Origin: Escherichia phage vB_EcoM_Kelasse
Length of the DNA: 64,000 nucleotides
Strand: one strand, 5' to 3'
Sequence record: MW749001.1
In this document: positions 1 through 64,000 of the stretch, piece by piece
How positions within the stretch are numbered: the first letter of the stretch is position 1
Layout: the number at the start of each line of letters is the position of its first letter
Program-made: the position numbers and the translations under genes
The notes under the pieces: model-generated
What the model saw: the letters and a program-made list of their open reading frames with translations, nothing else
Told to the model about the DNA's origin: nothing
Database searches by the model: none

Positions 1-1
1 G

Positions 2-159
<158 letters not shown>

Positions 160-160
<1 letters not shown>

Positions 161-414
161 TGGAAGGTTTAATTGAAGCTATTAAATCAAACGACCTCGT
201 AGCCGCTCGTAAATTATTTGCTGAAGCCATGGCTGCAAGAACGATTGATTTAATTAAAGAAGAAAAAATCGCTATCGCTCGTAATTTCTTAATCGAAGGT
301 GAAGAACCTGATGACGAGGATGATGACGAAGACGAAGACGAAGATAGTGATGATAAAGACGACAAAAAAGACAAAGACTCTGATGAAGATGACGAAGACG
401 AGGATGATGAATAA
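160..414 (+). CDS. 67: prohead core protein with acidic D/E-rich tail
   Basis: 84 aa, N-term [21 protein letters not shown]-terminal [17 protein letters not shown] tract; synteny. Confidence 0.85.
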
Positions 415-839
415 TGCTTCTGATCCCTGAAACTCATGAATTAGTTCTCGAGAATGTCGAAGCACTTATTCCTGAAGCACAGGGTCGCTTTGACGAATTG
501 TCTTCTGCTTTAAATAAAGACGATATAAATACAATTGTCGAGAATATGCTTGATGATGAAACTGATTTAGCGGTTGCATTAGCTTCTATTAATGAAAATA
601 TGCCGTTAAATGAATTTATCGTTAAACATGTTTCCGCCCGTGGTGAAATTACTCGCACTAAAGACCGCAAAACGCGTGAACGTAATGCATTTCAAACCAC
701 TGGGCTGTCTAAAGCAAAACGTAGACAAATTGCTCGTAAAGCTACCAAAACGAAGATTGCCAATCCAGCAGGTCAATCTCGTGCTCAGCGTAAGCGTAAA
801 AAAGCTCTTAAACGCCGTAAAGCATTAGGATTAAGCTAA
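414..839 (+). CDS. 68: prohead core protein
   Basis: 141 aa, basic C-terminus ([13 protein letters not shown]...); between 67 and 21. Confidence 0.8.
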
Positions 840-1492
840 TGAATGAACCCCAATTACTAATTGAAACTTGGGGTCAACCTGGCGAAATTATTGATGGCGT
901 GCCAATGCTTGAATCTCATGATGGAAAAGACTTAGGTTTAAAACCGGGTTTATACATCGAAGGAATATTCATGCAAGCGGAAGTCGTCAATAGAAATAAA
1001 CGTCTTTATCCAAAACGTATATTAGAAAAAGCGGTAAAAGACTATATTAATGAGCAAGTTTTAACTAAACAAGCTCTCGGAGAATTAAATCATCCTCCAC
1101 GCGCTAATGTTGACCCGATGCAAGCCGCTATCATTATAGAAGATATGTGGTGGAAAGGAAATGACGTATACGGACGAGCTCGTGTTATTGAAGGTGACCA
1201 TGGTCCTGGAGATAAATTAGCAGCTAATATTCGTGCCGGATGGATTCCAGGAGTTTCTTCTCGTGGATTAGGTTCATTGACTGACACAAATAAAGGTTAT
1301 CGTATCGTAAACGAAGGATTCAAATTAACTGTAGGTGTTGATGCAGTATGGGGTCCAAGTGCTCCAGATGCATGGGTAACTCCTAAGGAAATTACCGAAT
1401 CACAGACGGCGGAAGCCGATACAAGTGCCGATGACGCCTATATGGCTCTCGCAGAGGCCATGAAAAAAAGCGTTATAAATATTATTATCTAA
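839..1492 (+). CDS. 21: prohead core scaffold/protease
   Basis: 217 aa [32 protein letters not shown]; precedes 22 and 23. Confidence 0.9.
   Translation: MNEPQLLIETWGQPGEIIDGVPMLESHDGKDLGLKPGLYIEGIFMQAEVVNRNKRLYPKRILEKAVKDYINEQVLTKQALGELNHPPRANVDPMQAAIIIEDMWWKGNDVYGRARVIEGDHGPGDKLAANIRAGWIPGVSSRGLGSLTDTNKGYRIVNEGFKLTVGVDAVWGPSAPDAWVTPKEITESQTAEADTSADDAYMALAEAMKKSVINIII
1474..1481 (+). promoter_or_regulatory. late promoter TATAAATA (gene 22)
   Basis: Exact TATAAATA about 28 nt upstream of gene 22 ATG. Confidence 0.55.
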
Positions 1493-1508
1493 ACAACAGG
1501 ACTACAAA

Positions 1509-2318
1509 ATGCTTAAAGAACAACTGATTGCCGAAGCGCAGAAAATTGATGCTTCCGTTGCTCTTGATAGTATTTTCGAATCAGTTAATATTTCTCCGGA
1601 AGCAAAAGAAACTTTCGGCACTGTATTCGAAGCTACCGTCAAGCAGCACGCCGTTAAATTAGCTGAATCTCATATCGCTAAAATTGCTGAAAAAGCAGAA
1701 GAAGAAGTAGAAAAAAATAAAGAAGAAGCAGAAGAAAAAGCTGAGAAGAAAATCGCTGAGCAAGCTTCTAAATTCCTTGACCATCTTGCAAAAGAATGGC
1801 TCACTGAAAATAAATTAGCAGTAGATAAAGGCATTAAAGCCGAACTGTTTGAATCCATGCTTGGTGGATTGAAAGAGCTCTTCGTTGAACACAACGTTGT
1901 TGTTCCAGAAGAATCAGTTGATGTTGTAGCTGAAATGGAAGAAGAACTGCAAGAACATAAAGAAGAATCAGCTCGTCTGTTCGAAGAACTCAATAAGCGT
2001 GACGCATATATCAATTATGTGCAGCGTGAAGTGGCATTGAGCGAAAGTACTAAAGATCTGACTGAGTCTCAAAAAGAAAAAGTCTCTGCTCTGGTCGAAG
2101 GTATGGATTATTCAGATGCATTCTCAAGTAAATTGAGTGCAATCGTAGAAATGGTGAAGAAATCTAATAAAGATGAAAGCACTATTACTGAGAGTATAAA
2201 TACTCCTGATACTGAAGCAGCCGGACTGAATTTCGTCACTGAAGCTGTAGAAGATAAATCTGCACAAGGTGCAGAAGATATTGTAAGTGTATATGCGAAA
2301 GTCGCATCTCGTTTCTAA
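1509..2318 (+). CDS. 22: prohead core scaffolding protein
   Basis: 269 aa, E/K-rich coiled-coil-like, MLKEQLIAEAQKIDASVALDSIFE; late promoter upstream. Confidence 0.9.
   Translation: MLKEQLIAEAQKIDASVALDSIFESVNISPEAKETFGTVFEATVKQHAVKLAESHIAKIAEKAEEEVEKNKEEAEEKAEKKIAEQASKFLDHLAKEWLTENKLAVDKGIKAELFESMLGGLKELFVEHNVVVPEESVDVVAEMEEELQEHKEESARLFEELNKRDAYINYVQREVALSESTKDLTESQKEKVSALVEGMDYSDAFSSKLSAIVEMVKKSNKDESTITESINTPDTEAAGLNFVTEAVEDKSAQGAEDIVSVYAKVASRF
2195..2202 (+). promoter_or_regulatory. late promoter TATAAATA (gene 23), inside 3' end of gene 22
   Basis: Exact TATAAATA within gene 22 coding sequence upstream of gene 23. Confidence 0.55.
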
Positions 2319-2336
2319 TTTTAAAGGTTAACACAA

Positions 2337-3902
2337 ATGACTATCAAAACTAAAGCTGAACTTTTGAACAAATGGAAGCCATTACTGGAAGGTGAAGGTT
2401 TACCGGAAATTGCTAATAGCAAACAAGCGATTATCGCTAAAATCTTTGAAAACCAGGAAAAAGATTTCCAGACAGCTCCGGAATATAAAGACGAAAAAAT
2501 TGCTCAGGCATTCGGTTCTTTCTTAACAGAAGCTGAAATTGGTGGTGACCACGGTTACAATGCTACCAACATCGCTGCAGGTCAGACTTCTGGCGCAGTA
2601 ACCCAGATTGGCCCGGCTGTTATGGGTATGGTACGTCGTGCTATTCCTAACCTGATTGCTTTCGATATTTGCGGTGTTCAGCCGATGAACAGCCCGACTG
2701 GTCAGGTATTCGCACTGCGCGCAGTATATGGTAAAGACCCAATCGCTTCCGGCGCTAAAGAAGCATTCCACCCAATGTATGGTCCAGATGCAATGTTCTC
2801 TGGTCAGGGTGCTGCTAAGAAATTCGCTGCTTTGAAAGCAAGTGATACTCTTGAAGTCGGAACTATTTACACTCACTTCTTCCAGGAAACTGGTACAGTA
2901 TATCTGCAAGCTACAGAAGTTAAACAAATTGATTCAGGCGCATCTGACGCAGACAAATTAGATGCTGAAATTAAGAAACAAATGGAAGCAGGTGTACTGG
3001 TAGAAATCGCTGAAGGTATGGCTACTTCTATCGCTGAACTTCAGGAAGGTTTTAACGGTTCTACCGATAACCCATGGAATGAAATGGGCTTCCGTATCGA
3101 TAAGCAAGTTATCGAAGCTAAATCTCGTCAGCTGAAAGCTGCTTACTCTATTGAATTAGCACAAGACCTTCGCGCTGTTCATGGTATGGATGCTGATGCT
3201 GAACTGTCTGGTATTCTGGCTACCGAAATTATGCTGGAAATCAACCGTGAAGTTGTTGATTGGATTAACTACTCTGCTCAGGTTGGTAAATCTGGTATGA
3301 CCCTGACTCCGGGTTCTAAAGCTGGTGTATTTGACTTCCAGGACCCAATCGATATTCGTGGTGCTCGCTGGGCGGGTGAATCCTTTAAAGCTCTGTTGTT
3401 CCAGATTGACAAAGAAGCAGTTGAAATTGCTCGTCAGACCGGTCGTGGTGAAGGTAACTTCATTATCGCTTCCCGTAACGTAGTTAACGTTCTGGCTTCA
3501 GTTGATACCGGCATTTCTTATGCTGCACAAGGTCTGGCTACCGGCTTTAACACTGATACTACCAAGTCAGTATTTGCTGGTGTTCTGGGTGGTAAATACC
3601 GTGTATATATCGACCAGTATGCTAAACAGGATTATTTCACTGTAGGTTATAAAGGTCCGAACGAAATGGATGCTGGTATTTACTACGCTCCATATGTAGC
3701 TCTGACTCCACTGCGTGGTTCTGATCCGAAGAACTTCCAACCGGTAATGGGGTTCAAAACTCGTTACGGTATCGGTATCAACCCATTTGCAGAATCCGCT
3801 GCTCAGGCTCCGGCTTCTCGCATTCAGAGTGGTATGCCTTCTATCCTGAACAGCCTTGGTAAGAACGCTTACTTTAGACGTGTATATGTTAAAGGTATCT
3901 AA
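2337..3902 (+). CDS. 23: major capsid protein
   Basis: 521 aa, MTIKTKAELLNKWKPLLEGEGLPEIANSKQAIIAKIFENQ; strong codon usage; terminator downstream. Confidence 0.95.
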   Translation: MTIKTKAELLNKWKPLLEGEGLPEIANSKQAIIAKIFENQEKDFQTAPEYKDEKIAQAFGSFLTEAEIGGDHGYNATNIAAGQTSGAVTQIGPAVMGMVRRAIPNLIAFDICGVQPMNSPTGQVFALRAVYGKDPIASGAKEAFHPMYGPDAMFSGQGAAKKFAALKASDTLEVGTIYTHFFQETGTVYLQATEVKQIDSGASDADKLDAEIKKQMEAGVLVEIAEGMATSIAELQEGFNGSTDNPWNEMGFRIDKQVIEAKSRQLKAAYSIELAQDLRAVHGMDADAELSGILATEIMLEINREVVDWINYSAQVGKSGMTLTPGSKAGVFDFQDPIDIRGARWAGESFKALLFQIDKEAVEIARQTGRGEGNFIIASRNVVNVLASVDTGISYAAQGLATGFNTDTTKSVFAGVLGGKYRVYIDQYAKQDYFTVGYKGPNEMDAGIYYAPYVALTPLRGSDPKNFQPVMGFKTRYGIGINPFAESAAQAPASRIQSGMPSILNSLGKNAYFRRVYVKGI

Positions 3903-3916
3903 TCTTTGACGATTTA

Positions 3917-3934
3917 AGGGACCTTCGGGTCCCT
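3917..3934 (+). terminator. stem-loop terminator after gene 23
   Basis: GGGACC-TTCG-GGTCCC followed by T-rich run. Confidence 0.6.
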
Positions 3935-3950
3935 TTAGTTGTTTTTATGG

Positions 3951-3958
3951 TATAAATA
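3951..3958 (+). promoter_or_regulatory. late promoter TATAAATA (gene 24)
   Basis: Exact TATAAATA between gene 23 terminator and gene 24. Confidence 0.65.
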
Positions 3959-3985
3959 AATCATATAAACCAAAAGGAAAGCGCA

Positions 3986-5269
3986 ATGGCTAAAATCAAC
4001 GAACTTCTGCGCGAATCAACCACAACGAATAGCAACTCAATCGGTCGCCCAAATCTCGTTGCTTTGACTCGCGCTACCACTAAATTAATATATTCTGACA
4101 TTGTAGCAACGCAAAGAACTAATCAACCTGTTGCTGCTTTTTATGGTATCAAATACCTTAACCCAGACAATGAATTTACATTTAAAACTGGTGCTACTTA
4201 TGCTGGCGAAGCTGGATATGTAGACCGAGAACAAATCACAGAATTAACAGAAGAGTCTAAATTAACTCTCAATAAAGGCGATTTATTCAAATATAATAAT
4301 ATCGTTTATAAAGTATTAGAAGATACACCATTTGCTGATATTGAAGAAAGCGATTTAGAATTGGCTCTTCAGATTGCAATTGTTCTTTTAAAGGTTCGTC
4401 TATTTTCTGACGCAGCGTCAACAAGCAAATTTGAAAGCTCTGATAGTGAAATTGCGGATGCTAGATTCCAGATTAATAAATGGCAAACCGCAGTTAAATC
4501 TCGCAAACTTAAAACTGGTATCACAGTTGAATTAGCACAAGATTTAGAAGCAAATGGATTCGATGCTCCTAATTTCTTGGAAGATTTGCTTGCAACTGAA
4601 ATGGCAGATGAAATCAATAAAGATATTCTGCAGTCTTTGATTACAGTATCAAAACGTTATAAAGTTACAGGAATTACTGATACTGGATTCATTGATTTGA
4701 GTTATGCATCTGCACCTGAAGCTGGTCGTTCATTATATCGAATGGTATGTGAAATGGTTTCACATATCCAAAAAGAATCAACTTATACAGCAACGTTCTG
4801 TGTTGCTTCAGCTCGTGCTGCTGCGATTCTTGCTGCATCAGGTTGGTTAAAACATAAACCAGAAGATGATAAATATCTTTCACAAAATGCCTATGGGTTT
4901 TTAGCTAATGGTTTACCACTTTATTGCGATACTAACAGCCCATTAGATTATGTAATCGTTGGCGTAGTAGAAAATATCGGTGAAAAAGAAATTGTTGGAT
5001 CAATTTTCTATGCTCCGTATACAGAAGGTCTCGACTTAGATGACCCTGAACATGTAGGTGCATTTAAAGTTGTTGTTGATCCAGAAAGCTTACAGCCGTC
5101 TATCGGTTTATTAGTTAGATATGCTTTATCAGCAAATCCTTATACCGTAGCAAAAGATGAAAAAGAAGCAAGAATAATTGATGGTGGAGACATGGATAAA
5201 ATGGCGGGTCGTTCAGATTTGTCTGTTTTATTAGGTGTTAAATTACCAAAAATTATCATTGATGAATAA
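3986..5269 (+). CDS. 24: capsid vertex protein (gp23 paralog)
   Basis: 427 aa, MAKINELLRESTTTNSNSIGRPNLVALTRATTKLIYSDIVATQRTNQP; TATAAATA promoter upstream. Confidence 0.9.
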   Translation: MAKINELLRESTTTNSNSIGRPNLVALTRATTKLIYSDIVATQRTNQPVAAFYGIKYLNPDNEFTFKTGATYAGEAGYVDREQITELTEESKLTLNKGDLFKYNNIVYKVLEDTPFADIEESDLELALQIAIVLLKVRLFSDAASTSKFESSDSEIADARFQINKWQTAVKSRKLKTGITVELAQDLEANGFDAPNFLEDLLATEMADEINKDILQSLITVSKRYKVTGITDTGFIDLSYASAPEAGRSLYRMVCEMVSHIQKESTYTATFCVASARAAAILAASGWLKHKPEDDKYLSQNAYGFLANGLPLYCDTNSPLDYVIVGVVENIGEKEIVGSIFYAPYTEGLDLDDPEHVGAFKVVVDPESLQPSIGLLVRYALSANPYTVAKDEKEARIIDGGDMDKMAGRSDLSVLLGVKLPKIIIDE

Positions 5270-5273
5270 AACA

Positions 5274-5293
5274 AAGGGACCTTTCGGTCCCTT
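5274..5293. terminator. bidirectional stem-loop between convergent gene 24 and rnlB
   Basis: GGGACC-TTTC-GGTCCC flanked by A and T runs. Confidence 0.6.
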
Positions 5294-5298
5294 TTTAT

Positions 5299-6303
5299 TT
5301 AACTTACCAATTCAATCCAAGCCGGACGAAGTACATCTTGTACCATTTTAACTAATTCCTTTTTAATCAAAGAAGGATTATCCGCTTGAGTTAGAGTAAT
5401 ACCTTCACGAGAAGTTTCTTCCAAAATATCTTGAACAGTTAGCCCCATCACCTTTCCAAAATCCTTTGGACCAATTTCGCCAATTTTAGAAATAACGTTA
5501 TTTACTCGGTTTAGTGTAACGTAACAAGCTAAAATCCCCACCAATTTGTTATCAGCTTCTGACAGTTCAACTTTAGCTTTAATAGGCTTATCAGACTTTT
5601 TCTTTTCACTAAATTTAGAATTCTTGCATTTGATGGCTACACGATTGCGATTAGGCAGCCAAGAAGGATAACAAGGTTTCAATACATATCCTTCAGCGGT
5701 AAATACTTCGCCTTTGGCTTCAGCTTTCCAAACACATTTGTTAGCGTCAATTAAACCTGCATTATCTACGGTAAAATTATAAGACGGAACAACAGAATCC
5801 AAATCATTTGGAAGTTTAATAAGATCTTCAAATTTACCACGACCCAAAAGTGGAGCGATTTTAAACCCAAATGAATTACAAAACGATTCCATCATGTAAT
5901 CATCAACATAAGTTACATCACCACTTTCGGTAGTGACAATAATGTCAAATACATAAAAATCTTTATCGCCATAATCAACATTCTTCTGAATGCCAGGTCC
6001 AGCGAATTCGCCAAAAACTTGATAAGTCACAACAGCTGAAGTTTCCATAATATCTTGTACTGCTTTAATGGAATCTTCGTAATTCTTTAAAATAATTTCA
6101 TAACCGAAGAAATCTTCAGCAGGAAGAATCGGTCCAGTACGTTTAGCGCAAGTTACTTTATCACGCTCAATAATCAATGAGAAATTTGTGCCGTGAATCT
6201 TTTCACGAGCTACCCATTCGCCGCCAGTCAATCCTAAGCTATAAAGTTTTTCAATAAATTTAGAGTTGTAATGATTTTCAAGACTGCTATACTTTTTAAA
6301 CAT
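5299..6303 (-). CDS. rnlB: RNA ligase 2
   Basis: 334 aa; nucleotidyltransferase motif I KIHGTN; position after gene 24. Confidence 0.85.
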
Positions 6304-6312
6304 AATTAATCC

Positions 6313-6591
6313 TCAAAATGTAATTTCTAACCAATCACCATCACGCTGATCACTATTAACTTTAAAGATGAATCCTTCTTTTCTCAGCCAATCACCAATT
6401 TCTTCAGTAATCAATTTATCACGAGCAGTACAATAATAACTAAAATATGTTTTACCTTGTTCAGCTGCTTTATTAGCAAGTTCCGAAAAATCTTTAATAA
6501 AACACTCTAGTTTAAACTGTTTGCTTTTAAGTGCTTTTTCGCGTAATCGATTAGCAAAAGATTCATTTTCATAAAGATCATACTGTTCCAT
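6313..6591 (-). CDS. hypothetical protein
   Basis: 92 aa ORF tightly packed downstream of rnlB region. Confidence 0.5.
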   Translation of the reverse strand: MEQYDLYENESFANRLREKALKSKQFKLECFIKDFSELANKAAEQGKTYFSYYCTARDKLITEEIGDWLRKEGFIFKVNSDQRDGDWLEITF

Positions 6592-6793
6592 TTTTCACCT
6601 TTTTATTGATATGTCTTTTTCTATAGACAACTTTTTCTCGAGTTTCAAATTTATTCTTAGCAGTCATAGCTCGAGCCCATAATACAGCCACTTCTTTTGC
6701 CTGTAAGTTTAATTCACGAGCAATTTCAATGAATGACTTTCCAGACTCATGAAGAGTAAACACCACAACCTCAGTTCTCATAATCAATCTCAT
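6578..6793 (-). CDS. hypothetical small protein, possible HTH
   Basis: 71 aa; segment SGKSFIEIARELNLQAKEV resembles helix-turn-helix. Confidence 0.45.
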   Translation of the reverse strand: MRLIMRTEVVVFTLHESGKSFIEIARELNLQAKEVAVLWARAMTAKNKFETREKVVYRKRHINKKVKNGTV

Positions 6794-6862
6794 GTTATCG
6801 AGTTGGTGCCATTATATACATCATTTTCTGATTGTGTTTTGTGTGCTTTCAAAATGAAGAAA

Positions 6863-6876
6863 GGGGCCGAAGCCCC
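6863..6876 (-). terminator. stem-loop after hoc
   Basis: GGGGC-CGAA-GCCCC; minus strand followed by TTTCTTCATTTT. Confidence 0.5.
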
Positions 6877-6882
6877 TTATGA

Positions 6883-8301
6883 TTATGGATAGGTATAGAT
6901 GATACCAGTTTCTAAAGCAGTTTTATGAATGATGTATCCATTACGCGATTCTTGGACATCAACTTCTGGATAGTCTTTCATCATCTTCTGAAGAGTGTAA
7001 CGATGCAGGTAGTATTTACTATCTGGATCGTCAGTTTTCCAATCTTTACCTTCTTCGGTCATTTTTTGGATTTCATCCATAACCCACCAACCGCACCAGA
7101 TGTAAGCTGAAGTGCGATGTGGAAGAGGATGAACATAAGGCAATTCACCTTCTGGTTCTGGAGCAACTTTATCAGTTACCTGAACTTGACCTTCTGCTGT
7201 GATAGTTTTGCTATCATAATCAGTAGCAGTAACAGTTGCAGTAACTTCAATAGTTTGACTTCCAATAGATGATGTATCAACAGTGTATACATTAGTTGAC
7301 CCTTCTACTGGAGAAGAATCTTTCTTCCATGAATATTCGATTTGTGCTTCTTCTGGAGCATCCGTAACATTAGCAGTAAATGTAGCCGAAGCATCTTGCT
7401 GAACGTTAATAGAAGGAGGAGTCAATGTAACCCGTGGATTCATTGTTTTCTTATTAACAGTCAATGATACTTCATTAGAAGTAACTTCCTTTTCATTGTA
7501 ATTTTCAGCAGTTACTTGGGCTACGCATTTAATTCTTTTAACCCCACTTGTAGTTGGAGTGTAATTGAACGTAGCATTAGTTTCTCCACCAACTTGTGAA
7601 TCATCTACATACCACTGATACGTAGCAGATGCTCCTAGCGGCTGCGAAGCTAAGGCAGCAGTAAATTGAACTGGGGTTCCAATTACTCCTGCTGGAGGAC
7701 TATCAGGAGTTACTGCCAAAGTAGTCGTCTGCGTCTTTTTATTAACAGTCAGTGATACTTCATTAGAAGTAACGCTTAGTGTATCATAATCTGCCGCAGT
7801 TACTTGAGCTACACACTTGATTTTTTTAACTCCGCTTGTGTCAGGAGTGTAATTGAATGTAGCGTCAGTTGCTTCGTCTACAGGAGAACCGTCAACGTGC
7901 CATTGATACGTAGCGTTTGCACCTGATGGCTGTGAAGCTAAGGCAGCGGTAAATTCAATTGGAGTTCCAATCACTCCAGCATCAGGGCTACCAGGAGTTA
8001 CAGCTAAAGTAGTTGTTTGTGTCTTATTTTGAACTGTGATAGTTGTACTAATTTCAGCTGTTTCAGGTTCAGATTCTGCAACTTGATTGGTTGCAACTAC
8101 TTTAATAGTCTTTTGACCGGCAGGTCCTTTTAGTACATAACTAAAAGTTGCTGACGTTTCTTCCTGTGGAGCGTCGTCTACAGTCCAAGCATATGTAATA
8201 GGTCCATCTCCAGTTTGACCACTGGGTGTAGCAGTAAACTGCTGAGTCTGATCTATAACTCCAGTAGGTGTTTTAGGAGTTATATCAACTGTAAAAGTCA
8301 T
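6883..8301 (-). CDS. hoc: highly immunogenic outer capsid protein with four Ig-like domains
   Basis: 472 aa, MTFTVDITPKTPTGVIDQTQQF...; conserved C-terminal capsid-binding region ...YIWCGWWVMDEIQK; internal 96-aa tandem repeat. Confidence 0.85.
   Translation of the reverse strand: MTFTVDITPKTPTGVIDQTQQFTATPSGQTGDGPITYAWTVDDAPQEETSATFSYVLKGPAGQKTIKVVATNQVAESEPETAEISTTITVQNKTQTTTLAVTPGSPDAGVIGTPIEFTAALASQPSGANATYQWHVDGSPVDEATDATFNYTPDTSGVKKIKCVAQVTAADYDTLSVTSNEVSLTVNKKTQTTTLAVTPDSPPAGVIGTPVQFTAALASQPLGASATYQWYVDDSQVGGETNATFNYTPTTSGVKRIKCVAQVTAENYNEKEVTSNEVSLTVNKKTMNPRVTLTPPSINVQQDASATFTANVTDAPEEAQIEYSWKKDSSPVEGSTNVYTVDTSSIGSQTIEVTATVTATDYDSKTITAEGQVQVTDKVAPEPEGELPYVHPLPHRTSAYIWCGWWVMDEIQKMTEEGKDWKTDDPDSKYYLHRYTLQKMMKDYPEVDVQESRNGYIIHKTALETGIIYTYP
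7450..8025 (-). repeat. intragenic tandem duplication in hoc (two 288-bp units)
   Basis: Protein residues 93-188 and 189-284 are near-identical (KTQTTTLAVTP...SNEVSLTVNK); DNA repeat visible. Confidence 0.8.
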
Positions 8302-8310
8302 AAGTTATCC

Positions 8311-8991
8311 TTATTTTAATGTTACGAAAGAAGAATTGCGTGTTTCACGAATTAAAACTGATCCGTCACGGTTAATGTAATAAATTAAGCTAAATAAAGT
8401 TTGGTGTGCTGACGCATGCTCAAAACTAGTTGGGTGAGATTTCCAATCCGGAGTTTCAGCAATCCACTGGTAAATCCACCAAGGAACGGTGCAGAATCCT
8501 GGATTTTTTCCAATCAGCTGAAGATTCGGACTAAAGTTTTCCGGAAGAGTAAATACAGACAGCTTTTCAGATTCAATAATCTCAGCTACAGCCTGCTCGA
8601 ATTTTTCTTCAACAAAAGGAGTATCTTCAATCAAAACATCGGTATTTTCAGGAATTTTATCCGTTTCTACTACTTCAATTTTAATGTCAGATTTAACCGG
8701 AGAATCAATCAGAAGTGCTGCCTCTGGATTGACTTCTTCATCGTCATATTTTAACCCCTCTGCAGCATCAGCAGCATCAATTAAGTCTTTAATAGATAAC
8801 CCATCAGTCTCTGGCATAGGTTCACTAGCGAGCTTCTGGAGGGCTTCTTCAATATCAACAACGATATTATCAAAAGATTTATTCTTTTTGACCTTTATAC
8901 CAAACTGCTCAGCATATTCAGCTAATTTAGCTTTAGCTTCTTTGTTATCATCAAGAGCCTTCAGCTCTGCAATATAATCTTTATCTATCAT
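8311..8991 (-). CDS. inh: inhibitor of prohead protease
   Basis: 226 aa acidic protein between hoc and uvsW. Confidence 0.65.
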   Translation of the reverse strand: MIDKDYIAELKALDDNKEAKAKLAEYAEQFGIKVKKNKSFDNIVVDIEEALQKLASEPMPETDGLSIKDLIDAADAAEGLKYDDEEVNPEAALLIDSPVKSDIKIEVVETDKIPENTDVLIEDTPFVEEKFEQAVAEIIESEKLSVFTLPENFSPNLQLIGKNPGFCTVPWWIYQWIAETPDWKSHPTSFEHASAHQTLFSLIYYINRDGSVLIRETRNSSFVTLK

Positions 8992-9004
8992 AATATTTCC
9001 TCAG

Positions 9005-9012
9005 TATAAATA
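9005..9012 (+). promoter_or_regulatory. late promoter TATAAATA (uvsW)
   Basis: Exact TATAAATA about 30 nt upstream of uvsW ATG. Confidence 0.55.
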
Positions 9013-9041
9013 TAGATATATTTATTACATGGTATTTAGAC

Positions 9042-10553
9042 ATGACTGACATTAAAGTACATTTTTATGATTTTAGTCACGTGAGAATTGATTGTGAAGA
9101 AAGTACATTTCATGAACTCCGTGATTTCTTTAGCTTTGAAGCTGATGGGTATCGTTTTAATCCGAAGTACAGATATGGCCACTGGGATGGACGAATCCGT
9201 CTTTTAGATTATAATCGCCTTCTTCCATTCGGCTTGGTCGGGCAAATTAAAAAGTTCTGTGATAACTTTGGCTATAAAGCCTGGATTGACCCGCAAATTA
9301 ACGAAAAAGAAGAATTATCAAGAAAAGATTTTGATGAATGGCTTTCTAAATTAGAAATCTATTCAGGAAATAAAAGAATTGAACCGCACTGGTATCAAAA
9401 AGATGCAGTGTTCGAAGGATTAGTTAATCGTCGTAGAATTCTTAATCTTCCAACATCTGCAGGTAAATCGTTAATTCAAGCTCTGCTTGCTCGGTATTAT
9501 TTGGAAAATTATGAAGGTAAAATTCTTATCATTGTTCCAACAACTGCTCTGACAACTCAGATGGCTGATGACTTCGTTGACTATCGTTTATTCAGTCATG
9601 CAATGATAAAGAAAATCGGCGGTGGAGCATCAAAAGATGATAAATATAAAAATGATGCACCAGTCGTTGTTGGTACATGGCAAACTGTAGTAAAACAACC
9701 GAAAGAATGGTTCTCACAGTTTGGAATGATGATGAATGATGAATGCCATCTTGCTACAGGAAAAAGTATTTCATCTATCATATCAGGTTTAAATAACTGC
9801 ATGTTTAAATTTGGTCTATCAGGTTCATTACGTGACGGCAAAGCCAATATCATGCAGTATGTTGGAATGTTTGGTGAAATATTTAAGCCAGTAACGACCT
9901 CTAAATTAATGGAAGATGGACAAGTAACTGAGTTAAAAATTAATAGTATTTTTCTTCGCTATCCCGATGAGTTCACTACTAAATTAAAGGGAAAAACTTA
10001 CCAAGAAGAAATAAAAATTATTACTGGGCTCAGTAAAAGAAATAAATGGATCGCTAAATTAGCTATTAAGCTTGCACAAAAAGATGAAAACGCTTTTGTC
10101 ATGTTTAAACACGTATCGCACGGTAAAGCTATTTTCGATTTAATTAAAAATGAATACGATAAAGTTTATTACGTATCAGGGGAAGTTGATACCGAAACCC
10201 GCAATATAATGAAAACCTTAGCTGAAAATGGTAAAGGAATAATTATAGTAGCGAGTTATGGTGTATTTTCTACTGGTATTTCAGTTAAAAATCTGCATCA
10301 TGTTGTTTTAGCGCACGGCGTTAAATCAAAAATCATTGTATTACAAACAATCGGTCGTGTATTACGTAAGCATGGTTCTAAGACAATAGCAACAGTCTGG
10401 GACCTCATCGATGATTGTGGTGTTAAGCCAAAATCTGCTAATACGAAAAAGAAATACGTTCATTTGAACTATCTTTTAAAACACGGCATTGATCGTATTC
10501 AGCGCTACGCAGATGAAAAATTTAATTACGTAATGAAAACAGTTAATTTATAA
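9042..10553 (+). CDS. uvsW: DNA/RNA helicase UvsW
   Basis: 503 aa, MTDIKVHFYDFSHVRIDCEE; Walker A PTSAGKS; DECH box; late promoter upstream. Confidence 0.9.
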   Translation: MTDIKVHFYDFSHVRIDCEESTFHELRDFFSFEADGYRFNPKYRYGHWDGRIRLLDYNRLLPFGLVGQIKKFCDNFGYKAWIDPQINEKEELSRKDFDEWLSKLEIYSGNKRIEPHWYQKDAVFEGLVNRRRILNLPTSAGKSLIQALLARYYLENYEGKILIIVPTTALTTQMADDFVDYRLFSHAMIKKIGGGASKDDKYKNDAPVVVGTWQTVVKQPKEWFSQFGMMMNDECHLATGKSISSIISGLNNCMFKFGLSGSLRDGKANIMQYVGMFGEIFKPVTTSKLMEDGQVTELKINSIFLRYPDEFTTKLKGKTYQEEIKIITGLSKRNKWIAKLAIKLAQKDENAFVMFKHVSHGKAIFDLIKNEYDKVYYVSGEVDTETRNIMKTLAENGKGIIIVASYGVFSTGISVKNLHHVVLAHGVKSKIIVLQTIGRVLRKHGSKTIATVWDLIDDCGVKPKSANTKKKYVHLNYLLKHGIDRIQRYADEKFNYVMKTVNL

Positions 10554-10566
10554 GGGCTTCGGCCCT

Positions 10567-10809
10567 TTGGAGAAAAAGATGTTACTAGAATTTAAACAAT
10601 TTCTTTATGAAGCTTCTATTGATGAATTTATGGGTAAAATTGCCTCTTGTCAAACATTAGAAGGTCTAGAAGAACTTGAAGCTTATTACAAGAAAAGAGT
10701 TAAAGAAACTGAATTAAAAGATACTGATGACATCTCTGTGAGAGATGCTTTGGCAGGAAAAAGAGCTGAATTAGAAGATTCAGACGATGAAGTAGAAGAA
10801 AGCTTTTAA
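10567..10809 (+). CDS. uvsW.1: small acidic protein (UvsW.1-like)
   Basis: 80 aa immediately downstream of uvsW. Confidence 0.55.
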   Translation: MEKKMLLEFKQFLYEASIDEFMGKIASCQTLEGLEELEAYYKKRVKETELKDTDDISVRDALAGKRAELEDSDDEVEESF

Positions 10810-10864
10810 ATTAAAAAAGGCCCAACCAAAAAGGAAGGGCCAAAACTATAGACTAAAGGTCACA

Positions 10865-11032
10865 CTATAGCAAAAGTTGTGTTTCATTTAATTGTTCTTC
10901 CGAACTTTCTGAAACTGGTAGTTCTTTAATGTAATTATAGCAAGGCCCAGGATGTACAGGACCTTTGTCTGTTTCAACAACCAATGCAGAATCGATTGGA
11001 GTTTTACAGACAACACAAATCTTATCTGACAT
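10865..11032 (-). CDS. hypothetical small Cys-containing protein
   Basis: 55 aa MSDKICVVCKTPIDSALVVETDKGPVHPGPCYNY; below ORF-track size cut-off, hand translated. Confidence 0.4.
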   Translation of the reverse strand: MSDKICVVCKTPIDSALVVETDKGPVHPGPCYNYIKELPVSESSEEQLNETQLLL

Positions 11033-11060
11033 GATTGTCTCCTCTAAATTATATATCTAT

Positions 11061-11285
11061 TTATACAACTCTCATATGCATATCAATGCCCATATCTTTA
11101 GAATAAAAATATTCATCAAGATATCCAGCAAATTTTCCTTTAATATAAAGGACATCTTCACCGCACGGGTGGTCGGCCAGGATACGAATATCCTGACGCT
11201 TAAGATTATGCTTTTTCATTAAGAATTGAATTTCCGTTTCAAATTCTTCTTCATAATTAAAAGCATCATCAATGCTATATCTCAT
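11061..11285 (-). CDS. hypothetical protein
   Basis: 74 aa; start overlaps uvsY stop. Confidence 0.5.
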   Translation of the reverse strand: MRYSIDDAFNYEEEFETEIQFLMKKHNLKRQDIRILADHPCGEDVLYIKGKFAGYLDEYFYSKDMGIDMHMRVV

Positions 11286-11698
11286 TATTTTCCAGCCTCA
11301 AATGCCCGCATGTCTTGAATATGCTTAATAGCAAATCCGCGTGATTTGATAGCATCAAGAGCTCCGCTACAGAAATCCAATAAAATTCCCCAATATTGCA
11401 ATGAAGTATCAACTTTTAAAACATCCTTATCAGCTGATAGAACTGTCTTCATTTCTGATTTCTCATAACGGTCCATACTAAATTCATCACCATCTCCTCG
11501 TCCCGAGTAGTAGTCTAATTTAGCTTTAAGAGCAACTTTTTTCTGTGCGTCAATTCTAAGCATTTCCTTTTTAATACTTGAATGCTTATTAAGCCATTTA
11601 CTATATAACATCACATTATTAGCTGCTTCATACTGTAATTTAGTCGAATCTATAAACACATCTTTCTTCAATTCTTCTTGAAGATCTTCTAATTTCAT
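11285..11698 (-). CDS. uvsY: recombination mediator UvsY
   Basis: 137 aa MKLEDLQEELKKDVFIDSTKLQYEAANNVMLYSKW; MotA-box promoter upstream. Confidence 0.85.
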   Translation of the reverse strand: MKLEDLQEELKKDVFIDSTKLQYEAANNVMLYSKWLNKHSSIKKEMLRIDAQKKVALKAKLDYYSGRGDGDEFSMDRYEKSEMKTVLSADKDVLKVDTSLQYWGILLDFCSGALDAIKSRGFAIKHIQDMRAFEAGK

Positions 11699-11738
11699 AT
11701 TGTTCTCTATTCAATTGTTATTGGATGGACTTAGATTC

Positions 11739-11766
11739 ATTATACCACGTTTATACGTGAAGCATT
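11739..11766 (-). promoter_or_regulatory. MotA-dependent middle promoter (uvsY)
   Basis: Minus strand AATGCTTCA (MotA box) + 13 nt + TATAAT, about 40 nt upstream of uvsY ATG. Confidence 0.55.
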
Positions 11767-12163
11767 ATACTCTGTTACTGGAAGCCAGTTGTAGTTTTAT
11801 CTGCTCAATATCATCAGGGTTATCGATGACTGAAAAGCGTATTTCTACTATCAGAGTATAATCATCATAAACTGGTATTACATTAACTGCTAATTTATCA
11901 ATACGTGGCTCGTAGTTTCTTACTGCGCTTTCAATGTTACGCTCAACAGTATCAGCAGTAAGAGGAGTCATATTCTCAAAAAGCTGATCAGATAAATCGC
12001 ATCCAAATTCTGGGTCAAATGGCCTTGACCCTTTCCTGGTTGTAATAATTCCCAAAAGGCTATTTTTAATTGACCTTAATCCAAGAGATCTGGAAACGTC
12101 TTTGTCCCAATCCATTTTCATTTCTGGGTCAATGTCAGAATAAAGCTTATTAATATTTGCCAT
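11765..12163 (-). CDS. 25: baseplate wedge protein
   Basis: 132 aa [29 protein letters not shown]; coupled to gene 26. Confidence 0.85.
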   Translation of the reverse strand: MANINKLYSDIDPEMKMDWDKDVSRSLGLRSIKNSLLGIITTRKGSRPFDPEFGCDLSDQLFENMTPLTADTVERNIESAVRNYEPRIDKLAVNVIPVYDDYTLIVEIRFSVIDNPDDIEQIKLQLASSNRV

Positions 12164-12789
12164 TACAATAGCTCAAAGAATTCTTTGAGTCCTCTTATTA
12201 CATGAGCGTGAGTTTTTCCACACTCTGGACACTTAATTGGAACAGCCAAATAAACAGTAGGCTTTAAAAGCATATCTTTTATAGCTACAATATCTGACTC
12301 TGTGATGATAGAATATAAATCTTCCAACTCTTTTTCATTTAAGTCTTCAATTGGAATGCTTTCACCGTTAGCATGAATCGTTTCTATACATGATACTATC
12401 ATGTGGGCTATATTTTTATCATCAAAAATTTTAGGGTAATGGAACTTAATTTTAATGTCACCCAGTGTATACCAGAGGTCTTCTGGCGCATCTATTTGTG
12501 TATGTAATAGATTTATATGGGTTGGTATTTCAGTTCCACAGGTGCACTTCCAGGAGTTTTCGTGATTAACTTCTCCAAGAGAATGCGCCCATAAATGAAT
12601 CAGCAGTAGTTCTGATTCTTGGCGGTTTAAATCTTTTGCATTTGTGCAGTCTTTAATTAGCTTTTTAACGATCTCTTCTACTGAACCGTTCTTTTTAGCA
12701 GTAATAAGTTCTAGATATTCTTTAAGAGTAAATGCGCGACAGTTGATTATTTTAGAACCAACTCTCACATCAAATTTGTATTCATACAT
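12163..12789 (-). CDS. 26: baseplate hub subunit
   Basis: 208 aa; divergent from gene 51 across shared late-promoter region. Confidence 0.8.
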
Positions 12790-12810
12790 ATTTAGCTCCT
12801 TTATTTATCA

Positions 12811-12818
12811 TATTTATA
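12811..12818 (-). promoter_or_regulatory. late promoter TATAAATA (gene 26)
   Basis: Minus-strand TATAAATA in divergent 26/51 intergenic region. Confidence 0.5.
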
Positions 12819-12822
12819 AATA
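12815..12822 (+). promoter_or_regulatory. late promoter TATAAATA (gene 51)
   Basis: Plus-strand TATAAATA overlapping the minus-strand box. Confidence 0.6.
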
Positions 12823-12839
12823 GAATAAAAGGAGCATCT

Positions 12840-13589
12840 ATGGCAAACATTATTCGTTGTAAATTACCAGATGGTGTTCATCGTTTTAAACCATTTACGG
12901 TAGAAGATTATCGAGATTTTTTGTTAGTTCGAAACGATATAGAACATCGGTCACCACAAGAACAAAAAGAAATAATTGCTGATTTAATTGCCGATTATTT
13001 TGGAGACTATCCGAAGACTTGGCAACCATTTATATTTTTGCAGGTATTTGTAGGGTCAATAGGTAAAACTAAAGTACCGGTCACATTTGTATGTCCAAAA
13101 TGTAAAAAAGAAAAGACAGTTCCATTTGAAATATATCAAAAAGAATTAAAGGAACCTGTTTTTGATGTAGCTAATGTTAAAATTAAATTAAAGTTTCCTT
13201 CTGAGTTTTATGAAAATAAAGCAAAGATGATTACTGAAAATATTCATTCTGTTCAAGTAGATGAAACATGGTATGATTGGAAGGAAATTAGCGAATCAAG
13301 TCAAATAGAACTTGTTGATGCCATCGAGATAGAAACATTAGAAAAAATTCTCGATGCAATGAATCCTATTAATTTAACATTGCATATGTCATGCTGTAAT
13401 AAGTATGTAAAAAAATACACTGATATAGTAGATGTGTTTAAGCTATTAGTTAACCCAGATGAAATATTTACTTTTTATCAAATCAATCACACGCTCGTAA
13501 AAAGTAATTATAGCTTAAATTCAATAATGAAAATGATTCCTGCCGAGCGCGGATTCGTATTAAAACTGATTGAGAAGGATAAACAATAA
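12840..13589 (+). CDS. 51: baseplate hub assembly protein
   Basis: 249 aa; TATAAATA upstream; precedes 27. Confidence 0.8.
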
Positions 13590-14764
13590 TGAGTATGTTG
13601 CAACGCCCAGGATATCCAAATCTCAGCGTTAAATTATTTGATAGCTACGACGCTTGGAGTAATAATAGATTTGTTGAATTAGCTGCTACTATTACCACAT
13701 TAACTATGCGGGATTCTCTTTATGGCCGAAATGAAGGAATGCTGCAGTTTTATGATTCTAAAAATATCCATACAAAAATGGATGGAAATGAAATAATTCA
13801 GATTTCTGTAGCTAATGCAAACGATATTAATAATGTTAAAACACGAATTTATGGATGTAAGCATTTTTCAGTGTCAGTAGATTCAAAGGGTGATAACATC
13901 ATTGCTATTGAATTGGGAACTATTCATTCTATAGAAAATCTTAAATTTGGCAGACCGTTTTTCTCTGATGCAGGTGAATCTATAAAGGAAATGCTTGGTG
14001 TCATTTATCAGGATCGCACATTATTAACTCCAGCAATAAATGCTATAAATGCTTATGTTCCTGATATTCCATGGACTAGCACATTTGAAAACTATTTGTC
14101 ATATGTAAGAGAAGTTGCTCTAGCTGTAGGAAGCGACAAATTTGTATTTGTATGGCAAGACATCATGGGCGTTAACATGATGGACTATGATATGATGATA
14201 AATCAAGAACCATATCCAATGATTGTTGGCGAGCCATCTTTAATAGGTCAATTCATCCAAGAATTAAAATACCCATTAGCATATGATTTCGTTTGGTTGA
14301 CTAAATCGAATCCTCATAAACGCGACCCAATGAAAAATGCTACTATCTATGCTCATTCATTTTTAGATTCTTCATTACCAATGATTACTACAGGAAAGGG
14401 CGAAAACTCTATTGTAGTGTCAAGGTCAGGTGCTTATTCTGAAATGACTTATAGGAATGGTTATGAAGAAGCTATTCGTCTTCAGACTATGGCGCAATAC
14501 GATGGCTATGCTAAATGTTCTACTGTCGGTAATTTTAACTTGACTCCTGGCGTTAAAATTATTTTTAATGATAGTAAAAACCAATTTAAAACAGAATTTT
14601 ACGTTGATGAAGTTATCCATGAATTATCTAATAATAATTCAGTAACTCATCTATATATGTTCACTAATGCAACGAAACTGGAAACAATAGACCCAGTTAA
14701 GGTTAAAAATGAATTTAAATCTGATACTACCACTGAAGAAAGTAGTTCTTCCAATAAGCAATAA
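13589..14764 (+). CDS. 27: baseplate hub subunit
   Basis: 391 aa [30 protein letters not shown]; synteny 51-27-28-29. Confidence 0.85.
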
Positions 14765-15242
14765 AGAAGTTTCTATTCCTAAAATGGGTCTTAAACATTA
14801 TAACATTTTAAAAGATGTTAAAGGTCCTGATGAAAATTTAAAACTTCTTATTGATTCTATTTGTCCGAATTTATCACCGGCAGAAGTTGATTTCGTTTCT
14901 ATTCATTTATTGGAATTTAATGGAAAGATTAAATCTCGTAAAGAAATAGATGGTTATACTTATGACATTAATGATGTTTATGTGTGCCAAAGATTAGAAT
15001 TTCAATACCAAGGAAATACATTTTATTTTAGACCGCCTGGAAAATTTGAACAATTTTTAACTGTGAGCGATATGTTATCCAAATGCTTGCTTAAGGTCAA
15101 TGATGAAGTTAAAGAAATTAATTTTCTTGAGATGCCAGCATTCGTTTTAAAATGGGCAAATGATATTTTTACAACTTTAGCAATTCCTGGCCCTAATGGT
15201 CCAATAACTGGAATTGGTAATATTATTGGATTATTTGAATGA
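14709..15242 (+). CDS. 28: baseplate hub distal subunit
   Basis: 177 aa; overlaps 3' end of 27 and start of 29. Confidence 0.75.
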
Positions 15243-17011
15243 AAAAGCCACAAGAAATGCAAACGATGCGTAGAAAAGTTATTTCAGATAATAAACCAAC
15301 ACAGGAAGCGGCTAAATCCGCTTCCAACACTTTATCTGGGCTTAACGATATATCTACGAAATTGGATGATGCTCAAGCTGCTTCTGAATTAATTGCTCAA
15401 ACTGTCGAAGAAAAATCGAATGAAATAATTGGAGCAATTGACAATGTAGAAAGCGCAGTGAGTGATACTACTGCTGGTTCTGAGTTAATTGCTGAAACTG
15501 TTGAAATTGGCAACAATATTAATAAAGAAATCGGTGAATCACTCGGGAGCAAATTAGATAAATTAACAAGTTTATTAGAACAAAAAATTCAGACAGCTGG
15601 AATTCAACAAACAGGAACCAGTTTAGCCACGGTTGAAAGCGCTATTCCTGTTAAAGTTGTTGAGGATGATACAGCTGAATCTGTGGGTCCTTTATTACCG
15701 GCCCCTGAAGCAGTTAATAATGATCCTGACGCTGATTTTTTCCCTACCCCTCAGCCAGTTGAACCCAAACAAGAATCGCCAGAAGAAAAACAGAAAAAAG
15801 AAGCATTTAACTTAAAATTATCTCAAGCTTTAGATAAATTAACGAAGACTGTTGATTTCGGATTTAAAAAATCCATTTCAATTACTGATAAAATATCAAG
15901 CATGTTATTTAAGTACACCATCAGTGCTGCTATTGAAGCTGCTAAAATGACTGCAATGATATTGGCTGTTGTTGTTGGAATAGACCTGTTGATGGTTCAT
16001 TTTAAATACTGGTCAGATAAATTTTCAAAAGCCTGGGATTTATTTAATACTGACTTTACTAAATTCTCTAGCGAAACCGGAACATGGGGTCCTTTATTAC
16101 AGAGCATCTTTGATTCTATTGATAAAATTAAACAACTTTGGGAAGCGGGAGATTGGGGTGGATTGACAGCAGCTATTGTTGAAGGACTCGGAAGTGTTCT
16201 TTTTAATTTAGGTGAACTTATTCAATTAGGTATGGCTAAATTATCTGCAGCAATTCTTCGAGTCATTCCTGGTATGAAGGATACTGCTGATGAAGTAGAA
16301 GGAAGAGCATTAGAAAATTTCCAAAATTCTACTGGAGCATCTCTCAATAAAGAAGACCAGGAAAAAGTTGCAAATTATCAAGATAAACGAATGAACGGAG
16401 ACCTTGGTCCGATAGCAAAAGGATTAGATAAAATTGCTAATTGGAAAACTCGTGCATCTAATTGGATTCGTGGGGTTGATAATAAAGAAGCACTAACTAC
16501 CGACGAAGAACGTGCAGCAGAAGAAGAAAAATTAAAGCAACTTTCACCTGAAGAAAGAAAAAATGCTTTAATGAAGGCTAATGAAGCCCGTGCCGCAATG
16601 ATTCGCTTTGAAAAATATGCTGATTCAGCTGATATGAGTAAAGACTCAACGGTTAAATCTGTTGAATCTGCCTATGAAGACCTTAAAAAACGGATGGATG
16701 ACCCGGATTTAAATAATTCACCGGCAGTTAAAAAAGAACTTGCTGCTAGATTTTCTAAAATTGATGCTACTTATCAAGAGCTCAAGAAAAATCAGCCTAA
16801 TGCCAAACCTGAAACTTCTGCTAAATCGCCAGAAGCAAAACAAGTCCAGGTAATAGAAAAGAACAAAGCACAGCAAGCTCCTGTTCAACAAGCATCTCCT
16901 TCAATCAACAATACTAATAATGTTATTAAGAAAAATACTGTCGTTCATAATATGACACCTGTCACAAGCACAACTGCTCCTGGTGTATTTGATGCGACTG
17001 GGGTTAATTAA
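15239..17011 (+). CDS. 29: baseplate hub subunit / tail length determinator
   Basis: 590 aa, extended alpha-helical low-complexity protein; start overlaps gene 28 stop (ATGA). Confidence 0.85.
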   Translation: MKKPQEMQTMRRKVISDNKPTQEAAKSASNTLSGLNDISTKLDDAQAASELIAQTVEEKSNEIIGAIDNVESAVSDTTAGSELIAETVEIGNNINKEIGESLGSKLDKLTSLLEQKIQTAGIQQTGTSLATVESAIPVKVVEDDTAESVGPLLPAPEAVNNDPDADFFPTPQPVEPKQESPEEKQKKEAFNLKLSQALDKLTKTVDFGFKKSISITDKISSMLFKYTISAAIEAAKMTAMILAVVVGIDLLMVHFKYWSDKFSKAWDLFNTDFTKFSSETGTWGPLLQSIFDSIDKIKQLWEAGDWGGLTAAIVEGLGSVLFNLGELIQLGMAKLSAAILRVIPGMKDTADEVEGRALENFQNSTGASLNKEDQEKVANYQDKRMNGDLGPIAKGLDKIANWKTRASNWIRGVDNKEALTTDEERAAEEEKLKQLSPEERKNALMKANEARAAMIRFEKYADSADMSKDSTVKSVESAYEDLKKRMDDPDLNNSPAVKKELAARFSKIDATYQELKKNQPNAKPETSAKSPEAKQVQVIEKNKAQQAPVQQASPSINNTNNVIKKNTVVHNMTPVTSTTAPGVFDATGVN

Positions 17012-17019
17012 GGAATAAT

Positions 17020-18114
17020 ATGGCAATTGTTAAAGAAATAACTGCTGATTTAATTAAAAAGTCCGGTGAGAAAATTTCAGCCGGACAGAGTACTAAATCA
17101 GAAGTAGGAACTAAAACATACACAGCCCAGTTTCCAACTGGGCGTGCTAGTGGTAATGACACTACAGGGGACTTCCAGGTAACAGATCTATATAAGAATG
17201 GATTATTATTTACTGCATACAATATGTCATCTAGGGATTCTGGAAGTCTTAGATCGATGAGATCTAACTACTCTTCTTCATCTTCGAGTATTTTACGTAC
17301 AGCCAGAAACACTATCAGTAATACAGTATCAAAACTGTCAAATGGATTAATATCAGATAATAATTCAGGAACAATAAGTAAAGCCCCTGTTGCAAATATT
17401 CTTTTACCAAGATCTAAATCCGATGTTGATACATCATCACATAGATTTAATGATGTTCAAGAAAGTCTTATCAGCAGAGGCGGAGGTACTGCTACTGGTG
17501 TGCTAAGTAATATTGCTTCAACTGCAGTATTTGGAGCACTGGAAAGTATAACACAAGGTATAATGGCTGATAATAATGAACAAATATACACTACGGCTCG
17601 AAGTATGTATGGTGGTGCTGAAAATAGAACTAAAGTGTTTACTTGGGATTTGACTCCACGTTCAACAGAAGATTTAATGGCTATTATTAATATCTATCAA
17701 TATTTTAACTATTTTTCTTATGGTGAAACTGGTAAATCTCAATATGCTGCTGAAATAAAGGGGTATTTAGATGATTGGTATCGTTCTACGTTAATTGAAC
17801 CTTTATCTCCGGAAGACGCAGCTAAAAATAAAACACTATTTGAGAAAATGACATCGAGTTTAACTAACGTTCTAGTAGTTTCAAACCCGACAATTTGGAT
17901 GGTGAAAAACTTTGGTGCAACATCTAAGTTTGATGGAAAAACGGAAATATTTGGCCCATGCCAAATACAAAGCATCAGATTTGATAAAACACCTAATGGT
18001 AACTTTAACGGATTAGCTATTGCTCCAAACCTCCCTAGTACATTTACTCTTGAGATTACTATGAGAGAAATTATCACGTTAAACCGTGCTTCTTTATATG
18101 CGGGGACTTTTTAA
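17020..18114 (+). CDS. 48: baseplate tail tube cap
   Basis: 364 aa MAIVKEITADLIKKSGEKISAGQ; synteny. Confidence 0.85.
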   Translation: MAIVKEITADLIKKSGEKISAGQSTKSEVGTKTYTAQFPTGRASGNDTTGDFQVTDLYKNGLLFTAYNMSSRDSGSLRSMRSNYSSSSSSILRTARNTISNTVSKLSNGLISDNNSGTISKAPVANILLPRSKSDVDTSSHRFNDVQESLISRGGGTATGVLSNIASTAVFGALESITQGIMADNNEQIYTTARSMYGGAENRTKVFTWDLTPRSTEDLMAIINIYQYFNYFSYGETGKSQYAAEIKGYLDDWYRSTLIEPLSPEDAAKNKTLFEKMTSSLTNVLVVSNPTIWMVKNFGATSKFDGKTEIFGPCQIQSIRFDKTPNGNFNGLAIAPNLPSTFTLEITMREIITLNRASLYAGTF

Positions 18115-19079
18115 TGTATTCTTTAGAGGAATTTAATAATCAAGCAATAAACGCAGATTTCCAACGTAATAATATGTTTAGCTGCGTTTTTGCGACAACT
18201 CCATCAACTAAAAGCTCTTCGTTGATAAGTTCAATTAGCAACTTTTCTTATAATAACTTGGGCCTAAATTCAGATTGGTTAGGATTGACTCAAGGTGATA
18301 TTAATCAGGGAATTACCACGCTAATTACTGCTGGCACACAAAAACTGATAAGAAAATCAGGGGTTAGTAAATATCTTATTGGTGCCATGAGTCAACGTAC
18401 AGTTCAAAGTTTATTAGGCTCATTTACAGTTGGTACATATTTAATTGACTTCTTTAACATGGCATATAACTCATCTGGATTGATGATATATTCTGTAAAA
18501 ATGCCAGAGAATAGATTATCCTATGAAACTGACTGGAACTACAATTCTCCTAATATTCGCATAACCGGGAGAGAATTAGACCCTTTGGTTATTTCATTTA
18601 GAATGGATTCAGAAGCTTGTAACTATCGTGCAATGCAAGACTGGGTTAACTCCGTTCAAGACCCAGTAACTGGATTACGCGCTTTACCGCAAGATGTCGA
18701 GGCAGATATTCAGGTTAATCTTCATTCTCGTAATGGATTGCCTCATACTGCGGTGATGTTCACCGGATGCATTCCAGTGTCAGTGAGCGCTCCTGAGTTA
18801 TCATATGATGGAGATAACCAAATAACTACATTTGATGTTACTTTTGCGTATAGAGTGATGCAGGCTGGAGCAGTTGATAGGCAAGCTGCGCTTGAATGGC
18901 TTGAATCTGCTGCTATAAATGGTATTCAAAGCGTTCTCGGAAATAGTGGAGGTGTTACTGGACTATCTAATTCGCTTTCACGACTCAGTAGATTAGGGGG
19001 AACTGCAGGAAGCATTTCAAACATTAATACTATGACAGGAATTGTCAATTCGCAAAGTAAAATATTAGGAGCAATATAA
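18114..19079 (+). CDS. 54: baseplate tail tube initiator
   Basis: 321 aa MYSLEEFNNQAINADFQRNNMFSCVFATTP; terminator hairpin downstream. Confidence 0.85.
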   Translation: MYSLEEFNNQAINADFQRNNMFSCVFATTPSTKSSSLISSISNFSYNNLGLNSDWLGLTQGDINQGITTLITAGTQKLIRKSGVSKYLIGAMSQRTVQSLLGSFTVGTYLIDFFNMAYNSSGLMIYSVKMPENRLSYETDWNYNSPNIRITGRELDPLVISFRMDSEACNYRAMQDWVNSVQDPVTGLRALPQDVEADIQVNLHSRNGLPHTAVMFTGCIPVSVSAPELSYDGDNQITTFDVTFAYRVMQAGAVDRQAALEWLESAAINGIQSVLGNSGGVTGLSNSLSRLSRLGGTAGSISNINTMTGIVNSQSKILGAI

Positions 19080-19083
19080 CAAT

Positions 19084-19101
19084 GGGGACCGAAAGGTCCC
19101 C
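19084..19101. terminator. bidirectional terminator between gene 54 and minus-strand ORF
   Basis: GGGGACC-GAAA-GGTCCCC followed by ATATTTTTATTT. Confidence 0.65.
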
Positions 19102-19107
19102 ATATTT

Positions 19108-19398
19108 TTATTTACGGAATGAAATAAAAGCAGCAACTGAAGCAACTAAACTGTCTTCAATATAAACCTCAATTTTTACCGGAGCTTCTGACTCAAATTT
19201 ACCTGTTACTACACCTTGGAAAATACTTTCAGTCTGTTCTGGCTTTGAAAAATTTTCAGAAGGAAAAATTCCGAACTTTTTATCTGTTCCAAAAATTTTG
19301 ATAAATTCATCGTAAACTGCTTCATTAAAAGCATTATCAGCAGGAATAACGCCTTCAACTACAAGTTCTTGACCTAAAAAGCGCAAAGAAGATTTCAT
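19108..19398 (-). CDS. hypothetical protein downstream of alt
   Basis: 96 aa ORF with GAGGA SD; driven by repeated early-promoter cassette. Confidence 0.5.
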   Translation of the reverse strand: MKSSLRFLGQELVVEGVIPADNAFNEAVYDEFIKIFGTDKKFGIFPSENFSKPEQTESIFQGVVTGKFESEAPVKIEVYIEDSLVASVAAFISFRK

Positions 19399-19429
19399 TT
19401 TGTGTTCCTCATGTTATGTCAGTAAGACT

Positions 19430-19459
19430 ACTATAACACAACACGAGGGACTTGTAAAC
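19430..19459 (-). promoter_or_regulatory. early promoter (GTTTAC -35, 18-nt spacer, TATAGT -10)
   Basis: Minus strand GTTTAC-N18-TATAGT then leader with GAGGA SD; part of a 54-bp exact repeat. Confidence 0.5.
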
Positions 19460-21516
19460 TACATTTTGAACTTTTTAGACATTCCGTTGATGTTAACCAA
19501 AGAAGCCAAGATTTGAGAAACTTCGTTTTCCTCTTCTTTTGATTCTTCTACAAGGAATTGATTAAATCCAGCCATTGGACGAACTTCACCAGTTTCCATT
19601 AGATGGTCGCCATCATATACCGATTCCTCTAATTGTTCAGAAGGAGGAACGATTGTACCTTCTATTAGATACTTGTTATAAGCAGTTTCTTTCATAAAGT
19701 ACGTGCTCACTTTATTAATCTTCAGTAAAATTCCACGCGGTAGAATAACTTCAGCTTCTGATGGAAATCCTGATAAATGACCTGGAACGATAACTTTGAT
19801 TCGCTCAGCTCCTTTAATTACCATACCCACGCTAGTTTCAGCATCTTCATTAGCATATGTAGAATGACTACCCATATGCATCAAATCTTCTGCATCAACG
19901 GAACCTTCTCCTTCGCCAGAAAATACTGCGCCGGAATCATCTAGAGCCATATAGTTTTTACCATGCTCACCGAAGATATTTGGTTTAAGCGATGTGGATA
20001 CGAAGTTCTTGAAATAGAACATTTTATTTTCAATGTTATGACGCAAAGTTTTAAAGGTAACTTCTTGTCCACGGTAAAGTGTAGTTCCTGGAGGAAGAAC
20101 TGAACCTTTAGCGAATGCAGAATCAAGCGTCTCAATATGTTTAATAGCTCGTTCCATATATTCTTCACGGGTAGAATCTGGTTTACCCAAAAGGAACGAG
20201 TTCATTTCAACATATGAATCTGCACAATAATCTTCAATTACATCAGACTCAGCCTGAGTTAATCCTTTTGGAGTTACTTCAGTACTTGCATATTCATATG
20301 CCTGAGCGGCAGATTCATTAATCAATTTATAAATGCCATTCATGACAAATTGAATAATAGCTGTCTTTTCATCTGGTGTAGCTTTAGAACCTTTAACTAA
20401 ATCATTGATAATTTTCTTAATAACATCAAAGCTATTAGAAATATTAATGTCAGCAAGATCGCTTAAAATTTTATCAGTTTTATAATCAAAGAATTCTTTA
20501 TTCTTTAAATATTCTTGAGAACCTTGATATGTTATATCGCTCTGCAGCTTGATAGATGGATCGCGTAAACGTGCATGGGCCAATGCAATATGATTTCGGA
20601 AGTTTTCTAGTTCATAATCGTTAGATTTAAAACGAGAAGCACTTCTCATACCACCGATAGCTCCTTTGCTAAAGTTTGAACCAATCTGAATAACGCCAGA
20701 GTTCATCGGACCTTCTGCTTTATATACCGGAACTTTAGATTCAAACTCTTGATATTTCTTAGCAGCGAAGCTATCACCCTGAAGTGAAGCATCAACAGTA
20801 GAATATTGAGCTTGTGCTGCTAATCGACGACTAATTTTAGTTTTCTGAATAACAGCTTGATCCGTGCGCTTATCATTTTCTAAAGCAATAGAAGCAGCAA
20901 CAGCGACAGCTTTAGGAACAGCATTACCTGTTTTAACGTCTACATAAACATCACCAACCTTTGATTCAACTTTTGTGAATAACTCAGTTGAAATAGGAGG
21001 TACACCTGGAATGTCTTCTAAATTGGCATTTTTACGGTAAACCATAATATATGCATATTTCTTATCATAGTCCCAGATTTCCTTTAAAAGAACATATCGA
21101 CCTGCTCCTTTAGTACGTACTAAACGGTCAGCAATAACTTGCATTTGACGAGCTGCGCCATTTGTTTTACTCTTTAGTACGCGGAATAAGCATGCATCAA
21201 TTTTATACTGTTTCATTGTTTGAAGAGCAGTATCAAAAACAGCATTAATGACGCCAATTGGATTTCCACCCAAGTTTTTAAGCTTAACTAATGATAGTTT
21301 CTCATTAACACCTATCATTACGATATGCATCATTTTGTCGCCTGGCTTAACGTTTTTATTCGTATCACCGCCAGAGGTGTATGTACAAAATCTAAATCCA
21401 GGAAGCACGCTTTCTTCACCGGCTTGAATAGCAAAAATTTGTGGTATTTTATGCTTAGGATTTAAGTTAACAACCGGCGCCGAAGCGCCGTCAAATAATT
21501 CTGTAATAAGTTCCAT
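19459..21516 (-). CDS. Alt-like mono-ADP-ribosyltransferase, paralog 2
   Basis: 685 aa; N-term MELITELFD...; R-S-E motifs LYRGQ / FVSTSL / EAEVILPRG; SD 3 nt after paralog 1 stop. Confidence 0.8.
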   Translation of the reverse strand: MELITELFDGASAPVVNLNPKHKIPQIFAIQAGEESVLPGFRFCTYTSGGDTNKNVKPGDKMMHIVMIGVNEKLSLVKLKNLGGNPIGVINAVFDTALQTMKQYKIDACLFRVLKSKTNGAARQMQVIADRLVRTKGAGRYVLLKEIWDYDKKYAYIMVYRKNANLEDIPGVPPISTELFTKVESKVGDVYVDVKTGNAVPKAVAVAASIALENDKRTDQAVIQKTKISRRLAAQAQYSTVDASLQGDSFAAKKYQEFESKVPVYKAEGPMNSGVIQIGSNFSKGAIGGMRSASRFKSNDYELENFRNHIALAHARLRDPSIKLQSDITYQGSQEYLKNKEFFDYKTDKILSDLADINISNSFDVIKKIINDLVKGSKATPDEKTAIIQFVMNGIYKLINESAAQAYEYASTEVTPKGLTQAESDVIEDYCADSYVEMNSFLLGKPDSTREEYMERAIKHIETLDSAFAKGSVLPPGTTLYRGQEVTFKTLRHNIENKMFYFKNFVSTSLKPNIFGEHGKNYMALDDSGAVFSGEGEGSVDAEDLMHMGSHSTYANEDAETSVGMVIKGAERIKVIVPGHLSGFPSEAEVILPRGILLKINKVSTYFMKETAYNKYLIEGTIVPPSEQLEESVYDGDHLMETGEVRPMAGFNQFLVEESKEEENEVSQILASLVNINGMSKKFKM

Positions 21517-21519
21517 GAT

Positions 21520-23616
21520 TTATCCTTGAACGAACTTGTAAGGCATGTTTGTAATATCTATGCAAGACGCAATAATTCCAAGAGATGATTCTACTTTCTG
21601 TTTAACGTTTGATGAAACAAATGATGCAAAGTCAACTCTGTCTTCTATTTCAATATCACCTGTCATTGCAACCAATTCACCAGTTTCCATTAAATGGTCT
21701 CCATCATAGATTACCGATTCGGTGAGCTCTTCCGTAGTCATAACTTCAGCTTGAATGAGTTTTGTATTATTAGATGTTGTTCCGTCATTATTAGAAGCAT
21801 CAGTTATTTTATTAACTTTGACCATCAATCCACGCGGTAGAATAACTTCAGCTTCTGTTGCTATTCCGAGACTTCCTGGATATACAACATTAACTTTATG
21901 AGCTCCATCAATTGCCCATCCTATTTGAACTTTAACGTATTCAGGATTTTCTTTATACGCTCTTATTTCGTTTGGATTAATAGTTATTCCTTCTTCATTT
22001 TTATCAACTGTTAATTCATTGCGAGCTTCTGGTTCTAAAAGACCAATACCAGCATGTGTAATTCCAAAACGTCCAAAAATGATAGGAGTTAAAGAAGTAG
22101 ATACAAAATTTCTGAAGTAGAACACTTTATTTTTAACTAACGCTTCATATATAGGAGCAGTCATACTTTGAGCACGATAAACTGTAATGCCTTCTGGTAT
22201 ACGGTCACCATTTTCAAAAGCTGAATCTAAGTTATTTATAGCAGATTCAATTTCTTTTTCACTCATTACATCATATCGTTCTGGATTGTAACGACCTAAA
22301 AGAAGATTATTGATGTCAGTATATCCTGAACCGCAATATTCTCTAATGCCACGCTTTTGTGATGGAGTATATTTAGAACCATCGCGGGCAATAGTAATAT
22401 CAATCATTGGACCAGCACCAATTCCAGAAAAACTGTAAATCATTCGTTTGAGGAATTTAGTTTTTGCTGCGTTCCAGGAATTTTTAGTTATTTCTTCCCA
22501 GACTTCATCTGGTTGTCCTTTACGATTTTTATTATGATTAGCAAGCCATTTATCTTTATAATCTTCAAAGAATTGATTTATAGCTGCTGCGTATTTCTCT
22601 AAACATTTTATTGAAGTAGTTGGTTCATTTTTAATTGCATTAAAAATTACTTCTTTAATTTTTTCTGAAACTTCACCGACTTGACTCATTGGAAAGAATT
22701 TATAATCATAGTGAAGTTCATCTGCCGTTCCTTCAGCAATAATTTTTGCTGCCTTTGTTTTAGAAGCTAATGAATTAATTCCAATTTTCATTTCTTCTGC
22801 TTCGGGAATTAAAGGTGCAGTAGCTGGTTTATTAAAATTAGCTGCTGTAGATTCATACTTCTGGAATAATTCACTTTCAAATCTAGAAGATTCCAATGAC
22901 TGGCTTTGTGCAATTGCTCTACGGGAAATTTTAACTTTAACGATTACAGCTTGGTCAGAACGTTTATCATTTTCTTGCGCAATAGATGCTGCAATTGCTT
23001 CATTTTTGGTTACTTGAGCTCCAGTATCTTTATTAATATAAACATCACCGACCTTCGATTCAACCTTAGTAAAGAGCTCGGTACTAATTTCCGGAACCCC
23101 TGGAATGTCTTCTAGTGATACATTTTTGCGATGTATAAGAATATATGCATACTTTTTATCATAATCCCAGAGTTCCTTAAGAAGGACGTATCTGCCACCT
23201 GAACGACTACGGATAAGTCTATCAGCAATAACTTGAATTTGTCGAGCTTGGCCAGCAGTTTTAGACTTAAGAATACGAAGCATACAAGCATCAATTTTAT
23301 ATTGACGCATTGTTTGCATTGCAACAGTAAAAACTGAATTGATATAATTAATTGGGCTTGGACCAAGACCTTTTAATTTAGCAATTGAACCTTTAGCAGT
23401 TAATGTAAAAGGAACAATATGCATCATTTTGTCGCCCATTTTTAAATCACGATTAGTATCACCTCCAGATGTATAGGTACATAAACGAAAGCCTGGTTGT
23501 TCAATTGCATCATCAACATGAACTGAAAAAATTTGTGGTATTTTCTTCTTTGGATTTAAGTTTGTAATCGGAAGAGTAGTATCTTCGTCAAATAATTCTG
23601 TAATGAGTTCCATCAT
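21520..23616 (-). CDS. alt: Alt mono-ADP-ribosyltransferase (virion-packaged), paralog 1
   Basis: 698 aa (MMELITELFD; true start may be second Met at 23613); R-S-E motifs VYRAQ / FVSTSL / EAEVILPRG; TATAAATA late promoter upstream. Confidence 0.85.
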   Translation of the reverse strand: MMELITELFDEDTTLPITNLNPKKKIPQIFSVHVDDAIEQPGFRLCTYTSGGDTNRDLKMGDKMMHIVPFTLTAKGSIAKLKGLGPSPINYINSVFTVAMQTMRQYKIDACMLRILKSKTAGQARQIQVIADRLIRSRSGGRYVLLKELWDYDKKYAYILIHRKNVSLEDIPGVPEISTELFTKVESKVGDVYINKDTGAQVTKNEAIAASIAQENDKRSDQAVIVKVKISRRAIAQSQSLESSRFESELFQKYESTAANFNKPATAPLIPEAEEMKIGINSLASKTKAAKIIAEGTADELHYDYKFFPMSQVGEVSEKIKEVIFNAIKNEPTTSIKCLEKYAAAINQFFEDYKDKWLANHNKNRKGQPDEVWEEITKNSWNAAKTKFLKRMIYSFSGIGAGPMIDITIARDGSKYTPSQKRGIREYCGSGYTDINNLLLGRYNPERYDVMSEKEIESAINNLDSAFENGDRIPEGITVYRAQSMTAPIYEALVKNKVFYFRNFVSTSLTPIIFGRFGITHAGIGLLEPEARNELTVDKNEEGITINPNEIRAYKENPEYVKVQIGWAIDGAHKVNVVYPGSLGIATEAEVILPRGLMVKVNKITDASNNDGTTSNNTKLIQAEVMTTEELTESVIYDGDHLMETGELVAMTGDIEIEDRVDFASFVSSNVKQKVESSLGIIASCIDITNMPYKFVQG

Positions 23617-23636
23617 ATCCTCTCTAGTGTTTATTC

Positions 23637-23644
23637 TATTTATA
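23637..23644 (-). promoter_or_regulatory. late promoter TATAAATA (alt paralog pair)
   Basis: Minus-strand TATAAATA about 20 nt upstream of alt ATG, just after a hairpin. Confidence 0.55.
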
Positions 23645-23665
23645 AAATTAAAGGCCCGAAGGCCT

Positions 23666-23854
23666 TTAATAATCTATTGGTAAGAGAGTACGATATATTT
23701 CAAACTTTGGACCTTTTTCATAGGCATCAAATGTTTCTGTGAATTTATTATAAGCATATGCATCTATAAATTCAATCATGATTTGTGATACAGAAGTAGA
23801 AACATCTCCACCTTCTTTTTGAGCCACGACAATTGTTTCTAAGTAAGCTTTCAT
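23666..23854 (-). CDS. hypothetical protein
   Basis: 62 aa; start overlaps ligase stop (ATGA-type coupling). Confidence 0.45.
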   Translation of the reverse strand: MKAYLETIVVAQKEGGDVSTSVSQIMIEFIDAYAYNKFTETFDAYEKGPKFEIYRTLLPIDY

Positions 23855-25314
23855 AAACCAGTTACCTCATGAAAATCGCCAAATACATCTTCGAACGTAT
23901 TAGCTTTAGTTTTATCTTCACGTAAACGAATCGCAATCGGAAGAAATAATTTAACGTAATCAGTGCGACCATCAGATTTTAACCAACCGTTGCATTCGCA
24001 CTCTAGAATTTTTCCAATATAATAATTTTGATTTTCCATAATGCGAGTACGATCAAGTTCATGCGATTTTACACCGGCTTTATCTTTTAAGCCTGAACCA
24101 GCATTTACTTTAATTTTTCCACACTCTGATTCAAGAACGAAACCACCTGCTTTAGTAGGGTCTTTACGGTGAGGATAAATTCCTACAATTTTTAAATCAA
24201 CATCAATTACTTCTTTAAATTTATAGAGATTTTTTGAACGAGCATTTTCCCATAATCCATCGATATTTTTGAGAATAATACCTTCAAGACCTTGGTCAAT
24301 ATACTTTTTGTAAATTACCTTAGCTTCATCTAGGTTATTTACTACTTGGTTTTCAATTAAAATTACTTTATCATAGCCTGATGTCATTTGTTCTAGTTTA
24401 GAAAAACGTACATCATATTTTAAACGAAATGCTGGAAGACCATATATTTCTACTAATGGAACATAGTCCCAGACCTGAAACTTCATGCATTGTGCTTCTT
24501 TTTCAGAAATGGTTCCCTTTAAAGATTTATTGGCGATGCCATTAGATGCAGTACGTGATTCAGCTACTTCGGCGAATTCTTTAGCTTTACTAATTTCAGG
24601 ATAAGCATCAAAAAGAAAATCTAGGCCTTCTGGTTCCTTTTCAACTTGCTCATGGTATACCAATTCGCCATCAATTAACACACCTTCTGGATGAATCTGG
24701 CGGGCTTCAGCAGTCATTTTGATTAACTCTTCCTTAAGAAGATCTAATCCTAGATATTCATTGCCAGCTCGTGATAAAAGACGAACATCATCTAATTCAT
24801 CACCTCTGACTTCGGCAAAGCACCGAGCTCCATCAGCTTTTAATTGGGCAAAGGCTGGAAATTTGATATTCTTATTAATGCCTTTTTCATCATAAGAACT
24901 TGCCAGCATTTGAGGTTGTTCAGGAATTAAACCTGGCCAAACTTTATTTGCAATAGATACTGATGCACCGCATTCAAGGTCTCGCATCATCACCCGACGC
25001 AAAACTTCAACATCATCTTTTTTACCATCGGTGATGTATCCAGTTAATTCCTCAATCGCCGCATTTCCAGTCAATTTCCGAGTAGCTAACGTGAATTCAA
25101 TGAAGTCAAGCATATCGGTAAGAGTCAACATTCCAAAACTCTGGGTAGCAATACCAGGTTTAGGCCATTTCTTGATATAATACTGTAACCCACGAGAATA
25201 AGTCAGACGATATACTCGTTTAAGCAATTCATTATCTTTATTCTTTTCAAGAATTGCTTGCTTCTGCTTAGTTGAACCAATAGATGCTATTTCGTTCAGA
25301 ATTTTAAGAATCAT
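23851..25314 (-). CDS. 30: ATP-dependent DNA ligase
   Basis: 487 aa MILKILNEIASIGSTKQKQAILEKNKDN; adenylation motif KADGAR. Confidence 0.9.
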   Translation of the reverse strand: MILKILNEIASIGSTKQKQAILEKNKDNELLKRVYRLTYSRGLQYYIKKWPKPGIATQSFGMLTLTDMLDFIEFTLATRKLTGNAAIEELTGYITDGKKDDVEVLRRVMMRDLECGASVSIANKVWPGLIPEQPQMLASSYDEKGINKNIKFPAFAQLKADGARCFAEVRGDELDDVRLLSRAGNEYLGLDLLKEELIKMTAEARQIHPEGVLIDGELVYHEQVEKEPEGLDFLFDAYPEISKAKEFAEVAESRTASNGIANKSLKGTISEKEAQCMKFQVWDYVPLVEIYGLPAFRLKYDVRFSKLEQMTSGYDKVILIENQVVNNLDEAKVIYKKYIDQGLEGIILKNIDGLWENARSKNLYKFKEVIDVDLKIVGIYPHRKDPTKAGGFVLESECGKIKVNAGSGLKDKAGVKSHELDRTRIMENQNYYIGKILECECNGWLKSDGRTDYVKLFLPIAIRLREDKTKANTFEDVFGDFHEVTGL

Positions 25315-25580
25315 TGTTCATCCTTTAGAGTTTGGTTTACAGCTCTATTATAAATCAATTCATCATTAAGCTCAGTCAAAGACCTGTGGTACGTTGTTCT
25401 AACTTTATTTCCTTGCATCCAGTGCTTGACGTAAATGAAACCTTGCTCTACACATTTTTTAAAAATTCGTTCGTCTTTTTGAGCTCGGAATTCTGGATTG
25501 CATCTAAAAAATTGATTTACGTGACCGTAATCACGTGTAGTATTACCTTCATTTTCATAAATAGTGTGAACGACAAACAT
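25311..25580 (-). CDS. hypothetical protein (ligase-downstream cluster)
   Basis: 89 aa, coupled ORF. Confidence 0.5.
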   Translation of the reverse strand: MFVVHTIYENEGNTTRDYGHVNQFFRCNPEFRAQKDERIFKKCVEQGFIYVKHWMQGNKVRTTYHRSLTELNDELIYNRAVNQTLKDEQ

Positions 25581-26419
25581 TAGAATGCTCCTTGGAAAAT
25601 ATTATCACCACTAGTAGGTCTATTATACAAATACTCTATGCCACCAGGTTTAATATAGTTCCATGTCTGAAACGGATGTGTCTGATATGGATGATATAGA
25701 TGATTATAAGGATTAAATCCAGGAGTTCTCCAGGTAGTGTTCCAAGGAAAAGAATCGTTTTTGATCATCTTCTCAATTACATCTTTTATAAATTTTTCAC
25801 TATCAAAACTTTCTTTATTTTCCTTCGATGGAAAAAGCTTATTCTCTACATCATTCCATGTATAAACTCGCTGTGCAGTTTTTGGAATACTGTCACGCTC
25901 TCCTCGAGCCATCCAATAAACTGGAACATTTAATATTTCACTCGCATGATCGCAGTGGTGAGCGAGATCGTCAATATAACAAATTACGTTATATTTCTCT
26001 TTTGCCTTTTTGAACAACTCTTCTTTTGAAGAATCATGACCACACATCAATATTTCTGAGAAGGCACCAGGAAAAAGAGCATTCAAATTAAATTGACGAT
26101 TCAGCAAAGCATCAATAGAATCACCCAATGCTGTAACAGCTACAAAATTATAATCTTCTTTTAATTTGTTAATTACACACAGGGCATCTTTATATGGAGA
26201 CAAGTAACGAATAAAATCTGAACGATTGTATTTTTCAATTAACTTGACGCCAAGTTCTTCATCACAATTAAAGAGTTTACCAGGAGAAATAAATTTCTCA
26301 TCTTGGATCATTTTTAAAATATGTTCTAACGGAAGATTATATTTCTGAGCAAAATAAGGAAGGCCTGATTGCCAGCTTAAACATACTCCATCAATATCAG
26401 TCAAAATAGTAGGCTTCAT
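25580..26419 (-). CDS. hypothetical protein with HAD-like N-terminal motif
   Basis: 279 aa; N-term ILTDIDGV resembles HAD hydrolase motif I. Confidence 0.55.
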   Translation of the reverse strand: MKPTILTDIDGVCLSWQSGLPYFAQKYNLPLEHILKMIQDEKFISPGKLFNCDEELGVKLIEKYNRSDFIRYLSPYKDALCVINKLKEDYNFVAVTALGDSIDALLNRQFNLNALFPGAFSEILMCGHDSSKEELFKKAKEKYNVICYIDDLAHHCDHASEILNVPVYWMARGERDSIPKTAQRVYTWNDVENKLFPSKENKESFDSEKFIKDVIEKMIKNDSFPWNTTWRTPGFNPYNHLYHPYQTHPFQTWNYIKPGGIEYLYNRPTSGDNIFQGAF

Positions 26420-26880
26420 AGAGAGTCTCTTAATAGGTTTAACACATCAATAAATTCAGCTTCGGTTAGTATTGTATCATCTTTTGTTAGACCACTAGCC
26501 ATGCTGTGCTTCAAAACTTTTCCTTTTGAGGCTTGTAAGGCATCACGAAACCCCTTGTTTTGAATCGCTGCTTCAAAATATGCATTTGTATACAACTCTT
26601 TCCACGCTGGGGAGTATCTTGAAAATGGAACTCCCAGCCAGAAGAGGGTCCCACGGTCCTGAGCTCTTGCATAAGACCTTCCAGCTTGTTGGGCGGCAAG
26701 CCCGGATAACCCAAATATACGACGTTGTTGTTCAACATTTTTCACCTTGCACCCTTGGAGGAATCCTTCAAGACCTCCAAATTGAATACCATCCATAACG
26801 AAAGGCCATTTGGCGAAATTACTTAATGCACATGATGGCCACCTAAAATTGCTTCTAATCTCTAACTCAGACATTTTCAA
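26416..26880 (-). CDS. NADAR (YbiA)-family-like protein
   Basis: 154 aa; LSNFAKWPFVMDGIQFGGLEGFLQG pattern resembles YbiA/NADAR core. Confidence 0.55.
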   Translation of the reverse strand: MKMSELEIRSNFRWPSCALSNFAKWPFVMDGIQFGGLEGFLQGCKVKNVEQQRRIFGLSGLAAQQAGRSYARAQDRGTLFWLGVPFSRYSPAWKELYTNAYFEAAIQNKGFRDALQASKGKVLKHSMASGLTKDDTILTEAEFIDVLNLLRDSL

Positions 26881-27073
26881 TGCTTATAATTTCAACATCA
26901 GCCCAATGACCATAGCAAGGAAGACGAAATTCAACTGGCCAGTTAGGGTCCTTTTCTAATATAATAGACTTAACTTGTGGTTCTTCATGTTCATCTGTAT
27001 ACGGATTTTTATCTGTTACTTTATATGTGACCTTAATGTACTGAATTCCAAAAATCTTATTAATTATATTCAT
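26867..27073 (-). CDS. hypothetical protein
   Basis: 68 aa coupled ORF. Confidence 0.45.
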   Translation of the reverse strand: MNIINKIFGIQYIKVTYKVTDKNPYTDEHEEPQVKSIILEKDPNWPVEFRLPCYGHWADVEIISIENV

Positions 27074-27267
27074 ACTAATTCCTTTAATCCATAGATAGGA
27101 GATAATTCATCACCCATACGAAGGTCTTCATTTCCATCTACCCAGGAAACAATATAAGCATCTTTTACTTGAACATCTCCCAATTTAAATGCAGGTAAAA
27201 CCTTAGAAATTAATCCAGGTATACCAACTCCCTTTAATTCAACAGTTTGACCTAAAAAGAATTTCAT
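27070..27267 (-). CDS. hypothetical protein
   Basis: 65 aa coupled ORF. Confidence 0.45.
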   Translation of the reverse strand: MKFFLGQTVELKGVGIPGLISKVLPAFKLGDVQVKDAYIVSWVDGNEDLRMGDELSPIYGLKELV

Positions 27268-27554
27268 TAGAACCTCATCTGAAAACCATGCGATTTAACA
27301 TTACCGCCGCCAATATCAGAAATGTTAATTTCACGCGCAATTGAAGGGTCAATGTCAATTTCACGATTAAGTTTAGTGATAGCTAAAGTATCGCGGCCAT
27401 TTACAGTACGGAACTCTAAAGGGCAGACTACATTAACATAGTTTTTAATCGATTCACTAGTAGGCTGCAAATGAGCAGGAAGGTCTTTAGGTGCCTTAGA
27501 GAAAACCACTTCACAGAAATTTTTGCGGGTATCAAAATAAGTAGTCATAAACAT
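27267..27554 (-). CDS. hypothetical protein
   Basis: 95 aa ORF. Confidence 0.5.
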   Translation of the reverse strand: MFMTTYFDTRKNFCEVVFSKAPKDLPAHLQPTSESIKNYVNVVCPLEFRTVNGRDTLAITKLNREIDIDPSIAREINISDIGGGNVKSHGFQMRF

Positions 27555-27595
27555 AGTATTTTCCTCAGTAAGGGGCCGAAGCCCCTCATTTTATT

Positions 27596-27961
27596 TTAAA
27601 TATCAAATTCGTTAAGAACTACATCAAAGATTGCTTCCAGATGCTCAGGTTTAGCTCTGTTACTCAGAATATGACGAATCCAAGTTTTAACCAGAAGCTT
27701 GCGATTAACGCCATTCCAGCAAGGATGAGTCCCTAAATCGCGTTGACGGAAATCATCATCCAGAGCGATTTTAAAGTTGGAACCTTCCATTGTGATTGAA
27801 ACCGTAATGCCATTTTCAAATCGCATATAAACGTAGTTAGGAGTCATATACTGTTCAATTTCGCATACTGATCCATTTTGATGTTTCCAAAGGCAAATAG
27901 TATCAATAGAACCTGCAATACCATTAGAAACATATTTACGTTCAAAGTTGATGTAGTTCAT
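27596..27961 (-). CDS. hypothetical protein
   Basis: 121 aa ORF. Confidence 0.5.
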   Translation of the reverse strand: MNYINFERKYVSNGIAGSIDTICLWKHQNGSVCEIEQYMTPNYVYMRFENGITVSITMEGSNFKIALDDDFRQRDLGTHPCWNGVNRKLLVKTWIRHILSNRAKPEHLEAIFDVVLNEFDI

Positions 27962-28029
27962 TTTTATTCTCCGAGATGTTTAATTGCGGTACAGGTATAT
28001 AATATCATATCCTGTACCAAAGTAAACAA

Positions 28030-28362
28030 TTATTTTACTACTTTCCAGTGCTGCATGTCAAGTTTACCGACTTTTTTCATCTTCTCAATTAAACGTTCGG
28101 CACGTTGGCGAGCTGTAACATAATACCATTCACCTAATTCATTTTGTTCAATTTTTCCAACGATTACTGTATTCAATTCATAAATCCAACCAGTAAAGAA
28201 ATTATGAACTTGAATTGTAAAGGTGAAATCTGTTCCCATACCTTCTGCTGTTTCTACTTCAATAATATCACCTTCAACTGCCATTAAAAACCACATAGTT
28301 TCATCATATTTACCATTGAAGCATTTAGTTTTAACTGCAGCGTTCAGATTAATCGTTTTCAT
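28030..28362 (-). CDS. hypothetical protein
   Basis: 110 aa ORF. Confidence 0.5.
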   Translation of the reverse strand: MKTINLNAAVKTKCFNGKYDETMWFLMAVEGDIIEVETAEGMGTDFTFTIQVHNFFTGWIYELNTVIVGKIEQNELGEWYYVTARQRAERLIEKMKKVGKLDMQHWKVVK

Positions 28363-28449
28363 TTTATTCTCCTTTGTTTGTGTAAGATAATACTATCACA
28401 AAGGAGCTATACTGTAAACAACTTTATGCAATCTTTGGAAAATAAAAAA

Positions 28450-28467
28450 GGACTCCCGAAGGAGTCC
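28450..28467 (-). terminator. intrinsic terminator after small basic protein gene
   Basis: GGACTCC-CGAA-GGAGTCC; minus strand followed by TTTTTTATTTT. Confidence 0.7.
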
Positions 28468-28472
28468 TCAAC

Positions 28473-28649
28473 TTATGCTTTCTGCTTACCAAAACGAGAA
28501 GCATCATCTCGAAGAACCGCACGTGCTCGGCGCATGATCTTCTCAACAGTTTGATTGATACGAGAGTTCGACCCACGCTTGTAGCCAGCGCGTTTAGAAT
28601 CACCAACTTTCTTTTCAACTGCTTTCTTTGCTTTAACCTGTTTTGCCAT
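28473..28649 (-). CDS. small lysine/arginine-rich protein
   Basis: 58 aa from MAKQVKAKKAVEKKVGDSKRAGYKRGS; strong terminator hairpin immediately downstream. Confidence 0.5.
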   Translation of the reverse strand: MAKQVKAKKAVEKKVGDSKRAGYKRGSNSRINQTVEKIMRRARAVLRDDASRFGKQKA

Positions 28650-28938
28650 TATAAATTCTCTTTTAAATGAAAATGCAGGACTTATTGGCATTGCCTGCGC
28701 AAGCCCTCAAGGGGAACATAGGTTTTTGGATATTTAACGACCAGGATAACCATAAACCCGTCATCATACCACCAAGACTTACACAGATAACACTTTTCTG
28801 ACGCATGATAGTAACATTCAAGAGGTACACCATAAAACTGCCGGGGTCTTAAAACTATAATGATTCGCAAATCATTAATCAGACAGTTCGATGGCTCCTC
28901 GATTTTAGCTCACACTAAGGCAGTGAATCTCCAATAAA

Positions 28939-29187
28939 TTACTTCAGTGTTACCACAAAGTGACGAACTGCTTTTCGTGCAGCAGAAGCCAAAGGCTTAG
29001 CATATTTAAGTTCATCTTTTTCCTGAAGCTCAGCAGCTAATGCAGTTTGAGCAGGATTCAGATGTTTGAAATAACGCAGGATTTCAAGAGCTTCGGCTTC
29101 AACATCAATAGATGCGCCATAGTTTTCGTGACCATTATTCCATGCGTTTCGTTGCAGTTCAAGAGCGTGTTGTAATTGTTTAATCAT
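28939..29187 (-). CDS. rIII: lysis inhibition accessory protein rIII
   Basis: 82 aa MIKQLQHALELQRNAWNNGHENYGASIDVEAEALEIL; downstream of gene 31. Confidence 0.8.
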   Translation of the reverse strand: MIKQLQHALELQRNAWNNGHENYGASIDVEAEALEILRYFKHLNPAQTALAAELQEKDELKYAKPLASAARKAVRHFVVTLK

Positions 29188-29326
29188 TTAAAAATTCTCG
29201 TTAGAGATTAAAACTCGGTAGTTACGTTCTTCTGAATTTCATCTTCTTTCGACAGATCTCTCAGTTGTAGACTACCACATAGAATTGTTCGGTTAACTTA
29301 TTATTCCGACACCCAATTCATATTAT

Positions 29327-29334
29327 TATTTATA
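29327..29334 (-). promoter_or_regulatory. late promoter TATAAATA (rIII leader)
   Basis: Minus-strand TATAAATA right after gene 31 stop, about 140 nt upstream of rIII. Confidence 0.4.
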
Positions 29335-29670
29335 TCACTTATAAAGACACGGAATAGCTTTATAATGACAGGTAACGAATTTTTGTTTAATTTCTTTTGG
29401 CTGCTTAAGACCCAGAGCTACAAAAGGATGCGGAACGTTTCGAATTTGACCAACTGGAAGAGAAGTCAAATCACCAACTTCACAAAAACCTTCAGGAACA
29501 TCAGGACCGACAGAGTGAATTACACACAGTTCAGGAACTTCACCTTGAACACGTTTACCGATAATAAGTCCTGATTCTGTAACTTCTTCATCACCGGCTT
29601 GTGCAGGTTCAGAAACTAAAATAACATATTCACCGACAGCACGAATTGGTAGCTGTTGTACTTCAGACAT
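29335..29670 (-). CDS. 31: co-chaperonin for GroEL (capsid folding)
   Basis: 111 aa [38 protein letters not shown], GroES-like. Confidence 0.85.
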
Positions 29671-29726
29671 CGTTTTTCCTTTTTGCTAACAGATGAATTA
29701 ATAATAACAAATAATTCTTAAAGCAT

Positions 29727-30035
29727 TTATTTACCAATAAATTGAAGCAAATGCTCAACTTTCATACCATTAACAGAAATCAATTTGTCAATAGAAAAAC
29801 CTCGCCATGCACCAAGTTCAACATCAAATACTGGAATCATGTCAGTAGATTCTTTCCGAGTAGATTCAGTCAATTTACCGGTTTGCATGGTTGGCATAAA
29901 GTCTGCATCACGAGTACCTTTCATAGTACGAATAGTACCATCAGACTTTTCAAAAACTACGTTTGAAACACCCATGGACAATTTAGTTTTCAAAATTTCG
30001 CGAATTGCTACTTTCTGCTCAGTTGTCAGTTTCAT
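29727..30035 (-). CDS. hypothetical protein
   Basis: 102 aa ORF between 31 and cd. Confidence 0.5.
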   Translation of the reverse strand: MKLTTEQKVAIREILKTKLSMGVSNVVFEKSDGTIRTMKGTRDADFMPTMQTGKLTESTRKESTDMIPVFDVELGAWRGFSIDKLISVNGMKVEHLLQFIGK

Positions 30036-30272
30036 TTATTTACCTATCACAGTTTTAATATGAGTTGTTCCACGTTCTTTAAGGGTGGAAAGTAATTTTT
30101 GGCATTTTTCTAAATCAGATTTCCAACTATATGGTCTATCAATACTAGTCCAATCAGTTTTATAATACTGTTTCCATTTAGAGAAAAAATATTTCTTATA
30201 CTCTACAGCAAATGAGATGTTCTCGTTAGAATAAGAACTAATTGCTGTGAGCTTTACCAAACGAAATTTCAT
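30036..30272 (-). CDS. hypothetical protein
   Basis: 78 aa ORF, coupled to cd. Confidence 0.5.
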   Translation of the reverse strand: MKFRLVKLTAISSYSNENISFAVEYKKYFFSKWKQYYKTDWTSIDRPYSWKSDLEKCQKLLSTLKERGTTHIKTVIGK

Positions 30273-30853
30273 TATTCACCACAGAATTCGTTGATATTTT
30301 CCCAGTTTAACTTATTCAAGTTTTTCTTAGGAACATTAAACACTTCAATACCTGCATTTCGCAGAATATCATCCCAGCCAGGTTTATTTTTATCGTATGT
30401 TTCGCAATAAACCAGCTTTTTAATACCAGATTGAGCTATCGCTTTTGCACAATCTGGACAAGGAGAAAGTGTTACATACATAGTAGCACCTTCAATAGAA
30501 GAACCATTTCGTGCAGCAAACAAAATTGCATTTAGTTCAGCATGAATTTCATTTTTAGACGACCATTCAGAGTGAGCGCTACGGTGTTCTTTCGCCAAGA
30601 CAAAGCGATCAGTTGAACCAAATGATACGCATTCAGGCTTATAGCCTTGGATGATAGTATGTTTAGGTTTATTCAGCAACCAACCTTGCTCAGCGGCATA
30701 ATCACAACAGTTCACACCTCCTGCGGGTGAACCATTATACCCAGTAGAAATAATACGTCCATTCTTTTCAATTACTGCTCCTACCTTCCAGGAGCAACAT
30801 TTTGATTCTTGTGATACTAAATATGCAATTTGAAGTACTGTACTCGCTTTCAT
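30272..30853 (-). CDS. cd: dCMP deaminase
   Basis: 193 aa; zinc-binding deaminase motifs HAELNA and PCPDCA. Confidence 0.9.
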   Translation of the reverse strand: MKASTVLQIAYLVSQESKCCSWKVGAVIEKNGRIISTGYNGSPAGGVNCCDYAAEQGWLLNKPKHTIIQGYKPECVSFGSTDRFVLAKEHRSAHSEWSSKNEIHAELNAILFAARNGSSIEGATMYVTLSPCPDCAKAIAQSGIKKLVYCETYDKNKPGWDDILRNAGIEVFNVPKKNLNKLNWENINEFCGE

Positions 30854-31188
30854 TTCATAATCACCAGATAAGCAGATTTAGCAGTTTCAACACGATAAAT
30901 TTCGTGACGAAGTTTAGTTATACTTTTAATAACAGAACTAATTATATTCTGCCCATCTTTAAAGCGGTTTTTCTTATCAATAAAAATTGCGCCAACCATC
31001 TTTTTGTGAAGCTCAACTGGATACTTCGTCACAATAATAGCATCATATACGGAAGGATGAATACTATTCACCAGAGTGTCATTCATTAAAGTTATTCTAA
31101 TGAACTGAGCTGTTTCAGAGTCAAGCGCTCTATGATCGCCAGTATCATTTTCAAGACAATTATCAATTATATCAGTTAAATTCATCAT
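30850..31188 (-). CDS. hypothetical protein (cd-pseT cluster)
   Basis: 112 aa. Confidence 0.45.
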   Translation of the reverse strand: MMNLTDIIDNCLENDTGDHRALDSETAQFIRITLMNDTLVNSIHPSVYDAIIVTKYPVELHKKMVGAIFIDKKNRFKDGQNIISSVIKSITKLRHEIYRVETAKSAYLVIMK

Positions 31189-31424
31189 AGTACGCCATAC
31201 ACCCTTTGTGCTTCAACTAATCCATCAAAATCCAATTTGAGATGTGTTATTTGATCACCATCACCTGGATTCACAATTACTAATACTGAACGAGGAGTTT
31301 CGGTAATAACACGAACCGATGTTTCAGGAAATCGTTCAGAAACCTTATTTACCAATTCCTGTGCAAATAGCTTAACTTTTTCTTGGAATTCTTTAACAGT
31401 AATCGGTTTTTCACTTAGCAGCAT
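31185..31424 (-). CDS. hypothetical protein (cd-pseT cluster)
   Basis: 79 aa. Confidence 0.45.
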   Translation of the reverse strand: MLLSEKPITVKEFQEKVKLFAQELVNKVSERFPETSVRVITETPRSVLVIVNPGDGDQITHLKLDFDGLVEAQRVYGVL

Positions 31425-31485
31425 TTTGTTTTCCTCATTTGTTTGGTAGAGCTATAATATCACAACTCTACCGTAAAGTAAACTA

Positions 31486-31791
31486 TTAAATTGCTTTGAA
31501 TTCTGCTGTCTGCGATTCAAAACGAATATCGCCTTTGATAACTAGCTCAGCATCAAGACCGAATACAACAATGATATGCGCGGAACCTGGATACAACGTA
31601 ATTGCAATAGAATCCACCTGGTCTGGAAGCAAAGTGTTCAATACATGAGTCACTTGAGCATGGATTCGAAGCTCGGCTGCGTTATCAAGCTTTTCAAACA
31701 TGTTATTAGCGATAATTTGGCTAAACACTACTTCTACGATTTTAGAGTAAGTCGGAAACATATTTACCTCACATAATTTTCTTCGAGCCAA
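31486..31791 (-). CDS. hypothetical protein (cd-pseT cluster)
   Basis: 101 aa ORF; true start may be an internal Met. Confidence 0.45.
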   Translation of the reverse strand: MARRKLCEVNMFPTYSKIVEVVFSQIIANNMFEKLDNAAELRIHAQVTHVLNTLLPDQVDSIAITLYPGSAHIIVVFGLDAELVIKGDIRFESQTAEFKAI

Positions 31792-31964
31792 TCAATAACA
31801 TCCAAAGCGTTATCAAAAGTTGAACCATCTACTTTGTCTTCTGTTTCATAATCAAGAACATCTAAGCCTACTCTTCCATCAACAATAGGCCATAAACAAA
31901 ATAGATATTTCTTTTCTTTTTCAATTTTATCACAAAGTCGATAAATCTTTTCTATGTTATTCAT
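31764..31964 (-). CDS. hypothetical protein (cd-pseT cluster)
   Basis: 66 aa. Confidence 0.4.
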   Translation of the reverse strand: MNNIEKIYRLCDKIEKEKKYLFCLWPIVDGRVGLDVLDYETEDKVDGSTFDNALDVIDWLEENYVR

Positions 31965-32153
31965 AAGTTTTCCATGGTAAAGGCAGTTTAGTTTTCTTTA
32001 CTGTTAGTTCAACACCAGGATTCTTTTCTCTTAATTTAAGGCATTCCTCCCAAGCTCTGATTTCACTAGTGAATACACAAAATTGCCCATTACTAGTACC
32101 AACTAAACCACTATTTACAATAATAATAGCCCAAGTTTCATGATGCCACGCCA

Positions 32154-32154
<1 letters not shown>
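31957..32154 (-). CDS. hypothetical protein (cd-pseT cluster)
   Basis: 65 aa. Confidence 0.4.
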
Positions 32155-33379
<1,225 letters not shown>

Positions 33380-33382
33380 TTA

Positions 33383-33613
33383 TTATTTCTCAACCAATGA
33401 TTGAATATAATCATGCAAGTCTTTAGATGCTTTACCCCACTTATTTTGGTATTCATTTTTAAGATTAGCCCGAGATTGAGCTAATAAAACATCATTAGTT
33501 GGAGGTAAAGATTCTAATCGTTGAATCTGGCGTCCATAAATCATTGCAGCCATCTCGGATTCATAAATCAATCCTTTGAGATGTTCAAATTGATGCCATG
33601 AAATCATTTGCAT
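33383..33613 (-). CDS. hypothetical protein
   Basis: 76 aa. Confidence 0.45.
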   Translation of the reverse strand: MQMISWHQFEHLKGLIYESEMAAMIYGRQIQRLESLPPTNDVLLAQSRANLKNEYQNKWGKASKDLHDYIQSLVEK

Positions 33614-33903
33614 TTATCCTCTTTTAGCTCTTGACGATAATAACATATCATAGTTTTTTGGTCATGTACATATCGTTTTACATCATTAAGCCAAATACGA
33701 AATTCCTGGGAATCTTCAAATGGCATACCGACCCAAGCTTTACCATCAATAACTTTAACTTGCCAAGATAGTTTAGCTTCATCATATGACTTTATTTGTA
33801 CAGGCCAATTAGGATGAACTGTTTCTTTCTTTACTTCTAGAGGCTTTGTCGAACAACCAACTAGAAGACCAATAGATAATATTACTGCTGATAGTTTAAT
33901 CAT
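33604..33903 (-). CDS. outer-membrane spanin (lipoprotein)
   Basis: 99 aa; signal peptide with lipobox LLVGC; adjacent to TM/coiled-coil partner. Confidence 0.6.
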   Translation of the reverse strand: MIKLSAVILSIGLLVGCSTKPLEVKKETVHPNWPVQIKSYDEAKLSWQVKVIDGKAWVGMPFEDSQEFRIWLNDVKRYVHDQKTMICYYRQELKEDKCK

Positions 33904-34253
33904 TTAGAAAGGTCCTGGATGTCTTCTGCGAACTTGTTGAAGGAGTTGTTGATTTGTTTTTCAACCAATCCTGGCTTATGAGCCACCACATCCGCCTTCT
34001 TTGCGTCTTTGCGCAGTTTTTCATTTTCACGCTCAATAGCAGCAATTGCCTCACGATTTTTATTATTCATCGCATCAATATAATTATACTGAATTCGCAA
34101 ATTATTTAATGCTAAAGCGTTTTCATTGGCCGTTTTTGTAATTTCTACAACAGACGTTTCTAATCTTTCAATTTTATTTTTTAAAATTAAAGAAGTTCCG
34201 CCCAATGCAATTACAATTAATAGCAAGCCTGCTGTCGTATTACTTAATTGCAT
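33900..34253 (-). CDS. inner-membrane spanin
   Basis: 117 aa; N-terminal hydrophobic TM (GLLLIVIALGGTSLIL) then coiled-coil; overlaps o-spanin start. Confidence 0.6.
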   Translation of the reverse strand: MQLSNTTAGLLLIVIALGGTSLILKNKIERLETSVVEITKTANENALALNNLRIQYNYIDAMNNKNREAIAAIERENEKLRKDAKKADVVAHKPGLVEKQINNSFNKFAEDIQDLSK

Positions 34254-34750
34254 AAAGTTTTAATAACCTCTATAATATCGTCTTGAGAAAGACCGTTAAT
34301 TAAAATATGATGTTCAGCCGGAGATTTAGAAATTTTAAAGCATGCCTCAACATCTTCTGCCATATCTGATGCGCTACGATTTGGATTACTAATTCCAAGA
34401 CGATGTTTTCCCGTCAAAGGATTAACGATGATATAGCATTTACAGTTGTTAATATGAACATTAGGTTGAGTCTGATTAATGAACACATCACAATCATATT
34501 TCGCAAGCTGATTTTCTAAAAAGACTTTCATCTCCTCAACTGCATCAGGAAGCATATCACGGGCTTGCTCAAGACGACGATTTCGATATTCTTTAATGGT
34601 CGTTTTCCGCTTGACTTGCTTAGCTAAATCTTTCTTAAGATCGGTGATATATCCAACTCGACGATTTCCTTTGAATACAGAAATCCCATCTGTAGTATCA
34701 CCGTATGCTTCAACGACCATTTCAGTAGTAATAAGTTGTAAATCCATCAT
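34244..34750 (-). CDS. alc: Alc, inhibitor of host transcription
   Basis: 168 aa MMDLQLITTEMVVEAYGD; position between spanins and rnlA. Confidence 0.75.
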   Translation of the reverse strand: MMDLQLITTEMVVEAYGDTTDGISVFKGNRRVGYITDLKKDLAKQVKRKTTIKEYRNRRLEQARDMLPDAVEEMKVFLENQLAKYDCDVFINQTQPNVHINNCKCYIIVNPLTGKHRLGISNPNRSASDMAEDVEACFKISKSPAEHHILINGLSQDDIIEVIKTLCN

Positions 34751-34778
34751 AAAGTCCTCATGTTATGTCAGTAAGACT

Positions 34779-34808
34779 ACTATAACACAACACGAGGGAC
34801 TTGTAAAC
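34779..34808 (-). promoter_or_regulatory. early promoter (GTTTAC -35, 18-nt spacer, TATAGT -10) for alc
   Basis: Second copy of the 54-bp cassette, between rnlA stop and alc start. Confidence 0.5.
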
Positions 34809-34811
34809 AGC

Positions 34812-36399
<1,588 letters not shown>

Positions 36400-36407
36400 A
36401 ATAAAAT

Positions 36408-36421
36408 GGGCCTTGCGGCCC
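36408..36421 (-). terminator. stem-loop between nrdB and denA
   Basis: GGGCC-TTGC-GGCCC; minus strand followed by ATTTTATTATG. Confidence 0.5.
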
Positions 36422-36426
36422 ACTCC

Positions 36427-37605
36427 TTAAAAATATTTTTTAAAACTCATCATAACTTTATCATCAACATCATTATCAATCTGTGCTACAAGGTAAGATG
36501 ACAGTTCTACTTCTTGCGGCGCGGATTGAACATTATCAGAATTAAGGTATTCACGAATCCAAGGATATGGATGTTTAACCGGAGCATCGGTAATTGGACA
36601 TGGAAGACCGCACTGTTTCATACGAGATACAGTTAAGTAATCAATAAAGCTCCACATGCTATTTGTATTTAATCCAGGAACATCGCCATCTTTAAATAAA
36701 TGAACTGCCCAATCTTTTTCTTGGCGGTTAACTTCCATGAAAATATCAACTGCTTCTTGTTCACACTCTTGAGCAATTTTAACCCATTCATCGCCATCAG
36801 TACCAGATTGAAGTTGACGAATAATATATTGGGTGCCTTTAAGGTGAAGCTGTTCATCGCGTGCAATGAACTTCATAATCTTGGCATTACCTTCCATGAT
36901 TTCCATGTTCTTATGGAAGTTAAAGGTACATGCGAAAGATACATAAAAACGAATAGCTTCCAATGCATTGATTACATGCAAACAGAGGTAAAGAGATTTC
37001 ATTAGCTCACGCTTCCAATATGTCTCATGCTCAATAGCATCTTCAATAACGTCTTCGTCTGCATTAATTTCTTTTTGGTATTCGATATCAGCTTTAGCGT
37101 TTTCCCAATAACGAGTTTTAATCAGAACATCATCATAATAACGTCCAATGGATTCAGCACGTTTCATAATAGCTTCATCTAATACAATTTCATCAAATAC
37201 CTTCGATGGATCAGTATAAAGATTTCGCATGATATGAGTATATGAACGACTGTGAATAGTTTCACTAAAAGTCCATGTAGCAACCCATGTATCAAGGCTT
37301 GGGTCTGAAATTAATGACATAAGTACAGCAGATGGCGCGCGACCCTGAATGCTATCTAAAAGTGATTGATACTTCAAGTTGTTAGTAAAAATATTTTGCT
37401 GATACTGAGGAAGCTTGTTAAATTGCGCAGCATCCATCATTAAGTTTACTTCTTCAGGACGCCAGAAAAATGACAACTGCTTTTCGGTTAAATCTTCAAA
37501 AACTTTATGACGTTGAATATCATAACGCGCAATACCAAGGCCTGAACCAAAAAACATAGGTTCTTTTAAAACATCAACTGGATTTGTATTAAAAACTGTG
37601 CTCAT
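36427..37605 (-). CDS. nrdB: ribonucleotide reductase small subunit (uninterrupted)
   Basis: 392 aa continuous ORF MSTVFNTNPVDVLKEPMFFGSGLGIARYDIQ; no intron. Confidence 0.9.
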   Translation of the reverse strand: MSTVFNTNPVDVLKEPMFFGSGLGIARYDIQRHKVFEDLTEKQLSFFWRPEEVNLMMDAAQFNKLPQYQQNIFTNNLKYQSLLDSIQGRAPSAVLMSLISDPSLDTWVATWTFSETIHSRSYTHIMRNLYTDPSKVFDEIVLDEAIMKRAESIGRYYDDVLIKTRYWENAKADIEYQKEINADEDVIEDAIEHETYWKRELMKSLYLCLHVINALEAIRFYVSFACTFNFHKNMEIMEGNAKIMKFIARDEQLHLKGTQYIIRQLQSGTDGDEWVKIAQECEQEAVDIFMEVNRQEKDWAVHLFKDGDVPGLNTNSMWSFIDYLTVSRMKQCGLPCPITDAPVKHPYPWIREYLNSDNVQSAPQEVELSSYLVAQIDNDVDDKVMMSFKKYF

Positions 37606-37656
37606 AAATTTTCCACTTAGTTAATAGTTGGTGACTCGTCCGTGAGTCAAATTATA

Positions 37657-39921
37657 TCATAATTTACAGGATGAACAATCTTCAGCTTTTGGAGTTTCTA
37701 TTTCATAATCATCAGTACCAGAACCATCACGGGTATTATGATAATAGAAATTTTTTCCGCCAAAATACCAGAAATACAAAAGGTCATCAATCATTATTGA
37801 CATTGGAACCTTTCCTTTTGGAAAAATCTGCGGGTCATAATATGTATTCGCTGAAGCTGATTGACATACCCATTTAAGCATAATAGCTACTTGCGTAAGA
37901 TAAGGTTTATTACCTTTCTTAGCTAATTTCCACGTATAATCATAGAGGTCTATGTTATGCTCAATATTGGGCACGACTTGATTAAAGGAACCCTCTTTTG
38001 ATTCTTTAACAGAGACTGGTCCACGTGGAGGCTCGATACCATTTGTACTATTAGAAACTTGGGAAGATGACTCACATGGCATAAGTGCTGATAATGTGCT
38101 ATTACGGATGCCAAAGAGCTTAAGGTCTTCCCGCAGCGACGACCAGTCACAAACGTATTTTGGAGCTGCGATTTGGTCAATCTTTTTATTGTACCAGTCG
38201 ATAGGTAATTCGCCTCGAGACCAACGAGTGTCTGAATAATATTCGCAAGGTCCTTTTTCTTTGGCGAGCTTAATGGATGCTTTAATGAGTCCATACTGCA
38301 ATCTCTCAAATAGTTCATGTGTTAAATCGTTAGCGTCTTCATAAGAAGCAAAATTACTTGCCAGCCAAGCTGCATAGTTAGTAACACCTACACCGAGATT
38401 TCGACGCTTTTTAGCTTTTTCTGCTTCAGGAACTGGATATCCTTGGTAATCTAAAAGATTATCAAGAGCACGAACTTGGACTTCTGCTAATTCATTAATT
38501 TTATCTTGGTCTTGCCAATCGAAGTTATCTAACACAAATGCAGATAACGTGCACAATCCAATTTCAGCATCAGGACTATTCACATCATTTGTTGGAATAG
38601 CAATTTCACAACACAAGTTACTCTGACGAATAGGTGCCTTTTCACGAATAAATGGAGTATAGTTATTCGTATTATCAATGAACTGTACATAAATCCTTGC
38701 TGTTCCTGAGCGTTCAGTCATGAGCAATTCAAACAGTTCACGGGCTTTAATGCGCTTTTTACGAATATTAGGGTCTTTTTCTGCGGCTTCGTATAATTCA
38801 CGGAAACGGTCTTGGTCTTTAAAATAAGAATAATAAAGCTCGCCACCCATTTCATGCGGACTGAACAAAGTAATGTAATCATTCTTTCCGAATCGTTCCA
38901 TCATTAGGTCATTCAGTTGAACGCCATAATCCATATGACGGATACGGTTTTCTTCTACACCTTTGTTATTTTTCAAAACGAGAAGATTTTCAACTTCCAA
39001 ATGCCAAATAGGATAATAAGCAGTAGCAGCGCCGCCACGAATTCCACCCTGTGAGCATGATTTAACAGCAGTCTGAAAATGTTTCCAAAAAGGAATAACA
39101 CCAGTATGGCGTACTTCACCTGTGCCAATCTTAGAACCTTCGGCACGAATCATACCAACGTTAATACCAATTCCAGCGCGTTTAGAGATATATTCAACAA
39201 TTGAAGCGGAAGCCTTATTGATAGACTTCAATGAATCACCTGCCTCAATAACAACGCATGAACTAAACTGTCGAGTCGGAGTACGACATCCAGCCATAAT
39301 AGGAGTTGGCAATGAAATCTGTCGAGTAGATACTGCTTCATAAAAACGAATAACATGTTTTAATCTATCAACAGGTTCATCTTGATGCAATGCCATTCCA
39401 ATAGTCATAAATGCAAACTGCGGAGTTTCATAAATTTGACCAGTGGTTTTATCTTTAACAAGATATTTTTCTTTTAATTGCATCGCCCCGGAATAAGTAA
39501 ATTCCATATCCCGCTCGTGCTTAATTTTTGATTCTAAAAATGTAATTTCTTCTGCTGAATATTTTGACAATAATTCAGGGTCATATTTACCTTCATTTAC
39601 ACAGTAAGAAATATGGTCAATAAATGAACGCGGTTCATACTGCCCATAAACATGCTTACGAAGAGCAAACATTAAACAGCGTGCAGCTACATATTGATAA
39701 TCAGGTTCTTCAACCGAAATAGAATTCGCAGCGGCCTTAATGACAATAGTCTGAATATCATCAGTTGTCATTCCATCACGGAGATAAGATTTAATATTTT
39801 CATATAATTCATAAGGATCTACTGATGTTCCTTCAGCTGCCCAAGATAAAACTTTAATAATTTTTTGCGGGTCAAAGCTCTGAGAAACACCACTACTTTT
39901 GATAACATTAATTAATTGCAT
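37657..39921 (-). CDS. nrdA: ribonucleotide reductase large subunit
   Basis: 754 aa [31 protein letters not shown]. Confidence 0.9.
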   Translation of the reverse strand: MQLINVIKSSGVSQSFDPQKIIKVLSWAAEGTSVDPYELYENIKSYLRDGMTTDDIQTIVIKAAANSISVEEPDYQYVAARCLMFALRKHVYGQYEPRSFIDHISYCVNEGKYDPELLSKYSAEEITFLESKIKHERDMEFTYSGAMQLKEKYLVKDKTTGQIYETPQFAFMTIGMALHQDEPVDRLKHVIRFYEAVSTRQISLPTPIMAGCRTPTRQFSSCVVIEAGDSLKSINKASASIVEYISKRAGIGINVGMIRAEGSKIGTGEVRHTGVIPFWKHFQTAVKSCSQGGIRGGAATAYYPIWHLEVENLLVLKNNKGVEENRIRHMDYGVQLNDLMMERFGKNDYITLFSPHEMGGELYYSYFKDQDRFRELYEAAEKDPNIRKKRIKARELFELLMTERSGTARIYVQFIDNTNNYTPFIREKAPIRQSNLCCEIAIPTNDVNSPDAEIGLCTLSAFVLDNFDWQDQDKINELAEVQVRALDNLLDYQGYPVPEAEKAKKRRNLGVGVTNYAAWLASNFASYEDANDLTHELFERLQYGLIKASIKLAKEKGPCEYYSDTRWSRGELPIDWYNKKIDQIAAPKYVCDWSSLREDLKLFGIRNSTLSALMPCESSSQVSNSTNGIEPPRGPVSVKESKEGSFNQVVPNIEHNIDLYDYTWKLAKKGNKPYLTQVAIMLKWVCQSASANTYYDPQIFPKGKVPMSIMIDDLLYFWYFGGKNFYYHNTRDGSGTDDYEIETPKAEDCSSCKL

Positions 39922-40238
39922 AAGTCCTCAACTTGAAAATCGTCTTTAAACAATCGGTTAACTATATGAGCTATTATATCACCATGACACGGCTTTGGTT
40001 TACATGTGCATCCTAGCCTCATTCCACGTAAAGGCTCTAAATGTGCTTTAGTTATTTCTCCGGATTTAATTCGACGTATAAAATCTTTTTTGAATAATTC
40101 AATGGCAGCCTCCCGGCTGCCAGCATCTTTACCGACGTAATTTCCCCAAAATGTACCGCGGTGAATATTAACATCAAAGTCGGATTTGTATTTATTCACT
40201 ACCCGGCATAGACGGCCCACGCTGGAATAATTCGTCAT
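39912..40238 (-). CDS. hypothetical protein with Cys/His motif
   Basis: 108 aa; WGN...[12 protein letters not shown] motif. Confidence 0.5.
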
Positions 40239-40467
40239 ATTGTTTTTCCGTTAATACAGTAATATCATAGTAACAGTCAGAAGAAGTTTTAACTGTGGAA
40301 ATTTTATTATCAAAATACTCACGAGTCATTTTATGAGTATAGTATTTTTTACCATAAATGGTAATAGGCTGTTCTGGTCCTGGAACTTCTAACTCGCTTG
40401 GGTTAGGAAGTGTAAAAAGAACGGCACCAGAAGTATCTTTAAATCGTAAAATCATATATCCTCGCAA
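40192..40467 (-). CDS. hypothetical protein
   Basis: 91 aa ORF between td and nrdA. Confidence 0.45.
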
Positions 40468-40475
40468 TAATAAAA

Positions 40476-41336
40476 TTACACCGCCATCTTTCCTTTAATA
40501 GGAGGGTGTGATTCATAGTTGTTAAGAACAAAATTATGCGGCTTTGCGAATTGACTCAACCAAAATACCTGCGATTCTGTGTCCCATTCATCAAATTCAT
40601 CTGGAAATTTTAATTGCAATTCGCATAAATCCATAGGTTCACGACGCAAAATTTCTTTACATTGCTCTACGTGATTCATATAGATATGAGTATTACCACC
40701 AGAAAATATCAAATCTCCGGGAATAAGATTACACATCTTAGCTACAATATGCGTCAAGGCAGCGTACGAGGCAATGTTGAATGGCAAGCCCAAGAAAACA
40801 TCTACACTTCTTTGGTACCACTGCAAATCCAAATAGCCATTACGCACATTAAACTGATAGAACATATGACAAGGCGGTAATGCCATATATTTAAGTTCAG
40901 CTGGATTCCACGCAGAAACAATTTGACGCCTATCATTCGGCAGTTTTTTAATACGATCAACAACTTCTATAATTTGGTCTACACCGCCAAAATCACGCCA
41001 CTGTTTTCCATAAATTGGACCAAGTTCACCACTATGGTATCCTAAATCTTTTGCCTGATTTTCGTAATTTTCATCCCAAACTGTTTTGCCTTGGATTAAC
41101 GAATCGTGTTGAATTAATCGTAAATCATTGACATTTGTGCTTCCCGATAAAAACCATATTAGCTCAGCAATACATGCATTCCAGGCGAGCTTCTTAGTTG
41201 TTACTGCAGGAAAACCTTTGGTTAAATCCCAACGCAATTTAGTACCGAACAAAGCAATTGTTCCTGTGCCTGTTCGGTCATCGGTTTCATAACCATTTTC
41301 AAAAATGTCTTTAATTAAATCTTGGTATTGTTTCAT
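40476..41336 (-). CDS. td: thymidylate synthase (uninterrupted)
   Basis: 286 aa continuous ORF; active-site LPPCH; no intron. Confidence 0.9.
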
Positions 41337-41380
41337 TTAGTACCTTATATAAATTATAATACATTTTATGAAGCTAATAA

Positions 41381-41740
41381 TTAATACGGTTTAGCATCAA
41401 ATTTTCTCTCAATTTCAGGCGTGAAATATAATTCTTTACCGCGTTTGGAAAAACGACCAATAATATGATAATTATTCTCATCAAACGTGATATTACCAAT
41501 ATCCATAGCTTTCAACCAAATATCGATATTTCTATCTAGTTTTATATCAAAATTCCAATACGGAGAACTATTACCAAAAATACTACAAGCGGATTCAGTG
41601 AAACAACTGCTATAAATCTTGTCTTTAGGAACTACTAATTGATAGACGCCTTTAATAAACTGAGGACCCTGCCATTTTGGTTGTTTCGCGTCTTTTTCTA
41701 ATAGAATAGGGTAATAATTAAAATTCATATTTTCCGCCAC
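41381..41740 (-). CDS. hypothetical protein inserted between frd and td
   Basis: 119 aa ORF with GTG at 41740; more likely starts at ATG 41728 (MNFNYYPILLEKDAKQPKW, 115 aa); sits 8-20 nt downstream of frd stop. Confidence 0.5.
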   Translation of the reverse strand: MAENMNFNYYPILLEKDAKQPKWQGPQFIKGVYQLVVPKDKIYSSCFTESACSIFGNSSPYWNFDIKLDRNIDIWLKAMDIGNITFDENNYHIIGRFSKRGKELYFTPEIERKFDAKPY

Positions 41741-41748
41741 GTGTTATT

Positions 41749-42575
<827 letters not shown>

Positions 42576-42586
42576 ATTATCTCCTA

Positions 42587-42919
42587 TTAAAAAGGATCAG
42601 GAATATATCCGCTAGCTTTAATCATTTTAATTAACGTTAGCATTCCTTTATTAACCGCTAGTGAGATTTCATCAAAAACTTCATCACTAAAAAGTTCTAA
42701 CACACCCTTCTGAACTTTTAATTTACAGCCAACAATTTCGTCATCGCCTATAGTAAATTCATTACCACCAATTCCTCCGAAAAACTTAATTACACCAGTT
42801 AACTGTCTTCCACGAGAATATGGGTCGTGTGATAAAGTAATATGAGTCACCCCGGGTACAGTTTTAAATTGGCAGCGAATATTTACTTGAGCAATTCCAG
42901 TTACATGAATGTCAGACAT
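42587..42919 (-). CDS. hypothetical protein
   Basis: 110 aa. Confidence 0.45.
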   Translation of the reverse strand: MSDIHVTGIAQVNIRCQFKTVPGVTHITLSHDPYSRGRQLTGVIKFFGGIGGNEFTIGDDEIVGCKLKVQKGVLELFSDEVFDEISLAVNKGMLTLIKMIKASGYIPDPF

Positions 42920-42929
42920 AATATTTTCC

Positions 42930-43172
42930 TCAAACAGACTTTTTCACAATTTTCCAATCAGCTTTAAACTGCTCGACGTCAGAATGGTAAATCCAAAATC
43001 CTGCGCTTTCTCCGTCTTCATAAAGAGGACATCCATCGCATTCATCTTCCCATCCCATATCACGTAAAAGATGTTCAGCTTTTTCAACAAGTTCAGAATC
43101 TTTACCGATGATATTAAAATACCATTTACCTCTAACTTCCGAATCTTTGATGCTCTGACGTTGTAATCTCAT
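42930..43172 (-). CDS. hypothetical protein
   Basis: 80 aa; GAGGAG SD; early promoter upstream. Confidence 0.45.
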   Translation of the reverse strand: MRLQRQSIKDSEVRGKWYFNIIGKDSELVEKAEHLLRDMGWEDECDGCPLYEDGESAGFWIYHSDVEQFKADWKIVKKSV

Positions 43173-43200
43173 TTTATTCTCCTCAGTAGTTGATAGGGTA

Positions 43201-43230
43201 ATAGTATCACACTACTACCCTGATGTAAAC
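43201..43230 (-). promoter_or_regulatory. early promoter (GTTTAC -35, 18-nt spacer, TACTAT -10)
   Basis: Minus strand GTTTACATCAGGG...TACTAT upstream of ORF 42930..43172. Confidence 0.4.
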
Positions 43231-43595
43231 TACTTTTTGAAAGTTTTTCGCAAAAGTTCAATGATTTCATCTACATTATTTTCGTCTACAATGCAGTGAA
43301 TTTTTGTTACGCCAGAAACCTTGTCTTCGACTTCATCTTCTTCAGAAGTCGGTTCTTTATACTCACGAAAACAATGAAATTCGTCTTCACAAACGTTAAA
43401 GTAAAAATGCTTTCCATTTGCGCATTCAATGTGTTTTATTACTCTAAATCCATCAACAAAGAAAGCTTCTTTAACTTCAAACCATCTACCATTTTCTTGA
43501 ATAATTTTAACTATTGATGAATTAGAACGCGGGCGATAATTAATAAATGTATCAATAAGTCTTGGAACAAGCTCATACTTTTTGCCAATATACAT
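43230..43595 (-). CDS. hypothetical protein
   Basis: 121 aa ORF. Confidence 0.45.
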   Translation of the reverse strand: MYIGKKYELVPRLIDTFINYRPRSNSSIVKIIQENGRWFEVKEAFFVDGFRVIKHIECANGKHFYFNVCEDEFHCFREYKEPTSEEDEVEDKVSGVTKIHCIVDENNVDEIIELLRKTFKK

Positions 43596-43639
43596 TACAT
43601 TTTCCTCATTTTAACGGGGCTGTAATAGCCCCTTGATAA

Positions 43640-43870
43640 TTATTGTTCAATCAATCCCATGTAAAATTCTGTGTCTTCAGAATCCATGCCATCACAATAT
43701 TCATTAGCCATAAAGCGGGTGAGGTCTTCAAGAGGACCTTCAATGACAATAGAAAAATTGCAATAATTGGGATCATCGTGAATACTTGTGATACTAAGTT
43801 CAGGATAACGATTACGAATAATTTCTTCGATATATTCAAAATCAACGATGTCAATATCAACTTTAGCCAT
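43640..43870 (-). CDS. hypothetical highly acidic protein
   Basis: 76 aa from [16 protein letters not shown] (about 25 percent D/E); SD GAGGA; longer ORF-track start would run through terminator and promoter. Confidence 0.5.
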
Positions 43871-43913
43871 ATTATTTTCCTCTTTAATCATCAGCAGTAT
43901 TGCCGATAGTTGT

Positions 43914-43943
43914 ATAGTACCATGGAAGAACAGGGATGTAAAC
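43914..43943 (-). promoter_or_regulatory. early promoter (GTTTAC -35, 18-nt spacer, TACTAT -10) with A/T-rich upstream element
   Basis: Minus strand GTTTAC...TACTAT; A/T-rich block between gene 32 terminator and promoter. Confidence 0.45.
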
Positions 43944-43975
43944 AGTTTTGTGAAAAAATTTTTGAAATAAAAAAA

Positions 43976-43994
43976 GGGGACCCTAGAGGTCCCC
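43976..43994 (-). terminator. intrinsic terminator after gene 32
   Basis: GGGGACC-CTAGA-GGTCCCC; minus strand followed by TTTTTTTATTT. Confidence 0.75.
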
Positions 43995-44016
43995 AATTAA
44001 TTAGTAATATAATCTA

Positions 44017-44925
44017 TTAAAGGTCATTCAAAAGGTCATCCAGGTCCGTGTCATCAGCACTAGATGAACTGCCAGAGCTTGAGCTCATAAAATCATCTTC
44101 AGTTTTTGTATTGAAGTCATCAACATTGAATGCATCCAAATCATCAGCAACTTTATCAGCTTTCTTAGCAGCAGTTGCAGCAGCACCGCCCATCACAGCA
44201 GTTCCCATAACTTGACCGAATTTAGTGCTCAGTTCTTCAAACGATTTGAATTTATCTTTAGAAGTCATTTCAGAAAGGTCAACCATTTGTTCGAACAGTT
44301 CTTTCTGGAAAGATTCATCGTCAATGTTTGGAATCGCAGATTGATTCAGGAATTTAGATTCGTCGTAGTTACTAAATCCAGAAACCTGTTTAACTTTCAG
44401 TACAAAGTTAGCACCTTCCCACGGACAAGTTACATCAACCGGTGTTTCACCCATTTCAACATCAACCGCAATCATCGCGTTGATTTTATCCCAGATTTTC
44501 TTACCGAAACGGTATTTAAATACTTTACCTTCATTTTCTGGAGCAGCTGGGTCTTTTACAACAAGAATATTAGCCCAGTAAGAAGTTTTACGTTTAACAA
44601 GACCGTACTCTTTATTGTCAGTGTTGTACAGATCATTTTTACTGATGTATTGACATACTGGGCAAGAATCGTAATCACCGTGGGTAGATGAACAATTTTC
44701 GATATACCATTTACCGTTTTTCTTGAAACCGTGATTTACAAGAATTGCGAACGGTGCTTGTTCATCATTTTTAGACGGAAGAAAACGAATTACTGCTTGA
44801 CCGTTACCCGCATTGTCGAGTTTCAGTTTCCACTCGCCTTTATCTTCAGAAGAAAAACCACCTTTATTTCCAGCCAGTTTAGCCATTTGTGCAGCGAGTT
44901 CAGCAGTAGATTTACGTTTAAACAT
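44017..44925 (-). CDS. 32: single-stranded DNA-binding protein
   Basis: 302 aa [48 protein letters not shown]; zinc site H...C..C..C; acidic C-tail. Confidence 0.9.
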
Positions 44926-44990
44926 TTTTATTTCCTTTTAATTTAATTAACAGTTGGTGCTATGACGATGTATGACCTCATAGCTGGTCA
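44926..44990 (-). promoter_or_regulatory. gene 32 translational operator (pseudoknot plus A/U-rich unstructured region)
   Basis: Minus strand TGACC..GCTATGAGGTCATACATCGTCATAGC pseudoknot then TTAATTAAATTAAAAGGAAATAAAAATG. Confidence 0.65.
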
Positions 44991-44996
44991 GTGAGA

Positions 44997-45004
44997 TAAT
45001 TATA
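44997..45004 (-). promoter_or_regulatory. late promoter TATAAATA (gene 32)
   Basis: Minus-strand TATAAATA upstream of the gene 32 pseudoknot. Confidence 0.5.
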
Positions 45005-45023
45005 ATCTATTTATAATAAGCAA

Positions 45024-45677
45024 TTAATACTTACAAGATTTCACAGTTTCAATGAAAACATTTTTAGCTTTCTGTGAATCAATATTTAAAATTTTTCTAT
45101 AAGCCTTTAACTTTATAGAATAATTATTCCAGACTAAATTATCAGTCTGTTCATCATGTTTATCAATTATATTTAAAAATGAATCAAGCAAGATAAACGT
45201 CTCAAACGAAATTATGTTCGATTGCAGAAGTTTAAAAATATAACTTGACTGAACCTTTGGATTATATTCAAAGATTTCTTTAAAAGCAGAAACTTCAACT
45301 TTTTTACTAAAATAATAAATGTTGCGAATATCTTCTTCAAACTTAAATTTAATTTGCTTTAAGCGTCCGATATATTCACGATAAAACACAAGTGCATCAG
45401 CGTCAGAGATGTCACCAATCCAAGCATCTTGGTTAGCTACAAGATTGCTAATAAAAATTAAAGTCAATTCTTTTAATTTATACTTTTCTGATAGCTTTTG
45501 GAAAAAATACTTATCCCTTCGCTTTTGATAAGCGGCATCAGACACCCGCATGCACCAATTATACTTAATAACATCATACTTTCCATTCATATGTTGTTTT
45601 ATCATTAAGTATAATTTATAAACTGATTTACCATCAATATATCTTTCACCACCAGCAGGCATGCGGAGTTTAATCAT
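45024..45677 (-). CDS. 59: helicase loader
   Basis: 217 aa MIKLRMPAGGERYIDGKSVYKLYLMIKQHMNGKYDVIKYNW. Confidence 0.85.
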   Translation of the reverse strand: MIKLRMPAGGERYIDGKSVYKLYLMIKQHMNGKYDVIKYNWCMRVSDAAYQKRRDKYFFQKLSEKYKLKELTLIFISNLVANQDAWIGDISDADALVFYREYIGRLKQIKFKFEEDIRNIYYFSKKVEVSAFKEIFEYNPKVQSSYIFKLLQSNIISFETFILLDSFLNIIDKHDEQTDNLVWNNYSIKLKAYRKILNIDSQKAKNVFIETVKSCKY

Positions 45678-46012
45678 AGCAGAAAATCTAATGTATTAGT
45701 TTTTTCACAACGAACAACAGAAGGACGTAAAAGATTTTCGTCAATGGCTTCTGACTGAATTTTTTCAATTATACCCGAAGGAATAAATTTAGCAAATTGA
45801 GTTTCAGGAATAGAATTTTCTTCCAAGAATGCTGTTGTAGCTTCAAGATAACTCATTCCAAACTCTTCTACCATTTTTTCAATAATAAATCCATTTTCTT
45901 GACGATCAAGAAGCTTTGCTATTTCATCCTTTTCTTTCTTAATTGAAAGTTCTTTTTCTGAAAGACCGGTCTCATCGACCGGACGAATATCATTTAGAGA
46001 AAACTGTGTCAT
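45674..46012 (-). CDS. 33: late transcription co-activator
   Basis: 112 aa from MTQFSLNDIRPVDETGLSEKEL; overlaps 59 start. Confidence 0.8.
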   Translation of the reverse strand: MTQFSLNDIRPVDETGLSEKELSIKKEKDEIAKLLDRQENGFIIEKMVEEFGMSYLEATTAFLEENSIPETQFAKFIPSGIIEKIQSEAIDENLLRPSVVRCEKTNTLDFLL

Positions 46013-46259
46013 AAAGTTCAACTACCTCTTCAGTTTCAGCTTCAAACACATCACGGTTATCTTTATGATACAAAGCTAATAGACGATTAAACATCTTACC
46101 ATCAACGCCAAGTTCATCTTTAGCACGAATTCGAATATCTTTAATCAGTTCATTATAACCGGAAATTTTCAGTTTATGATCAGATGCTTCTTTAATAAAT
46201 TTAGCCAAATCTTCGCCGTGGATAGCTTCATCAAATTCAACCATTTCTTTTTTAGCCAT
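45990..46259 (-). CDS. dsbA: dsDNA-binding protein
   Basis: 89 aa MAKKEMVEFDEAIHGEDLAKFIKE. Confidence 0.7.
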   Translation of the reverse strand: MAKKEMVEFDEAIHGEDLAKFIKEASDHKLKISGYNELIKDIRIRAKDELGVDGKMFNRLLALYHKDNRDVFEAETEEVVELYDTVFSK

Positions 46260-46267
46260 TATTCACC

Positions 46268-47185
46268 TCAAAATTCATTAATGCTATTAGTTAATTTAGA
46301 AAGACCCGCTTTTACAAAATATGAATAAATTTTGCCACGCGGTGGTAATTTATATGAATTATAGTAATTCACAATGTTTGAAGCAATATTATCAGGAATA
46401 TAATCAAAATCAATTAGAACTAAATTTTCTTTATAACGATTATATTCAGATTCTGTGAGAAGCACCTTAGCTTGCTCACGGTCATTAGCAATAGCTTCAA
46501 CGATTGAAGTTTTCATTGAAGGAGTTCGTTCACCTTCAACTCTGGTAAACCAAAAGTCAGATCGTACTTTAACTGAAGCAACGTTATCCTTTTTGTCGCC
46601 TTTAAGGATTTTAGTCATACAGTCAATTTCAGCAGAACCGCTTTTAATTTTAACCCATTTCTTGTGCATCGGTGACCATTGCTTAACATTTGGATATTTG
46701 TGAAGCTGTGTAAAGTCACCATCCGATGAAATGATTAAAATCTTGTGTCCTTCTAAAGAGAACTTTTTAACAAGAACAGCAATGTGGTCATCTGCTTCAT
46801 ACTTATCAATATCCATAACAATGTATGGCATATAAGCTTTCAATTCATCTATAACTTTATGGCTGGATTCAAAATAACCTTCCCAGTCCCAAGTAGATTC
46901 TTCTCGTGCTTTTCCACGGTTTTTCTTATAATAATACGCGAAATCACGACGCCAGTATCCAGATTTCGCGTTATCAATACACAATACAATTTTAGTGTAT
47001 CCAAGAGTTTTTGCTTTTTTGACATTAAACTTAATTGAGTTCAATATCAAATGACGAACCATTGATAAATTAATTTTTTCTTTATCTGGGAAGTTTACTA
47101 AAGCAGTTGAAAGCGCAATTTGACTAAAGTCAATAAAGCAAATTCCTTCTTTGTAATCTTCATCCAACATCATTTCTAAATCCAT
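46268..47185 (-). CDS. rnh: RNase H (5'-3' exonuclease, FEN family)
   Basis: 305 aa from MDLEMMLDEDYKEG (GAGG SD); ORF extends to 47200. Confidence 0.85.
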   Translation of the reverse strand: MDLEMMLDEDYKEGICFIDFSQIALSTALVNFPDKEKINLSMVRHLILNSIKFNVKKAKTLGYTKIVLCIDNAKSGYWRRDFAYYYKKNRGKAREESTWDWEGYFESSHKVIDELKAYMPYIVMDIDKYEADDHIAVLVKKFSLEGHKILIISSDGDFTQLHKYPNVKQWSPMHKKWVKIKSGSAEIDCMTKILKGDKKDNVASVKVRSDFWFTRVEGERTPSMKTSIVEAIANDREQAKVLLTESEYNRYKENLVLIDFDYIPDNIASNIVNYYNSYKLPPRGKIYSYFVKAGLSKLTNSINEF

Positions 47186-47246
47186 ATGAACCTCGTTCAA
47201 TTAGTGAGATTTCTATTATATACCATCCAAATCTTAAAGTAAACAA

Positions 47247-47254
47247 GTATAAAT
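47247..47254 (+). promoter_or_regulatory. late promoter TATAAATA (gene 34 tail-fibre operon)
   Basis: Exact TATAAATA about 35 nt upstream of gene 34 ATG. Confidence 0.65.
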
Positions 47255-47289
47255 ACTTATTATTGAAAACACAATAGGAGCCCGGGAGA

Positions 47290-50200
47290 ATGGCCGAGAT
47301 TAAAAGAAAGTTCAGAGCAGAAGATGGTCTGGACGCAGGTGGTGATAAAATAATCAACGTAGCTTTAGCTGATCGTGCCGTAGGAACTGACGGTGTTAAC
47401 GTTGATTACTTAATTCAAGAAAACACAGTTCAACAATACGATCCAACTCGTGGATATTTAAAAGATTTTGTAATCATTTATGATAACCGCTTTTGGGCTG
47501 CTATAAATGATATTCCAAAACCGGCAGGAGCTTTTAATAGCGGACGCTGGAGAGCATTACGTACCGATGCTAACTGGATTACGGTTTCATCTGGTTCATA
47601 TCAATTAAAATCTGGTGAAGCTATTTCGGTTAACACCGCAGCTGGTAATGATATTACATTTACTTTACCATCTACCCCAATTGATGGTGATACTATCGTT
47701 CTCCAAGATATTGGAGGAAAACCCGGAGTTAACCAAGTTTTAATTGTAGCTCCAGTGCAAAGTATTGTAAACTTTAGAGGTGAACAAGTACGTTCAGTAC
47801 TAATGACTCATCCAAAGTCACAGCTAGTTTTAATTTTTAGTAATCGTCTGTGGCAAATGTATGTAGCTGATTATAGTAGAGAAGCGGTAATTGTAACACC
47901 AGCAAGTCTCTATCAGGCGCAATCTAATGATTTTATCGTACGTAGATTTACTTCTGCTGCACCGATAAATATTAAACTTCCAAGATTTGCTAATCACGGC
48001 GATATTATTAATTTCGTCGATTTGGATAAATTAAACCCTCTTTATCATACAATTGTTACGACATACGATGAAACGACATCAGTACAAGAAGATGGAACTC
48101 ATTCCATTGAAGGCCGTACATCGATTGATGGCTTTTTAATGTATGATGATAACGAAAAATTATGGAGACTGTTTGACGGGGACAGTAAAGCACGTTTACG
48201 TATCATAACGACTAATTCAAACATTCGTCCAAACGAAGAAGTTATGGTATTTGGTGCGAATAACGGAACAATTCAAACAATTGAGCTTCAGCTTCCAACT
48301 AATATTTCTGTTGGTGATACTGTTAAAATTTCCATGAATTACATGAGAAAAGGACAAACAGTTAAAATCAAAGCTGCCGGTGAAGATAAAATTGCTTCTT
48401 CAGTTCAATTGCTGCAATTCCCAAAACGTTCAGAGTATCCGCCTGAAGCTGAGTGGGTTACAGTTCAAGAATTAGTTTTTAACGGTGAAACTAATTATGT
48501 TCCAGTTTTACAACTTGCTTATATAGAAGATTCTGATGGAAAATACTGGGTTGTGCAACAAAATGTTCCAACCGTAGAAAGAGTAGACTCTTTAAATGAT
48601 TCTACTAGAGCGAGATTAGGCGTAATAGCTTTAGCTACACAAGCTCAAGCTAATGTCGATTTAGAAAATTCTCCACAAAAAGAATTAGCAATTACTCCAG
48701 AAACATTAGCTAACCGTACTGCTACTGAAACTCGTAGAGGTATCGCAAGAATAGCAACTACTGCTCAAGTGAATCAGAACACCACATTCTCTTTTGCTGA
48801 TGACCTTATCATCACTCCTAAAAAGCTGAATGAAAGAACTGCTACAGAAACTCGCAGAGGTGTCGCAGAAATTGCTACACAACAGGAAACTAATACAGGT
48901 ACTGATGATACAACCATCATTACTCCTAAAAAGCTTCAAGCTCGTCAAGGTTCTGAATCATTATCTGGTATTGTAACTTTTGTATCTACTGCAGGTGCTA
49001 CTCCAGCTTCTAGCCGTGAATTAAATGGTACGAATGTTTATAATAAAAACACTAATAATTTAGTTGTTTCGCCAAAAGCTTTGGATCAGTATAAAGCTAC
49101 TCCAACGCAGCAAGGTGCAGTAATTTTAGCAGTTGAAAGTGAAGTAATTGCTGGACAAAGCCAAGAAGGATGGGCAAATGCGGTTGTAACGCCAGAAACG
49201 TTACATAAAAAGACATCAACTGATGGAAGAATTGGTTTAATTGAAATTGCTACGCAAAGTGAAGTTAATACAGGAACTGATTATACTCGTGCAGTCACTC
49301 CTAAAACTTTAAATGACCGTAGAGCAACTGAAAGTTTAAGTGGTATAGCTGAAATTGCTACACAAGTTGAATTCGACGCAGGCGTCGACGATACTCGTAT
49401 CTCTACACCATTAAAAATTAAAACCAGATTTAATAGTACTGATCGTACTTCTGTTGTTGCTCTATCTGGATTAGTTGAATCAGGAACTCTCTGGGACCAT
49501 TATACCCTTAATATTCTTGAAGCAAATGAGACGCAACGTGGTACACTTCGTGTAGCTACACAGGTCGAAGCTGCTGCAGGAACATTAGATAATGTTTTAA
49601 TAACTCCTAAAAAACTTTTAGGTACTAAATCTACTGAAGCACAGGAAGGTGTTATTAAAGTTGCAACCCAGTCTGAAACTGTGACTGGAACGTCAGCAAA
49701 TACTGCTGTATCTCCAAAAAATTTAAAATGGATTGTACAGAGTGAACCTACTTGGGCAGCTACTACTGCGATAAGAGGCTTTGTTAAAACTTCATCTGGT
49801 TCAATTACATTCGTTGGTAATGATACAGTCGGTTCTACCCAAGATTTAGAACTGTATGAGAAAAATAGCTATGCAGTATCACCATATGAATTAAACCGTG
49901 TATTAGCAAATTATTTACCGTTAAAAGCAAAAGCTGCTGATACAAATTTATTGGATGGTCTAGATTCATCTCAATTCATTCGTAGGGATATTGCACAGAC
50001 AGTTAATGGTTCACTAACCTTAACTCAACAAACGAATCTGAGTGCCCCTCTTGTATCATCTAGTACTGCTACGTTTGGTGGTTCAGTTTCGGCAAATAGT
50101 ACATTAACTATTTCTAATACTGGAACAGCAACTCGTCTGATTTTTGAAAAAGGACCTCAAACTGGAACTAACCCAGCACAGACGATGACTATCAGAGTAT

Positions 50201-51159
50201 GGGGAAATCAGTTTGGTGGCGGATCAGATACAACACGTTCTACTGTATTTGAAGTTGGTGATGAAACGTCTAATCACTTTTATTCTCAACGTAATAAAGC
50301 TGGGAATATAACGTTTAGTATCAATGGTACTGTAATGCCAATAAATGTTAATGCTTCGGGTTCTTTGAATGCGAATGGCGTAGCAACATTTGGTAGTTCA
50401 GTTACAGCCAATGGTGAATTCATTAGCAAGTCTGCAAATGCTTTCAGAGCAATAAACGGTGATTATGGATTCTTTATCAGGAATGATGGCGGCAGCACAT
50501 ATTTTATGCTCACTGCATCCGGTGATCAGACTGGCGGATTTAATGGATTACGTCCATTATCAATTAATAATCAATCCGGTCAAGTCACAATTGGTGAAAG
50601 CTTAATCATTGCCAAAGGTGCTACTATAAATTCAGGCGGTTTAACTGTTAACTCGAGAATTCGTTCTCAGGGTACTAAAACATCTGATTTATATACCCGT
50701 GCGCCAACATCTGATACTGTAGGATTCTGGTCAATTGATATTAATGATTCAGCTACTTATAACCAGTTCCCGGGTTATTTTAAAATGGTTGAAAAAACTA
50801 ATGAAGTGACTGGACTTCCGTACTTAGAACGTGGCGAAGAAGTTAAATCTCCTGGTACACTGACACAGTTTGGTAACACACTTGATTCGCTTTACCAAGA
50901 TTGGATTACTTATCCAACGACACCAGAAGCGCGTACCACTCGCTGGACACGTACATGGCAGAAAACCAAAAACTCTTGGTCGAGTTTTGTTCAGGTATTT
51001 GATGGAGGTAACCCTCCTCAACCATCTGATATCGGTGCTTTACCATCTGATAATGCTACAATGGGGAATCTTACTATTCGTGATTTCTTACGAATTGGTA
51101 ATGTTCGCATTATTCCTGACCCAGTGAATAAAACTGTTAAATTTGAATGGGTTGAATAA
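47290..51159 (+). CDS. 34: long tail fibre proximal subunit
   Basis: 1289 aa MAEIKRKFRAEDGLDAGGDKIINVALADRAVGTDGVN; internal fibre repeats; TATAAATA upstream. Confidence 0.9.
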   Translation: MAEIKRKFRAEDGLDAGGDKIINVALADRAVGTDGVNVDYLIQENTVQQYDPTRGYLKDFVIIYDNRFWAAINDIPKPAGAFNSGRWRALRTDANWITVSSGSYQLKSGEAISVNTAAGNDITFTLPSTPIDGDTIVLQDIGGKPGVNQVLIVAPVQSIVNFRGEQVRSVLMTHPKSQLVLIFSNRLWQMYVADYSREAVIVTPASLYQAQSNDFIVRRFTSAAPINIKLPRFANHGDIINFVDLDKLNPLYHTIVTTYDETTSVQEDGTHSIEGRTSIDGFLMYDDNEKLWRLFDGDSKARLRIITTNSNIRPNEEVMVFGANNGTIQTIELQLPTNISVGDTVKISMNYMRKGQTVKIKAAGEDKIASSVQLLQFPKRSEYPPEAEWVTVQELVFNGETNYVPVLQLAYIEDSDGKYWVVQQNVPTVERVDSLNDSTRARLGVIALATQAQANVDLENSPQKELAITPETLANRTATETRRGIARIATTAQVNQNTTFSFADDLIITPKKLNERTATETRRGVAEIATQQETNTGTDDTTIITPKKLQARQGSESLSGIVTFVSTAGATPASSRELNGTNVYNKNTNNLVVSPKALDQYKATPTQQGAVILAVESEVIAGQSQEGWANAVVTPETLHKKTSTDGRIGLIEIATQSEVNTGTDYTRAVTPKTLNDRRATESLSGIAEIATQVEFDAGVDDTRISTPLKIKTRFNSTDRTSVVALSGLVESGTLWDHYTLNILEANETQRGTLRVATQVEAAAGTLDNVLITPKKLLGTKSTEAQEGVIKVATQSETVTGTSANTAVSPKNLKWIVQSEPTWAATTAIRGFVKTSSGSITFVGNDTVGSTQDLELYEKNSYAVSPYELNRVLANYLPLKAKAADTNLLDGLDSSQFIRRDIAQTVNGSLTLTQQTNLSAPLVSSSTATFGGSVSANSTLTISNTGTATRLIFEKGPQTGTNPAQTMTIRVWGNQFGGGSDTTRSTVFEVGDETSNHFYSQRNKAGNITFSINGTVMPINVNASGSLNANGVATFGSSVTANGEFISKSANAFRAINGDYGFFIRNDGGSTYFMLTASGDQTGGFNGLRPLSINNQSGQVTIGESLIIAKGATINSGGLTVNSRIRSQGTKTSDLYTRAPTSDTVGFWSIDINDSATYNQFPGYFKMVEKTNEVTGLPYLERGEEVKSPGTLTQFGNTLDSLYQDWITYPTTPEARTTRWTRTWQKTKNSWSSFVQVFDGGNPPQPSDIGALPSDNATMGNLTIRDFLRIGNVRIIPDPVNKTVKFEWVE

Positions 51160-51167
51160 GAGGTATT

Positions 51168-52283
51168 ATGGAAAAATTTATGGCAGAGTTTGGACAAGGA
51201 TATGTCCAAACGCCATTTTTATCGGAAAGCAATTCAGTAAGATATAAAATAAGCATAGCGGGTTCTTGCCCGCTTTCTACAGCAGGACCATACGTTAAAT
51301 TTCAGGATAATCCTGTAGGAAGTCAAACATTTAGCGCAGGCCTTCATTTAAGAGTTTTTGACCCTTCCACCGGAGCATTAGTTGATAGTAAATCATATTC
51401 TTTTTCGACTTCAAATGATACTACATCAGCTGCCTTTGTTAGTTTCATGAATTCTTTGACGAATAATCGAATTGTTGCTATATTAACTAACGGAAAGGTT
51501 AATTTTCCTCCTGAAGTAGTATCTTGGTTAAGAACAGCAGGAACGTCTGCTTTTCCATCTGACTCTGTGTTGTCAAGATTCGACGTATCATATGCTGCTT
51601 TTTATACTTCTTCTAAAAGAGCTATTGCATTAGAGCATGTTAAACTGAGTAATAGAAAAAGCACAGATGATTATCAAACTATTTTAGATGTTGTATTTGA
51701 CAGTTTAGAAGACGTCGGAGCTACCGGGTTTCCAAGAAGAACGTATGAAAGCGTTGAGCAATTTATGTCAGCGGTTGGTGGAACTAATAACGAAATTGCC
51801 CGTCTACCTACAGCATCTGCAATAAGTAAATTATCTGATTATAATTTAATTCCTGGCGATGTTCTTTATCTTAAAGCTCAGTTATATGCTGATGCCGATT
51901 TACTTGCTCTTGGAACTACAAATATATCTATCCGTTTTTATAATGCATCAAATGGATATATTTCCTCGACACAAGCTGAATTTACCGGACAAGCTGGGTC
52001 ATGGGAATTAAAGGAAGATTATGTAGTTGTTCCAGAAAACGCTGTAGGATTTACGATATATGCACAAAGAACTGCTAAAGCTGGCCAAGGTGGCATGAGA
52101 AATTTAAGCTTTTCTGAAGTATCAAGAAACGGCGGTATTTCAAAACCTGCTGAATTTGGCGTCAACGGTATTCGTGTTAATTATATCTGTGAATCCGCTT
52201 CACCTCCGGATATAATGGTACTTCCTACGCAAGCATCGTCTAAAACTGGTAAAGTGTTTGGGCAAGAATTTAGAGAAGTATAA
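51168..52283 (+). CDS. 35: long tail fibre hinge connector
   Basis: 371 aa, directly after gene 34. Confidence 0.85.
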   Translation: MEKFMAEFGQGYVQTPFLSESNSVRYKISIAGSCPLSTAGPYVKFQDNPVGSQTFSAGLHLRVFDPSTGALVDSKSYSFSTSNDTTSAAFVSFMNSLTNNRIVAILTNGKVNFPPEVVSWLRTAGTSAFPSDSVLSRFDVSYAAFYTSSKRAIALEHVKLSNRKSTDDYQTILDVVFDSLEDVGATGFPRRTYESVEQFMSAVGGTNNEIARLPTASAISKLSDYNLIPGDVLYLKAQLYADADLLALGTTNISIRFYNASNGYISSTQAEFTGQAGSWELKEDYVVVPENAVGFTIYAQRTAKAGQGGMRNLSFSEVSRNGGISKPAEFGVNGIRVNYICESASPPDIMVLPTQASSKTGKVFGQEFREV

Positions 52284-52288
52284 ATTGA

Positions 52289-52306
52289 GGGAGCCTTCGG
52301 GTTCCC
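52289..52306 (+). terminator. intrinsic terminator after gene 35
   Basis: GGGAGCC-TTCG-GGTTCCC followed by TTTTTCTTT. Confidence 0.7.
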
Positions 52307-52314
52307 TTTTTCTT

Positions 52315-52322
52315 TATAAATA
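52315..52322 (+). promoter_or_regulatory. late promoter TATAAATA (gene 36/37/38)
   Basis: Exact TATAAATA between gene 35 terminator and gene 36. Confidence 0.65.
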
Positions 52323-52345
52323 CTATTAAAATAAAGGGGCATATA

Positions 52346-53008
52346 ATGGCTGATTTAAAAGTAGGTTCAACAACTGGAGGCTCTGTCATTTGGCATCAAG
52401 GAAATTTTCCATTGAATCCAGCCGGTGACGATGTACTCTATAAATCATTTAAAATATATTCAGAATATAATAAACCACAAGCTGCTGATAACGATTTCGT
52501 TTCTAAAGCTAACGGTGGTACTTACGCCGCGACTGTTCGATTTAATGGAGGCGTACATGTTCCTACTATAGGTAGTAGTCAACAGTGCGGTGTTTATCCA
52601 GGTAACGGTGATGCAGCTACTTTTGCTATGGCAAATATTGACATCGTTTCGTGGAATGGTATTGGTTTTAAATCATCACAAGGTTCAGCAGACCGAACTG
52701 TTGTAATTAATGCACGTAATGGTGATATTAGTACAAAAGGCGTTGTGACAGCAGTAGGTCAAATAAGAAGTAATGCAGTTTCTCCTGTATCAGCAAATGA
52801 CCTTACTAGAAAGGACTATGTTGATGGAGCAATAAATACTGTTACAGCAAATGCGAACTCTAGGGTGCTACGATCTGGTGACACCATGATAGGTAATTTA
52901 ACAGCGCCAAACTTTTTCTCGCAGAATCCTGCATCTCAACCTTCACATGTTCCACGATTTGACCAAATCGTAATTAAGGATTCTGTTCAAGATTTCGGCT
53001 ATTATTAA
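52346..53008 (+). CDS. 36: long tail fibre distal connector
   Basis: 220 aa [29 protein letters not shown]; TATAAATA upstream. Confidence 0.85.
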
Positions 53009-53016
53009 GAGGACTT

Positions 53017-56000
53017 ATGGCTACTTTAAAACAAATACAATTTAAAAGAAGCAAAACCGCAGGTGCACGTCCTGCTGCTTCAGTATTAGCCGAAGGTGAA
53101 TTGGCTATAAACTTAAAAGATAGAACAATTTTTACTAAAGATGATACAGGAAATATCATTGATCTAGGTATTGCTAAAGGCGGTCAAATTGATGGAAATG
53201 TAACTATTGATGGAACTTTACGCGTCAATGGACCAATAAACAACTTTGGAAATTTTTCTACAAGTGGTACTATTACGGCAAGTAATATTGTTTCTGCTAC
53301 AGTATTCAGATCAACATCCGGTTCATTTTATACAAGAGCAATAAATGATACTGCAAATGCCCATCTTTGGTTTGAAAATACGAATGGATCGGAGAGAGGG
53401 GTTTTATATTCAAAACCACAGTCTGAAAATGAAGGCGTAATTACAATGCGCGTTCGCCAAGGAACCGCAGCAGGGGCTCAAAATTCAGAATTTCATTTCA
53501 TTTCTACTGATGGCGGTATCTTCCAGGCACGCAAATTAACTGCTTTAACTTCTATTAGTACACCAACTATTAGTGTTAATTTAATTAATCATGATTCTAA
53601 AGCCTTTGGACAATACGATTCACAATCATTAGTTCAGTATGTTTATCCTGGAACCGGTGAAACAAATGGTGTAAACTATCTTCGTAAAGTTCGAGCTAAA
53701 TCAGGTGGCACTATGTGGCATGAAATCTGTACAGCTCAGACAGGACAAGCTGATGAAATGTCATGGTGGACTGGTAATACTCCTCAGTCTAAACAATACG
53801 GTATTCGTAATGACGGACGAATGGCTGGACGTAATAGCCTTGCATTAGGTACATTCACTACAAATTTCCCGTCTAGTGATTATGGCAACGTCGGTGTAAT
53901 GGGCGATAAATATCTTGTTCTCGGTGACACTGTAACTGGCTTGTCATACAAAAAAACTGGTGTATTTGATCTAGTTGGCGGTGGATATTCTGTTGCTTCT
54001 ATTACTCCTGACAGTTTCCGTAGTACTCGTAAAGGTATATTTGGTCGTTCCGAGGACCAAGGCACCACATGGATTATGCCTGGCACTAATGCCGCTTTCT
54101 TGTCTGTTCAAACACAAGCTGATAATAACAATGCTGGAGACGGCCAGACGCATATTGGGTACAATGCTGGCGGTAAAATGAGTCATTATTTCCGCGGTAA
54201 AGGCAAAACTAATATTAATACTCAGGAAGGTGTAGACGTTAACCCGGGTATATTGAAGTTAACCACCGGCGGTGAAAGTATTAGCTTTAATGCCGCAACT
54301 GGAAGTATTAATTCTACATTAGCTTTTCGTCTTAATAAAGGCATAATTATTGATGGACCTGATAATCAGGGATTCCAGTTTAACGCCCCGACGGCTGCAG
54401 ATGGTACTAGAAGTATATACTGGAACAGTGGTACTCGCGCAGGTCAAAACAAAAGCCCTGTTACAGTTAAAGTGTGGGGTAATTCATTTAACGCATCGGG
54501 CGATCGTGCTCGTGAAACGGTTTTTGAAGTAGCTGATGGGCAAGGTTTCCATTTTTATTCTCAACGTGTAGCTCCTGCGCCTGGTTCTACCGTCGGACCT
54601 ATTCAATTTCGAGTTAATGGTGGTTTATTAACTTCTGGTGGTATTACATCATCTGGTTCTATTGTTACTGAATCAAGTTTAGTTGCCAATAATGGCATGT
54701 CAGTAAATGGTCAGGCTAAATTTGGCGGAACAGCAAACGCACTGAGAATTTGGAACGCTGAATACGGTGTTATTTTCCGTCGTTCTGAAAGTAACTTTTA
54801 CATTATTCCAACCAATCAAAATGAAGGCGAAAGCGGAGACATTCATAGCTCTTTGAGACCTGTAAGAATAGGATTAAACGATGGCATGGTTGGGTTAGGA
54901 AGAGATTCTTTTATAGTAGATCAAAATAATGCTTTAACTACGATAAACAGTAACTCTCGCATTAATGCCAACTTTAGAATGCAATTAGGGCAGTCGACAT
55001 ATATTGATGCAGAATGCACTGATGCCGTTAGACCTGCAGGGGCTGGTTCATTTGCCTCGCAAAATAATGAAAACGTCCGTGCTCCGTTCTATATGAATAT
55101 TAATCGCACAGATACAAGTACTTACGTTCCAATTGTTAAACAGAGATACGTACAAAATAATAGTTGCTATTCTATTGGTACTTTAATTAATGGCGGTAAT
55201 TTTAGAGTTCATTATCATGAAGGTGGTGATGGCGGTTCTACTGGCGCGATTATAAAGGATTTAGGTTGGGAATTTAATAAAAACGGTGATTTTTACTCTC
55301 CTGGTAAATTAGGTGCTGGAAATATTCGTATCGGAACAGACGGTAATATTACAGGTGGTTCTGGTAATTTTGCTAACTTGAATACCACATTAAACCGTAA
55401 GGTCAATTCCGGATTTGTAACATACGGTGCAACTGCTGGATGGTATAAATTCGCTACAGTAACGATGCCACAATCTACTTCTACTGTTTCATTTACTATA
55501 ACTGGTGGTAAAGGATTTAATACCGGACTGTTTACACAATGTGCTATAACAGAAATTGTTCTTCGTACTGGTAATGACCGCCCAGCAGGTTTAAACGCCG
55601 TGATGTATACCAGAACAGCTGCAGGTCTTACTGATATTGCTGTAGTTAATACCTCAGGAAATACATATGATATCTATGTTGAATCTGGTACTTATGCCAA
55701 TCAATTAGCTTATACATGGCATACAGTTGATAATGCTACAGTAGAAGTTATCGGCGCTTTTGGTCCTACTCAAGACCCGGTAGATTCTTTGCCGGCTGAT
55801 TATGTTAAAGGCCAAGTAGCTAACATGCTTAACAACCTGGTAGACACAGGTAAAGTAAAACGTTATGTAGCAGAATCTGAAATTGCTATTAATAACCAAA
55901 CGGGTCTTCGTATTACGAGTAATTCTGATAGATCAGGTTCTAATTCCGTTTTATTTCGAAATGACGGTGGAAGCTTCTATATTTTACTGACTGACAAAAA

Positions 56001-56955
56001 CTCTTCAGACGGCGATAATAAAGCAACTGAAGGCGATTGGAATGGAAAACGACCGTTTTCAATCGATATGACTGCTGGTACTGTTCGTCTTGGCGAAAAT
56101 ACTTCTTTTGATAAAGATATTACTATTAATGGAAACATTAATTCACGAGTTAAAGCTGCCGGACAATGGAGTGTTAGCTTTTCTGCTATTTCAGATGTGA
56201 CTCGCGACAATTCTGCATTCTTAGCGAATACGGGTGGCATTTCCAAGACAAGTCAAGCTTATTACCCGCTATTTTCTGGATACAGTTTTTTAACTGACGC
56301 GGGTTATCGACAATCGTTTGAATTTGGATGGTTAGGTGTTTCTGGTACTTGGCGCCAAGGCATTATTCGCATGCGTGGTGACAACGCATCGGGGCAACAG
56401 GCTCGTTGGACTTTTGATATGGACGGAACATTTTATGCTCCTATACTATCATGCGGATCTGCGAGAGCATTCGGTGTCAATACATCAAATGGTCTCGGTG
56501 GAAACAGTATAACATTTGGTGATAGCGATACTGGTATTAAGCAAAATGGCGATGGATTATTAGACATATATGCGAACAGCGTACAAGTGTTCCGTTTCCA
56601 AAACGGTGATTTGTACTCATACAAAAATATAAATGCTCCAAACGTTTATATTCGTTCTGATATTCGTTTAAAATCCAACTTCAAACCTATCGAAAATGCA
56701 CTTGATAAAGTTGAAAAACTCAACGGTGTCATTTACGATAAAGCTGAATACATCGGTGGAGAGGCAATTGAAACTGAAGCGGGTATTGTGGCTCAAACGT
56801 TACAAGACGTTTTACCAGAAGCTGTCCGTGAAACAGAAGACAGTAAGGGTAATAAAATACTCACTGTTTCTTCTCAAGCCCAGATTGCTCTTCTAGTTGA
56901 AGCTGTGAAAACACTTTCTTCTCGTGTAAAAGAACTTGAATCTAAACTTATGTAA
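53017..56955 (+). CDS. 37: long tail fibre distal subunit with C-terminal intramolecular chaperone domain
   Basis: 1312 aa [43 protein letters not shown]; shares VWGN..F...TVFEV..HFYSQR repeat with gp34; C-terminus has SDIRLKSN...[15 protein letters not shown]. Confidence 0.85.
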
Positions 56956-56957
56956 AG

Positions 56958-56973
56958 GAGGGCTTCGGCCCTC
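56958..56973 (+). terminator. stem-loop between gene 37 and gene 38
   Basis: GAGGGC-TTCG-GCCCTC directly after gene 37 stop; short T-run; may attenuate or stabilise. Confidence 0.45.
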
Positions 56974-56985
56974 TAAGGATTTTTA

Positions 56986-57777
56986 ATGGCAATTGTAGGT
57001 GTTCCTGGCTGGATTGGTGAATCTGCCGTGAATGAAACTGGACAACGCTGGATGGACGCTGCGATGAAAGCTGTTCGTGTTTCAGTTCCCGGTTGGATGA
57101 GTTCAATGGCTGGGCAATCTAAAGAAGTATATTATAGCGTTGGTGCTAGCAATTCTTACAATAAAGACACACTAATAAATTGGATAAAAGCCCAAGGCAG
57201 TACTCCTGTTGTTATTACTATTACAGGAAATATTGTTTCTCAATCTACTGGTGTTCCATGCTTAGATTTTCCTAGCTCATTAACTAATGCATATGTTACC
57301 TTAAATATTAATAGTGGGGTTCATGTATTAGGTCGGGGAGGAAATGGCGGAAGTAACTCTGCTGGCGGAGCAGGAGGAACTGCAATAAATAACGGAATTG
57401 GAACTCGTTTAAGAATAAACAATAATGGTATTATTGGTGGCGGCGGAGGTGGCGGCGCTGGTGCTAGATACCATCCTTTCCCTCAAATGGATATGATATT
57501 TGGTGGCGGCGGAGGTCGTCCATTTGGCGCAGCTGGCGCAGCAGGAGGTGGCGCAGCGGCAGCATCCGCTGGTACAATTTCTGCTCCTGGTAAAGGTACT
57601 GTTTCTGGGGTTCACTATGGAGGAAATGGTGGAGATTTGGGAGCTGCTGGCAAATCTTCATATATTAAAGGTGGTACTGGAGGAACTGTTCACTCGGGTG
57701 GTGCTGCGGGTAAAGCTGTTACTGGTAATGCTCCAACTTGGACTAAAGTTGGCACAATATATGGTTCAAGAGTATAA
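56986..57777 (+). CDS. 38: tail fibre tip adhesin (T2-type gp38)
   Basis: 263 aa MAIVGVPGWIGESAVNETGQRWMDAAMKAV; multiple glycine-rich motifs separated by variable segments. Confidence 0.8.
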   Translation: MAIVGVPGWIGESAVNETGQRWMDAAMKAVRVSVPGWMSSMAGQSKEVYYSVGASNSYNKDTLINWIKAQGSTPVVITITGNIVSQSTGVPCLDFPSSLTNAYVTLNINSGVHVLGRGGNGGSNSAGGAGGTAINNGIGTRLRINNNGIIGGGGGGGAGARYHPFPQMDMIFGGGGGRPFGAAGAAGGGAAAASAGTISAPGKGTVSGVHYGGNGGDLGAAGKSSYIKGGTGGTVHSGGAAGKAVTGNAPTWTKVGTIYGSRV

Positions 57778-57809
57778 TTTTTGAATAAATATCCTTAAAA
57801 GGAGGGTCT

Positions 57810-58466
57810 ATGGCAGCACCTAGAATATCATTTTCGCCCTCTGATATTCTATTTGGTGTTCTAGATCGCTTGTTCAAAGATAACGCTACCGGGAAGGTTC
57901 TTGCCTCCCGAGTAGCTGTCGTAATTCTTTTATTTATGATGGCGATTGTTTGGTATAGGGGAGATAGTTTCTTTGAGTACTATAAGCAATCAAAGTATGA
58001 AACATACAGTGAAATTATTGAAAAGGAAAGAAATGCACGCTTTGAATCTGTCGCCCTGGAACAACTCCAGATAGTTCATATATCATCTGAGGCAGACTTT
58101 AGTGCGGTGTATTCTTTCCGCCCTAAAAATTTAAACTATTTTGTTGATATTATAGCATATGAAGGAAGATTACCTTCAACAATAACTGAAAAATCACTTG
58201 GAGGATATCCTGTTGATAAAACTATGGATGAATATACAGTTCATTTAAATGGACGTCATTATTATTCCGATTCAAAATTTGCTTTTTTACCAACTAAAAA
58301 GCCTACTCCCGAAATAAACTACATGTACAGTTGTCCATATTTTAATTTGGATAATATCTATGCTGGAACAATAACAATGTACTGGTATAGAAATGATCAT
58401 ATAAGTAATGACCGCCTTGAATCAATATGTGCTCAGGCGGCCAGAATATTAGGAAGGGCTAAATAA
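57810..58466 (+). CDS. t: holin
   Basis: 218 aa MAAPRISFSPSDILFGVLDRLFKDNATGKVLASRVAVVILLFMMAIVWY; single N-terminal TM plus large periplasmic domain. Confidence 0.9.
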   Translation: MAAPRISFSPSDILFGVLDRLFKDNATGKVLASRVAVVILLFMMAIVWYRGDSFFEYYKQSKYETYSEIIEKERNARFESVALEQLQIVHISSEADFSAVYSFRPKNLNYFVDIIAYEGRLPSTITEKSLGGYPVDKTMDEYTVHLNGRHYYSDSKFAFLPTKKPTPEINYMYSCPYFNLDNIYAGTITMYWYRNDHISNDRLESICAQAARILGRAK

Positions 58467-58739
58467 TTATTTGTTCGTATACATCTCTAGATATCGATAT
58501 ACACCCTCAAAACCCTCGTTGAATTCGTCGATGAGGGTTTTCTTATCTTCTTGAGTTAATTCAGAAACAATTTTACGGAATGAATTCTGATTTAATTTTC
58601 TACCTTCATGCGTTACTCCAATCTCATTCAGAAATGCAATAAAATTAGCACGATTTTCAACAATATCTTCTCTGGAAAATTTAATCAAAATAGACGCAAC
58701 AGTAATAATTTCACGAACTGTATCAATGTTTTTATTCAT
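58467..58739 (-). CDS. asiA: anti-sigma-70 factor
   Basis: 90 aa MNKNIDTVREIITVASILIKFSREDIVENRANFIAFLNEIG. Confidence 0.85.
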   Translation of the reverse strand: MNKNIDTVREIITVASILIKFSREDIVENRANFIAFLNEIGVTHEGRKLNQNSFRKIVSELTQEDKKTLIDEFNEGFEGVYRYLEMYTNK

Positions 58740-58751
58740 TAACTATACCAC

Positions 58752-58904
58752 TCAATTAGTTGACTTTGCTATAATATCATCAGACGCTTGATTTGTAAAC
58801 TGGTCTGTGGTATTTTCTTCAAAAATTTTTTCTACGAATTCCTTGAACGACTCGCGTTCCTGAGCTACATTATGCTCGATTACCTTTTCAAGATTATGAC
58901 TCAT
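58752..58904 (-). CDS. hypothetical small protein
   Basis: 50 aa (MSHNLEKVIEHNVAQERESFKEF...), hand translated; ATG overlaps arn stop (ATGA); asiA early promoter lies inside it. Confidence 0.35.
   Translation of the reverse strand: MSHNLEKVIEHNVAQERESFKEFVEKIFEENTTDQFTNQASDDIIAKSTN
58771..58800 (-). promoter_or_regulatory. early promoter candidate (GTTTAC -35, TATTAT -10) for asiA
   Basis: Minus strand GTTTAC-N18-TATTAT about 55 nt upstream of asiA ATG. Confidence 0.35.
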
Positions 58905-59179
58905 TCGAAATAATCTTCAATTTCATAATCATGGACATAAATCATTATAGTTTTTAATACATCATCAATACTTTTTCCTGGAGCTGGAATTACGTAAAAA
59001 TATCCTGCTTTTGAGAGGTCTTTATAAGTTCCAATCAAGAAATCATTATTCTCAAGATGTAGTTCTTCAACTAATTCATTAACAATTGAATGGTATAGGT
59101 TTGGTAGAAACTTATATAGCTTTTCTAGAATATCAATTTTGATTGTGTATTGAACCACAGATTGAGAATCAATAATCAT
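58901..59179 (-). CDS. arn: anti-restriction nuclease (Arn)-like protein
   Basis: 92 aa acidic protein at arn position between asiA and motA. Confidence 0.6.
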   Translation of the reverse strand: MIIDSQSVVQYTIKIDILEKLYKFLPNLYHSIVNELVEELHLENNDFLIGTYKDLSKAGYFYVIPAPGKSIDDVLKTIMIYVHDYEIEDYFE

Positions 59180-59288
59180 AGACCTTCCCCTTATGTTTCT
59201 GTTTGCGATTAGATTCTTTAAACGCTTTCTTCTTATCCTTATGAACAGAAGCTTTATTAAAATTATGTTTTGCGACTAAATTGTTCAT
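59169..59288 (-). CDS. hypothetical small basic protein
   Basis: 39 aa (MNNLVAKHNFNKASVHKDKKKAFK...), stop overlaps arn start; weak SD. Confidence 0.3.
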   Translation of the reverse strand: MNNLVAKHNFNKASVHKDKKKAFKESNRKQKHKGKVYDY

Positions 59289-59481
59289 AGTGCTGAATTA
59301 CCTCTCTCAAACATTTGCATGTGAATGAAAACTTTTTAGCTACACCACATTCAAATATGTGTTCTCTTAAATCACATGTATCAGTATATCCCATCTCAAC
59401 AATAAAATGCCTTATTAGATTTTTATCTTTATCATTGAGAGAATTAAAATAATCAGATTTTGAATTAATTTCCCTGGCCAA
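59263..59481 (-). CDS. hypothetical protein
   Basis: 72 aa. Confidence 0.45.
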   Translation of the reverse strand: MAREINSKSDYFNSLNDKDKNLIRHFIVEMGYTDTCDLREHIFECGVAKKFSFTCKCLREVIQHYEQFSRKT

Positions 59482-59761
59482 ATTGAATCACCTTCAGTTG
59501 ACGTTTTAATTCTTTTATCATCTCTTCGTTCATCGCAATATAAAGATCGCGTAAAGCAGGTTTTAGCATTCCATTTACTGGAGAACTAAATGGACACACA
59601 TAATCTTTTCCTACAAGCTTTTTGGTGAATTCCATATCACAGAATTTAAATCCCGGCTCATTGGTATAAATTCCCCAATTAGTTGACATCATTTTATTAG
59701 CGTATTCCAGTGCCTGGATTTGATTCATAATTCCATCAATTTGAAACTTTTTAATATTCAT
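59465..59761 (-). CDS. hypothetical protein
   Basis: 98 aa. Confidence 0.45.
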   Translation of the reverse strand: MNIKKFQIDGIMNQIQALEYANKMMSTNWGIYTNEPGFKFCDMEFTKKLVGKDYVCPFSSPVNGMLKPALRDLYIAMNEEMIKELKRQLKVIQFGQGN

Positions 59762-60222
59762 TAGTAAAGGTCCTCAGAGTAAAGTTCTTTTTCACTACCA
59801 CCGCGTTCAATACGCACCTGCCCAGCATAAGTTGCAATAATCATTGCTTCTTCACGTGTCCAATAATTACTATATTGGTCAATAAACCCTTGGTCATCAT
59901 CACAAACTTGTTGAGTAACTAACTGTGGTTTAACTATATCTAAAACTTCTGCCATGTCCTTAGAATAATGACGAGCGCCTGGAATAATAAGAGTTCGTCC
60001 ATCTTTTAATTTAAAACGGTTGGCTGCGCAGACAATTCGTCGTTGATACTTTTGATTTTCATCCCAATATGCAGTCTGCCAACAGATTTCAGGAACTTCT
60101 TTCAGAATATCTTCTTCTGTGCATTTATAACCATGCGCTTTAAATTTTTGAACAAGACTCTCCGGAGTCTCACGAGATAAAGGAACATTCAGCATTTTTA
60201 AACGATTGATAAATGGGTTCAT
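59761..60222 (-). CDS. hypothetical protein
   Basis: 153 aa. Confidence 0.5.
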
Positions 60223-60548
60223 TTAAACCATCCTTTAATACGCTGCCACAAAGTTTTCTGCTGAGTTTTGTTAACACCAATTGAGCGAATAACTGGTTGA
60301 GATTCCTGGAATTCTTTATAATCAGCAAGGTAAATTTCGTAAGCTGCATCCGTAAATGAACTTATCGCTGCCATAAAATTATTGCGAATACCTATTGGAG
60401 CATCTTTACTGTCACGAATAATCATGTATTTACCAGTCTTAATCTTTACAATAGTTCCAAGATAAGCTCCATGGTACCAAATGTCCCACCCCTCTTGAGT
60501 GGGTTCTGCACAACGACGAAGTTCATTGATAATTTCTAACTTGTTCAT
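60219..60548 (-). CDS. hypothetical protein
   Basis: 109 aa. Confidence 0.5.
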
Positions 60549-60558
60549 TATTTATTCC

Positions 60559-61194
60559 TCACAGTTCAGATGCTACAGTGATTACTGCTTCAATGTTTTC
60601 TGCCGAGCGTTTAATGTCAAGATACACATTACCGTTTTTAGCGATTTTACAAGACATTCCGATATCAGTAAATTTCTGAATATGATGTTCCATCATTTTG
60701 TATCCAAAAATTCGCATATTTCCATTATTGTTAATTTCAAAATTGCGAATTCCGTGGGTGCGTTTTTCTAAAATAGCGAGATAGTTACTGCGATAAGTTT
60801 CAACCTTTTTAAGAACAAATCCATTTTCATCTAAAAGTTTTAACATAAAGTCTTTATCTTCTTCCATATCAGAAGTAATCTCGCGAGCTTTACGAGTTGC
60901 TCGTTTTTTCAGCAGTTCAGGAGCGTTTTCCTGTGCATATAAAGTTGCTGCGTTTGAAATAATATCTTGCGCTTCGCCTGTGATGATTAATCCATCACCT
61001 GATTTCTCTACCAGGCCTTTTTTAATCAATACCCCAATATTACTATTAACTACTGCGTTACCTAAATCTGGATGCACCTCACGAACTTCTGCGGCTGTAA
61101 TGAAATCTTTCTTAGCAATAGTAATTAAAATCGCAGCAGTTTTTTCATTCAGAACATCGTTAGAAGCTTTGATGATGTAAGTTACTTTAGACAT
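60559..61194 (-). CDS. motA: middle-transcription activator MotA
   Basis: 211 aa MSKVTYIIKASNDVLNEKTAAILITIAKKDFITAAEVREV; early promoter and terminator cassette upstream. Confidence 0.85.
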   Translation of the reverse strand: MSKVTYIIKASNDVLNEKTAAILITIAKKDFITAAEVREVHPDLGNAVVNSNIGVLIKKGLVEKSGDGLIITGEAQDIISNAATLYAQENAPELLKKRATRKAREITSDMEEDKDFMLKLLDENGFVLKKVETYRSNYLAILEKRTHGIRNFEINNNGNMRIFGYKMMEHHIQKFTDIGMSCKIAKNGNVYLDIKRSAENIEAVITVASEL

Positions 61195-61235
61195 TTTCTA
61201 ATCTCCGTAATTCTGTATCAGTAGTTGATAGTTGT

Positions 61236-61265
61236 ATAGTACCACAGTATGCTTTGGTTGTAAAC
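61236..61265 (-). promoter_or_regulatory. early promoter (GTTTAC -35, 18-nt spacer, TACTAT -10) for motA
   Basis: Minus strand GTTTAC...TACTAT with A/T-rich upstream element after terminator hairpin. Confidence 0.5.
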
Positions 61266-61295
61266 CGTTTTGTGAAAAATTTTTGAAATAAAAAA

Positions 61296-61315
61296 GGGAG
61301 AGCCGAGGCTCTCCC
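61296..61315 (-). terminator. intrinsic terminator after gene 52 / small membrane ORF
   Basis: GGGAGAGCC-loop-GGCTCTCCC; minus strand followed by TTTTTTATTT. Confidence 0.75.
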
Positions 61316-61320
61316 TAAAA

Positions 61321-61470
61321 TTACTGCATGACTGTGATAACTGTCATGATAACACGTTGAATGCCGAACGCAAGAAGACCTCCTGCTACGGCTGGAACAA
61401 CACCTAAACCCGCCAGTAAAATGCTACCGGATACTAATGCAGCGCTTGTAATACCTATAAATGGACTCAT
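61321..61470 (-). CDS. small hydrophobic membrane peptide
   Basis: 49 aa MSPFIGITSAALVSGSILLAGLGVVPAVAGGLLAFGIQRVIMTVITVMQ; ATG overlaps gene 52 stop (ATGA). Confidence 0.45.
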   Translation of the reverse strand: MSPFIGITSAALVSGSILLAGLGVVPAVAGGLLAFGIQRVIMTVITVMQ

Positions 61471-62795
61471 TTGATTTCCTCTAAATCTTTAGTGTATTCG
61501 GTAACTACATCAGTAGTTTTCCAATATTCGTTTTCTTCTTTCTTAGCTTTAGCTTCTTCAGCAAGTTTCTTTGCTTCGTCGGAAGTCATATGAAAAATAT
61601 TCATTCCGACTAGTTTATCAACATAAGAAGAATACATCTCAATTTTAGAAAGTTCTTCGGTCAGTTCTTTACGAGTTTTACCCTGCACAACGATTTCACC
61701 TGAAATTACTTTCTTAATAAAATGTGCCTTGGCAAAGGCTAAACGAAATGCTGATTCAGTTTCTTTGATTTTGTTATCAATTCGTTTTTGGACATAAGTT
61801 TTACGAACTTCAACAAAGTCTTTAATTAAATCAACTACGTTATCGTAAACTTGCAGCTTTCCTTTCTCATTAATAACCGTAATATTCTGAGAACGACGCT
61901 CAATCAACCCGAAGTCTTTCATGATTTTTGCATGGCGTTCTTCTTCGTTATCGCTCAAAGAGTATTCTTTGCGGAATTTAATTTTAAAGCCAAAACCATG
62001 CTCACCACAAGCATCATCCCATGTAATGAAGCCTTTATCTTCAAGCGGGTCTAAGATTTTACTCACGTAAGTTTCACGATCATACTTATACGGAATCTCA
62101 GTGATATTCATTTGAGTTCGTGAAGTAAACTTGTACGTTCCACGAATTTCATATTGACCGTCAATTTCAACGACTTCACCACGAAATTCTGGGAATTCTA
62201 CCTTCGGTTTAGTTACTTTCTTTCCTTGAAGAGCTTGTAATACAGCTTTCTTGACAGAAGAAACGCTATGAGGAAGAATGTAAGTTGCATAACCAGTTGC
62301 AATACCGGAAACACCATTAAGAAGAACGGTAGGAATAATAGGCAAATAGAAAGCAGGCGGAATGTGTTCTTTATCTTGATGTACCGGAGCATATTCAATA
62401 TCTTTATATACACTATAGAAATTTTTACTTACACGAGCAAAAATATAACGACTTGCTGCTGCTTTTTGAACGGTACGAGAACCAAAGTTTCCTTGACCAT
62501 CTAACAAAGGAAAGTTATTATTCCAAGTATTAGCCATCAAAGCCCCCGCGTCTTGCGCAGAGTTTTCGCCATGATGATATCCAAGGTCCGCTACACCGCC
62601 TGCAATAGAAGCGAGTTTGTGAAACTTATCTTTATTTCCTCGTGCCAAATCAAGAGCTCGAGCGATAACAAATCGTTGAACTGGCTTAAATCCATCAATC
62701 ATATTTGGGATAGCACGATTTTCAACCGTGTACATAGCATAAGCCAATGCTTCATTATCAATGATACTTTTTAAATCGCGATTATTCAGTTGCAT
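61467..62795 (-). CDS. 52: DNA topoisomerase II medium subunit
   Basis: 442 aa MQLNNRDLKSIIDNEALAYAMYTVENRAIPNMIDGFKPVQRF (GyrA-like). Confidence 0.9.
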   Translation of the reverse strand: MQLNNRDLKSIIDNEALAYAMYTVENRAIPNMIDGFKPVQRFVIARALDLARGNKDKFHKLASIAGGVADLGYHHGENSAQDAGALMANTWNNNFPLLDGQGNFGSRTVQKAAASRYIFARVSKNFYSVYKDIEYAPVHQDKEHIPPAFYLPIIPTVLLNGVSGIATGYATYILPHSVSSVKKAVLQALQGKKVTKPKVEFPEFRGEVVEIDGQYEIRGTYKFTSRTQMNITEIPYKYDRETYVSKILDPLEDKGFITWDDACGEHGFGFKIKFRKEYSLSDNEEERHAKIMKDFGLIERRSQNITVINEKGKLQVYDNVVDLIKDFVEVRKTYVQKRIDNKIKETESAFRLAFAKAHFIKKVISGEIVVQGKTRKELTEELSKIEMYSSYVDKLVGMNIFHMTSDEAKKLAEEAKAKKEENEYWKTTDVVTEYTKDLEEIK

Positions 62796-62799
62796 AAAT

Positions 62800-62940
62800 T
62801 TACCATACTAGTGAATGTAGTGCCATAATAACATCAGAAATGAAAAGCACGACTTGAATTAATCCGAACATTACTCCATAATATAGTGCTACCAATAAAG
62901 TAGCAAGGGCTACTGAGTAGCCCAAGATTTTCTTAATCAT
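62800..62940 (-). CDS. small hydrophobic membrane peptide
   Basis: 46 aa MIKKILGYSVALATLLVALYYGVMFGLIQVVLFISDVIMALHSLVW, hand translated. Confidence 0.4.
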   Translation of the reverse strand: MIKKILGYSVALATLLVALYYGVMFGLIQVVLFISDVIMALHSLVW

Positions 62941-63091
62941 TAGTAGATAACAACACAAATGTTAAATATGCACACATACCCTGAGCTAAAGCTTGTGAAA
63001 ACACGCTGCTGGCATCAATACAGATAGTTAAAACACATGCTACTATCCAACAAATAAATGAAATAACTCCTAATAATTTTGCAATATTCAT
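62933..63091 (-). CDS. small hydrophobic membrane peptide
   Basis: 52 aa MNIAKLLGVISFICWIVACVLTICIDASSVF...; GAGGA SD; overlaps next ORF. Confidence 0.45.
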   Translation of the reverse strand: MNIAKLLGVISFICWIVACVLTICIDASSVFSQALAQGMCAYLTFVLLSTND

Positions 63092-63178
63092 ATTTTCCTC
63101 ACTGGCGTCCGAAGACGCCTTTAGTTTTAAGATTGTTACGATAGAACTGCATCACGTGTTCGTTATGGAAATTACTCA

Positions 63179-63637
63179 TTAATACGCCTGCAAAACAAAT
63201 TTAAAGTTATCAGCCAACATACGATTCATTTCTTCAAGTGTTTGATACTCAGAATGATGATTACGGGTAAACGCCAAAGCTAACTGACCTTTTCCAAACC
63301 CCGTCGTCAGAGGTTTCATCTTAGAAGCAGGTAGATAAAATACCGTGTATGGAACATTGTTATTTGCAATAGTACGTGCAAGCTGAGACCGACGCTGACG
63401 AATATGACTTAGAACTGCACTGAATCCTTGCTTAGAACGTTGATTACCTACATAAAATCGTGCAGACACACATGGATTACTAAATAGACGACCATCTAAT
63501 TTACTTACTAAAAAGTAAAATCCAGGTTTAGATAAAATATCTTTATGTGGAACTCCCAAAAACCATTCACCGTTCTTGATTGTACCAATAACGGTAGCGC
63601 CTGCATTGTTCAGATCAGTAACAGTCATATATTTCAT
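63179..63637 (-). CDS. ndd: nucleoid disruption protein
   Basis: 152 aa from [33 protein letters not shown]; ORF extends to 63685. Confidence 0.8.
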
Positions 63638-63697
63638 ATTAATTTCCTCTAAATTATTTTCTACTCCAAGGCCGCATGAATACACACGGCCATTAAA

Positions 63698-63913
63698 TTA
63701 ATCATCGCAGTCGACGCTTAATTCCCAGAACTCTTCTACAGTATAAGTTTCAGTATCATTTTCAATACAGAAACGTTCATTGCTGTTATTTGCTAAAGTA
63801 GCGTTAACTGTCATTTTCTCGCTAGTGCTTTTAAGAGGCGAAATACGAATTAACTGATCACCATTATCTAAGCAAAAAATTTCACCAACTTTTACATCTT
63901 TAAAGATTTTCAT
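63698..63913 (-). CDS. hypothetical protein
   Basis: 71 aa ORF upstream of ndd. Confidence 0.45.
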   Translation of the reverse strand: MKIFKDVKVGEIFCLDNGDQLIRISPLKSTSEKMTVNATLANNSNERFCIENDTETYTVEEFWELSVDCDD

Positions 63914-63916
63914 AAT

Positions 63917-64000
63917 TCACCTCAAGGAGTATAAAATCCAAATGCAGTTGTTGACCATCCCATCCAATATGGGAAATTTGCACCAATGTAAAACATAAGA
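63917..64000 (-). CDS. hypothetical protein, 3' fragment (5' partial beyond window)
   Basis: Open frame to window edge ending ...CIWILYSLR; weak support. Confidence 0.25.
   Translation of the reverse strand, partial: SYVLHWCKFPILDGMVNNCIWILYSLR

Follow-up and report, generated by a model that had tools for sequence, protein, structure and literature searches.

A Hoc capsid decoration protein with four predicted Ig-like domains in a T4-type phage, very probably one state of an old, ordered and recombining array of domain-2 units

The Hoc protein encoded by Escherichia phage vB_EcoM_Kelasse is predicted, from its sequence and a structural model, to carry four N-terminal Ig-like domains where T4 Hoc has three, with the domain-2 module present twice. 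The two copies very probably belong to an old, ordered array of units (u1-u2-u3), of which one to three are present in a given hoc gene and whose copy number is shifted by unequal recombination. The gene was analysed within a stretch of 64,000 nucleotides (sequence record MW749001.1), referred to here as the window, and all coordinates are positions in that window. Hoc is a non-essential fibre located at the centre of each gp23 hexamer of the T4-type head; the “bacteriophage adherence to mucus” model is built on it, and vaccines and vectors derived from T4 favour it as a platform for display.

Identification of the hoc gene

An open reading frame on the minus strand at 6883–8301 (472 aa plus stop) encodes Hoc. 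In a phmmer search against all PDB chains the protein matched T4 Hoc (5vf3_Z) at E = 3.4e-224, with query residues 1–128 aligned to T4 Hoc 1–128 and query residues 189–472 aligned to T4 Hoc 93–376. It also matched PHROG 1149, “Hoc-like head decoration” (E = 2.4e-148), and three further PHROGs with this annotation (21694, 14282 and 11091), the latter three on the C-terminal part. T4 Hoc is 376 aa in length (PDB 5vf3_Z; hoc of AF158101), the figure of about 376 aa given in the initial annotation being correct, and the window Hoc equals T4 Hoc plus 96 aa, the extra residues being of domain-2 type. The gene order rnlB-24.2-24.3-hoc-inh-uvsW is as in T4, based on the window ORFs compared with the T4 annotation and on the gene calls of related contigs. 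Traits of a T4-type Hoc that are present here are full-length homology, a position between inh and 24.3/24.2/rnlB, a conserved capsid-binding C-terminus and an N-terminal linear string of Ig-like domains. The window Hoc resembles T4 Hoc (PDB 5vf3, 8t1x; PMC10385173) in its full-length homology, D1, D3, gene neighbours and Ig-string architecture, but T4 has one domain-2-type module instead of two (376 vs 472 aa).

A terminator-like GC-rich hairpin followed by a T-run is located on the minus strand at 6861..6878, 5 nt past the hoc stop codon, and was the sole credible site returned by a scan for sigma-70 promoters and terminators. In Yersinia phage fPS-90, the stretch aligned with hoc carries the annotation “terminator”. 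Another hairpin-like match, at 7978–7960 inside U1, was dismissed as it lies within coding sequence. No T4 late promoter (TATAAATA) was found upstream of either hoc or inh on the minus strand, the only nearby copy of this motif being on the plus strand at 9005–9012, facing uvsW. Scans for tRNAs and Rfam families across the whole window gave no hits.

Predicted structure of the window Hoc

All regions of the coding sequence (6883..8301) are on the minus strand. The protein begins with an Ig-like domain (D1, aa 1–92, 8026..8301) which aligned with T4 Hoc 1–92 and was modelled as all-beta at a pLDDT of 85–94. This is followed by two domain-2-type Ig-like/PKD modules. The first, U1 (aa 93–188, 7738..8025), was delimited by repeat detection, assigned to a “first position” type by its clustering with the first units of two- and three-unit Hocs, and modelled at a pLDDT of 90–96; the second, U2 (aa 189–284, 7450..7737), is of a “second position” type and was found by repeat detection and by a match to Pfam PKD (PF00801; score 38.2 bits, cut-off 23.5, strongest over aa 195–267). 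The next Ig-like domain (D3, aa 285–380, 7162..7449) corresponds to T4 domain 3, aligning with T4 Hoc 189–284 at a pLDDT of about 90, and the capsid-binding domain at the C-terminus (aa 381–472 plus stop, 6883..7161), covered by the PHROG matches, is nearly identical to T4 Hoc 285–376.

Pfam cut-offs were passed in the window Hoc by PKD, BiPBP_C and PKD_3, while Ig_2, Ig_3 and I-set remained below theirs; this includes the Ig_3 and I-set matches on D3 (aa 289–373). D1, the units and D3 are mutually distant homologues with 24–38% amino acid identity, D1 sharing 35–38% with the units. AlphaFold2, run on a shallow 38-homologue alignment, predicted four separate all-beta domains, with pLDDT >90 over most of aa 1–378. 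The C-terminal domain was modelled from the same 38-sequence alignment at low confidence (pLDDT 40–66) and is nearly invariant across the 38 aligned homologues. The top Foldseek matches in the PDB were themselves four-Ig strings (Dscam1 Ig1–4, Sidekick Ig1–4 and ICAM-5 D1–D4). The initial annotation had proposed a fourth Ig-like domain relative to T4 Hoc, and phmmer, AlphaFold2 and Foldseek all agree with this, the extra domain being a copy of domain 2; domain prediction, which it had suggested as a check, favours tandem Ig-like folds (AlphaFold2, Foldseek, Pfam PKD).

Divergence between the two units

Tandem Repeats Finder detected one tandem array at 7451–8025 (period 288, 2.0 copies, 77% matches, score 698), and a second repeat search again returned a spacing of 288 nt. 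The layout first read from the sequence, a 472-aa Hoc in which residues 93–188 and 189–284 form two in-frame 96-aa (288-bp) units at 7450–8025, is exact in its coordinates, but the description of these units as near-identical does not hold. Aligned in register, U1 and U2 share 221 of 288 nt (76.7%) and 75 of 96 aa (78.1%), and their longest exact run is 21 nt (unit nt 253–273). This is a genuine repeat nonetheless, with identity in a shuffled control at 25.8% ± 2.5% (5000 shuffles, z = 20).

Differences between U1 and U2 fall mainly at third codon positions (14, 15 and 38 at positions 1, 2 and 3, respectively), with a dS of 0.905, a dN of 0.150 and a dN/dS of 0.17 (Nei–Gojobori). These values place synonymous sites close to saturation, hence U1 and U2 are old paralogues, each kept under purifying selection. 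A recent in-frame duplication had been proposed; the duplication is in frame, but the dS, the position-specific unit types and the many carriers described below all speak against its being recent. The mismatches involve every base in U1 (A 22, C 19, T 14 and G 12), with transitions making up 44 of the 67. There was a trend only towards more U1/U2 differences in loops (13 of 43 positions) than in strands (8 of 53; Fisher p = 0.087), and loops show more variation than strands (entropy 0.64 vs 0.30). U2 is closer to the T4 unit than U1 is (86.1% vs 79.2% nucleotide identity).

Conservation is pronounced at the unit ends. The 3′ end of U1 (VTSNEVSLTVNK-K, 7733..7773, minus strand) includes the 21-nt run identical to U2 and belongs to a 41-nt repeat family with 93% identity, its partner being the 3′ end of U2 at 7445..7485 on the same strand.

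Distribution among related phages

Dozens of phages sequenced independently, from several hosts and countries, carry the 1419-bp gene at 94–99.9% nucleotide identity, including FriedrichMiescher, ESh31, teqsoen, fPS-90, ime09, phiD1, HP3 and the G-series (G4507). Near-identical 472-aa genes have already been deposited and annotated as Hoc. The 472-aa Hocs of other Tequatrovirus phages have the two-unit architecture of the window, with essentially no difference; the hoc of FriedrichMiescher/Bas39 has one additional G within a run of Gs, and is annotated there in two parts.

When U1 was used as a query, it matched 890 places in 616 phage records, and in an evenly spaced sample of 60 of these 616 records there was one place in 34, two in 25 and three in one. 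Roughly 40% of the matching Tequatrovirus-type records would then carry a two-unit hoc and a few would carry three units, a share estimated from the place counts and the 60-record sample in a database biased towards isolates from E. coli and Shigella. Protein lengths give a similar picture, as among the best 120 protein clusters from 5.8 billion proteins, 77 were of 376 aa, 29 of 472 aa and nine of 567–570 aa. An HMM of the unit found one, two or three strong copies, tracking Hoc lengths of 376, 472 and 567–570 aa. On the basis of these sequence searches, the 472-aa form is a common allele class in Tequatrovirus. In IMG/VR, more distant T4-like phages had Hocs of 279–282, 367–378, 471–472 and 549 aa. 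A search of the 96-aa unit against 1.84 billion representatives found no close Hoc and returned mainly giant multi-Ig adhesins, at 28–46% identity.

Ordered unit types and crossover footprints

To compare units between phages, 170 of them were clustered at 90% identity, which resulted in position-specific groups. The cluster holding U1 contained only first-position and single units (nine singles), and that holding U2 contained second-position and single units (13 singles) plus one first-position unit of a two-unit protein. A third type comprised last units, being the third of three or the second in some two-unit proteins, together with five singles. The lone first-position unit in the U2 cluster may be that of P0021, which is 97% identical to U2. 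Within one protein, the units were 39–85% identical (15–61% different) in all 39 multi-unit Hocs examined.

Comparison was then restricted to proteins whose D1, D3 and C-terminal domain are 96–100% identical to those of the window Hoc. On this shared backbone the array was [u1] in P0082 (376 aa), [u2] in P0086 (376 aa), [u1,u2] in the window and P0009 (472 aa), [u2,u3] in P0021 (472 aa) and [u1,u2,u3] in P0001 (568 aa). Three-unit Hocs (568–570 aa; UGKSEcP1, UGKSEcP2, A6-6 and metagenome contig L024) have the backbone, u1, u2 and order seen in the window, but differ in having a third unit, u3, between U2 and D3. In L024 the DNA of D1 and D3 is 100% identical to the window, that of U1 96.5% and that of U2 99.0%, and in phage A6-6 the order u1-u2-u3 is found on a more divergent backbone.

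Several of the shorter genes carry a unit that switches from one type to another along its length. Contig L022, which encodes P0082, matches the window DNA at 100% identity in D1, in D3, in the C-terminal domain and over 1 kb downstream, and its single unit has the U1 state at all informative sites through nt 252 and that of U2 at the two that remain, nt 274 and 288. The switch between nt 252 and 274 places the crossover within nt 253–273, the longest identical run of U1 and U2, with the U2 side resting on the two informative sites at nt 274 and 288 both here and in the isolate Yersinia phage PYPS2T, which has the same chimeric unit. In L025, which encodes P0086, the unit changes from U1-type to U2-type just past nt 48, and L027 (phage UoN_LDJ77_1) corresponds to the three-unit L024 minus one unit, with the switch at about nt 54–93. 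The single unit of T4 is likewise a mosaic of u3-, u2- and u1-like blocks, and from one phage to another D1, the units and D3 form mosaics.

These chimeric units are what unequal homologous recombination from unit to unit should leave behind. Whether each event was a deletion or an addition is inferred from the chimeric patterns in a handful of sequences. The initial annotation had called the locus recombination-prone, and the natural one- and two-unit chimeric derivatives on identical or near-identical backbones support this, with the recombination set within an old array.

In the mechanism that we consider very probable, u1, u2 and u3 form a small ordered cassette array in Tequatrovirus, where one, two or three units give a Hoc of 376, 472 or 568 aa. 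The number of units would change by unequal homologous recombination between them, using as substrate the conserved stretches, chiefly where units end (VTSNEVSLTVNKK) and where they start (KTQTTTLAVTP). One such exchange would lose or gain exactly 288 bp, keeping translation in frame and leaving D1, D3 and the capsid-binding domain untouched.

Alternative explanations for the repeat

The exact in-frame period of 288 bp and a protein longer than T4 Hoc by 96 aa would also be expected of a recent tandem duplication of domain 2, private to this lineage and with near-identical copies. We regard this as refuted by the divergence of the units, since synonymous divergence should then be near zero, whereas the units are 76.7% (nt) and 78.1% (aa) identical at a dS of 0.905, and none of the 39 multi-unit Hocs has units >85% identical. 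The two-unit gene moreover recurs in dozens of isolates obtained independently in several countries and from several hosts, its unit types are position-specific, and independent records at 99.9% identity exclude sequencing artefact as the source of the divergence. Tandem repeats are a classic assembly hazard, and a single unit could have been wrongly expanded or two co-infecting hoc alleles joined during assembly, but nothing specific points to this here and it is extremely improbable. Units whose longest shared exact run is 21 nt are separable by ordinary assemblers, the identical architecture is present in many independent GenBank genomes and in metagenome contigs, and the frame is intact with purifying selection on both units. 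An artefact collapsing on resequencing had been named as a finding that would overturn the repeat, and the independent genes at 94–99.9% identity together with the divergence of the units exclude it. Nor do we give any appreciable credence to targeted hypermutation, in which a diversity-generating retroelement or similar system would use one unit as template and the other as its variable copy. Two similar units in a surface-exposed binding protein, with higher variation in loops (entropy 0.64 vs 0.30), might suggest such a system; however, in both units the mismatches involve all four bases, with no A-to-N pattern between them, the differences are mostly at third codon positions as in neutral drift, and both units are translated inside one ORF. 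As a candidate retroelement repeat pair, the units were rejected on this mismatch spectrum, which is not confined to adenines.

A different origin for the array itself is rather unlikely, but deserves more weight than any of the above. Here u1, u2 and u3 would once have been alternative domain-2 alleles of different lineages, brought together by illegitimate or unequal crossing-over during co-infection, and the single-unit genes of today would include both ancestral alleles and products of deletion. All three unit types are also found alone, in 376-aa Hocs (9, 13 and 5 singles), T4-type phages recombine freely in mixed infection (PMC9271167), and the mosaicism of D1, units and D3 between phages is in keeping with such exchange. 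However, the single-unit genes inspected at the DNA level are chimeras, with the 3′ end of a downstream unit or the 5′ end of an upstream unit, which fits deletion, and the fixed u1-u2-u3 order on divergent backbones fits one ancient array. An allelic origin also needs a crossover between the D1/unit and unit/D3 junctions, and D1 and D3 have only 34–38% amino acid identity with the units.

Relation to known Hoc variation

Ig/PKD/Big-fold arrays commonly expand and contract by unequal recombination. Bacterial adhesins with such arrays resemble the window Hoc in that proteins with as many as 39 repeats of this kind match the 96-aa unit, but these are cellular surface proteins without the Hoc capsid-binding domain and share only ~30–40% identity. 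Fokine et al. 2023 (PMC10385173) describe Hoc homologues in which a conserved capsid-binding domain carries between 1 and 10 Ig-like domains. More distant Hocs are like the window Hoc in their variable number of Ig-like modules on this domain, and adherence to fucosylated mucin has been proposed or shown for them, but their extra or missing domains are other modules and the IMG/VR relatives are 35–51% identical at 279–549 aa.

Variable Hoc domain number in T4-like phages has therefore already been published, and the two-unit Hoc is an ordinary, known kind of variation. In a literature search covering few subscription journals, we found no paper on the u1-u2-u3 cassette order or on crossover chimeras. 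The ordered cassette picture and the visible crossover points are a modest addition which leaves current understanding unchanged. About four in ten sequenced T4-type phages having a longer, four-Ig Hoc, with clean gain and loss of units, is nevertheless useful to know for annotation, for the characterisation of phages for therapy and for display engineering.

Possible consequences for fibre length and glycan binding

T4 Hoc is a fibre of 180 Å (18 nm) with three Ig-like domains and the capsid-binding domain (PMC10385173), and an extra module of ~4 nm would plausibly lengthen the fibre beyond this. The extra unit may also add a second, diverged glycan-binding or immunogenic surface. In the Hoc of phage PNJ-9, domain 2 residues S183, L184 and T185 bind fucosylated MUC2 (PMC11853027), and the motif NEVSLT, which contains this contact, occurs twice in the window Hoc as a motif match only (aa 180–185 and 276–281). 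In PNJ-6, the contact with fucosylated MUC2 lies in domain 1 (E29 and G33) and no binding was seen for domain 2 (PMC11150434), hence an added domain 2 need not add binding. In T4 Hoc, D246 in domain 3 affects glycan affinity (PMC9271167).

The domain-2 array could conceivably act as a recombination-driven, reversible switch of both fibre length and binding valency, kept polymorphic by mucus, glycan or immune selection. We think this unlikely on present indications; if true, the locus would be a contingency-like one on the phage capsid rather than a site of neutral length variation.

Variation within hoc and its neighbouring genes

The hoc gene of the related phage FriedrichMiescher (GenBank MZ501066) differs from that of the window solely by one additional G, located in a G-run (window 7542–7545, CCCC on the plus strand; nucleotides 757–760 of the hoc coding sequence) within U2, the second of the two tandem domain-2-type units. 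Because of this extra base, FriedrichMiescher hoc is listed as two features, “part 1” and “part 2”. Records of vB_EcoM-101117BS1, PM107 and PM108 cover 1418 bp of hoc, compared with 1419 bp, and two of these three records also list two features at the locus. The extra or missing base in hoc records may be either a homopolymer sequencing error or a true frameshift hotspot.

The protein sequence of U1, the first unit (window 7738–8025), had no match above 46% identity in a representative protein library, whereas Tequatrovirus Hoc proteins were plentiful in a second protein collection. In the representative library, a distant member seems to stand for the Hoc cluster, unless the cluster is absent altogether.

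Differences were also observed in the genes beside hoc. A segE-type GIY-YIG homing endonuclease gene lies between inh and uvsW in T4, FriedrichMiescher, PYPS2T and contig L022, but is absent from the window, where the inh/uvsW intergenic gap is only 50 bp (8992–9041), and likewise from the related loci L024, L025 and L027. The window phage could thus potentially acquire segE by homing, and repair of the SegE-induced break could promote exchange in the adjoining hoc gene. Among the few loci compared, segE presence did not track the number of domain-2-type units in hoc. The small ORF adjoining hoc, a gene 24.3 homologue (window 6578–6793, minus strand), is of variable length: it encodes 71 aa in the window, the T4 gene spans 171 bp and encodes 56 aa, several relatives from metagenomes have a 67-aa version, and FriedrichMiescher and PYPS2T carry a homologue of 216 bp.

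Variation elsewhere in the window

The nrd region was observed in the window, together with two uninterrupted minus-strand ORFs of 392 aa (36427–37605) and 286 aa (40476–41336), lengths that fit nrdB and td, respectively. An Rfam scan of the entire 64 kb returned no family at gathering score, hence no group I intron was detected. The T4 introns of nrdB and td appear to be absent from the window, with the candidate ORFs assigned by length.

Relatives fully covered the 24 kb from 30000 to 54000 at approximately 96% identity, with only one record reaching at least 99%. The match over this region spanned ~35 kb in several relatives, including JLBYU24, Sf22 and PhiZZ6, compared with ~25 kb in TH09, which suggests that relatives differ by large insertions/deletions, or that the search tool linked segments lying far apart.

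Downstream of a 1289-aa ORF and two shorter ORFs, plus-strand ORFs of 1312 aa (53017–56955) and 263 aa (56986–57777) look, by position and length, like a putative T2-type gp37/gp38 distal tail-fibre/adhesin pair rather than the T4-type, whose counterparts are 1026 aa and 183 aa.

Follow-up and report, generated by a model that had tools for sequence, protein, structure and literature searches.

When the same 54 nucleotides occur twice in one phage genome, letter for letter and each time directly in front of a different gene, the question arises as to what such a sequence encodes, whether the second copy was acquired recently, and what each copy does for the gene that follows it. The case considered here comes from Escherichia phage vB_EcoM_Kelasse (MW749001.1), a Tequatrovirus (T4-genus) genome, of which one stretch of 64,000 nucleotides (referred to below as the window, with positions counted from its first letter) was analysed.

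The two copies and their distribution

The sequence concerned, TCCTCATGTTATGTCAGTAAGACTACTATAACACAACACGAGGGACTTGTAAAC, is present at 19406-19459 and again at 34755-34808 without any mismatch between the copies, as a sequence-only reading of this DNA had reported, and on the minus strand each copy reads GTTTACAAGTCCCTCGTGTTGTGTTATAGTAGTCTTACTGACATAACATGAGGA, followed by 7 nt and then an ATG. The pair was also recovered as repeat family D4 in a repeat scan of the window, where no further match to the 54-mer exists at up to 3 mismatches, and since none of 100 dinucleotide shuffles (0/100) contained any match to it, chance is excluded as the source of the identity. Its limits are sharp, the first shared base being the G of GTTTAC and the last the final A of GAGGA; outside these the sequences are unrelated. 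Gene annotation bears out the neighbours assigned earlier: copy A is situated between the stop codon of an alt paralogue and alt.-3 (DUF5498), the open reading frame that follows alt, while copy B occupies the gap from rnlA to alc. The features concerned are these.

19406..19459, minus strand: cassette copy A (alt.-3 site), an exact match from the G of the alt-paralogue TAG stop codon to the last A of the Shine-Dalgarno (SD) sequence
34755..34808, minus strand: cassette copy B (alc site), an exact match beginning 3 nt past the rnlA TAA stop codon and ending at the last A of the SD
19108..19398, minus strand: alt.-3 (96 aa, DUF5498), orthologue of T4 alt.-3, the gene that copy A would serve
34244..34747, minus strand: alc (167 aa, Pfam ALC), assigned by domain and T4 comparison, the gene that copy B would serve
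19459..21516, minus strand: second Alt-like ADP-ribosyltransferase gene (alt2, 685 aa), its stop codon overlapping base 1 of copy A
21520-23616, minus strand: alt (Alt-like ADP-ribosyltransferase, 698 aa), in tandem with alt2
34812..35936, minus strand: rnlA (gene 63), upstream of copy B, its start set by the 374-aa T4 protein

Among GenBank phages the 54-mer was found at 997 places in 499 records, each Tequatrovirus genome having two and no other phage any; T4 itself carries both copies, 53/54 identical to each other. Because all 499 Tequatrovirus records, T4 included, hold both copies, the duplication must be old, and the pair is a fixed, genus-wide feature of Tequatrovirus rather than a recent acquisition of this genome. 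Of the recent duplication or conversion that had been suggested, it is thus the recency that has to be given up, while an origin by conversion or replacement gains support from the different alt.-3 promoters of other genera (described below).

Promoter, leader and ribosome-binding site

In both copies a promoter scan calls TTTACA-17-TATAGT with a TG extended -10, at 10/12 matches. The GTTTAC-18-TATAGT of the earlier reading is the same site, and the anatomy of promoter, leader and SD which that reading described is sound. The individual elements are located as follows.

19453..19458, minus strand: -35 hexamer TTTACA of copy A (promoter scan)
19430..19435, minus strand: -10 hexamer TATAGT after TGn, copy A, at the top of the hairpin described below; predicted start at about 19423
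34802..34807, minus strand: -35 hexamer TTTACA of copy B (promoter scan)
34779..34784, minus strand: -10 hexamer TATAGT after TGn, copy B (promoter scan and fold); predicted start at about 34772
19406..19410, minus strand: SD GAGGA of alt.-3, 7 nt before the ATG at 19398
34755..34759, minus strand: SD GAGGA of alc, 7 nt before the ATG at 34747 (the start annotated in T4), with a second ATG at 34750

The start sites are placed by the usual 7-nt spacing to the -10, at about position 37 of the 54, and the predicted leader is about 25 nt long in each cassette. Judged by these motifs, each cassette is a sigma-70/T4 early-type promoter with a leader and an SD. One might suppose that two such elements would resemble each other simply as early promoters, and yet seven other early-type promoter-leaders in the window share only 17-29/54 positions with the cassette when compared ungapped and anchored on the -35 (35-40/54 if gaps are allowed), so that the identity is not one of general promoter consensus, a point on which the earlier claim holds. 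Upstream of the -35, the 30 nt belong to coding sequence and include runs of A (aaaaagttcaaaatgta; aaaaattataaaaaattta), the genome as a whole being AT-rich. The two T4 GenBank records have no promoter annotated at either site, a predicted one appearing only in the Lutter record, and a literature search for a paper mapping T4 start sites found none.

Two other kinds of element were considered and rejected. A late or middle promoter within the cassette is contradicted by the absence of TATAAATA in or near both cassettes and by the listing of middle promoters elsewhere, and a RegB site was dismissed because GGAG is absent from the T4-type SD.

A hairpin enclosing the -10 element

What the sequence-only reading overlooked is, on the folding predictions, the main feature of the anatomy, namely a hairpin of 14 + 4 bp that encloses the -10 and pairs the SD. 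In the sense RNA a 14-bp stem joins positions 12-25 (CCUCGUGUUGUGUU, in the promoter spacer and including the -10's first base) to positions 40-53 (GACAUAACAUGAGG, comprising leader and SD), while an inner 4-bp stem, AGUA/UACU, closes the hairpin and leaves the -10 in its loop or top. At the base of the 5' arm, and hence in the promoter spacer, an anti-SD CCUC faces the GAGG of the SD.

19435..19448, minus strand: hairpin 5' arm of copy A (CCUCGUGUUGUGUU, anti-SD CCUC at its base), in the promoter spacer (fold)
19407..19420, minus strand: hairpin 3' arm of copy A (GACAUAACAUGAGG, including the SD) (fold)
34784..34797, minus strand: hairpin 5' arm of copy B (fold)
34756..34769, minus strand: hairpin 3' arm of copy B, including the SD (fold)

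Against dinucleotide shuffles the hairpin has z values of about -4 to -5.7, those of the 14 + 4-bp fold being -5.6 to -5.7, and in RNA contexts of 94-704 nt its mean stem-pair probability is 0.90-0.97. A structure of this kind accounts for constraint on the sequence of both spacer and leader.

The consequences for the ribosome-binding site (RBS) should depend on where the RNA begins. In RNA reading through from upstream the SD is predicted to be paired with a probability of 1.00, whereas RNA from the cassette's own promoter, starting at about position 37, would be without the 5' arm, so that its SD is predicted to be open. Pairing probability is misleading as the sole metric here: when RNA of copy A begins at its own start, weak pairing of the SD to UCUUC (codons 3-5) already yields a paired probability of 0.98, although this local pairing is cheap to open, and the opening energy was used in its place. 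The predicted cost of opening the RBS is 14.4-17.0 kcal/mol in read-through RNA as against 3.2-5.3 kcal/mol in own-start RNA. According to established work by de Smit and van Duin, which relates initiation to the stability of hairpins, a penalty of at least 10 kcal/mol should nearly abolish independent initiation.

For the T4-type hairpin the predicted stability is -23.0 kcal/mol in the sense strand and -13.7 kcal/mol in the antisense strand, three G.U pairs of the stem being C.A mismatches in the complementary strand, as they would be in a cruciform of the DNA, although across lineages the sense/antisense comparison is inconsistent. The stem is AU/GU-rich, not GC-rich. An intrinsic terminator was rejected as an identification, as the terminator scan calls neither cassette and a U-tract is absent, the tails being AACACAAAAUG and CUUUAUGAUG; so too was a known RNA family, Rfam giving 0 matches for the whole window at the gathering threshold and, below threshold, a single hit to a miRNA model (19.9 bits against a cut-off of 140).

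The region upstream of alc in other genera

The order rnlA, a gap of about 60 nt, alc and then Rz is kept in other genera, and this allows the region to be compared widely. A scan of IMG/VR with an Alc alignment (profile) as query returned 37 loci, where single-protein queries had returned only 5-6, and the comparative set consisted of 40 distinct alc upstream sequences. In 29/40 of these the promoter spacer pairs with the whole of the SD (z -3.3 to -8.3); they come from Tequatro-, Karam-, Gelderland-, Jiaoda-, Braga- and Dhakavirus together with IMG/VR lineages. The layout is constant, consisting of TTTACA, an anti-SD arm, the -10 in the loop, an SD arm, 4-10 nt and the ATG, and within it the arms themselves vary by lineage, as pairs: UCUCCAUUUGG/CCAAAUGGAGA, UCCUCAUUUUGUU/AACAAAAUGAGGA, UCCUCAUCAG/CUGAUGAGGA, ACCUCUCAUUUU/AAAAUGAGAGGU (with a CG variant) and UCUCCUCAU/AUGAGGAGA.

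Whether such arms have changed together can be asked by exchanging them between lineages. In an arm-swap test over ten lineages the cognate spacer-leader duplexes had a mean energy of -19.8 kcal/mol, as against -10.1 kcal/mol for non-cognate ones; the cognate partner came first in 18/20 row and column rankings, and 0/20,000 permutations equalled the cognate total. Covariation of this kind implies that the arms co-evolve and that the hairpin is selected. The test is alignment-free, and it replaced pair counts from a covariance model of the Karam/Gelderland type (R1), in which minus-strand echoes of the same hairpins were included and the T4-type stem was misregistered because it starts 3-4 nt farther from the -35; a plain MAFFT alignment (A2) likewise put the 3' arms out of register.

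It must be added that occlusion of the SD is absent in about a quarter of alc lineages. No large hairpin is present upstream of alc in Mosigvirus, L067 or Ac42, and in L053, L066, L059 and L028 (a Providencia phage) a hairpin of 11-13 bp surrounds the -10 and ends 2-6 nt before the SD. From these cases it may be the hairpin, rather than masking of the SD, that is the universally conserved feature of alc.

Some of the remaining loci have peculiarities of their own. In the Mosigvirus-like loci L025, L033 and L056, as compared with L031, the SD is not occluded and there is a small spacer hairpin as in the alt.-3 cassettes of other genera; the Mosigvirus alc cassette is identical to the alt.-3 cassette of the same genome at 46/63 positions, a likeness for which either an older transfer, from alt.-3 to alc, or membership of one promoter subfamily could account. 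Three IMG/VR loci (L044, L045 and L068) have a GC-rich, terminator-like hairpin (GGGGTGTACAAGCCCC with a T-rich tail) before alc, and their Alc match of about 740 nt, where about 500 is usual, suggests an insertion or a split alc gene. In L023 (Gaprivervirus ECML-359) a short extra ORF, annotated as T4 Alc-like, stands before alc, and there is no intergenic promoter cassette.

A third cassette and other promoter hairpins in the window

The same design recurs once more in the window, in front of gene 30.8.

28360..28418, minus strand: third promoter-in-hairpin cassette, TTTACA-17-TAGTAT, upstream of gene 30.8 (Pfam Phage_30_8)

Here the spacer CUCCUUUGU pairs with ACAAAGGAG, which holds the SD, in a duplex of -13.8 kcal/mol (z -5.2). 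The sequence is unrelated to the 54-mer, making this an independent instance, and orthologous sites exist in T4, T6, PP01, P8 and GBLB0003. More generally, 6/9 early promoters in the window have a hairpin bracketing the -10, and the SD is paired in only 3 of these 6. The other three are listed here.

43170-43229, 27959-28026 and 31422-31482, minus strand: promoters with -10-bracketing hairpins and free SD, z -2.5 to -5.6

A weaker hairpin, at 43868-43942, pairs UUCUUC with GAGGAA.

Expression timing and expected read-through transcription

Whether RNA from upstream is to be expected across the cassettes can be judged from the surroundings of both copies. Two further features bear on this.

23637..23644, minus strand: late-promoter motif TATAAATA, 21 nt upstream of alt
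19082..19103, no strand assigned: bidirectional intrinsic-terminator-like hairpin in the gap between alt.-3 and gene 54 (terminator scan)

Within 18900-24500 the only minus-strand terminator candidate is that at 19082-19103, past alt.-3, with none on the way from alt and alt2 to alt.-3, and between denA/rnlA and alc no minus-strand candidate was found either. The late motif at 23637..23644 would carry late transcription through alt, alt2 and copy A. As to middle promoters, those listed closest upstream of alc, PI-TevIII and PnrdB, are located beyond rnlA. Given no intervening terminator, a late motif before alt and middle promoters beyond rnlA, read-through RNA is to be expected, and both cassettes should be traversed by transcription from upstream. 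The element at 19082-19103 is a GC-rich palindrome whose 9-bp hairpin is perfect and has runs of T on either strand, and looks like a bidirectional terminator closing a tiny alt.-3 transcription unit.

Published T4 omics data class alc, alt.-3 and 30.8 as early in both RNA and protein; alt is late, the RNA of alt.-1 and alt.-2 is middle, and the RnlA protein is late. With alt.-3 early while alt.-1 and alt.-2 are middle and alt is late, an early promoter is needed in or near the 32-nt gap before alt.-3. All this said, the early class of alc and alt.-3 is what any early promoter would lead one to expect, and it is uninformative as to a translational block.

Origin of the alt.-3 copy and subsequent drift

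The early promoter in front of alt.-3 in Karam-, Dhaka-, Mosig- and Marfavirus likewise adjoins the stop codon of alt. It is of a different type, having a small hairpin within its spacer and an SD that is left free. Comparison of the alc cassette with that of alt.-3 in these genera gave 46/63, 45/65 and 43/62 identical positions (about 70%), the Karam- and Mosigvirus pairs being taken from one genome each and the Dhakavirus pair from two phages of the genus, as against 54/54 in the window. As the other genera carry this different promoter type at alt.-3, parsimony favours replacement in the direction from alc to alt.-3, and we infer a conversion event in the Tequatrovirus ancestor by which the alt.-3 copy was probably derived from alc, the alc cassette being ancestral. 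Plausible endpoints for it are TTTACA and ACATGAGGA, which are common to both types of cassette.

Since then the copies appear to have gone largely separate ways. Of 16 genomes holding both, identical copies are found in only 4, and within Tequatrovirus, whose genomes are 95-99% identical in the cassette regions, the cassette varies at up to 5/54 positions. The change T27C (cassette position 27, window 34782), which turns the alc -10 from TATAGT into TACAGT, occurs in 7/16 alc copies but in 1/16 alt.-3 copies, while G29A and G32A are almost exclusive to alt.-3 copies; G29A breaks the inner stem but creates a perfect TATAAT -10. On this pattern the alc and alt.-3 promoters may be tuned differently. 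Derived changes common to both copies of a genome were seen, among the 16, only in PP01 and GBLB0003 (2 changes each). The copies thus now drift mostly independently, with conversion occasional and not continuous. Variants that preserve pairing recur in Tequatrovirus (C15U, G16A, G40A, and C15U together with G50A), whereas those that break the main stem (C12A, G16U, U19A and G40U) are singletons. Both window copies carry the genus consensus.

It had also been proposed that the two copies are substrates for recombination. This is plausible in principle, but recombinant junctions are not seen: chimeric queries representing the deletion (rnlA-cassette-alt.-3) and the duplication (alt-cassette-alc) found no record covering at least 80% of either query in the 499 genomes. 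The interval between the copies contains genes 30 and 31, both essential in T4, so a deletion between the copies would be lethal.

Relation to known systems

The published class that comes closest is that of the promoter-early stem-loop (PeSL) cassettes of T4-type phages. By the definition of Arbiol et al. (2010, PMC2839356) these are intergenic and combine the stop codon of the gene before them with an AT-rich tract, a sigma-70 promoter, an SD and an ATG; they also have a stem-loop in one of five possible positions, mostly between -35 and -10 or over the -10, which those authors took for a recombination linker and for a terminator or attenuator. The text of Comeau et al. (2014, PMC4122927) extends PeSLs to T4 and PST, with the motif TTTACW-N17-TAYWAT. 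According to the PeSL papers, one RB49 stem-loop cut expression of a downstream lacZ about as much as a strong terminator, and PeSL-mediated recombination is documented in RB49/phi1. By its anatomy the present cassette fits this class, having an upstream stop, a sigma-70-like early promoter with a 17-nt spacer, a predicted stem-loop over the -10, and an SD and ATG at its 3' end; it also shares the aspect of repetition and exchange, with two identical copies in the genome and an alc-type cassette found at alt.-3 only in Tequatrovirus, which implicates it in transfer between loci. The six window promoters with hairpins bracketing the -10, out of nine, likewise fit the PeSL form with a stem-loop over the -10. 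There are differences, however. The published stem-loop is a terminator or attenuator, whereas here the 3' arm is the SD itself and a U-tract is absent; moreover it is essential genes, not a dispensable ORF, that the copies enclose at a distance of 15 kb from each other, and a product of the mini-circle type was not seen. The running text of PMC2839356 and PMC4122927 makes no mention of translation, ribosomes or alc.

A second parallel is offered by e, soc, 49 and I-TevI of T4, genes whose RBS is sequestered by a hairpin with a late promoter inside it (PMC3014915, section 29). In these, as by prediction here, the SD is in a helix of the long RNA, and the shorter RNA from the internal promoter is without the 5' arm and translatable. 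Those promoters are late (TATAAATA) and the hairpin silences early read-through, whereas the cassette promoter is of the early sigma-70 type and its hairpin would silence middle and late read-through. The list of RBS hairpins in that section of the review does not include alc, alt.-3 or 30.8. T4 early promoters as such belong to the 'uber' UP/-35/TGn/-10 class (Hinton 2010, PMC2988021), which the cassettes resemble in their GTTTAC-type -35, their TGn extended -10 and their position directly before an immediate-early gene (PMC2988021). That likeness extends to the 17-29/54 positions or so covered by the early-promoter consensus; identity in spacer and leader is specific to the alc/alt.-3 pair.

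In the RNA coliphage MS2, translational coupling operates through melting of a hairpin. The cassettes are similar in having a downstream SD that is paired to sequence near the end of an upstream ORF, and different in that the 5' arm follows the upstream stop codon and is not inside the ORF, and that a promoter is embedded in the structure.

Proposed mechanism and alternatives

From the elements described above we infer promoter activity, with its start site, and a translational block, and the reading to which we would give somewhat better than even credence is that of a cassette with an early promoter in which the hairpin of spacer and SD limits translation to RNA begun at that promoter. Each copy would be a compact early cassette of the PeSL type, with a strong sigma-70/T4 early promoter of the form TTTACA-17-TGnTATAGT, a leader of about 25 nt and an SD, in which the spacer arm bearing the anti-SD CCUC pairs with leader and SD (14 bp plus the inner 4 bp) and leaves the -10 in the loop. 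Read-through RNA, coming from rnlA in the case of alc and from the late alt/alt2 transcript in the case of alt.-3, would hold both arms, fold and bury the RBS; RNA from the cassette's own promoter, starting at about position 37, would be without the 5' arm and have its SD open. On this model translation of alc and alt.-3 would be confined to the immediate-early transcripts of each gene's own promoter, while middle or late RNA reading through from upstream would not be used. The alt.-3 site would have gained the alc cassette when the Tequatrovirus ancestor underwent a conversion or a patch replacement whose endpoints were in TTTACA and ACATGAGGA. A wider generalisation, to which we would give slightly less than even credence, is that such promoter-of-origin gating is a device of Tevenvirinae, a spacer anti-SD making translation promoter-dependent for alc in at least 6 genera and for alt.-3 and 30.8 in the T4 genus, with the unit portable and moved whole from alc to alt.-3 by conversion.

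The alternative that deserves the longest hearing, unlikely though we consider it, is that the stem-loop does what PeSL stem-loops are published as doing, attenuating, terminating or 3'-stabilising upstream transcripts, and that pairing of the SD is a by-product of fitting everything into a 60-nt gap. Its location over the -10 is one of those published (between -35 and -10, or over the -10), the RB49 example did lower lacZ in a terminator-like way, only three of the six window hairpins at early promoters pair the SD, and four alc lineages retain a hairpin that does not do so. As against this, neither copy has a U-tract, nor do other genera (their tails are A-rich), the terminator scan is silent, the stem is AU/GU-rich, and in 29/40 distinct sequences the anti-SD is located exactly at the base of the stem. 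The two functions could, it should be said, coexist. Translational coupling, in which ribosomes finishing the upstream ORF would melt the base of the anti-SD:SD stem and so link downstream translation to their own, we regard as improbable. In copy A, as in Dhaka- and Bragavirus, the upstream stop codon does abut or overlap the -35, with the anti-SD 6-11 nt past the stop, but the main stem of copy B begins 15 nt past the rnlA stop, which by general ribosome footprints is beyond the reach of a terminating ribosome; the distance from stop to stem also differs among lineages, and the published classes have Alc early but RnlA protein late.

A quite different suggestion would be that the inverted repeat acts as DNA, for instance by forming a cruciform, by binding a protein or by being a hotspot of recombination through which promoter cassettes move, any RNA fold being secondary. 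The cassette has evidently moved between loci, PeSL-mediated recombination is known in RB49/phi1, and sense and antisense strands, compared over the lineages, fold about equally well; even so this is very improbable, for the three G.U pairs of the T4-type stem would be C.A mismatches in a cruciform, the systematic involvement of the SD has no rationale at the level of DNA, and none of the 499 genomes has a recombinant junction. Scarcely credible, finally, is the notion that the pair is a historical duplicate only, kept alike by shared ancestry in a young genus, with neither hairpin nor identity having any function. It can appeal to the 95-99% identity of Tequatrovirus regions, to variation at up to 5/54 cassette positions and to the independent drift of the copies; but covariation of the alc hairpin across genera rules out a functionless stem, and variants that break it are rare singletons, so that as regards the hairpin this explanation is largely refuted.

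Wider significance

If translation is indeed gated in this way, the cassettes would provide a concrete function for PeSL stem-loops, so far described only as terminators or attenuators and as recombination linkers, and at least one PeSL subclass would consist of translational gates, not terminators. The T4 scheme of a hairpin plus internal promoter would be extended from late to immediate-early genes with its timing reversed, and this would explain how Alc (the terminator of host transcription) and Alt.-3 are strictly early despite upstream genes that are transcribed later; mutants affected in Alt.-3 escape the CmdTAC defence system. The pair offers a clean case of a whole regulatory cassette copied between loci and, for annotators, a caution that identical promoter repeats in T4-like genomes are not necessarily recent or unstable. 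A modest practical use might be as expression-timing cassettes for engineered T4 phages.

Other observations on the genome

Around copy A the alt/alt2 tandem gives rise to repeat families D2, D5, D8 and D18 at a spacing of about 2.09 kb, and T4 has one alt together with the remnants alt.-1 and alt.-2 where the window has a second full-length alt gene. Elsewhere, a direct repeat of 251 nt with 76% identity is found at 7499-7749 and 7787-8037, at a spacing of 288 nt (family D1, with D11 alongside). With respect to sequenced relatives the source genome is a mosaic: its alt/alt.-3 region (18900-19900) is 100% identical to Escherichia phage FriedrichZschokke, and its rnlA/alc region (34250-35250) has at most 98.6% identity to any record.

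Follow-up and report, generated by a model that had tools for sequence, protein, structure and literature searches.

Alt of phage T4 is an NAD+--arginine ADP-ribosyltransferase (ART) of 682 aa, and Arg265 is the residue of RNA polymerase alpha that it modifies. T4 alt is a late gene at the transcript and protein levels (PMC9697503), and about 40 copies of the protein are packaged in the head and injected with the DNA (PMC9026906). The gp21 prohead protease cuts T4 Alt at ITE-6 and after LTE-619, and the C-terminal cut removes 63 residues beginning with SVIYDGDHLMETGE (PMC5694885). Plating on Mokosh type I was rescued by T4 Alt and not by Bas37 Alt, the Bas37 gene being either alt or alt2 (preprint 10.1101/2025.11.20.689424). 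For a further T4 protein of this locus, Alt.-3, C-terminal extensions give escape from the CmdTAC defence (PMC11618068).

T4 ModA and ModB are likewise tandem phage R-S-E ARTs, paralogs with different targets (PMC5512222; 10.1101/2021.06.04.446905). They are small, early and unpackaged (PMC5512222), and they are encoded at another place in the genome than the alt/alt2 pair described here. The T-even internal proteins (IPI, IPII, IPIII, Bas37_0260) and polymorphic toxin loci follow the same logic as proposed for alt/alt2, in which a conserved capsid-targeting or processing part is joined to a hypervariable injected counter-defence payload (PMC9026906; same preprint). The conserved part of the internal proteins is a propeptide of about 10 residues only (PMC5694885), whereas in alt/alt2 it comprises a domain of about 230 aa and a C-terminal propeptide of 54-65 aa. 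The alt/alt2-type payload was always an ART in the cases checked, with P0185 as a possible exception. The C3-like and binary-toxin ARTs (Vis, C3bot, Certhrax, Iota Ia / CdtA / CPILE-a, VIP2) share less than 25% identity with the Alt proteins, differ from them in their N-terminal parts, and use a secreted toxin pore where Alt proteins use delivery by the phage capsid.

The window analysed here is a stretch of 64,000 nucleotides from Escherichia phage vB_EcoM_Kelasse (MW749001.1). It belongs to a Tequatrovirus, and contains two adjacent ORFs of 698 and 685 aa, the upstream one being alt and the downstream one alt2 (alt.-2). Their positions agreed with the first-pass annotation, which had left the strand unstated; the minus strand is added in Table 1. 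The gene order is 30, alt.1, alt, alt.-2, alt.-3, 54, so that gene 30/alt.1 and alt.-3/gene 54 flank the pair on either side, with a late promoter ahead. Phage JLBYU31 matched the alt/alt2 region at 99.1% identity, and hundreds of Tequatrovirus genomes matched it at 97-99%. The downstream gene is named alt.-2 in the GenBank record of RB14, "Alt2" in those of the BASEL phages, which label the pair Alt and Alt2, and "Alt-like" in RefSeq. Because these names exist and about 400 phage records carry alt2 at full length and at least 80% identity, the tandem pair is not new at the level of annotation. Far from being a local curiosity, it is the form that the locus normally takes in most Tequatrovirus genomes. 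The alt2 of the window matched Bas39 Alt2 at 100% identity and RB14 alt.-2 at 98-99%, and it is the same gene, with no sequence-level difference, as the alt.-2, Alt2 or 'Alt-like RNA polymerase ADP-ribosyltransferase' of RB14, RB32, wV7 and BASEL Bas39-43. In the literature searched, no mention of Alt2 was found, nor any functional characterisation, virion proteomics report, or direct evidence of its presence in virions, gp21 cleavage, injection or catalysis.

Table 1. Features of the alt-alt2-alt.-3 region in the window.
Feature	Position	Strand	Details
Bidirectional terminator hairpin, alt.-3 (-) / gene 54 (+)	19082..19103	both strands	9-bp stem, 6 G-C pairs
alt.-3	19108..19398	-	96 aa, DUF5498; PF17602 E = 1.4e-64; last gene of minus-strand block
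Sigma-70-like promoter match of alt.-3	19430-19458	-	TTTACA-17-TATAGT; promoter scan
alt2 (alt.-2)	19459..21516	-	685 aa
alt2 C-propeptide, predicted	19462-19623	-	aa 632-685, after QLEE/S cut
alt2 ART domain, predicted	19624-20271		aa 416-631
alt2 helical middle, predicted	20272-20802		aa 239-415
alt2 N-domain, predicted	20803-21498		aa 7-238
alt2 propeptide, predicted	21499-21516		aa 1-6 (ITE/L cut)
alt2 catalytic codon E589	19750-19752	-	
alt2 catalytic codon E587	19756-19758	-	
alt2 catalytic codon S509	19990-19992	-	
alt2 catalytic codon S507	19996-19998	-	
alt2 catalytic codon R482	20071-20073	-	
Spacer ATC	21517-21519	-	
alt stop TAA	21520-21522	-	
Shine-Dalgarno AAGGA of alt2	21523..21527	-	within last alt codons
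alt	21520..23613	-	697 aa; 698 aa from ATG at 23616
alt predicted layout			propeptide aa 1-6 (ITE/L cut), N-domain 7-239, helical middle 240-412, ART ~413-632, C-propeptide 633-697
alt catalytic codon E589	21847-21849	-	
alt catalytic codon E587	21853-21855	-	
alt catalytic codon S507	22093-22095	-	
alt catalytic codon S505	22099-22101	-	
alt catalytic codon R480	22174-22176	-	
Second TATAAATA, inside alt	22233..22240	-	codons A-I-N-N; 717 nt upstream of alt2 start
Shine-Dalgarno GAGAGGA of alt	23618..23624	-	read from sequence
T4-type late promoter element TATAAATA	23637..23644	-	exact match; 23 nt ahead of alt ATG 23613
Terminator-like hairpin, end of alt.1	23647..23670	-	10-bp stem, UUCG loop, then UUUUAU

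Both proteins are Alt-family ARTs, as had been proposed. They were 41% identical overall (BLASTP E = 8e-159), scored 129.9 (alt) and 71.9 bits (alt2) against PF03496 (ADPrib_exo_Tox), above its Pfam gathering cut-off of 23.4 bits, and matched phrog_802 over their full length (E = 3e-273 and 9e-257, respectively). In precomputed annotation, PF26846 (Tevenvirinae_ADPRT) is assigned to P0001, a cluster representative with 99% identity, and to both genes of the related locus L005; it was not among the hits of the Pfam scan of the two window ORFs. The pairwise comparison by domain, in alt2 numbering, bore out the conserved N-terminal region of about 230 aa and the strongly diverged centre: identity was 67% at residues 7-238, about 19% at 239-415, 36% in the ART domain at 416-632 and 43% at 633-685. 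No homology between the two middle regions was detectable, even by profile-profile comparison (hhalign probability 0.4%).

Every motif quoted in the first-pass annotation was present. The catalytic residues, with the Arg in the YRAQ/YRGQ motif, are YR480, S505-T-S507 and E587-A-E589 in alt, and YR482, S507-T-S509 and E587-A-E589 in alt2. On alignment, neither copy has lost the R, the STS or the E-x-E, and these columns were invariant among the 12 sequences of the family alignment. The Y-R and E-x-E could also be aligned with CdtA, and the catalytic domain was structurally similar to solved R-S-E ARTs (C3/VIP2-type fold). In both copies the R / S-T-S / E-x-E ART domain is intact and belongs to the C3/VIP2 structural class. 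Divergence between the two ART domains is greatest in the long insert that separates S-T-S from E-x-E. Relative to the C3-like and binary-toxin ARTs, the Alt proteins have an insert there of an estimated 45 residues or so, from the spacing of the two motifs in the family alignment set against Iota toxin numbering. At the EAEVILPRG motif, 29 nucleotides were identical between the copies.

Common to both proteins are a predicted 6-residue N-terminal propeptide ending in I-T-E, an alpha/beta N-terminal domain of about 190 aa with a helical linker, and a C-terminal tail from the L-x-E motif onward that starts with S-V-(I)-YDGDHLMETGE. The gp21 motifs are ITE-6 and LTE-632 before S in alt, and ITE-6 and LEE-631 before S in alt2. 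E6, E631, S632 and Y634-D-G-D were invariant or nearly so across the 12-sequence alignment, and the tail had low pLDDT in both AlphaFold2 models. YDGDHLMETGE had been assigned to the ART core together with YRAQ/YRGQ, S-T-S and E-x-E; it is not part of that core but lies beyond the ART domain, where, by analogy with T4 Alt, it opens the predicted C-terminal propeptide. Among 1.84 billion representatives, the N-domain of about 230 aa turned up in 69 clusters, nearly always as the N-terminal part of an Alt-like protein. As a weaker possibility, this domain may be a GNAT-fold module with its own ligand-binding or enzymatic activity. A 24-sequence N-domain profile gave no GNAT match in PDB sequences (best E = 0.14, ribosomal protein eS12) or Pfam; the GNAT motif A loop (Q/R-x-x-G-x-G/A) reads K-x-x-G-x-A in T-even members, without conservation of the final G/A across the wider family.

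The arrangement of signals fits one late promoter for the pair, as suggested previously: a single TATAAATA lies upstream, with no terminator or promoter between the genes. A scan of 13 related loci found the upstream element at the same position in 12. However, the claim that only the upstream copy has such a promoter needs amendment, since a second same-strand TATAAATA is located within alt. Among 7 loci that carry the window-type alt allele, 6 had this internal element; GEP001, T4, L005 and the fusion loci described below lacked it. The element is a possible internal late promoter, which could give alt2 partly independent expression, or a chance match. The junction reads GGA TAA ATC ATG with AAGGA 6 nt upstream of the alt2 ATG, in agreement with the described start of the downstream copy 3 nt past the stop with its own Shine-Dalgarno sequence, and the 3-nt spacing is the same in Dhakavirus. 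Late expression of alt2, which has no own promoter directly upstream, is suggested by this spacing and the lack of a terminator. For alt, the second ATG (697 aa) is more likely the start than the first, as in the RB14 annotation and T4 Alt, because its Shine-Dalgarno spacing fits. The hairpin that closes alt.1 folded as RNA at -13.5 kcal/mol (z = -3.3 relative to shuffled sequences) and probably keeps alt apart from the gene 30/alt.1 transcript. The late transcript of alt, alt2 and alt.-3 probably ends at the hairpin beyond alt.-3. No MotA-type motif was found upstream of the alt or alt2 start, and sigma-70-like matches were not above the shuffled background.

The comparison with T4 alt and its neighbouring small ORFs identified the window alt as the positional ortholog of T4 Alt, with the same flanks, late promoter, domain order, R / S-T-S / E-x-E residues and two gp21 cleavage motifs. 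Residues 1-245 were about 100% identical (100% over the N-domain, compared to 67% for alt2) and the C-terminal tail about 95%. However, the payload is a different allele, with 31-33% identity in the middle and 67% in the ART domain. At synonymous sites the payload was about 10 times more diverged than its flanks, with dS of 1.25-1.35 as against 0.13 for the N-domain and 0.08 for the C-tail. Unlike the window, T4 has no working second copy. T4 alt.-1/alt.-2 are the 5' end of alt2, with a 1-nt frameshift and, between CTAAA(A/G)AGT repeats, a deletion of about 1.7 kb; DNA identity is about 97% across the first ~350 nt, and the stop codon is common to both. The downstream gene is the full-length form of the T4 remnant. 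Phrog_23015 and phrog_15247 (61 and 67 residues), which we take to be the T4 alt.-1 and alt.-2 fragments, matched the downstream copy better than the upstream one.

The same tandem pair is present in Dhakavirus. In a four-point bootstrap, the N-domains paired within genomes at 100%, and the ART domain and C-tail paired by position at 100%. Nucleotide identity between the window alt and the upstream Dhakavirus copy was 50-60% in the N-domain and 85-96% in codons ~406-630, and the window's ART domain was 94% identical to that of a Dhakavirus Alt. These patterns indicate an effector locus that evolves in modules: ART payloads follow gene position and have been exchanged between phage genera, N-domains follow the resident genome, and the two payload lineages have been distinct since before the Tequatrovirus/Dhakavirus split. 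In the complete genomes of ECML-134, SCS4 and PST, the sole alt gene is an alt N-terminus fused to an alt2 payload. The breakpoints lie at different places, nt 461-474 and nt 296-306, and two further junctions occur in P0005 and P0006. Either payload can be lost, alt2 in T4 and the alt payload in ECML-134 and PST.

We consider it likely that alt and alt2 encode tandem arginine-specific mono-ADP-ribosyltransferases on a common delivery chassis, packaged and injected, each with its own targets. Both genes would be expressed late from one transcript with separate ribosome-binding sites. Alt and Alt2 would join the prohead core, undergo gp21 cleavage at each end, and remain in the head until injection with the DNA at the next infection. 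There, each would use host NAD+ to ADP-ribosylate its own set of host proteins (for T4 Alt: RNA polymerase alpha, MazF and others), promoting takeover and counter-defence. Packaging of Alt2 and its distinct host targets are suggested by the processing motifs, the purifying selection and the fusion genes. The RNA polymerase specificity of the window Alt would be an extrapolation, because its ART and middle are only 67% and 31-33% identical to those of T4 Alt. Late expression would equally suit an active Alt2 that stays unpackaged and acts on host or phage proteins in the producing cell, and T4 ModA and ModB are paralogs that are not packaged (PMC5512222). This is nevertheless unlikely, since Alt2 has the ITE-6 propeptide, the ~230-aa N-domain and the L-x-E/S-V-YDGD C-propeptide that mark packaged Alt off from ModA/ModB, and since natural fusions set the alt2 payload directly after the alt N-terminus as the sole Alt of the phage. 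To our knowledge, ModA and ModB are without the N-domain, the middle region and both propeptides.

Duplication for dosage or robustness, with both copies modifying one set of targets (Arg265 of RNA polymerase alpha and the other Alt substrates), is rather improbable. T4 Alt is promiscuous with many targets (PMC5512222), and both copies share the E-x-E typical of arginine-specific ARTs and the identical nucleotides over EAEVILPRG. However, ART identity of only 36%, with the S-T-S to E-x-E insert most different, unrelated middles and the early separation of the payload lineages speak against shared targets. Alt variants are also not interchangeable against Mokosh type I (preprint 10.1101/2025.11.20.689424), and by analogy with T4 and Bas37 Alt the different payloads may carry different functions. 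The best-studied member, T4, thrives without alt2, which makes the gene dispensable under laboratory conditions. The frameshifted, internally deleted remnant in T4 and the non-essential nature of Alt itself there (PMC9026906) would suit an intact-looking, functionally dispensable duplicate heading for loss. We regard this as very unlikely: alt2 is under strong purifying selection, with dN/dS of 0.037-0.056 at a substantial dS of 0.16-0.22 (versus RB14, GEP001 and REP2) and low values in all four domains. Its catalytic residues are intact, it is full length in about 400 records, Dhakavirus keeps the positional ortholog, and ECML-134, SCS4 and PST kept the alt2 payload while losing that of alt.

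Returning to tandem effectors with separate targets, we tentatively suggest a wider reading, for which the odds are somewhat short of even. The alt locus may be a polymorphic injected-effector locus, in which the N-domain and C-propeptide serve as delivery modules and as recombination anchors for swaps of ART cassettes within and between T-even genera. Alt2 would then be no spare Alt but an old effector lineage, maintained separately and directed at targets of its own in the host, probably a defence system.

Two intact ADP-ribosyltransferase (ART) genes with R-S-E motifs, alt and alt2, were located behind one late promoter, with neither a promoter nor a terminator between them above background. 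As the first-pass annotation described, the two ORFs were adjacent, spanning 19459-23616. Both were on the minus strand. The downstream copy was also confirmed to start 3 nt past the upstream stop, as the junction was GGA-TAA-ATC-ATG with AAGGA 6 nt 5' of the alt2 ATG, and each gene had its own Shine-Dalgarno sequence. For alt, the second ATG at 23613 is the more likely start codon because it agrees with T4 Alt, the RB14 annotation, and the spacing of GAGAGGA. The predicted product would then be 697 aa with a MELITE N-terminus.

Features of the alt-alt2 region and of natural fusion genes
Feature	Location	Strand	Details
alt (upstream copy)	21520-23616	minus	698 aa from first ATG
alt2 (downstream copy)	19459-21516	minus	685 aa
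Late promoter element TATAAATA	23637-23644		23 nt 5' of alt start codon
Hairpin directly upstream of alt TATAAATA			-13.5 kcal/mol, z = -3.3; strong
Second TATAAATA, inside alt	22233-22240	minus	codons A-I-N-N; 717 nt upstream of alt2
alt.1	23666-23854	minus	62 aa; Pfam 'Phage_blade' PF24647, E = 7.5e-29
alt.-3	19108-19398	minus	96 aa; DUF5498
Sigma-70-like promoter match of alt.-3	19430-19458		TTTACA-17-TATAGT with TG
Common terminator hairpin of alt-alt2-alt.-3 block	19082-19103
Fusion gene, ECML-134	L007 2501-4561		crossover nt 461-474
Fusion gene, PST	L008 2501-4561		crossover nt 296-306

The late promoter element TATAAATA was previously assigned to the upstream copy only. This element was found 5' of alt, but a second one was present on the same strand within alt. 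The internal element was kept in six of seven loci with the window-type alt allele. It was conserved in RB14, REP2, and Bas39, 40, 41, and 43, and missing from the fusion loci, GEP001, T4, and a diverged alt pair (L005). This element may serve as a secondary late promoter or be a match by chance. A separate alt2 promoter was not apparent, as sigma-70-like matches (27) were not above the shuffled background (23.9 +/- 4.1) and the sole nearby MotA-box match fell within alt2 itself. The terminator scan found none between alt and alt2. The hairpin upstream of the alt TATAAATA probably ends the gene 30/alt.1 transcript.

The BLASTP identity of alt and alt2 products was 41% (E = 8e-159) and very uneven along the proteins. 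Based on the family alignment in downstream-copy numbering, identity was 67% in the N-terminal region (7-238), 19% in the middle (239-415), 36% in the ART domain (416-632), and 43% in the C-terminal tail (633-685). The earlier description of a conserved N-terminus and a strongly diverged centre was therefore correct. Distant homology of the middle regions was rejected, with an hhalign probability of 0.4% between a 7-sequence alt-like and a 6-sequence alt2-like profile. When the alt2 middle region alone was searched against an index of 5.8 billion proteins, only a 112-aa fragment was returned, reflecting a limitation of the word index.

Both Alt and Alt2 passed Pfam PF03496. The R-S-E motifs noted at first reading were intact in both copies on careful alignment: aromatic-Arg, S-T-S, and E-x-E occupied invariant columns in a 12-sequence alignment, and the window codons were checked individually. 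Judged by every feature that sequence or structure can address, both proteins appear to be members of the Alt family. The longest exact nucleotide match between the two genes was 29 nt (21828-21856 and 19731-19759). Its offset within the gene is identical in alt and alt2 (nt 1756), and it codes for the catalytic EAEVILPRG, in ART domains that are elsewhere 36% identical. Codon-level constraint or a short gene-conversion tract may explain this match.

AlphaFold2 models of Alt and Alt2 (pLDDT 73-74, shallow 12-sequence alignment) predicted the same layout. Both displayed a short disordered N-terminus, an alpha/beta domain (~11-195) followed by a helical linker, an all-helical middle region (~245-410), and an ART domain (~415-630) followed by a low-confidence tail. 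In T4 heads, mass spectrometry showed that gp21 cleaves Alt after ITE-6 and LTE-619, and cleavage at the latter site releases 63 C-terminal residues starting SVIYDGDHLMETGE (PMC5694885; PMC9026906). Because the T4 residues past LTE-619 begin in this way, YDGDHLMETGE, which had been taken as an ART-core motif, belongs instead to the start of the C-terminal propeptide. ITE-6 was retained in both window proteins, and the predicted C-terminal gp21 site was LTE/S (E632) in Alt and LEE/S (E631) in Alt2. E6, E631, S632, Y-D-G-D, E-x-G-E, and the final K-F were invariant or nearly so across genera. Therefore, the parts best conserved between the paralogs are those tied in T4 Alt to prohead entry and processing.

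Hundreds of Tequatrovirus genomes matched the 5-kb region at 97-99% identity, with JLBYU31 as the top match (99.1%), and the gene order was 30 (ligase), alt.1, alt, alt2, alt.-3, and then gene 54 on the opposite strand. At an identity of at least 80%, alt2 was found in ~400 phage records. Its public names are alt.-2 in RB14, "ADP-ribosyltransferase Alt2" in the BASEL phages Bas39, 40, 41, and 43, and "Alt-like RNA polymerase ADP-ribosyltransferase" in RefSeq; the Bas39 protein was 100% identical to the window Alt2. The tandem pair is already known, because many GenBank records annotate it and its T4 remnant has reportedly been under discussion since the T4 genome paper.

T4 contains no full alt2, only alt.-1 and alt.-2, which annotators call an old duplication of the alt start. 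When T4 alt and its neighbouring small ORFs were compared by DNA alignment, alt.-1/alt.-2 was identified as an alt2 remnant (T4 locus L002, AF158101, 4053-4438). Its first ~350 nt were ~97% identical to alt2, a 1-nt deletion caused a frameshift, and ~1.7 kb was deleted between the 9-nt repeats CTAAA(A/G)AGT at codons ~113-116 and at the last codons (SKKF). At its 3' end, the remnant keeps the stop codon of full-length alt2. Thus, the frameshift, the deletion, and the common stop show that T4 arose by deletion from the two-gene state. The PHROG families phrog_23015 and phrog_15247 (61 and 67 residues), which we take to be the T4 alt.-1/alt.-2 fragments, matched alt2 far better than alt. The literature search for alt.-2/Alt2 and for virion proteomics of two-gene phages returned only the note of Nolan et al. 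2006, which likewise describes alt.-1/alt.-2 as a duplication of the alt start (PMC1524935).

A pseudogene reading of alt2 was excluded by its dN/dS and by genomes with natural fusions. Compared to the RB14, GEP001, and REP2 orthologs, dN/dS was 0.037-0.056 at dS 0.16-0.22, and it was low in all domains (ART, 0.02-0.05; middle, 0.07-0.11). The finished genomes of ECML-134, SCS4, and Yersinia phage PST contain one alt gene with the same late promoter, in which the alt N-terminus is cleanly joined to the alt2 body. Two further alt/alt2 junctions were present in the metagenomic proteins P0005 and P0006. An assembly artefact was ruled out for these, since like fusions occur in three finished genomes and exact alt/alt2 matches reach no more than 29 nt. 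Fusion genomes and T4 therefore demonstrate that both single-payload states (payload: middle region plus ART domain) occur naturally, and that the alt2 payload alone suffices for a viable phage.

The locus of Dhakavirus OP292222 is organised in the same way (694 aa, 3-nt spacer, 707 aa, then alt.-3), and its copies were compared to those of the window. The two copies within one genome shared 64-67% identity in the N-domain and 35% in the ART domain, whereas positional orthologs across genera shared 42-47% in the N-domain and 94% (upstream) or 58% (downstream) in the ART domain. Four-point bootstrap gave 100% for within-genome pairing of the N-domain and 100% for positional pairing of the ART domain and C-tail. 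Between window alt and the upstream Dhakavirus copy (L009 1913-3997), nucleotide identity was 50-60% over the N-domain, 85-96% over codons ~406-630 (window 21720-22400; third positions 63-93%), and again ~50% in the tail. At the protein level, identity was 94% in the ART domain and only 46% in the N-domain. This profile indicates a recent exchange of the alt ART cassette between genera. Window alt and T4 alt gave the complementary pattern, as dS reached 1.25-1.35 in the payload but only 0.13 in the N-domain and 0.08 in the tail.

These pairing patterns and profiles argue that the alt/alt2 duplication predates the Tequatrovirus and Dhakavirus genera. We further conclude that the N-domains follow the resident genome, via gene conversion or capsid co-adaptation, and that the payloads are cassettes recombining across phage lineages. 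Phage genomes contain roughly 1,200 genes of the alt family. Allele combinations vary, as T4-type alt and full-length alt2 occur together in ES21 and G9062. Furthermore, alt copy number and integrity differ widely among T4-like phages. The alt genes of Acinetobacter phages ZZ1 and Henu6 (BFVD I3WW50, A0A410T5F4, A0A410T542) are annotated as 'split', and in phage AnYang (MK234886) the alt payload matched at three separate places.

The N-domain was rare, forming just 69 clusters (50% identity) in a set of 1.84 billion representatives, and it was nearly always N-terminal in ART proteins of 600-712 aa. A GNAT reading of this domain was rejected at the sequence level, as the profile search was negative against PDB sequences and Pfam. 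Foldseek against BFVD viral models matched Alt homologs only. PF03496 was found in eight of ten atypical family members, with P0123 only below the cut-off, and P0184 had a reduced ART-like C-terminus by eye. The sole exception was the metagenomic P0185 (541 aa), which joins an Alt-type N-domain to ~380 residues without a Pfam or PHROG match; no R-S-E motifs were visible in its C-terminal region. Its N-terminus is nearly identical to that of P0188 (786 aa), which does have an ART domain. Together, these two proteins hint that the N-domain can deliver non-ART payloads.

Alt is a textbook capsid-carried viral enzyme that reprograms the host as the DNA enters, and knowledge of it comes nearly all from T4. 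Most relatives of T4, itself a deletion derivative, encode two different Alt enzymes and may inject both. T4 Alt is expressed late (PMC9697503), enters the prohead core, is trimmed by gp21, and is injected from heads holding ~40 copies (PMC9026906). Alt2 would take the same route, from late expression and the prohead core through gp21 trimming to injection, because all route-specific features are kept. It would modify a different target set from Alt, because the middle region is unrelated and the ART domain strongly diverged, especially in the long insert between S-T-S and E-x-E. We consider this overall picture probable, and the packaging of Alt2 more certain than its distinct targets.

T4 Alt aids evasion of Mokosh type I, and Bas37 Alt (Bas37_0033; alt or alt2) cannot replace it in this role (preprint 10.1101/2025.11.20.689424, HIDEN-SEQ). 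Since only some Alt alleles allow this evasion, Alt2 and exchangeable ART cassettes are plausible determinants of the hosts and defences overcome by a therapeutic T4-like phage. The exchange of cassettes across genera and the fusions and deletions seen in nature provide useful context and no new kind of system. The value of the observation is to direct attention to the packaging, activity, and targets of Alt2, an experimentally easy gap.

Among the neighbouring genes, the alt.1 start overlaps the ligase gene end by 4 nt. C-terminal extension mutants of T4 Alt.-3 escape the CmdTAC defence system (PMC11618068). In the GEP001 record (L003, PV173775, 504-4658), both alt genes are mislabelled 'DNA ligase' and alt.1 is mislabelled 'siderophore-interacting protein'.

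Follow-up and report, generated by a model that had tools for sequence, protein, structure and literature searches.

PHROG 1928, a conserved hypothetical gene between the dihydrofolate reductase and thymidylate synthase genes of T4-like phages

Introduction

In T4, the genes for dihydrofolate reductase (frd) and thymidylate synthase (td) directly overlap. In Escherichia phage vB_EcoM_Kelasse (MW749001.1), an additional small open reading frame lies between the two. What is this gene, and is it a recent acquisition of this phage? A preliminary description of the 64,000-nucleotide stretch analysed here (hereafter, the window) considered it to be an acquired accessory gene in a conserved nucleotide-metabolism operon, possibly an anti-defence or host-takeover factor, followed by a MotA-box-like element. 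The gene, denoted ORF1 below, is already known: it is catalogued as PHROG 1928 and appears, labelled as a hypothetical protein, in the annotation of hundreds of T-even genomes. A search of the literature on RB32ORF229c, PHROG 1928, the frd-td junction and the accessory or anti-defence genes of T-even phages found nothing on the gene.

Results

Layout of the frd-td junction

The window comes from a Tequatrovirus of the T2/RB type, and its frd-to-td segment (40476-42330) is 98.8% identical to that of Shigella phage ESh31. According to the ORF list and the sequence, frd, ORF1 and td are all encoded on the minus strand. The frd gene (41749-42330, minus strand; 193 aa, ending in VYK-TGA) was identified from the ORF list, the annotation of relatives and 94% nucleotide identity to T4 frd, and td (40476-41336, minus strand; 286 aa, from the ORF list) has no intron. 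ORF1 (41381-41728, minus strand), an RB32ORF229c-like member of PHROG 1928, encodes 115 aa from the ATG at 41728 to the TAA at 41381-41383; a longer reading, from a GTG, yields 119 aa (41381-41740, minus strand). The ATG is located 20 nt, and the GTG 8 nt, from the frd stop codon. The previously reported coordinates, spacing of 8-20 nt after frd and translation (MAENMNFNYYPILLEKDAKQPKWQGPQFIKGVYQ...) all match the sequence.

Several short elements accompany these genes, all on the minus strand. A Shine-Dalgarno-like GGCGGA (41733-41738) precedes the ORF1 ATG by 4 nt, and the td Shine-Dalgarno sequence AAGGT is at 41342-41346. A mini-ORF, ATG-AAA-TAA (41744-41752), shares the reading frame of ORF1 and has an ATG that overlaps with the stop codon of frd (ATGA). 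No second PHROG 1928 copy was detected elsewhere in the 64-kb window, and an Rfam scan of positions 40000-43000 produced just one spurious sub-threshold match.

The annotation of the locus in GenBank is uneven: ORF1 is unannotated in the T2 record LC348380, as are both frd and td in KJ477685 (T4 strain 147).

Coding status and start codon

ORF1 is a real protein-coding gene that is subject to strong purifying selection, with dN/dS of about 0.04. The window and T2 versions differ by 12 synonymous and no non-synonymous substitutions, and the comparison with Shf125875 gives 30 synonymous and 9 non-synonymous ones. Pairwise dN/dS values are 0.03-0.05 within Tequatrovirus/Mosigvirus and 0.11-0.13 against the relatives with 63-66% identity. 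The PHROG 1928 profile aligns with ORF1 over almost its entire length (residues 8-115 against profile positions 2-125 of 126; E 9.5e-36). Rapid decay among close relatives, which would speak against a functional gene, is not what we observe, the substitutions being overwhelmingly synonymous. A chance reading frame in a non-coding spacer would be consistent with the 20 nt separating ORF1 from frd and with its modest Shine-Dalgarno sequence, and with nothing further; this reading is excluded because of the substitution pattern, and with the profile matches across genera and the confident fold prediction for ORF1 also standing against it, we consider its probability negligible.

Judging from the alignment of relatives, the ATG at 41728 is the real, conserved start of ORF1 because, at the position of the upstream GTG, Shf125875 and Phaginator have CTG or GCG. 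Five of the six relatives compared retain both this ATG and the Shine-Dalgarno-like sequence GGCGGAAAAT (ggcggaaaat) in front of it; the exception is RB33, in which the sequence reads GCCGGAAAAT (gccggaaaat) and the Shine-Dalgarno-like hexamer is broken. Most GenBank records annotate the 348-nt version of ORF1.

Comparison with T4

The claim that frd and td directly overlap in T4 and that the ORF is absent there holds true: in KJ477685, the two genes overlap as ATGA (TATAAATGAAACAATACC) without ORF1 between them, and 416 bp of the window sequence are missing. Finding the same ORF between frd and td in T4 itself would have spoken against an extra gene at this position; T4 has no ORF1. In the blastn comparison of the window with T4, coding positions 1-584 and 992-1542 both cover T4 positions 1076-1084, that is, the two flank alignments have nine T4 bases in common. 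Because of these shared bases, the segment missing in T4 can be delimited as the 416 bp bounded in the window by two copies of the 9-nt direct repeat TAAATGAAA, the upstream one at 41747-41755 and the downstream one, which includes the td start ATG AAA, at 41331-41339 (both on the minus strand). The flanking genes of T4 are 94-96% identical to those of the window at the nucleotide level, and the end of frd (TATAAATGA) and the start of td (ATGAAACAATACC) are the same in both genomes. The difference is that T4 lacks ORF1 together with the promoter-like block (416 bp in total) and carries the td intron with I-TevI, whereas in the window the situation is the opposite.

Aligned across relatives, the frd-td junction falls into several haplotypes, with that of T4 corresponding to the window sequence without these 416 bp. 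A deletion between the TAAATGAAA repeats would be the simplest way to arrive at the T4 junction and would place td exactly at the ATGA overlap with frd. The same frd/td ATGA overlap is found in the typical Mosigvirus p000v. By sequence comparison, it is T4 that is the atypical genome at the frd-td locus.

The td genes of T4, PST, RB6, IME340 and others contain a group I intron of about 1 kb with I-TevI, and td of the window is uninterrupted. A link between ORF1 and the td intron or I-TevI was considered and discarded, as the relatives include genomes with both ORF1 and the intron, with either one alone and with neither.

Distribution and synteny of PHROG 1928

A tblastn search with the ORF1 protein retrieved 580 phage records. 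In about 362 of these, the match is at least 90% identical; they are Tequatrovirus, including T2, RB3, RB14, RB33, RB51, PST and Shfl2, and a few Mosigvirus. In 218 records, the identity is below 60%, and these are phages of Klebsiella, Enterobacter, Salmonella, Citrobacter, Serratia, Erwinia and other hosts. Among the records matched by the junction DNA, 354 of 518 (roughly 69%) contain ORF1. The window protein shares 100% identity with its counterpart in phage Ozark and 99.2% with the T2 protein; the gene annotated as RB32ORF229c in T2, RB3, RB14, RB32, RB33, RB51, PST, Shfl2 and others is the same gene, with 97-100% amino acid identity and in the same position.

Outside these close relatives, we inspected one genome per genus, namely, CIP9 (Kanagawavirus), Mineola (Jiaodavirus), CGG4-1 (Gelderlandvirus), Moon (Moonvirus), CHI14 (Winklervirus), EcS1 (Kagamiyamavirus) and R3_1 (Marfavirus), along with two uncultured contigs. 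In all these genomes, an ORF1 homolog directly follows frd, and in all seven genera and both contigs, its start overlaps or abuts the frd stop codon; usually, the homologs in other genera overlap the td start as well. Altogether, at least nine Tevenvirinae lineages besides that of the window have homologs in the frd-td slot, with the diverged copies at this position in other Tevenvirinae genera showing 16-46% identity. The most divergent family members (16-25% identity) are located between the dihydrofolate reductase (DHFR) and thymidylate synthase genes on T4-like contigs in four of the five cases looked up; the fifth is at a contig end, beside an NMN-transporter gene. The slot is thus ancient, with even homologs of 16-25% identity in the same position.

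The family is small. A word-indexed protein search found just 3 and later 10 relatives, and the exhaustive HMM search, with 40 cluster representatives among 1.84 billion proteins, confirmed this. All 40 representatives are single-domain proteins of 37-139 aa (95-139 aa if two short fragments are set aside), and none of them contains a domain fusion that could hint at function. PHROG 1928 is confined to T4-like phages (Tevenvirinae) of Enterobacterales, and almost every member inspected belongs to the frd-td operon. In the genomes compared, the copy number is one in T2-type Tequatroviruses and zero in T4-type phages and typical Mosigvirus; the RB69-like phages also lack the gene.

Tandem paralogs and neighbouring small genes

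In most genera other than Tequatrovirus, the first ORF is followed by a second one, of 113-125 aa. The two share an N-terminal QKKW, HG(I/V)Y and a C-terminal GRFxKxGxE(I)xF, both match PHROG 1928, and the hhalign comparison of the ORF1 profile with the ORF2 profile yields a probability of 99.4% (E 5e-22), so that these are tandem paralogs. Such tandems are present in Kanagawavirus, Moonvirus, Winklervirus, Gelderlandvirus, Kagamiyamavirus and Marfavirus, where, as in the window, the ORF1 ortholog comes right after frd. The identity of these orthologs to the window protein is 27-46%, and that of the uncultured Kanagawavirus-like contigs is 63-66%. The tandem genera differ from the window in that they carry the second paralog, with a PTIxxY/NP insertion, whereas the window contains only the first, and in that ORF1 overlaps frd instead of starting 20 nt past the frd stop codon, as it does in the window.

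In some lineages, a third gene, absent in the window and encoding a 69-aa protein of PHROG 9550, is located between the second paralog and td (contig L010, 4670-4879; L002, 2188-2394; L008, 2148-2354). On the very divergent T4-like contig L019, a 183-aa ORF (3905-4456) immediately upstream of td shows a faint Pfam match to tRNA-synt_2 (OB-containing aminoacyl-tRNA synthetases); it lies in the same frd-td interval in which the PHROG 1928 members are found.

Loss, gain and recombination at the locus

The mini-ORF at the end of frd bears on the history of the junction. The sequence at this place, ATGAAATAACAC, matches the td start (ATGAAACAATAC) in 10 of 12 positions, and the mini-ORF is conserved in all T2-type junctions; in other genera, ORF1 starts at or before the frd stop codon. 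The mini-ORF might be a relic of either an older, frd-coupled start of ORF1 that a stop codon has since closed or a td start. Being td-like and yet in the reading frame of ORF1, it would be expected as much from a deletion in T4 as from a re-insertion in the T2-type phages. It could also affect ribosome re-initiation at ORF1.

The ORF1 tree does not match the Frd tree. The window ORF1 is closest (63-66%) to those of the two uncultured Kanagawavirus-like contigs, the Frd of which are only 49% identical to the window Frd, and the window Frd is closest (54-59%) to those of Winklervirus and Kagamiyamavirus. Because of this discordance, recombination with a Kanagawavirus-like phage may have brought ORF1 back into Tequatrovirus or replaced the copy there. 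In the sister genus, Mosigvirus, ORF1 is usually missing. Those Mosigvirus that possess it, Shf125875 (L013) and PHB12 (L014), combine Tequatrovirus-type frd and ORF1 (86-89% nucleotide identity to the window) with Mosigvirus-type td (77%); for comparison, frd of the window and frd of Mosigvirus p000v are 65% identical. This combination indicates that recombination between the genera took place in these two phages, with a breakpoint close to the ORF1/td boundary, and on the basis of such comparisons, the frd-td locus is clearly a recombination mosaic, or hotspot, with several haplotypes.

Two extra A's precede the frd stop codon in Shf125875 (L013 880-918) and Phaginator (L015 880-915), with AAAAATG in place of AAATG, and therefore Frd is extended by 11 residues and frd overlaps ORF1. 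The extension ends in EF, as does the Frd C-terminus of the uncultured Kanagawavirus-like contig L011 (...VYGEKREF); that of the other such contig, L010, ends in ...VYGEKR.

Whichever the direction of the indel, ORF1 is not an acquisition peculiar to this phage. The initial view of an acquired accessory gene thus has to be given up as a trait of vB_EcoM_Kelasse, given that the same slot is filled in at least nine other lineages; what survives of it is the possible re-acquisition to which the conflict between the ORF1 and Frd trees points.

The spacer between ORF1 and td

The ORF1-td spacer comes in two forms, a long one of 44-45 nt in the window, T2, RB33 and FriedrichMiescher, and a short one of 13-15 nt (TTATATAGGTGTTAA) in PHB12, Phaginator and Shf125875, where the td Shine-Dalgarno sequence is kept as AGGT. 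The difference is a 28-nt block, TTATTAGCTTCATAAAATGTATTATAAT (41353-41380 in the window, minus strand), which is present in some ORF1 carriers and absent in others. Within this block, the MotA-like box TTAGCTTCA (41369-41377) is followed, 10 nt on, by TATAAT (41353-41358). The box departs from the MotA consensus (A/T)(A/T)TGCTT(T/C)A by one mismatch, A for T before GCTT.

For comparison, three middle-promoter-like sites with the pattern (A/T/C)nnGCTT(C/T)A, N13, TATAAT are found in the window (11743-11767, 30945-30969 and 49503-49527, all on the minus strand); their boxes, ATTTGCTTCA, TAATGCTTCA and AACCGCTTTA, are each followed by N13 and then TATAAT, and, given this match, the sites are probably genuine MotA-dependent promoters. 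In the ORF1-td spacer, TATAAT is 3 bp closer to the box than in these comparators. Middle promoters have the box centred near -30, about 12-14 nt ahead of a TAnnnT -10 element, and only the weaker TAATTT, at 12 nt, fits this spacing. The relaxed MotA-type pattern occurs 14 times in the window, with 7.4 occurrences expected by chance, and a sigma-70 promoter scan found none between ORF1 and td. The resemblance to a T4 MotA/AsiA middle promoter consists in a GCTTCA core upstream of TAnnnT, ahead of a prereplicative gene; the box (TAGCTTCA) differs in being off the consensus, and the spacing to TATAAT is 10 nt rather than 13 nt. That the indel spans exactly the box, the spacer and the hexamer is suggestive of a candidate promoter module. 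Hence the MotA-like element proposed previously is there as a box followed by TATAAT between the ORF and td, but the box and the spacing are off the consensus, and the block is missing in some ORF1 carriers.

The ORF1 protein

ORF1 encodes a mildly basic, aromatic-rich protein of about 13 kDa, and PHROG 1928 proteins in general are aromatic-rich, mostly with a pI of 7-9.5. The family motifs are an N-terminal LLxxDxxQxKW, HG(I/V)Y and a C-terminal hairpin GRFxKxGxxxxFxP, to which correspond LLEKDAKQPKW, KGVY and IGRFSKRGKELYFTP in the window protein; together with the full-length profile match and the position between the DHFR and thymidylate synthase genes, these motifs identify the window ORF1 as a member of PHROG 1928. 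Across 44 members, Q16, W19, G27, Y29, G91, F93, K95, G97 and F102 are invariant or nearly so, and W19, G91, K95 and G97 are fully invariant; the conservation of R92 is limited to the ORF1 subfamily and does not extend to the family as a whole. Among the 44 sequences, there is no conserved Asp, Glu or His. From this pattern and the structural model, we infer that ORF1 is a non-enzymatic binding module rather than a metal-dependent enzyme.

The AlphaFold2 model of ORF1 has a pLDDT of 81 with 11 sequences, and a pLDDT of 91.4 and pTM of 0.85 with 44. It comprises strands at residues 6-12, 27-34, 38-40, 48-50, 62-64, 80-82, 86-96 and 99-104 and a helix at 68-76. The protein is thus predicted to adopt a small beta-barrel-like domain with one helix. 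An OB-fold, taken as a five-stranded closed beta-barrel with a helix between strands 3 and 4, is only weakly resembled; the known systems set beside ORF1 here were the OB-fold nucleic-acid-binding domains of RPA/Teb1, SSB, S1, HIN and the RecO N-terminal domain.

The absence of a recognisable motif noted in the preliminary description was borne out by the homology searches: scans of ORF1 and its paralog against Pfam, NCBIfam and PADLOC yielded no family (Pfam at E<=10, NCBIfam at E<=1), and a sequence-based profile search of PDB returned only noise, the best hit being an ABC ATPase with E 0.048. The homology searches and structure prediction suggested in that description lead to PHROG 1928, which is catalogued under "unknown function", and to the beta-barrel-like model. 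All matches in a viral structure library are uncharacterised proteins of T4-like phages, and the model has no convincing structural neighbour in PDB. Because the model is confident and has no such neighbour, ORF1 may represent a new small binding fold.

Homing endonuclease labels and other annotations

In the BASEL phages and in Klebsiella phage ValerieMcCarty04, the ORF1 gene is labelled "putative homing endonuclease". According to the BASEL methods, such elements were identified from comparative genome alignments, so the label in these phages would reflect the insertion polymorphism rather than homology. A homing endonuclease gene or its remnant, that is, a selfish mobile insert, would be compatible with the presence/absence polymorphism between conserved genes, with the flanking 9-nt direct repeat and with the labels in several GenBank records. 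Like the free-standing homing endonucleases of T-even phages (seg, mob, hef), ORF1 is an optional ORF between conserved genes that varies among close relatives, but it is half their size, contains no nuclease domain or catalytic residue, is deeply syntenic and is tandemly duplicated. No GIY-YIG, HNH, LAGLIDADG, PD-(D/E)XK or EDxHD domain was detected among the Pfam, NCBIfam and PDB sequence matches or the top fold neighbours. For these reasons, we reject the homing endonuclease as an identity for ORF1, and such an origin is very improbable. The present analysis corrects these labels.

Two further annotations, "glucose-1-phosphate adenylyltransferase" in pSe_SNUABM_01 (MN580668) and "dihydrofolate reductase" in JLBYU22 (OK272484), are plain errors.

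Discussion

ORF1 is an already catalogued gene that most T4-like phages, including T2, carry, and therefore is not a new acquisition of vB_EcoM_Kelasse; we are highly confident that it is an ancient, conserved hypothetical gene. Its function is a matter of more tentative argument. The reading we prefer is that ORF1 acts as a dispensable accessory partner of phage thymidylate and dNTP synthesis, with a role outside defence. Translational coupling would ensure its production in a fixed ratio with Frd and Td, and the protein would either bind these enzymes or bind nucleic acid through an OB-like face, so as to tether or regulate them and link them to replication. In T4, gp32 has been proposed to link the dNTP synthetase complex to replication. 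Taken by itself, the accessory-partner mechanism is a tentative suggestion, with the odds leaning against it; the whole explanation, joining an ancient conserved operon gene, a binding module and this mechanism, is plausible, although we place it somewhat short of an even chance. A bolder and rather improbable version would have PHROG 1928 as a fold-novel, OB-like family dedicated to the phage thymidylate cycle, in which the single copy or the paralog heterodimer binds DHFR and/or thymidylate synthase, or tethers them to nucleic acid, and so serves as an additional subunit of the dNTP-synthesising complex of the T4 type, one that T4 itself would have lost.

Two other functional readings have to be weighed against the accessory partner. 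It is possible, if doubtful, that ORF1 is a conserved protein with a function independent of its neighbours, such as a regulator or a replication or transcription accessory, that is kept in place by genomic inertia. The small T4 ORFs frd.1-3 and nrdA.1/2 are syntenic without a known link to the neighbouring enzymes, which sets a precedent; furthermore, the gene is dispensable in T4, and ORF1 does not co-evolve with Frd. Inertia accounts poorly, however, for the overlap with the neighbours on both sides in most genera and for the retention of both tandem paralogs in exactly the frd-td slot.

The anti-defence or host-takeover role, that is, a small early inhibitor of a host immune or metabolic protein, which was suggested in the preliminary description, appears unlikely. 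ORF1 is small and, by analogy with the T4 frd-td operon, probably prereplicative; it is dispensable, being absent in T4 and typical Mosigvirus and present in about 69% of the Tequatrovirus-type records; it moves by recombination between Tequatrovirus and Mosigvirus, with a tree incongruent with that of Frd; its sequence changes faster from genus to genus than those of Frd and Td; and no housekeeping function is recognisable in it. All these features would suit a counter-defence gene, but the retention of the same operon slot across very divergent genera and the within-genus dN/dS of about 0.04, from which fast-evolving counter-defence genes usually differ, do not, and neither does the translational coupling to metabolic genes. 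Moreover, the viral structure search revealed no similarity to a characterised protein, and ORF1 is not acidic and is therefore unlike a DNA mimic. Papers on phage anti-defence and accessory genes, consulted for frd and td, make no mention of thymidylate or dihydrofolate. The suggestion is thus left without supporting evidence, with deep synteny and low dN/dS contrary to it. If it nevertheless proved true, the presence or absence of ORF1 would help explain the host-range differences between T2-type and T4-type phages.

As a genome feature, ORF1 is ordinary, and the finding carries little weight as it stands. PHROG 1928 has remained unstudied because T4, the reference of the group, is atypical at this locus; if an extra subunit of the dNTP complex was indeed lost by T4, this loss would explain why decades of work on T4 missed the family. 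If ORF1 turned out to act against host defence, its stability would be exceptional for such a factor, and should it be a partner of the enzymes of thymidylate synthesis, it would be a new component of the classic dNTP synthetase complex.

Follow-up and report, generated by a model that had tools for sequence, protein, structure and literature searches.

A putative self-removing chaperone domain of gp37 and a T2-type adhesin gene at the long-tail-fibre tip locus of a Tequatrovirus

Maturation of the distal long-tail-fibre subunit gp37 of phage T2 involves the removal of about 120 residues from the protein, and this C-terminal processing was reportedly documented by Drexler, Riede and Henning in 1986. 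The structure of the gp37-gp38 tip of phage S16 is likewise said to have been solved in 2018. Endosialidases were the proteins on which the intramolecular chaperone (IMC) family was defined, around 2007-2010, and work on one of them, endoNF, attributed to Schulz et al. in 2010, reportedly points to the residue pair Ser911/Lys916, with the lysine as general base. The passages of PMC3157838 that deal with T2 and T6 describe a gp37 that undergoes C-terminal cleavage before gp38 caps it, and those on T4 describe folding that depends on a C-terminal extension of gp37 together with trans-acting chaperones. For S16, the account in PMC7917993 has the cleavage of gp37 exposing a docking surface into which conserved tryptophans of gp38 insert. 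In the RNA of this region, T4 has a hairpin that brings the AUG of gene 38 to within 5 nt of its Shine-Dalgarno motif, as against 22 nt otherwise, and helps initiation (PMC3014915). T4 uses only this upstream Shine-Dalgarno motif, brought near the AUG by the hairpin.

Here we describe the corresponding locus in a 64,000-nt stretch of DNA, referred to as the window, the source of which is a Tequatrovirus. The C-terminus of its gp37 is very probably a self-removing IMC of a T2-type fibre tip, and the hairpin that follows the gene a T-even intercistronic element. The features on which this reading is built are collected in Table 1.

Table 1. Features of the tail-fibre tip locus, with their positions in the window.
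Feature	Position	Strand	Details and basis
gp34	47290-51159		upstream of gene 37
gp35, hinge protein	51168-52283		upstream of gene 37
gp36	52346-53008		upstream of gene 37; Pfam Phage_T4_gp36
Gene 37, long tail fibre distal subunit	53017-56955	+	1312 aa, precursor 140.6 kDa; ORF list and translation
Predicted mature gp37, residues 1-1213	53017-56655	+	alignment to the S16 and fPS sites
Conserved cassette	56467-57135	+	blastn of the window against T2, 96.9% DNA identity
IMC domain, gp37 residues 1214-1312 (99 aa)	56656-56952	+	Pfam PF13884, PHROG profiles, PDB matches, T2 identity
Peptidase_S74 core, residues 1214-1271	56656-56829	+	hmmscan, model positions 1-58 of 58
Ser1214 codon (TCT)	56656-56658	+	conserved, predicted nucleophile; first residue of the predicted released domain
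Lys1219 codon (AAA)	56671-56673	+	predicted partner in a Ser-Lys dyad, 5 residues after Ser1214
Predicted helical segment at the end of the IMC, residues 1272-1312	56830-56952	+	alignment of 11 fibre C-termini
C(UUCG)G intercistronic hairpin, GGAGGGC-TTCG-GCCCTCT	56957-56974	+	folding, -13.4 kcal/mol
AAGGA, Shine-Dalgarno-like motif of gene 38	56975-56979	+	6 nt ahead of the ATG
Gene 38, T2-type tail-fibre adhesin, 263 aa	56986-57777	+	Pfam, PHROG

Gene 37 closes with a TAA stop codon at 56953-56955, and the region from 56300 to 57800 shares 99.4% DNA identity with Escherichia phage TadeuszReichstein (Bas43, MZ501106), in whose record the two matching genes carry the names long-tail-fibre distal subunit Gp37 and adhesin tip Gp38, with holin and asiA coming next. 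Several observations were made in the surroundings of the tip-encoding region. Residues 58-127 of the hinge protein gp35 match the Pfam family ILEI (PF15711; interleukin-like EMT inducer / FAM3-PANDER-type domain) at 37.2 bits, where the cut-off is 27, and with an E-value of 4.2e-09, which is an unexpected family for a phage fibre hinge. Within gp37 itself, residues 493-617 (54493-54867) match Gp34_trimer (PF21446; E 1.2e-09) in two stretches, and such a match is likewise present in the gp37 proteins of T2 and T4; the segment fits modules that may be shared or duplicated between the proximal and distal fibre subunits. Downstream of gene 38, a terminator-like inverted repeat of 14 pairs (AAAACCCTCGTTGAATTCGTCGATGAGGGTTTT) at 58509-58541 falls within the minus-strand ORF 58467-58739, the counterpart of asiA in the related record.

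The end of gp37 can be assigned, by its sequence, to the Peptidase_S74 family. A preliminary description of this DNA had proposed that the last 99 residues of the 1312-residue protein, starting at S-D-I-R-L-K-S-N, constitute a C-terminal chaperone-type domain of the kind found in phage tail fibres and endosialidases. The translation agrees with these boundaries, and the HMM search bears out the domain assignment: PF13884 (Peptidase_S74, "chaperone of endosialidase") matches the end of gp37 over the full length of the model with 56.7 bits and an E-value of 2.9e-15 when the whole protein is searched (cut-off 22 bits), and with an E-value of 9.9e-17 when the query is the C-terminal 119-aa fragment. 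The match begins at the very serine that had been named, Ser1214 being position 1 of the model, and places the domain at the extreme C-terminus of the fibre protein. This domain is widespread, with tblastn finding it in 1728 phage records, and it keeps both its context and its placement, as 22 of its best 25 PHROG matches are to tail-fibre or baseplate families and all of these 25 fall at the C-terminal end of the profile or within about 30 positions of it. A 66-aa ORF (56696-56896) runs in a different frame inside the coding region of the IMC and was treated as a chance ORF.

Structural counterparts were sought among PDB sequences. A phmmer search returned the long-tail-fibre distal subunit of S16 (6F45, E 1.9e-11) and also a chain of the myelin regulatory factor, MYRF (7DC3). 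The search was extended with a profile made from an alignment of 11 fibre C-termini, namely those of the window, T2, S16, JS98, RB69, a T5-like Salmonella phage, two Synechococcus phages, Thermus phage TMA, a Tlsvirus and Vibrio phage VH7D. This profile matches 6F45 (3.8e-47), 7DC3 (7e-14), the tail fibre 8JOV (2e-9), the neck appendage protein chain 3GUD (1e-3) and the L-shaped tail fibre 8HQZ (7e-3). The endoNF chaperone structure was not recovered by the profile at E-values up to 10, and the link to the endosialidases thus rests on membership of the Pfam family and on 3GUD. In the alignment, the C-terminal helical segment of the IMC is shorter in the window than in S16, JS98, RB69 and T5-like fibres. 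A single-sequence AlphaFold2 model of the last 151 residues (pLDDT 52, pTM 0.37), in which helices are predicted, one of them at residues 126-150 of the fragment, was too poor for a fold search.

The residues expected of an autocatalytic site are conserved within this domain. Ser1214, Asp1215 and Lys1219 are invariant among the 11 diverse C-termini of the alignment, as are further G, A, P, V and L positions downstream. The phmmer alignment sets RSDIRLKSN of gp37 over SSDRRIKKD of S16 gp37 (6F45), and Ser1214 thereby aligns with the cleavage-site serine of S16. In PMC7917993 that site is given as DLNVS^SDRRIKK (the caret marking the cleaved bond), at which the IMC is described as autocleaved, and the homologous site of the Yersinia fPS phages is given as DVYIR^SDGRLKI. 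The sequence around the predicted site in the window reads NVYIR|SDIRLKS (the bar marking a bond placed by alignment). Chain 3GUD starts with SDERHK, its residue 1 aligning with the conserved serine. Because S16 gp37 is cut directly before this serine and the 3GUD chain starts with it, the cleaved bond is predicted to lie on the N-terminal side of the serine, between Arg1213 and Ser1214, which refines the preliminary description. Mature gp37 is thus predicted to end in ...NAPNVYIR with a mass of about 129.8 kDa, and the released fragment is predicted to be acidic and to measure 10.8 kDa. The last residues before the bond would form the tip on which gp38 docks, and they resemble known docking strands, with NVYIR|SD in the window as compared with DVYIR^SD in the fPS phages, DVYIR|SD in JS98, DVYVR|SD in RB69 and a sequence identical to that of the window in T2.

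The protein expected to occupy such a docking tip is encoded directly downstream of gene 37, where a gene is found whose product carries both a GP38 adhesin domain and an N-terminal attachment domain. Its Pfam matches are strong (GP38 adhesin, E 7.1e-69; Gp38_N, E 7.3e-18), and the match to PHROG 2056 extends over the full length of the protein (E 2e-101). The tryptophans W9, W22 and W37 are invariant with those of the S16 and T2 gp38 proteins, and the polyglycine stretches are kept. When gp37 and gp38 of the window were searched with Pfam, neither Collar nor Phage_fiber, the domains that characterize a T4-type tip, was found. The fibre tip is therefore classed as T2-type and not as T4-type, as the preliminary description had suggested: an S74 domain on gp37 and a gp38 adhesin occur together here and in T2, and T4 is without both.

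The blastn comparison of the window with T2 delimits a conserved cassette of about 670 bp (Table 1). It runs from the tip of gp37 through the IMC and the hairpin into the attachment domain of gp38 and takes in the first ~50 codons of gene 38. On both flanks, which encode the gp37 shaft and the receptor-binding parts of gp38, respectively, T2 yields short and weak matches only, of 79-85% identity over at most 107 bp. The left boundary is common to many other phages, the megablast matches of which start at 56468-56494 (query positions 169-195). The cassette is a conserved joint between a variable gp37 shaft and a variable receptor-binding region of gp38, a pattern in keeping with the modular exchange that PMC3157838 describes here.

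The hairpin enclosed in this cassette begins one base past the stop codon of gene 37 and consists of seven pairs, with a C-G pair closing the loop and a terminal G-U pair. A UUCG-loop hairpin after the stop codon had already been noted in the preliminary description, the end coordinate of which (56973) corresponds to the final Watson-Crick pair; folding and the conserved position of the hairpin in other phages both agree with it. Its folding energy is not significant when compared with shuffled sequences (z -1.49; 17 of 200 shuffles fold equally well), and the argument for its reality is therefore the conservation of position and pairing across phages instead of the energy. Every T-even phage examined has a hairpin whose loop is of the C(YNCG)G type in the gap from the stop of gene 37 to the start of gene 38, with stems that differ: AGAGGGC-TTCG-GCCCTCT in T2, one base off that of the window; AGAGGGGC-TTCG-GCCCTTCT in T4; AGAGCC-TACG-GGCTCT in S16; AGGGCC-CTCG-GGCCCT in JS98; and AGGGGC-TTCG-GCCCCT in RB69. 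Stem covariation was scored over these six sequences, a small set in which JS98 is offset by one column and the statistics are only indicative: 90.5% of the cells pair, 5 of the 7 pairs have changed on both sides, and out-of-register partners pair far less.

Hairpins of this kind are frequent in the window as a whole. The motif CTTCGG occurs 33 times in the 64,000 nt against 14.9 expected, a count that none of 100 shuffles reached, and there are 14 hairpins that have a TTCG loop and a stem of 5 bp or more, against 3.5 in shuffles. For at least five of them, the start lies no more than 15 nt from a long ORF's stop codon. Examples are located at 3916-3935, 6861-6878 (minus strand), 10552-10567, 27569-27588 (minus strand) and 52287-52308. 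The last of these is a 9-bp C(UUCG)G hairpin that begins 4 nt past the gp35 stop and is directly followed, just before gene 36, by the late-promoter consensus TATAAATA at 52315-52322.

Regarding the function of the hairpin between genes 37 and 38, its position relative to promoters and ribosome-binding motifs is informative. The late promoter at 52315 is the nearest one upstream that matches the consensus on the plus strand, and TATAAATA is absent from that strand between 52315 and gene 38, which means that transcription has to pass the hairpin to reach gene 38. The hairpin lies in the late 36-37-38 transcript, shortly before the ribosome-binding site of gene 38, and most likely affects either mRNA stability or the initiation of gene 38 translation. 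As a canonical AAGGA is present downstream of the hairpin in the window, the split arrangement of T4 is not needed; S16, JS98 and RB69 have equivalent AGGAG/GGAGG motifs downstream of their hairpins. In the window a perfect AGGAGG (56955-56963 region) also stands right after the gene 37 stop, and the hairpin's 5' arm takes up most of it. The presence of a Shine-Dalgarno motif after the hairpin, together with this half-buried AGGAGG, indicates that the role may differ from that in T4. It can be suggested, tentatively and at a rather low probability, that in T2-type phages the hairpin is a selected regulatory element, independent of the T4 role, that would set the output of gp38 relative to gp37 or protect the upstream mRNA from 3' decay. 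In S16, one adhesin is bound per gp37 trimer.

Alternatively, the hairpin could bring the gene 36-37 transcript to an end as a Rho-independent terminator. The record of phage G50 annotates it as a putative transcriptional terminator, and a simple terminator scan also matched it on account of a 7-bp stem with TTTTT nearby. However, the T-run starts 5 nt past the stem instead of abutting it, and the stretch from the hairpin to gene 38 is without a late-promoter consensus, so that efficient termination would silence an essential adhesin gene. Moreover, the equivalent T4 hairpin is without any T-run and is a documented element of translation initiation (PMC3014915). Termination at this point is thus unlikely, and partial attenuation may occur. 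The hairpin belongs to a known type of intercistronic element, the stable C(UNCG)G hairpins typical of T-even phages, and is unlikely to terminate efficiently.

In the model that follows from T2, S16 and the endosialidase literature, three gp37 chains would come together via their IMC domains, and the resulting IMC trimer would act as a template for the folding of the preceding trimeric fibre tip. Once the tip has folded, Ser1214, activated by Lys1219, would attack the Arg1213-Ser1214 bond in each chain. This would release the IMC and leave a mature gp37 ending in ...NVYIR, on which gp38 could dock. By analogy with these systems, we infer that gp37 is cleaved in this phage.

A cut made by a host or phage protease, with the S74-like domain serving only as a folding or trimerisation module, is very improbable. 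The serine and the lysine five residues on are invariant across very distant carriers of the domain, chain 3GUD starts exactly at the conserved serine, and the match to 7DC3 places a homologous domain, which in MYRF autocleaves, in a eukaryotic protein without a phage protease. Moreover, the IMC of S16 is described as autocleaved at the aligned site (PMC7917993). What can be said for an external protease is that the passages on T2 and T6 in PMC3157838 report proteolytic cleavage and name no protease, and that self-cleavage is here deduced from sequence comparison. Least probable of all, with nothing found in its favour, is that the domain is kept, uncleaved, as a permanent structural cap while gp38 binds elsewhere or transiently, given that the domain is near-identical to its counterpart in T2 gp37, a protein that PMC3157838 describes as processed, that its catalytic residues are intact in the alignment, and that the gp38 attachment domain is conserved with its tryptophans, the S16 counterpart of which docks on the surface exposed by cleavage according to PMC7917993.

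A self-removing folding domain on T-even gp37 is already known, and its presence here adds little new biology. What the analysis does provide is a predicted exact mature C-terminus (Arg1213) for a gp37 that is labelled only "long tail fibre distal subunit" in database records. This mature C-terminus and the cassette boundaries are of practical use for annotation and engineering, with the cassette representing a natural junction for adhesin swaps when host range is to be retargeted.

Among the systems to which the locus can be compared, one carrier of the domain is MYRF, a eukaryotic membrane-bound transcription factor in which cleavage releases a DNA-binding trimer. Its autoprocessing domain (7DC3) is homologous to that of the window (E 7e-14 with the profile) and aligned from just before the conserved serine. 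The chaperone of the endosialidase endoNF / K1F and the GA-1 neck appendage protein (3GUD) are founding members of Peptidase_S74 and thus belong to the same family as the window domain, and the motif SD-x-R/H-x-K at the start of the released domain is common to 3GUD and the window. These carriers are, however, tailspikes or appendages with triple beta-helix or beta-prism stalks and not T-even fibre tips, and their cleaved end is without an adhesin cap. The L-shaped tail fibre of the T5 type (pb1 / LtfA; 8HQZ) has, as in the window, a C-terminal S74 IMC on a long fibre. In this type it is the fibre's own tip that binds the receptor after cleavage, and we know of no separate gp38-like adhesin on it.

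The other systems are T-even phages with and without the processing domain. T4 has the same gene order as the window, homologous N-terminal and shaft regions of gp37, a Gp34_trimer-like domain and a C(UUCG)G hairpin before gene 38. In contrast, Collar and Phage_fiber repeat domains make up the end of its gp37, which is without an S74 match, and its gp38, annotated in RefSeq as a tail-fibre assembly protein, has no match to GP38 adhesin and is, together with gp57A, a folding chaperone. S16 (6F45) is like the window in having a homologous IMC, a gp38 adhesin with conserved tryptophans and polyglycine, and an intergenic hairpin. The IMC-containing regions of the two are about 25% identical, the S16 IMC has 113 residues and a longer C-terminal helix as compared with the 99 residues of the window, the cleaved bond is preceded by Ser in S16 and, as predicted, by Arg in the window, and the hairpin loop is UACG in S16 and UUCG in the window. 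The closest system is T2 (AP018813), in which gp37 has its S74 match at 1243-1300 (E 3.3e-15) and gp38 carries the same adhesin domains. The gp37 proteins, of 1341 residues in T2 and 1312 in the window, are about 65% identical overall, and the gp38 proteins are 63% identical and diverge outside the N-terminal attachment domain. At the tip, however, the last 161 residues of gp37 (1152-1312 in the window, 1181-1341 in T2) are the same but for one Ser/Ala difference, and the 99-aa domain itself is identical to that of T2 at 98 of its 99 positions.
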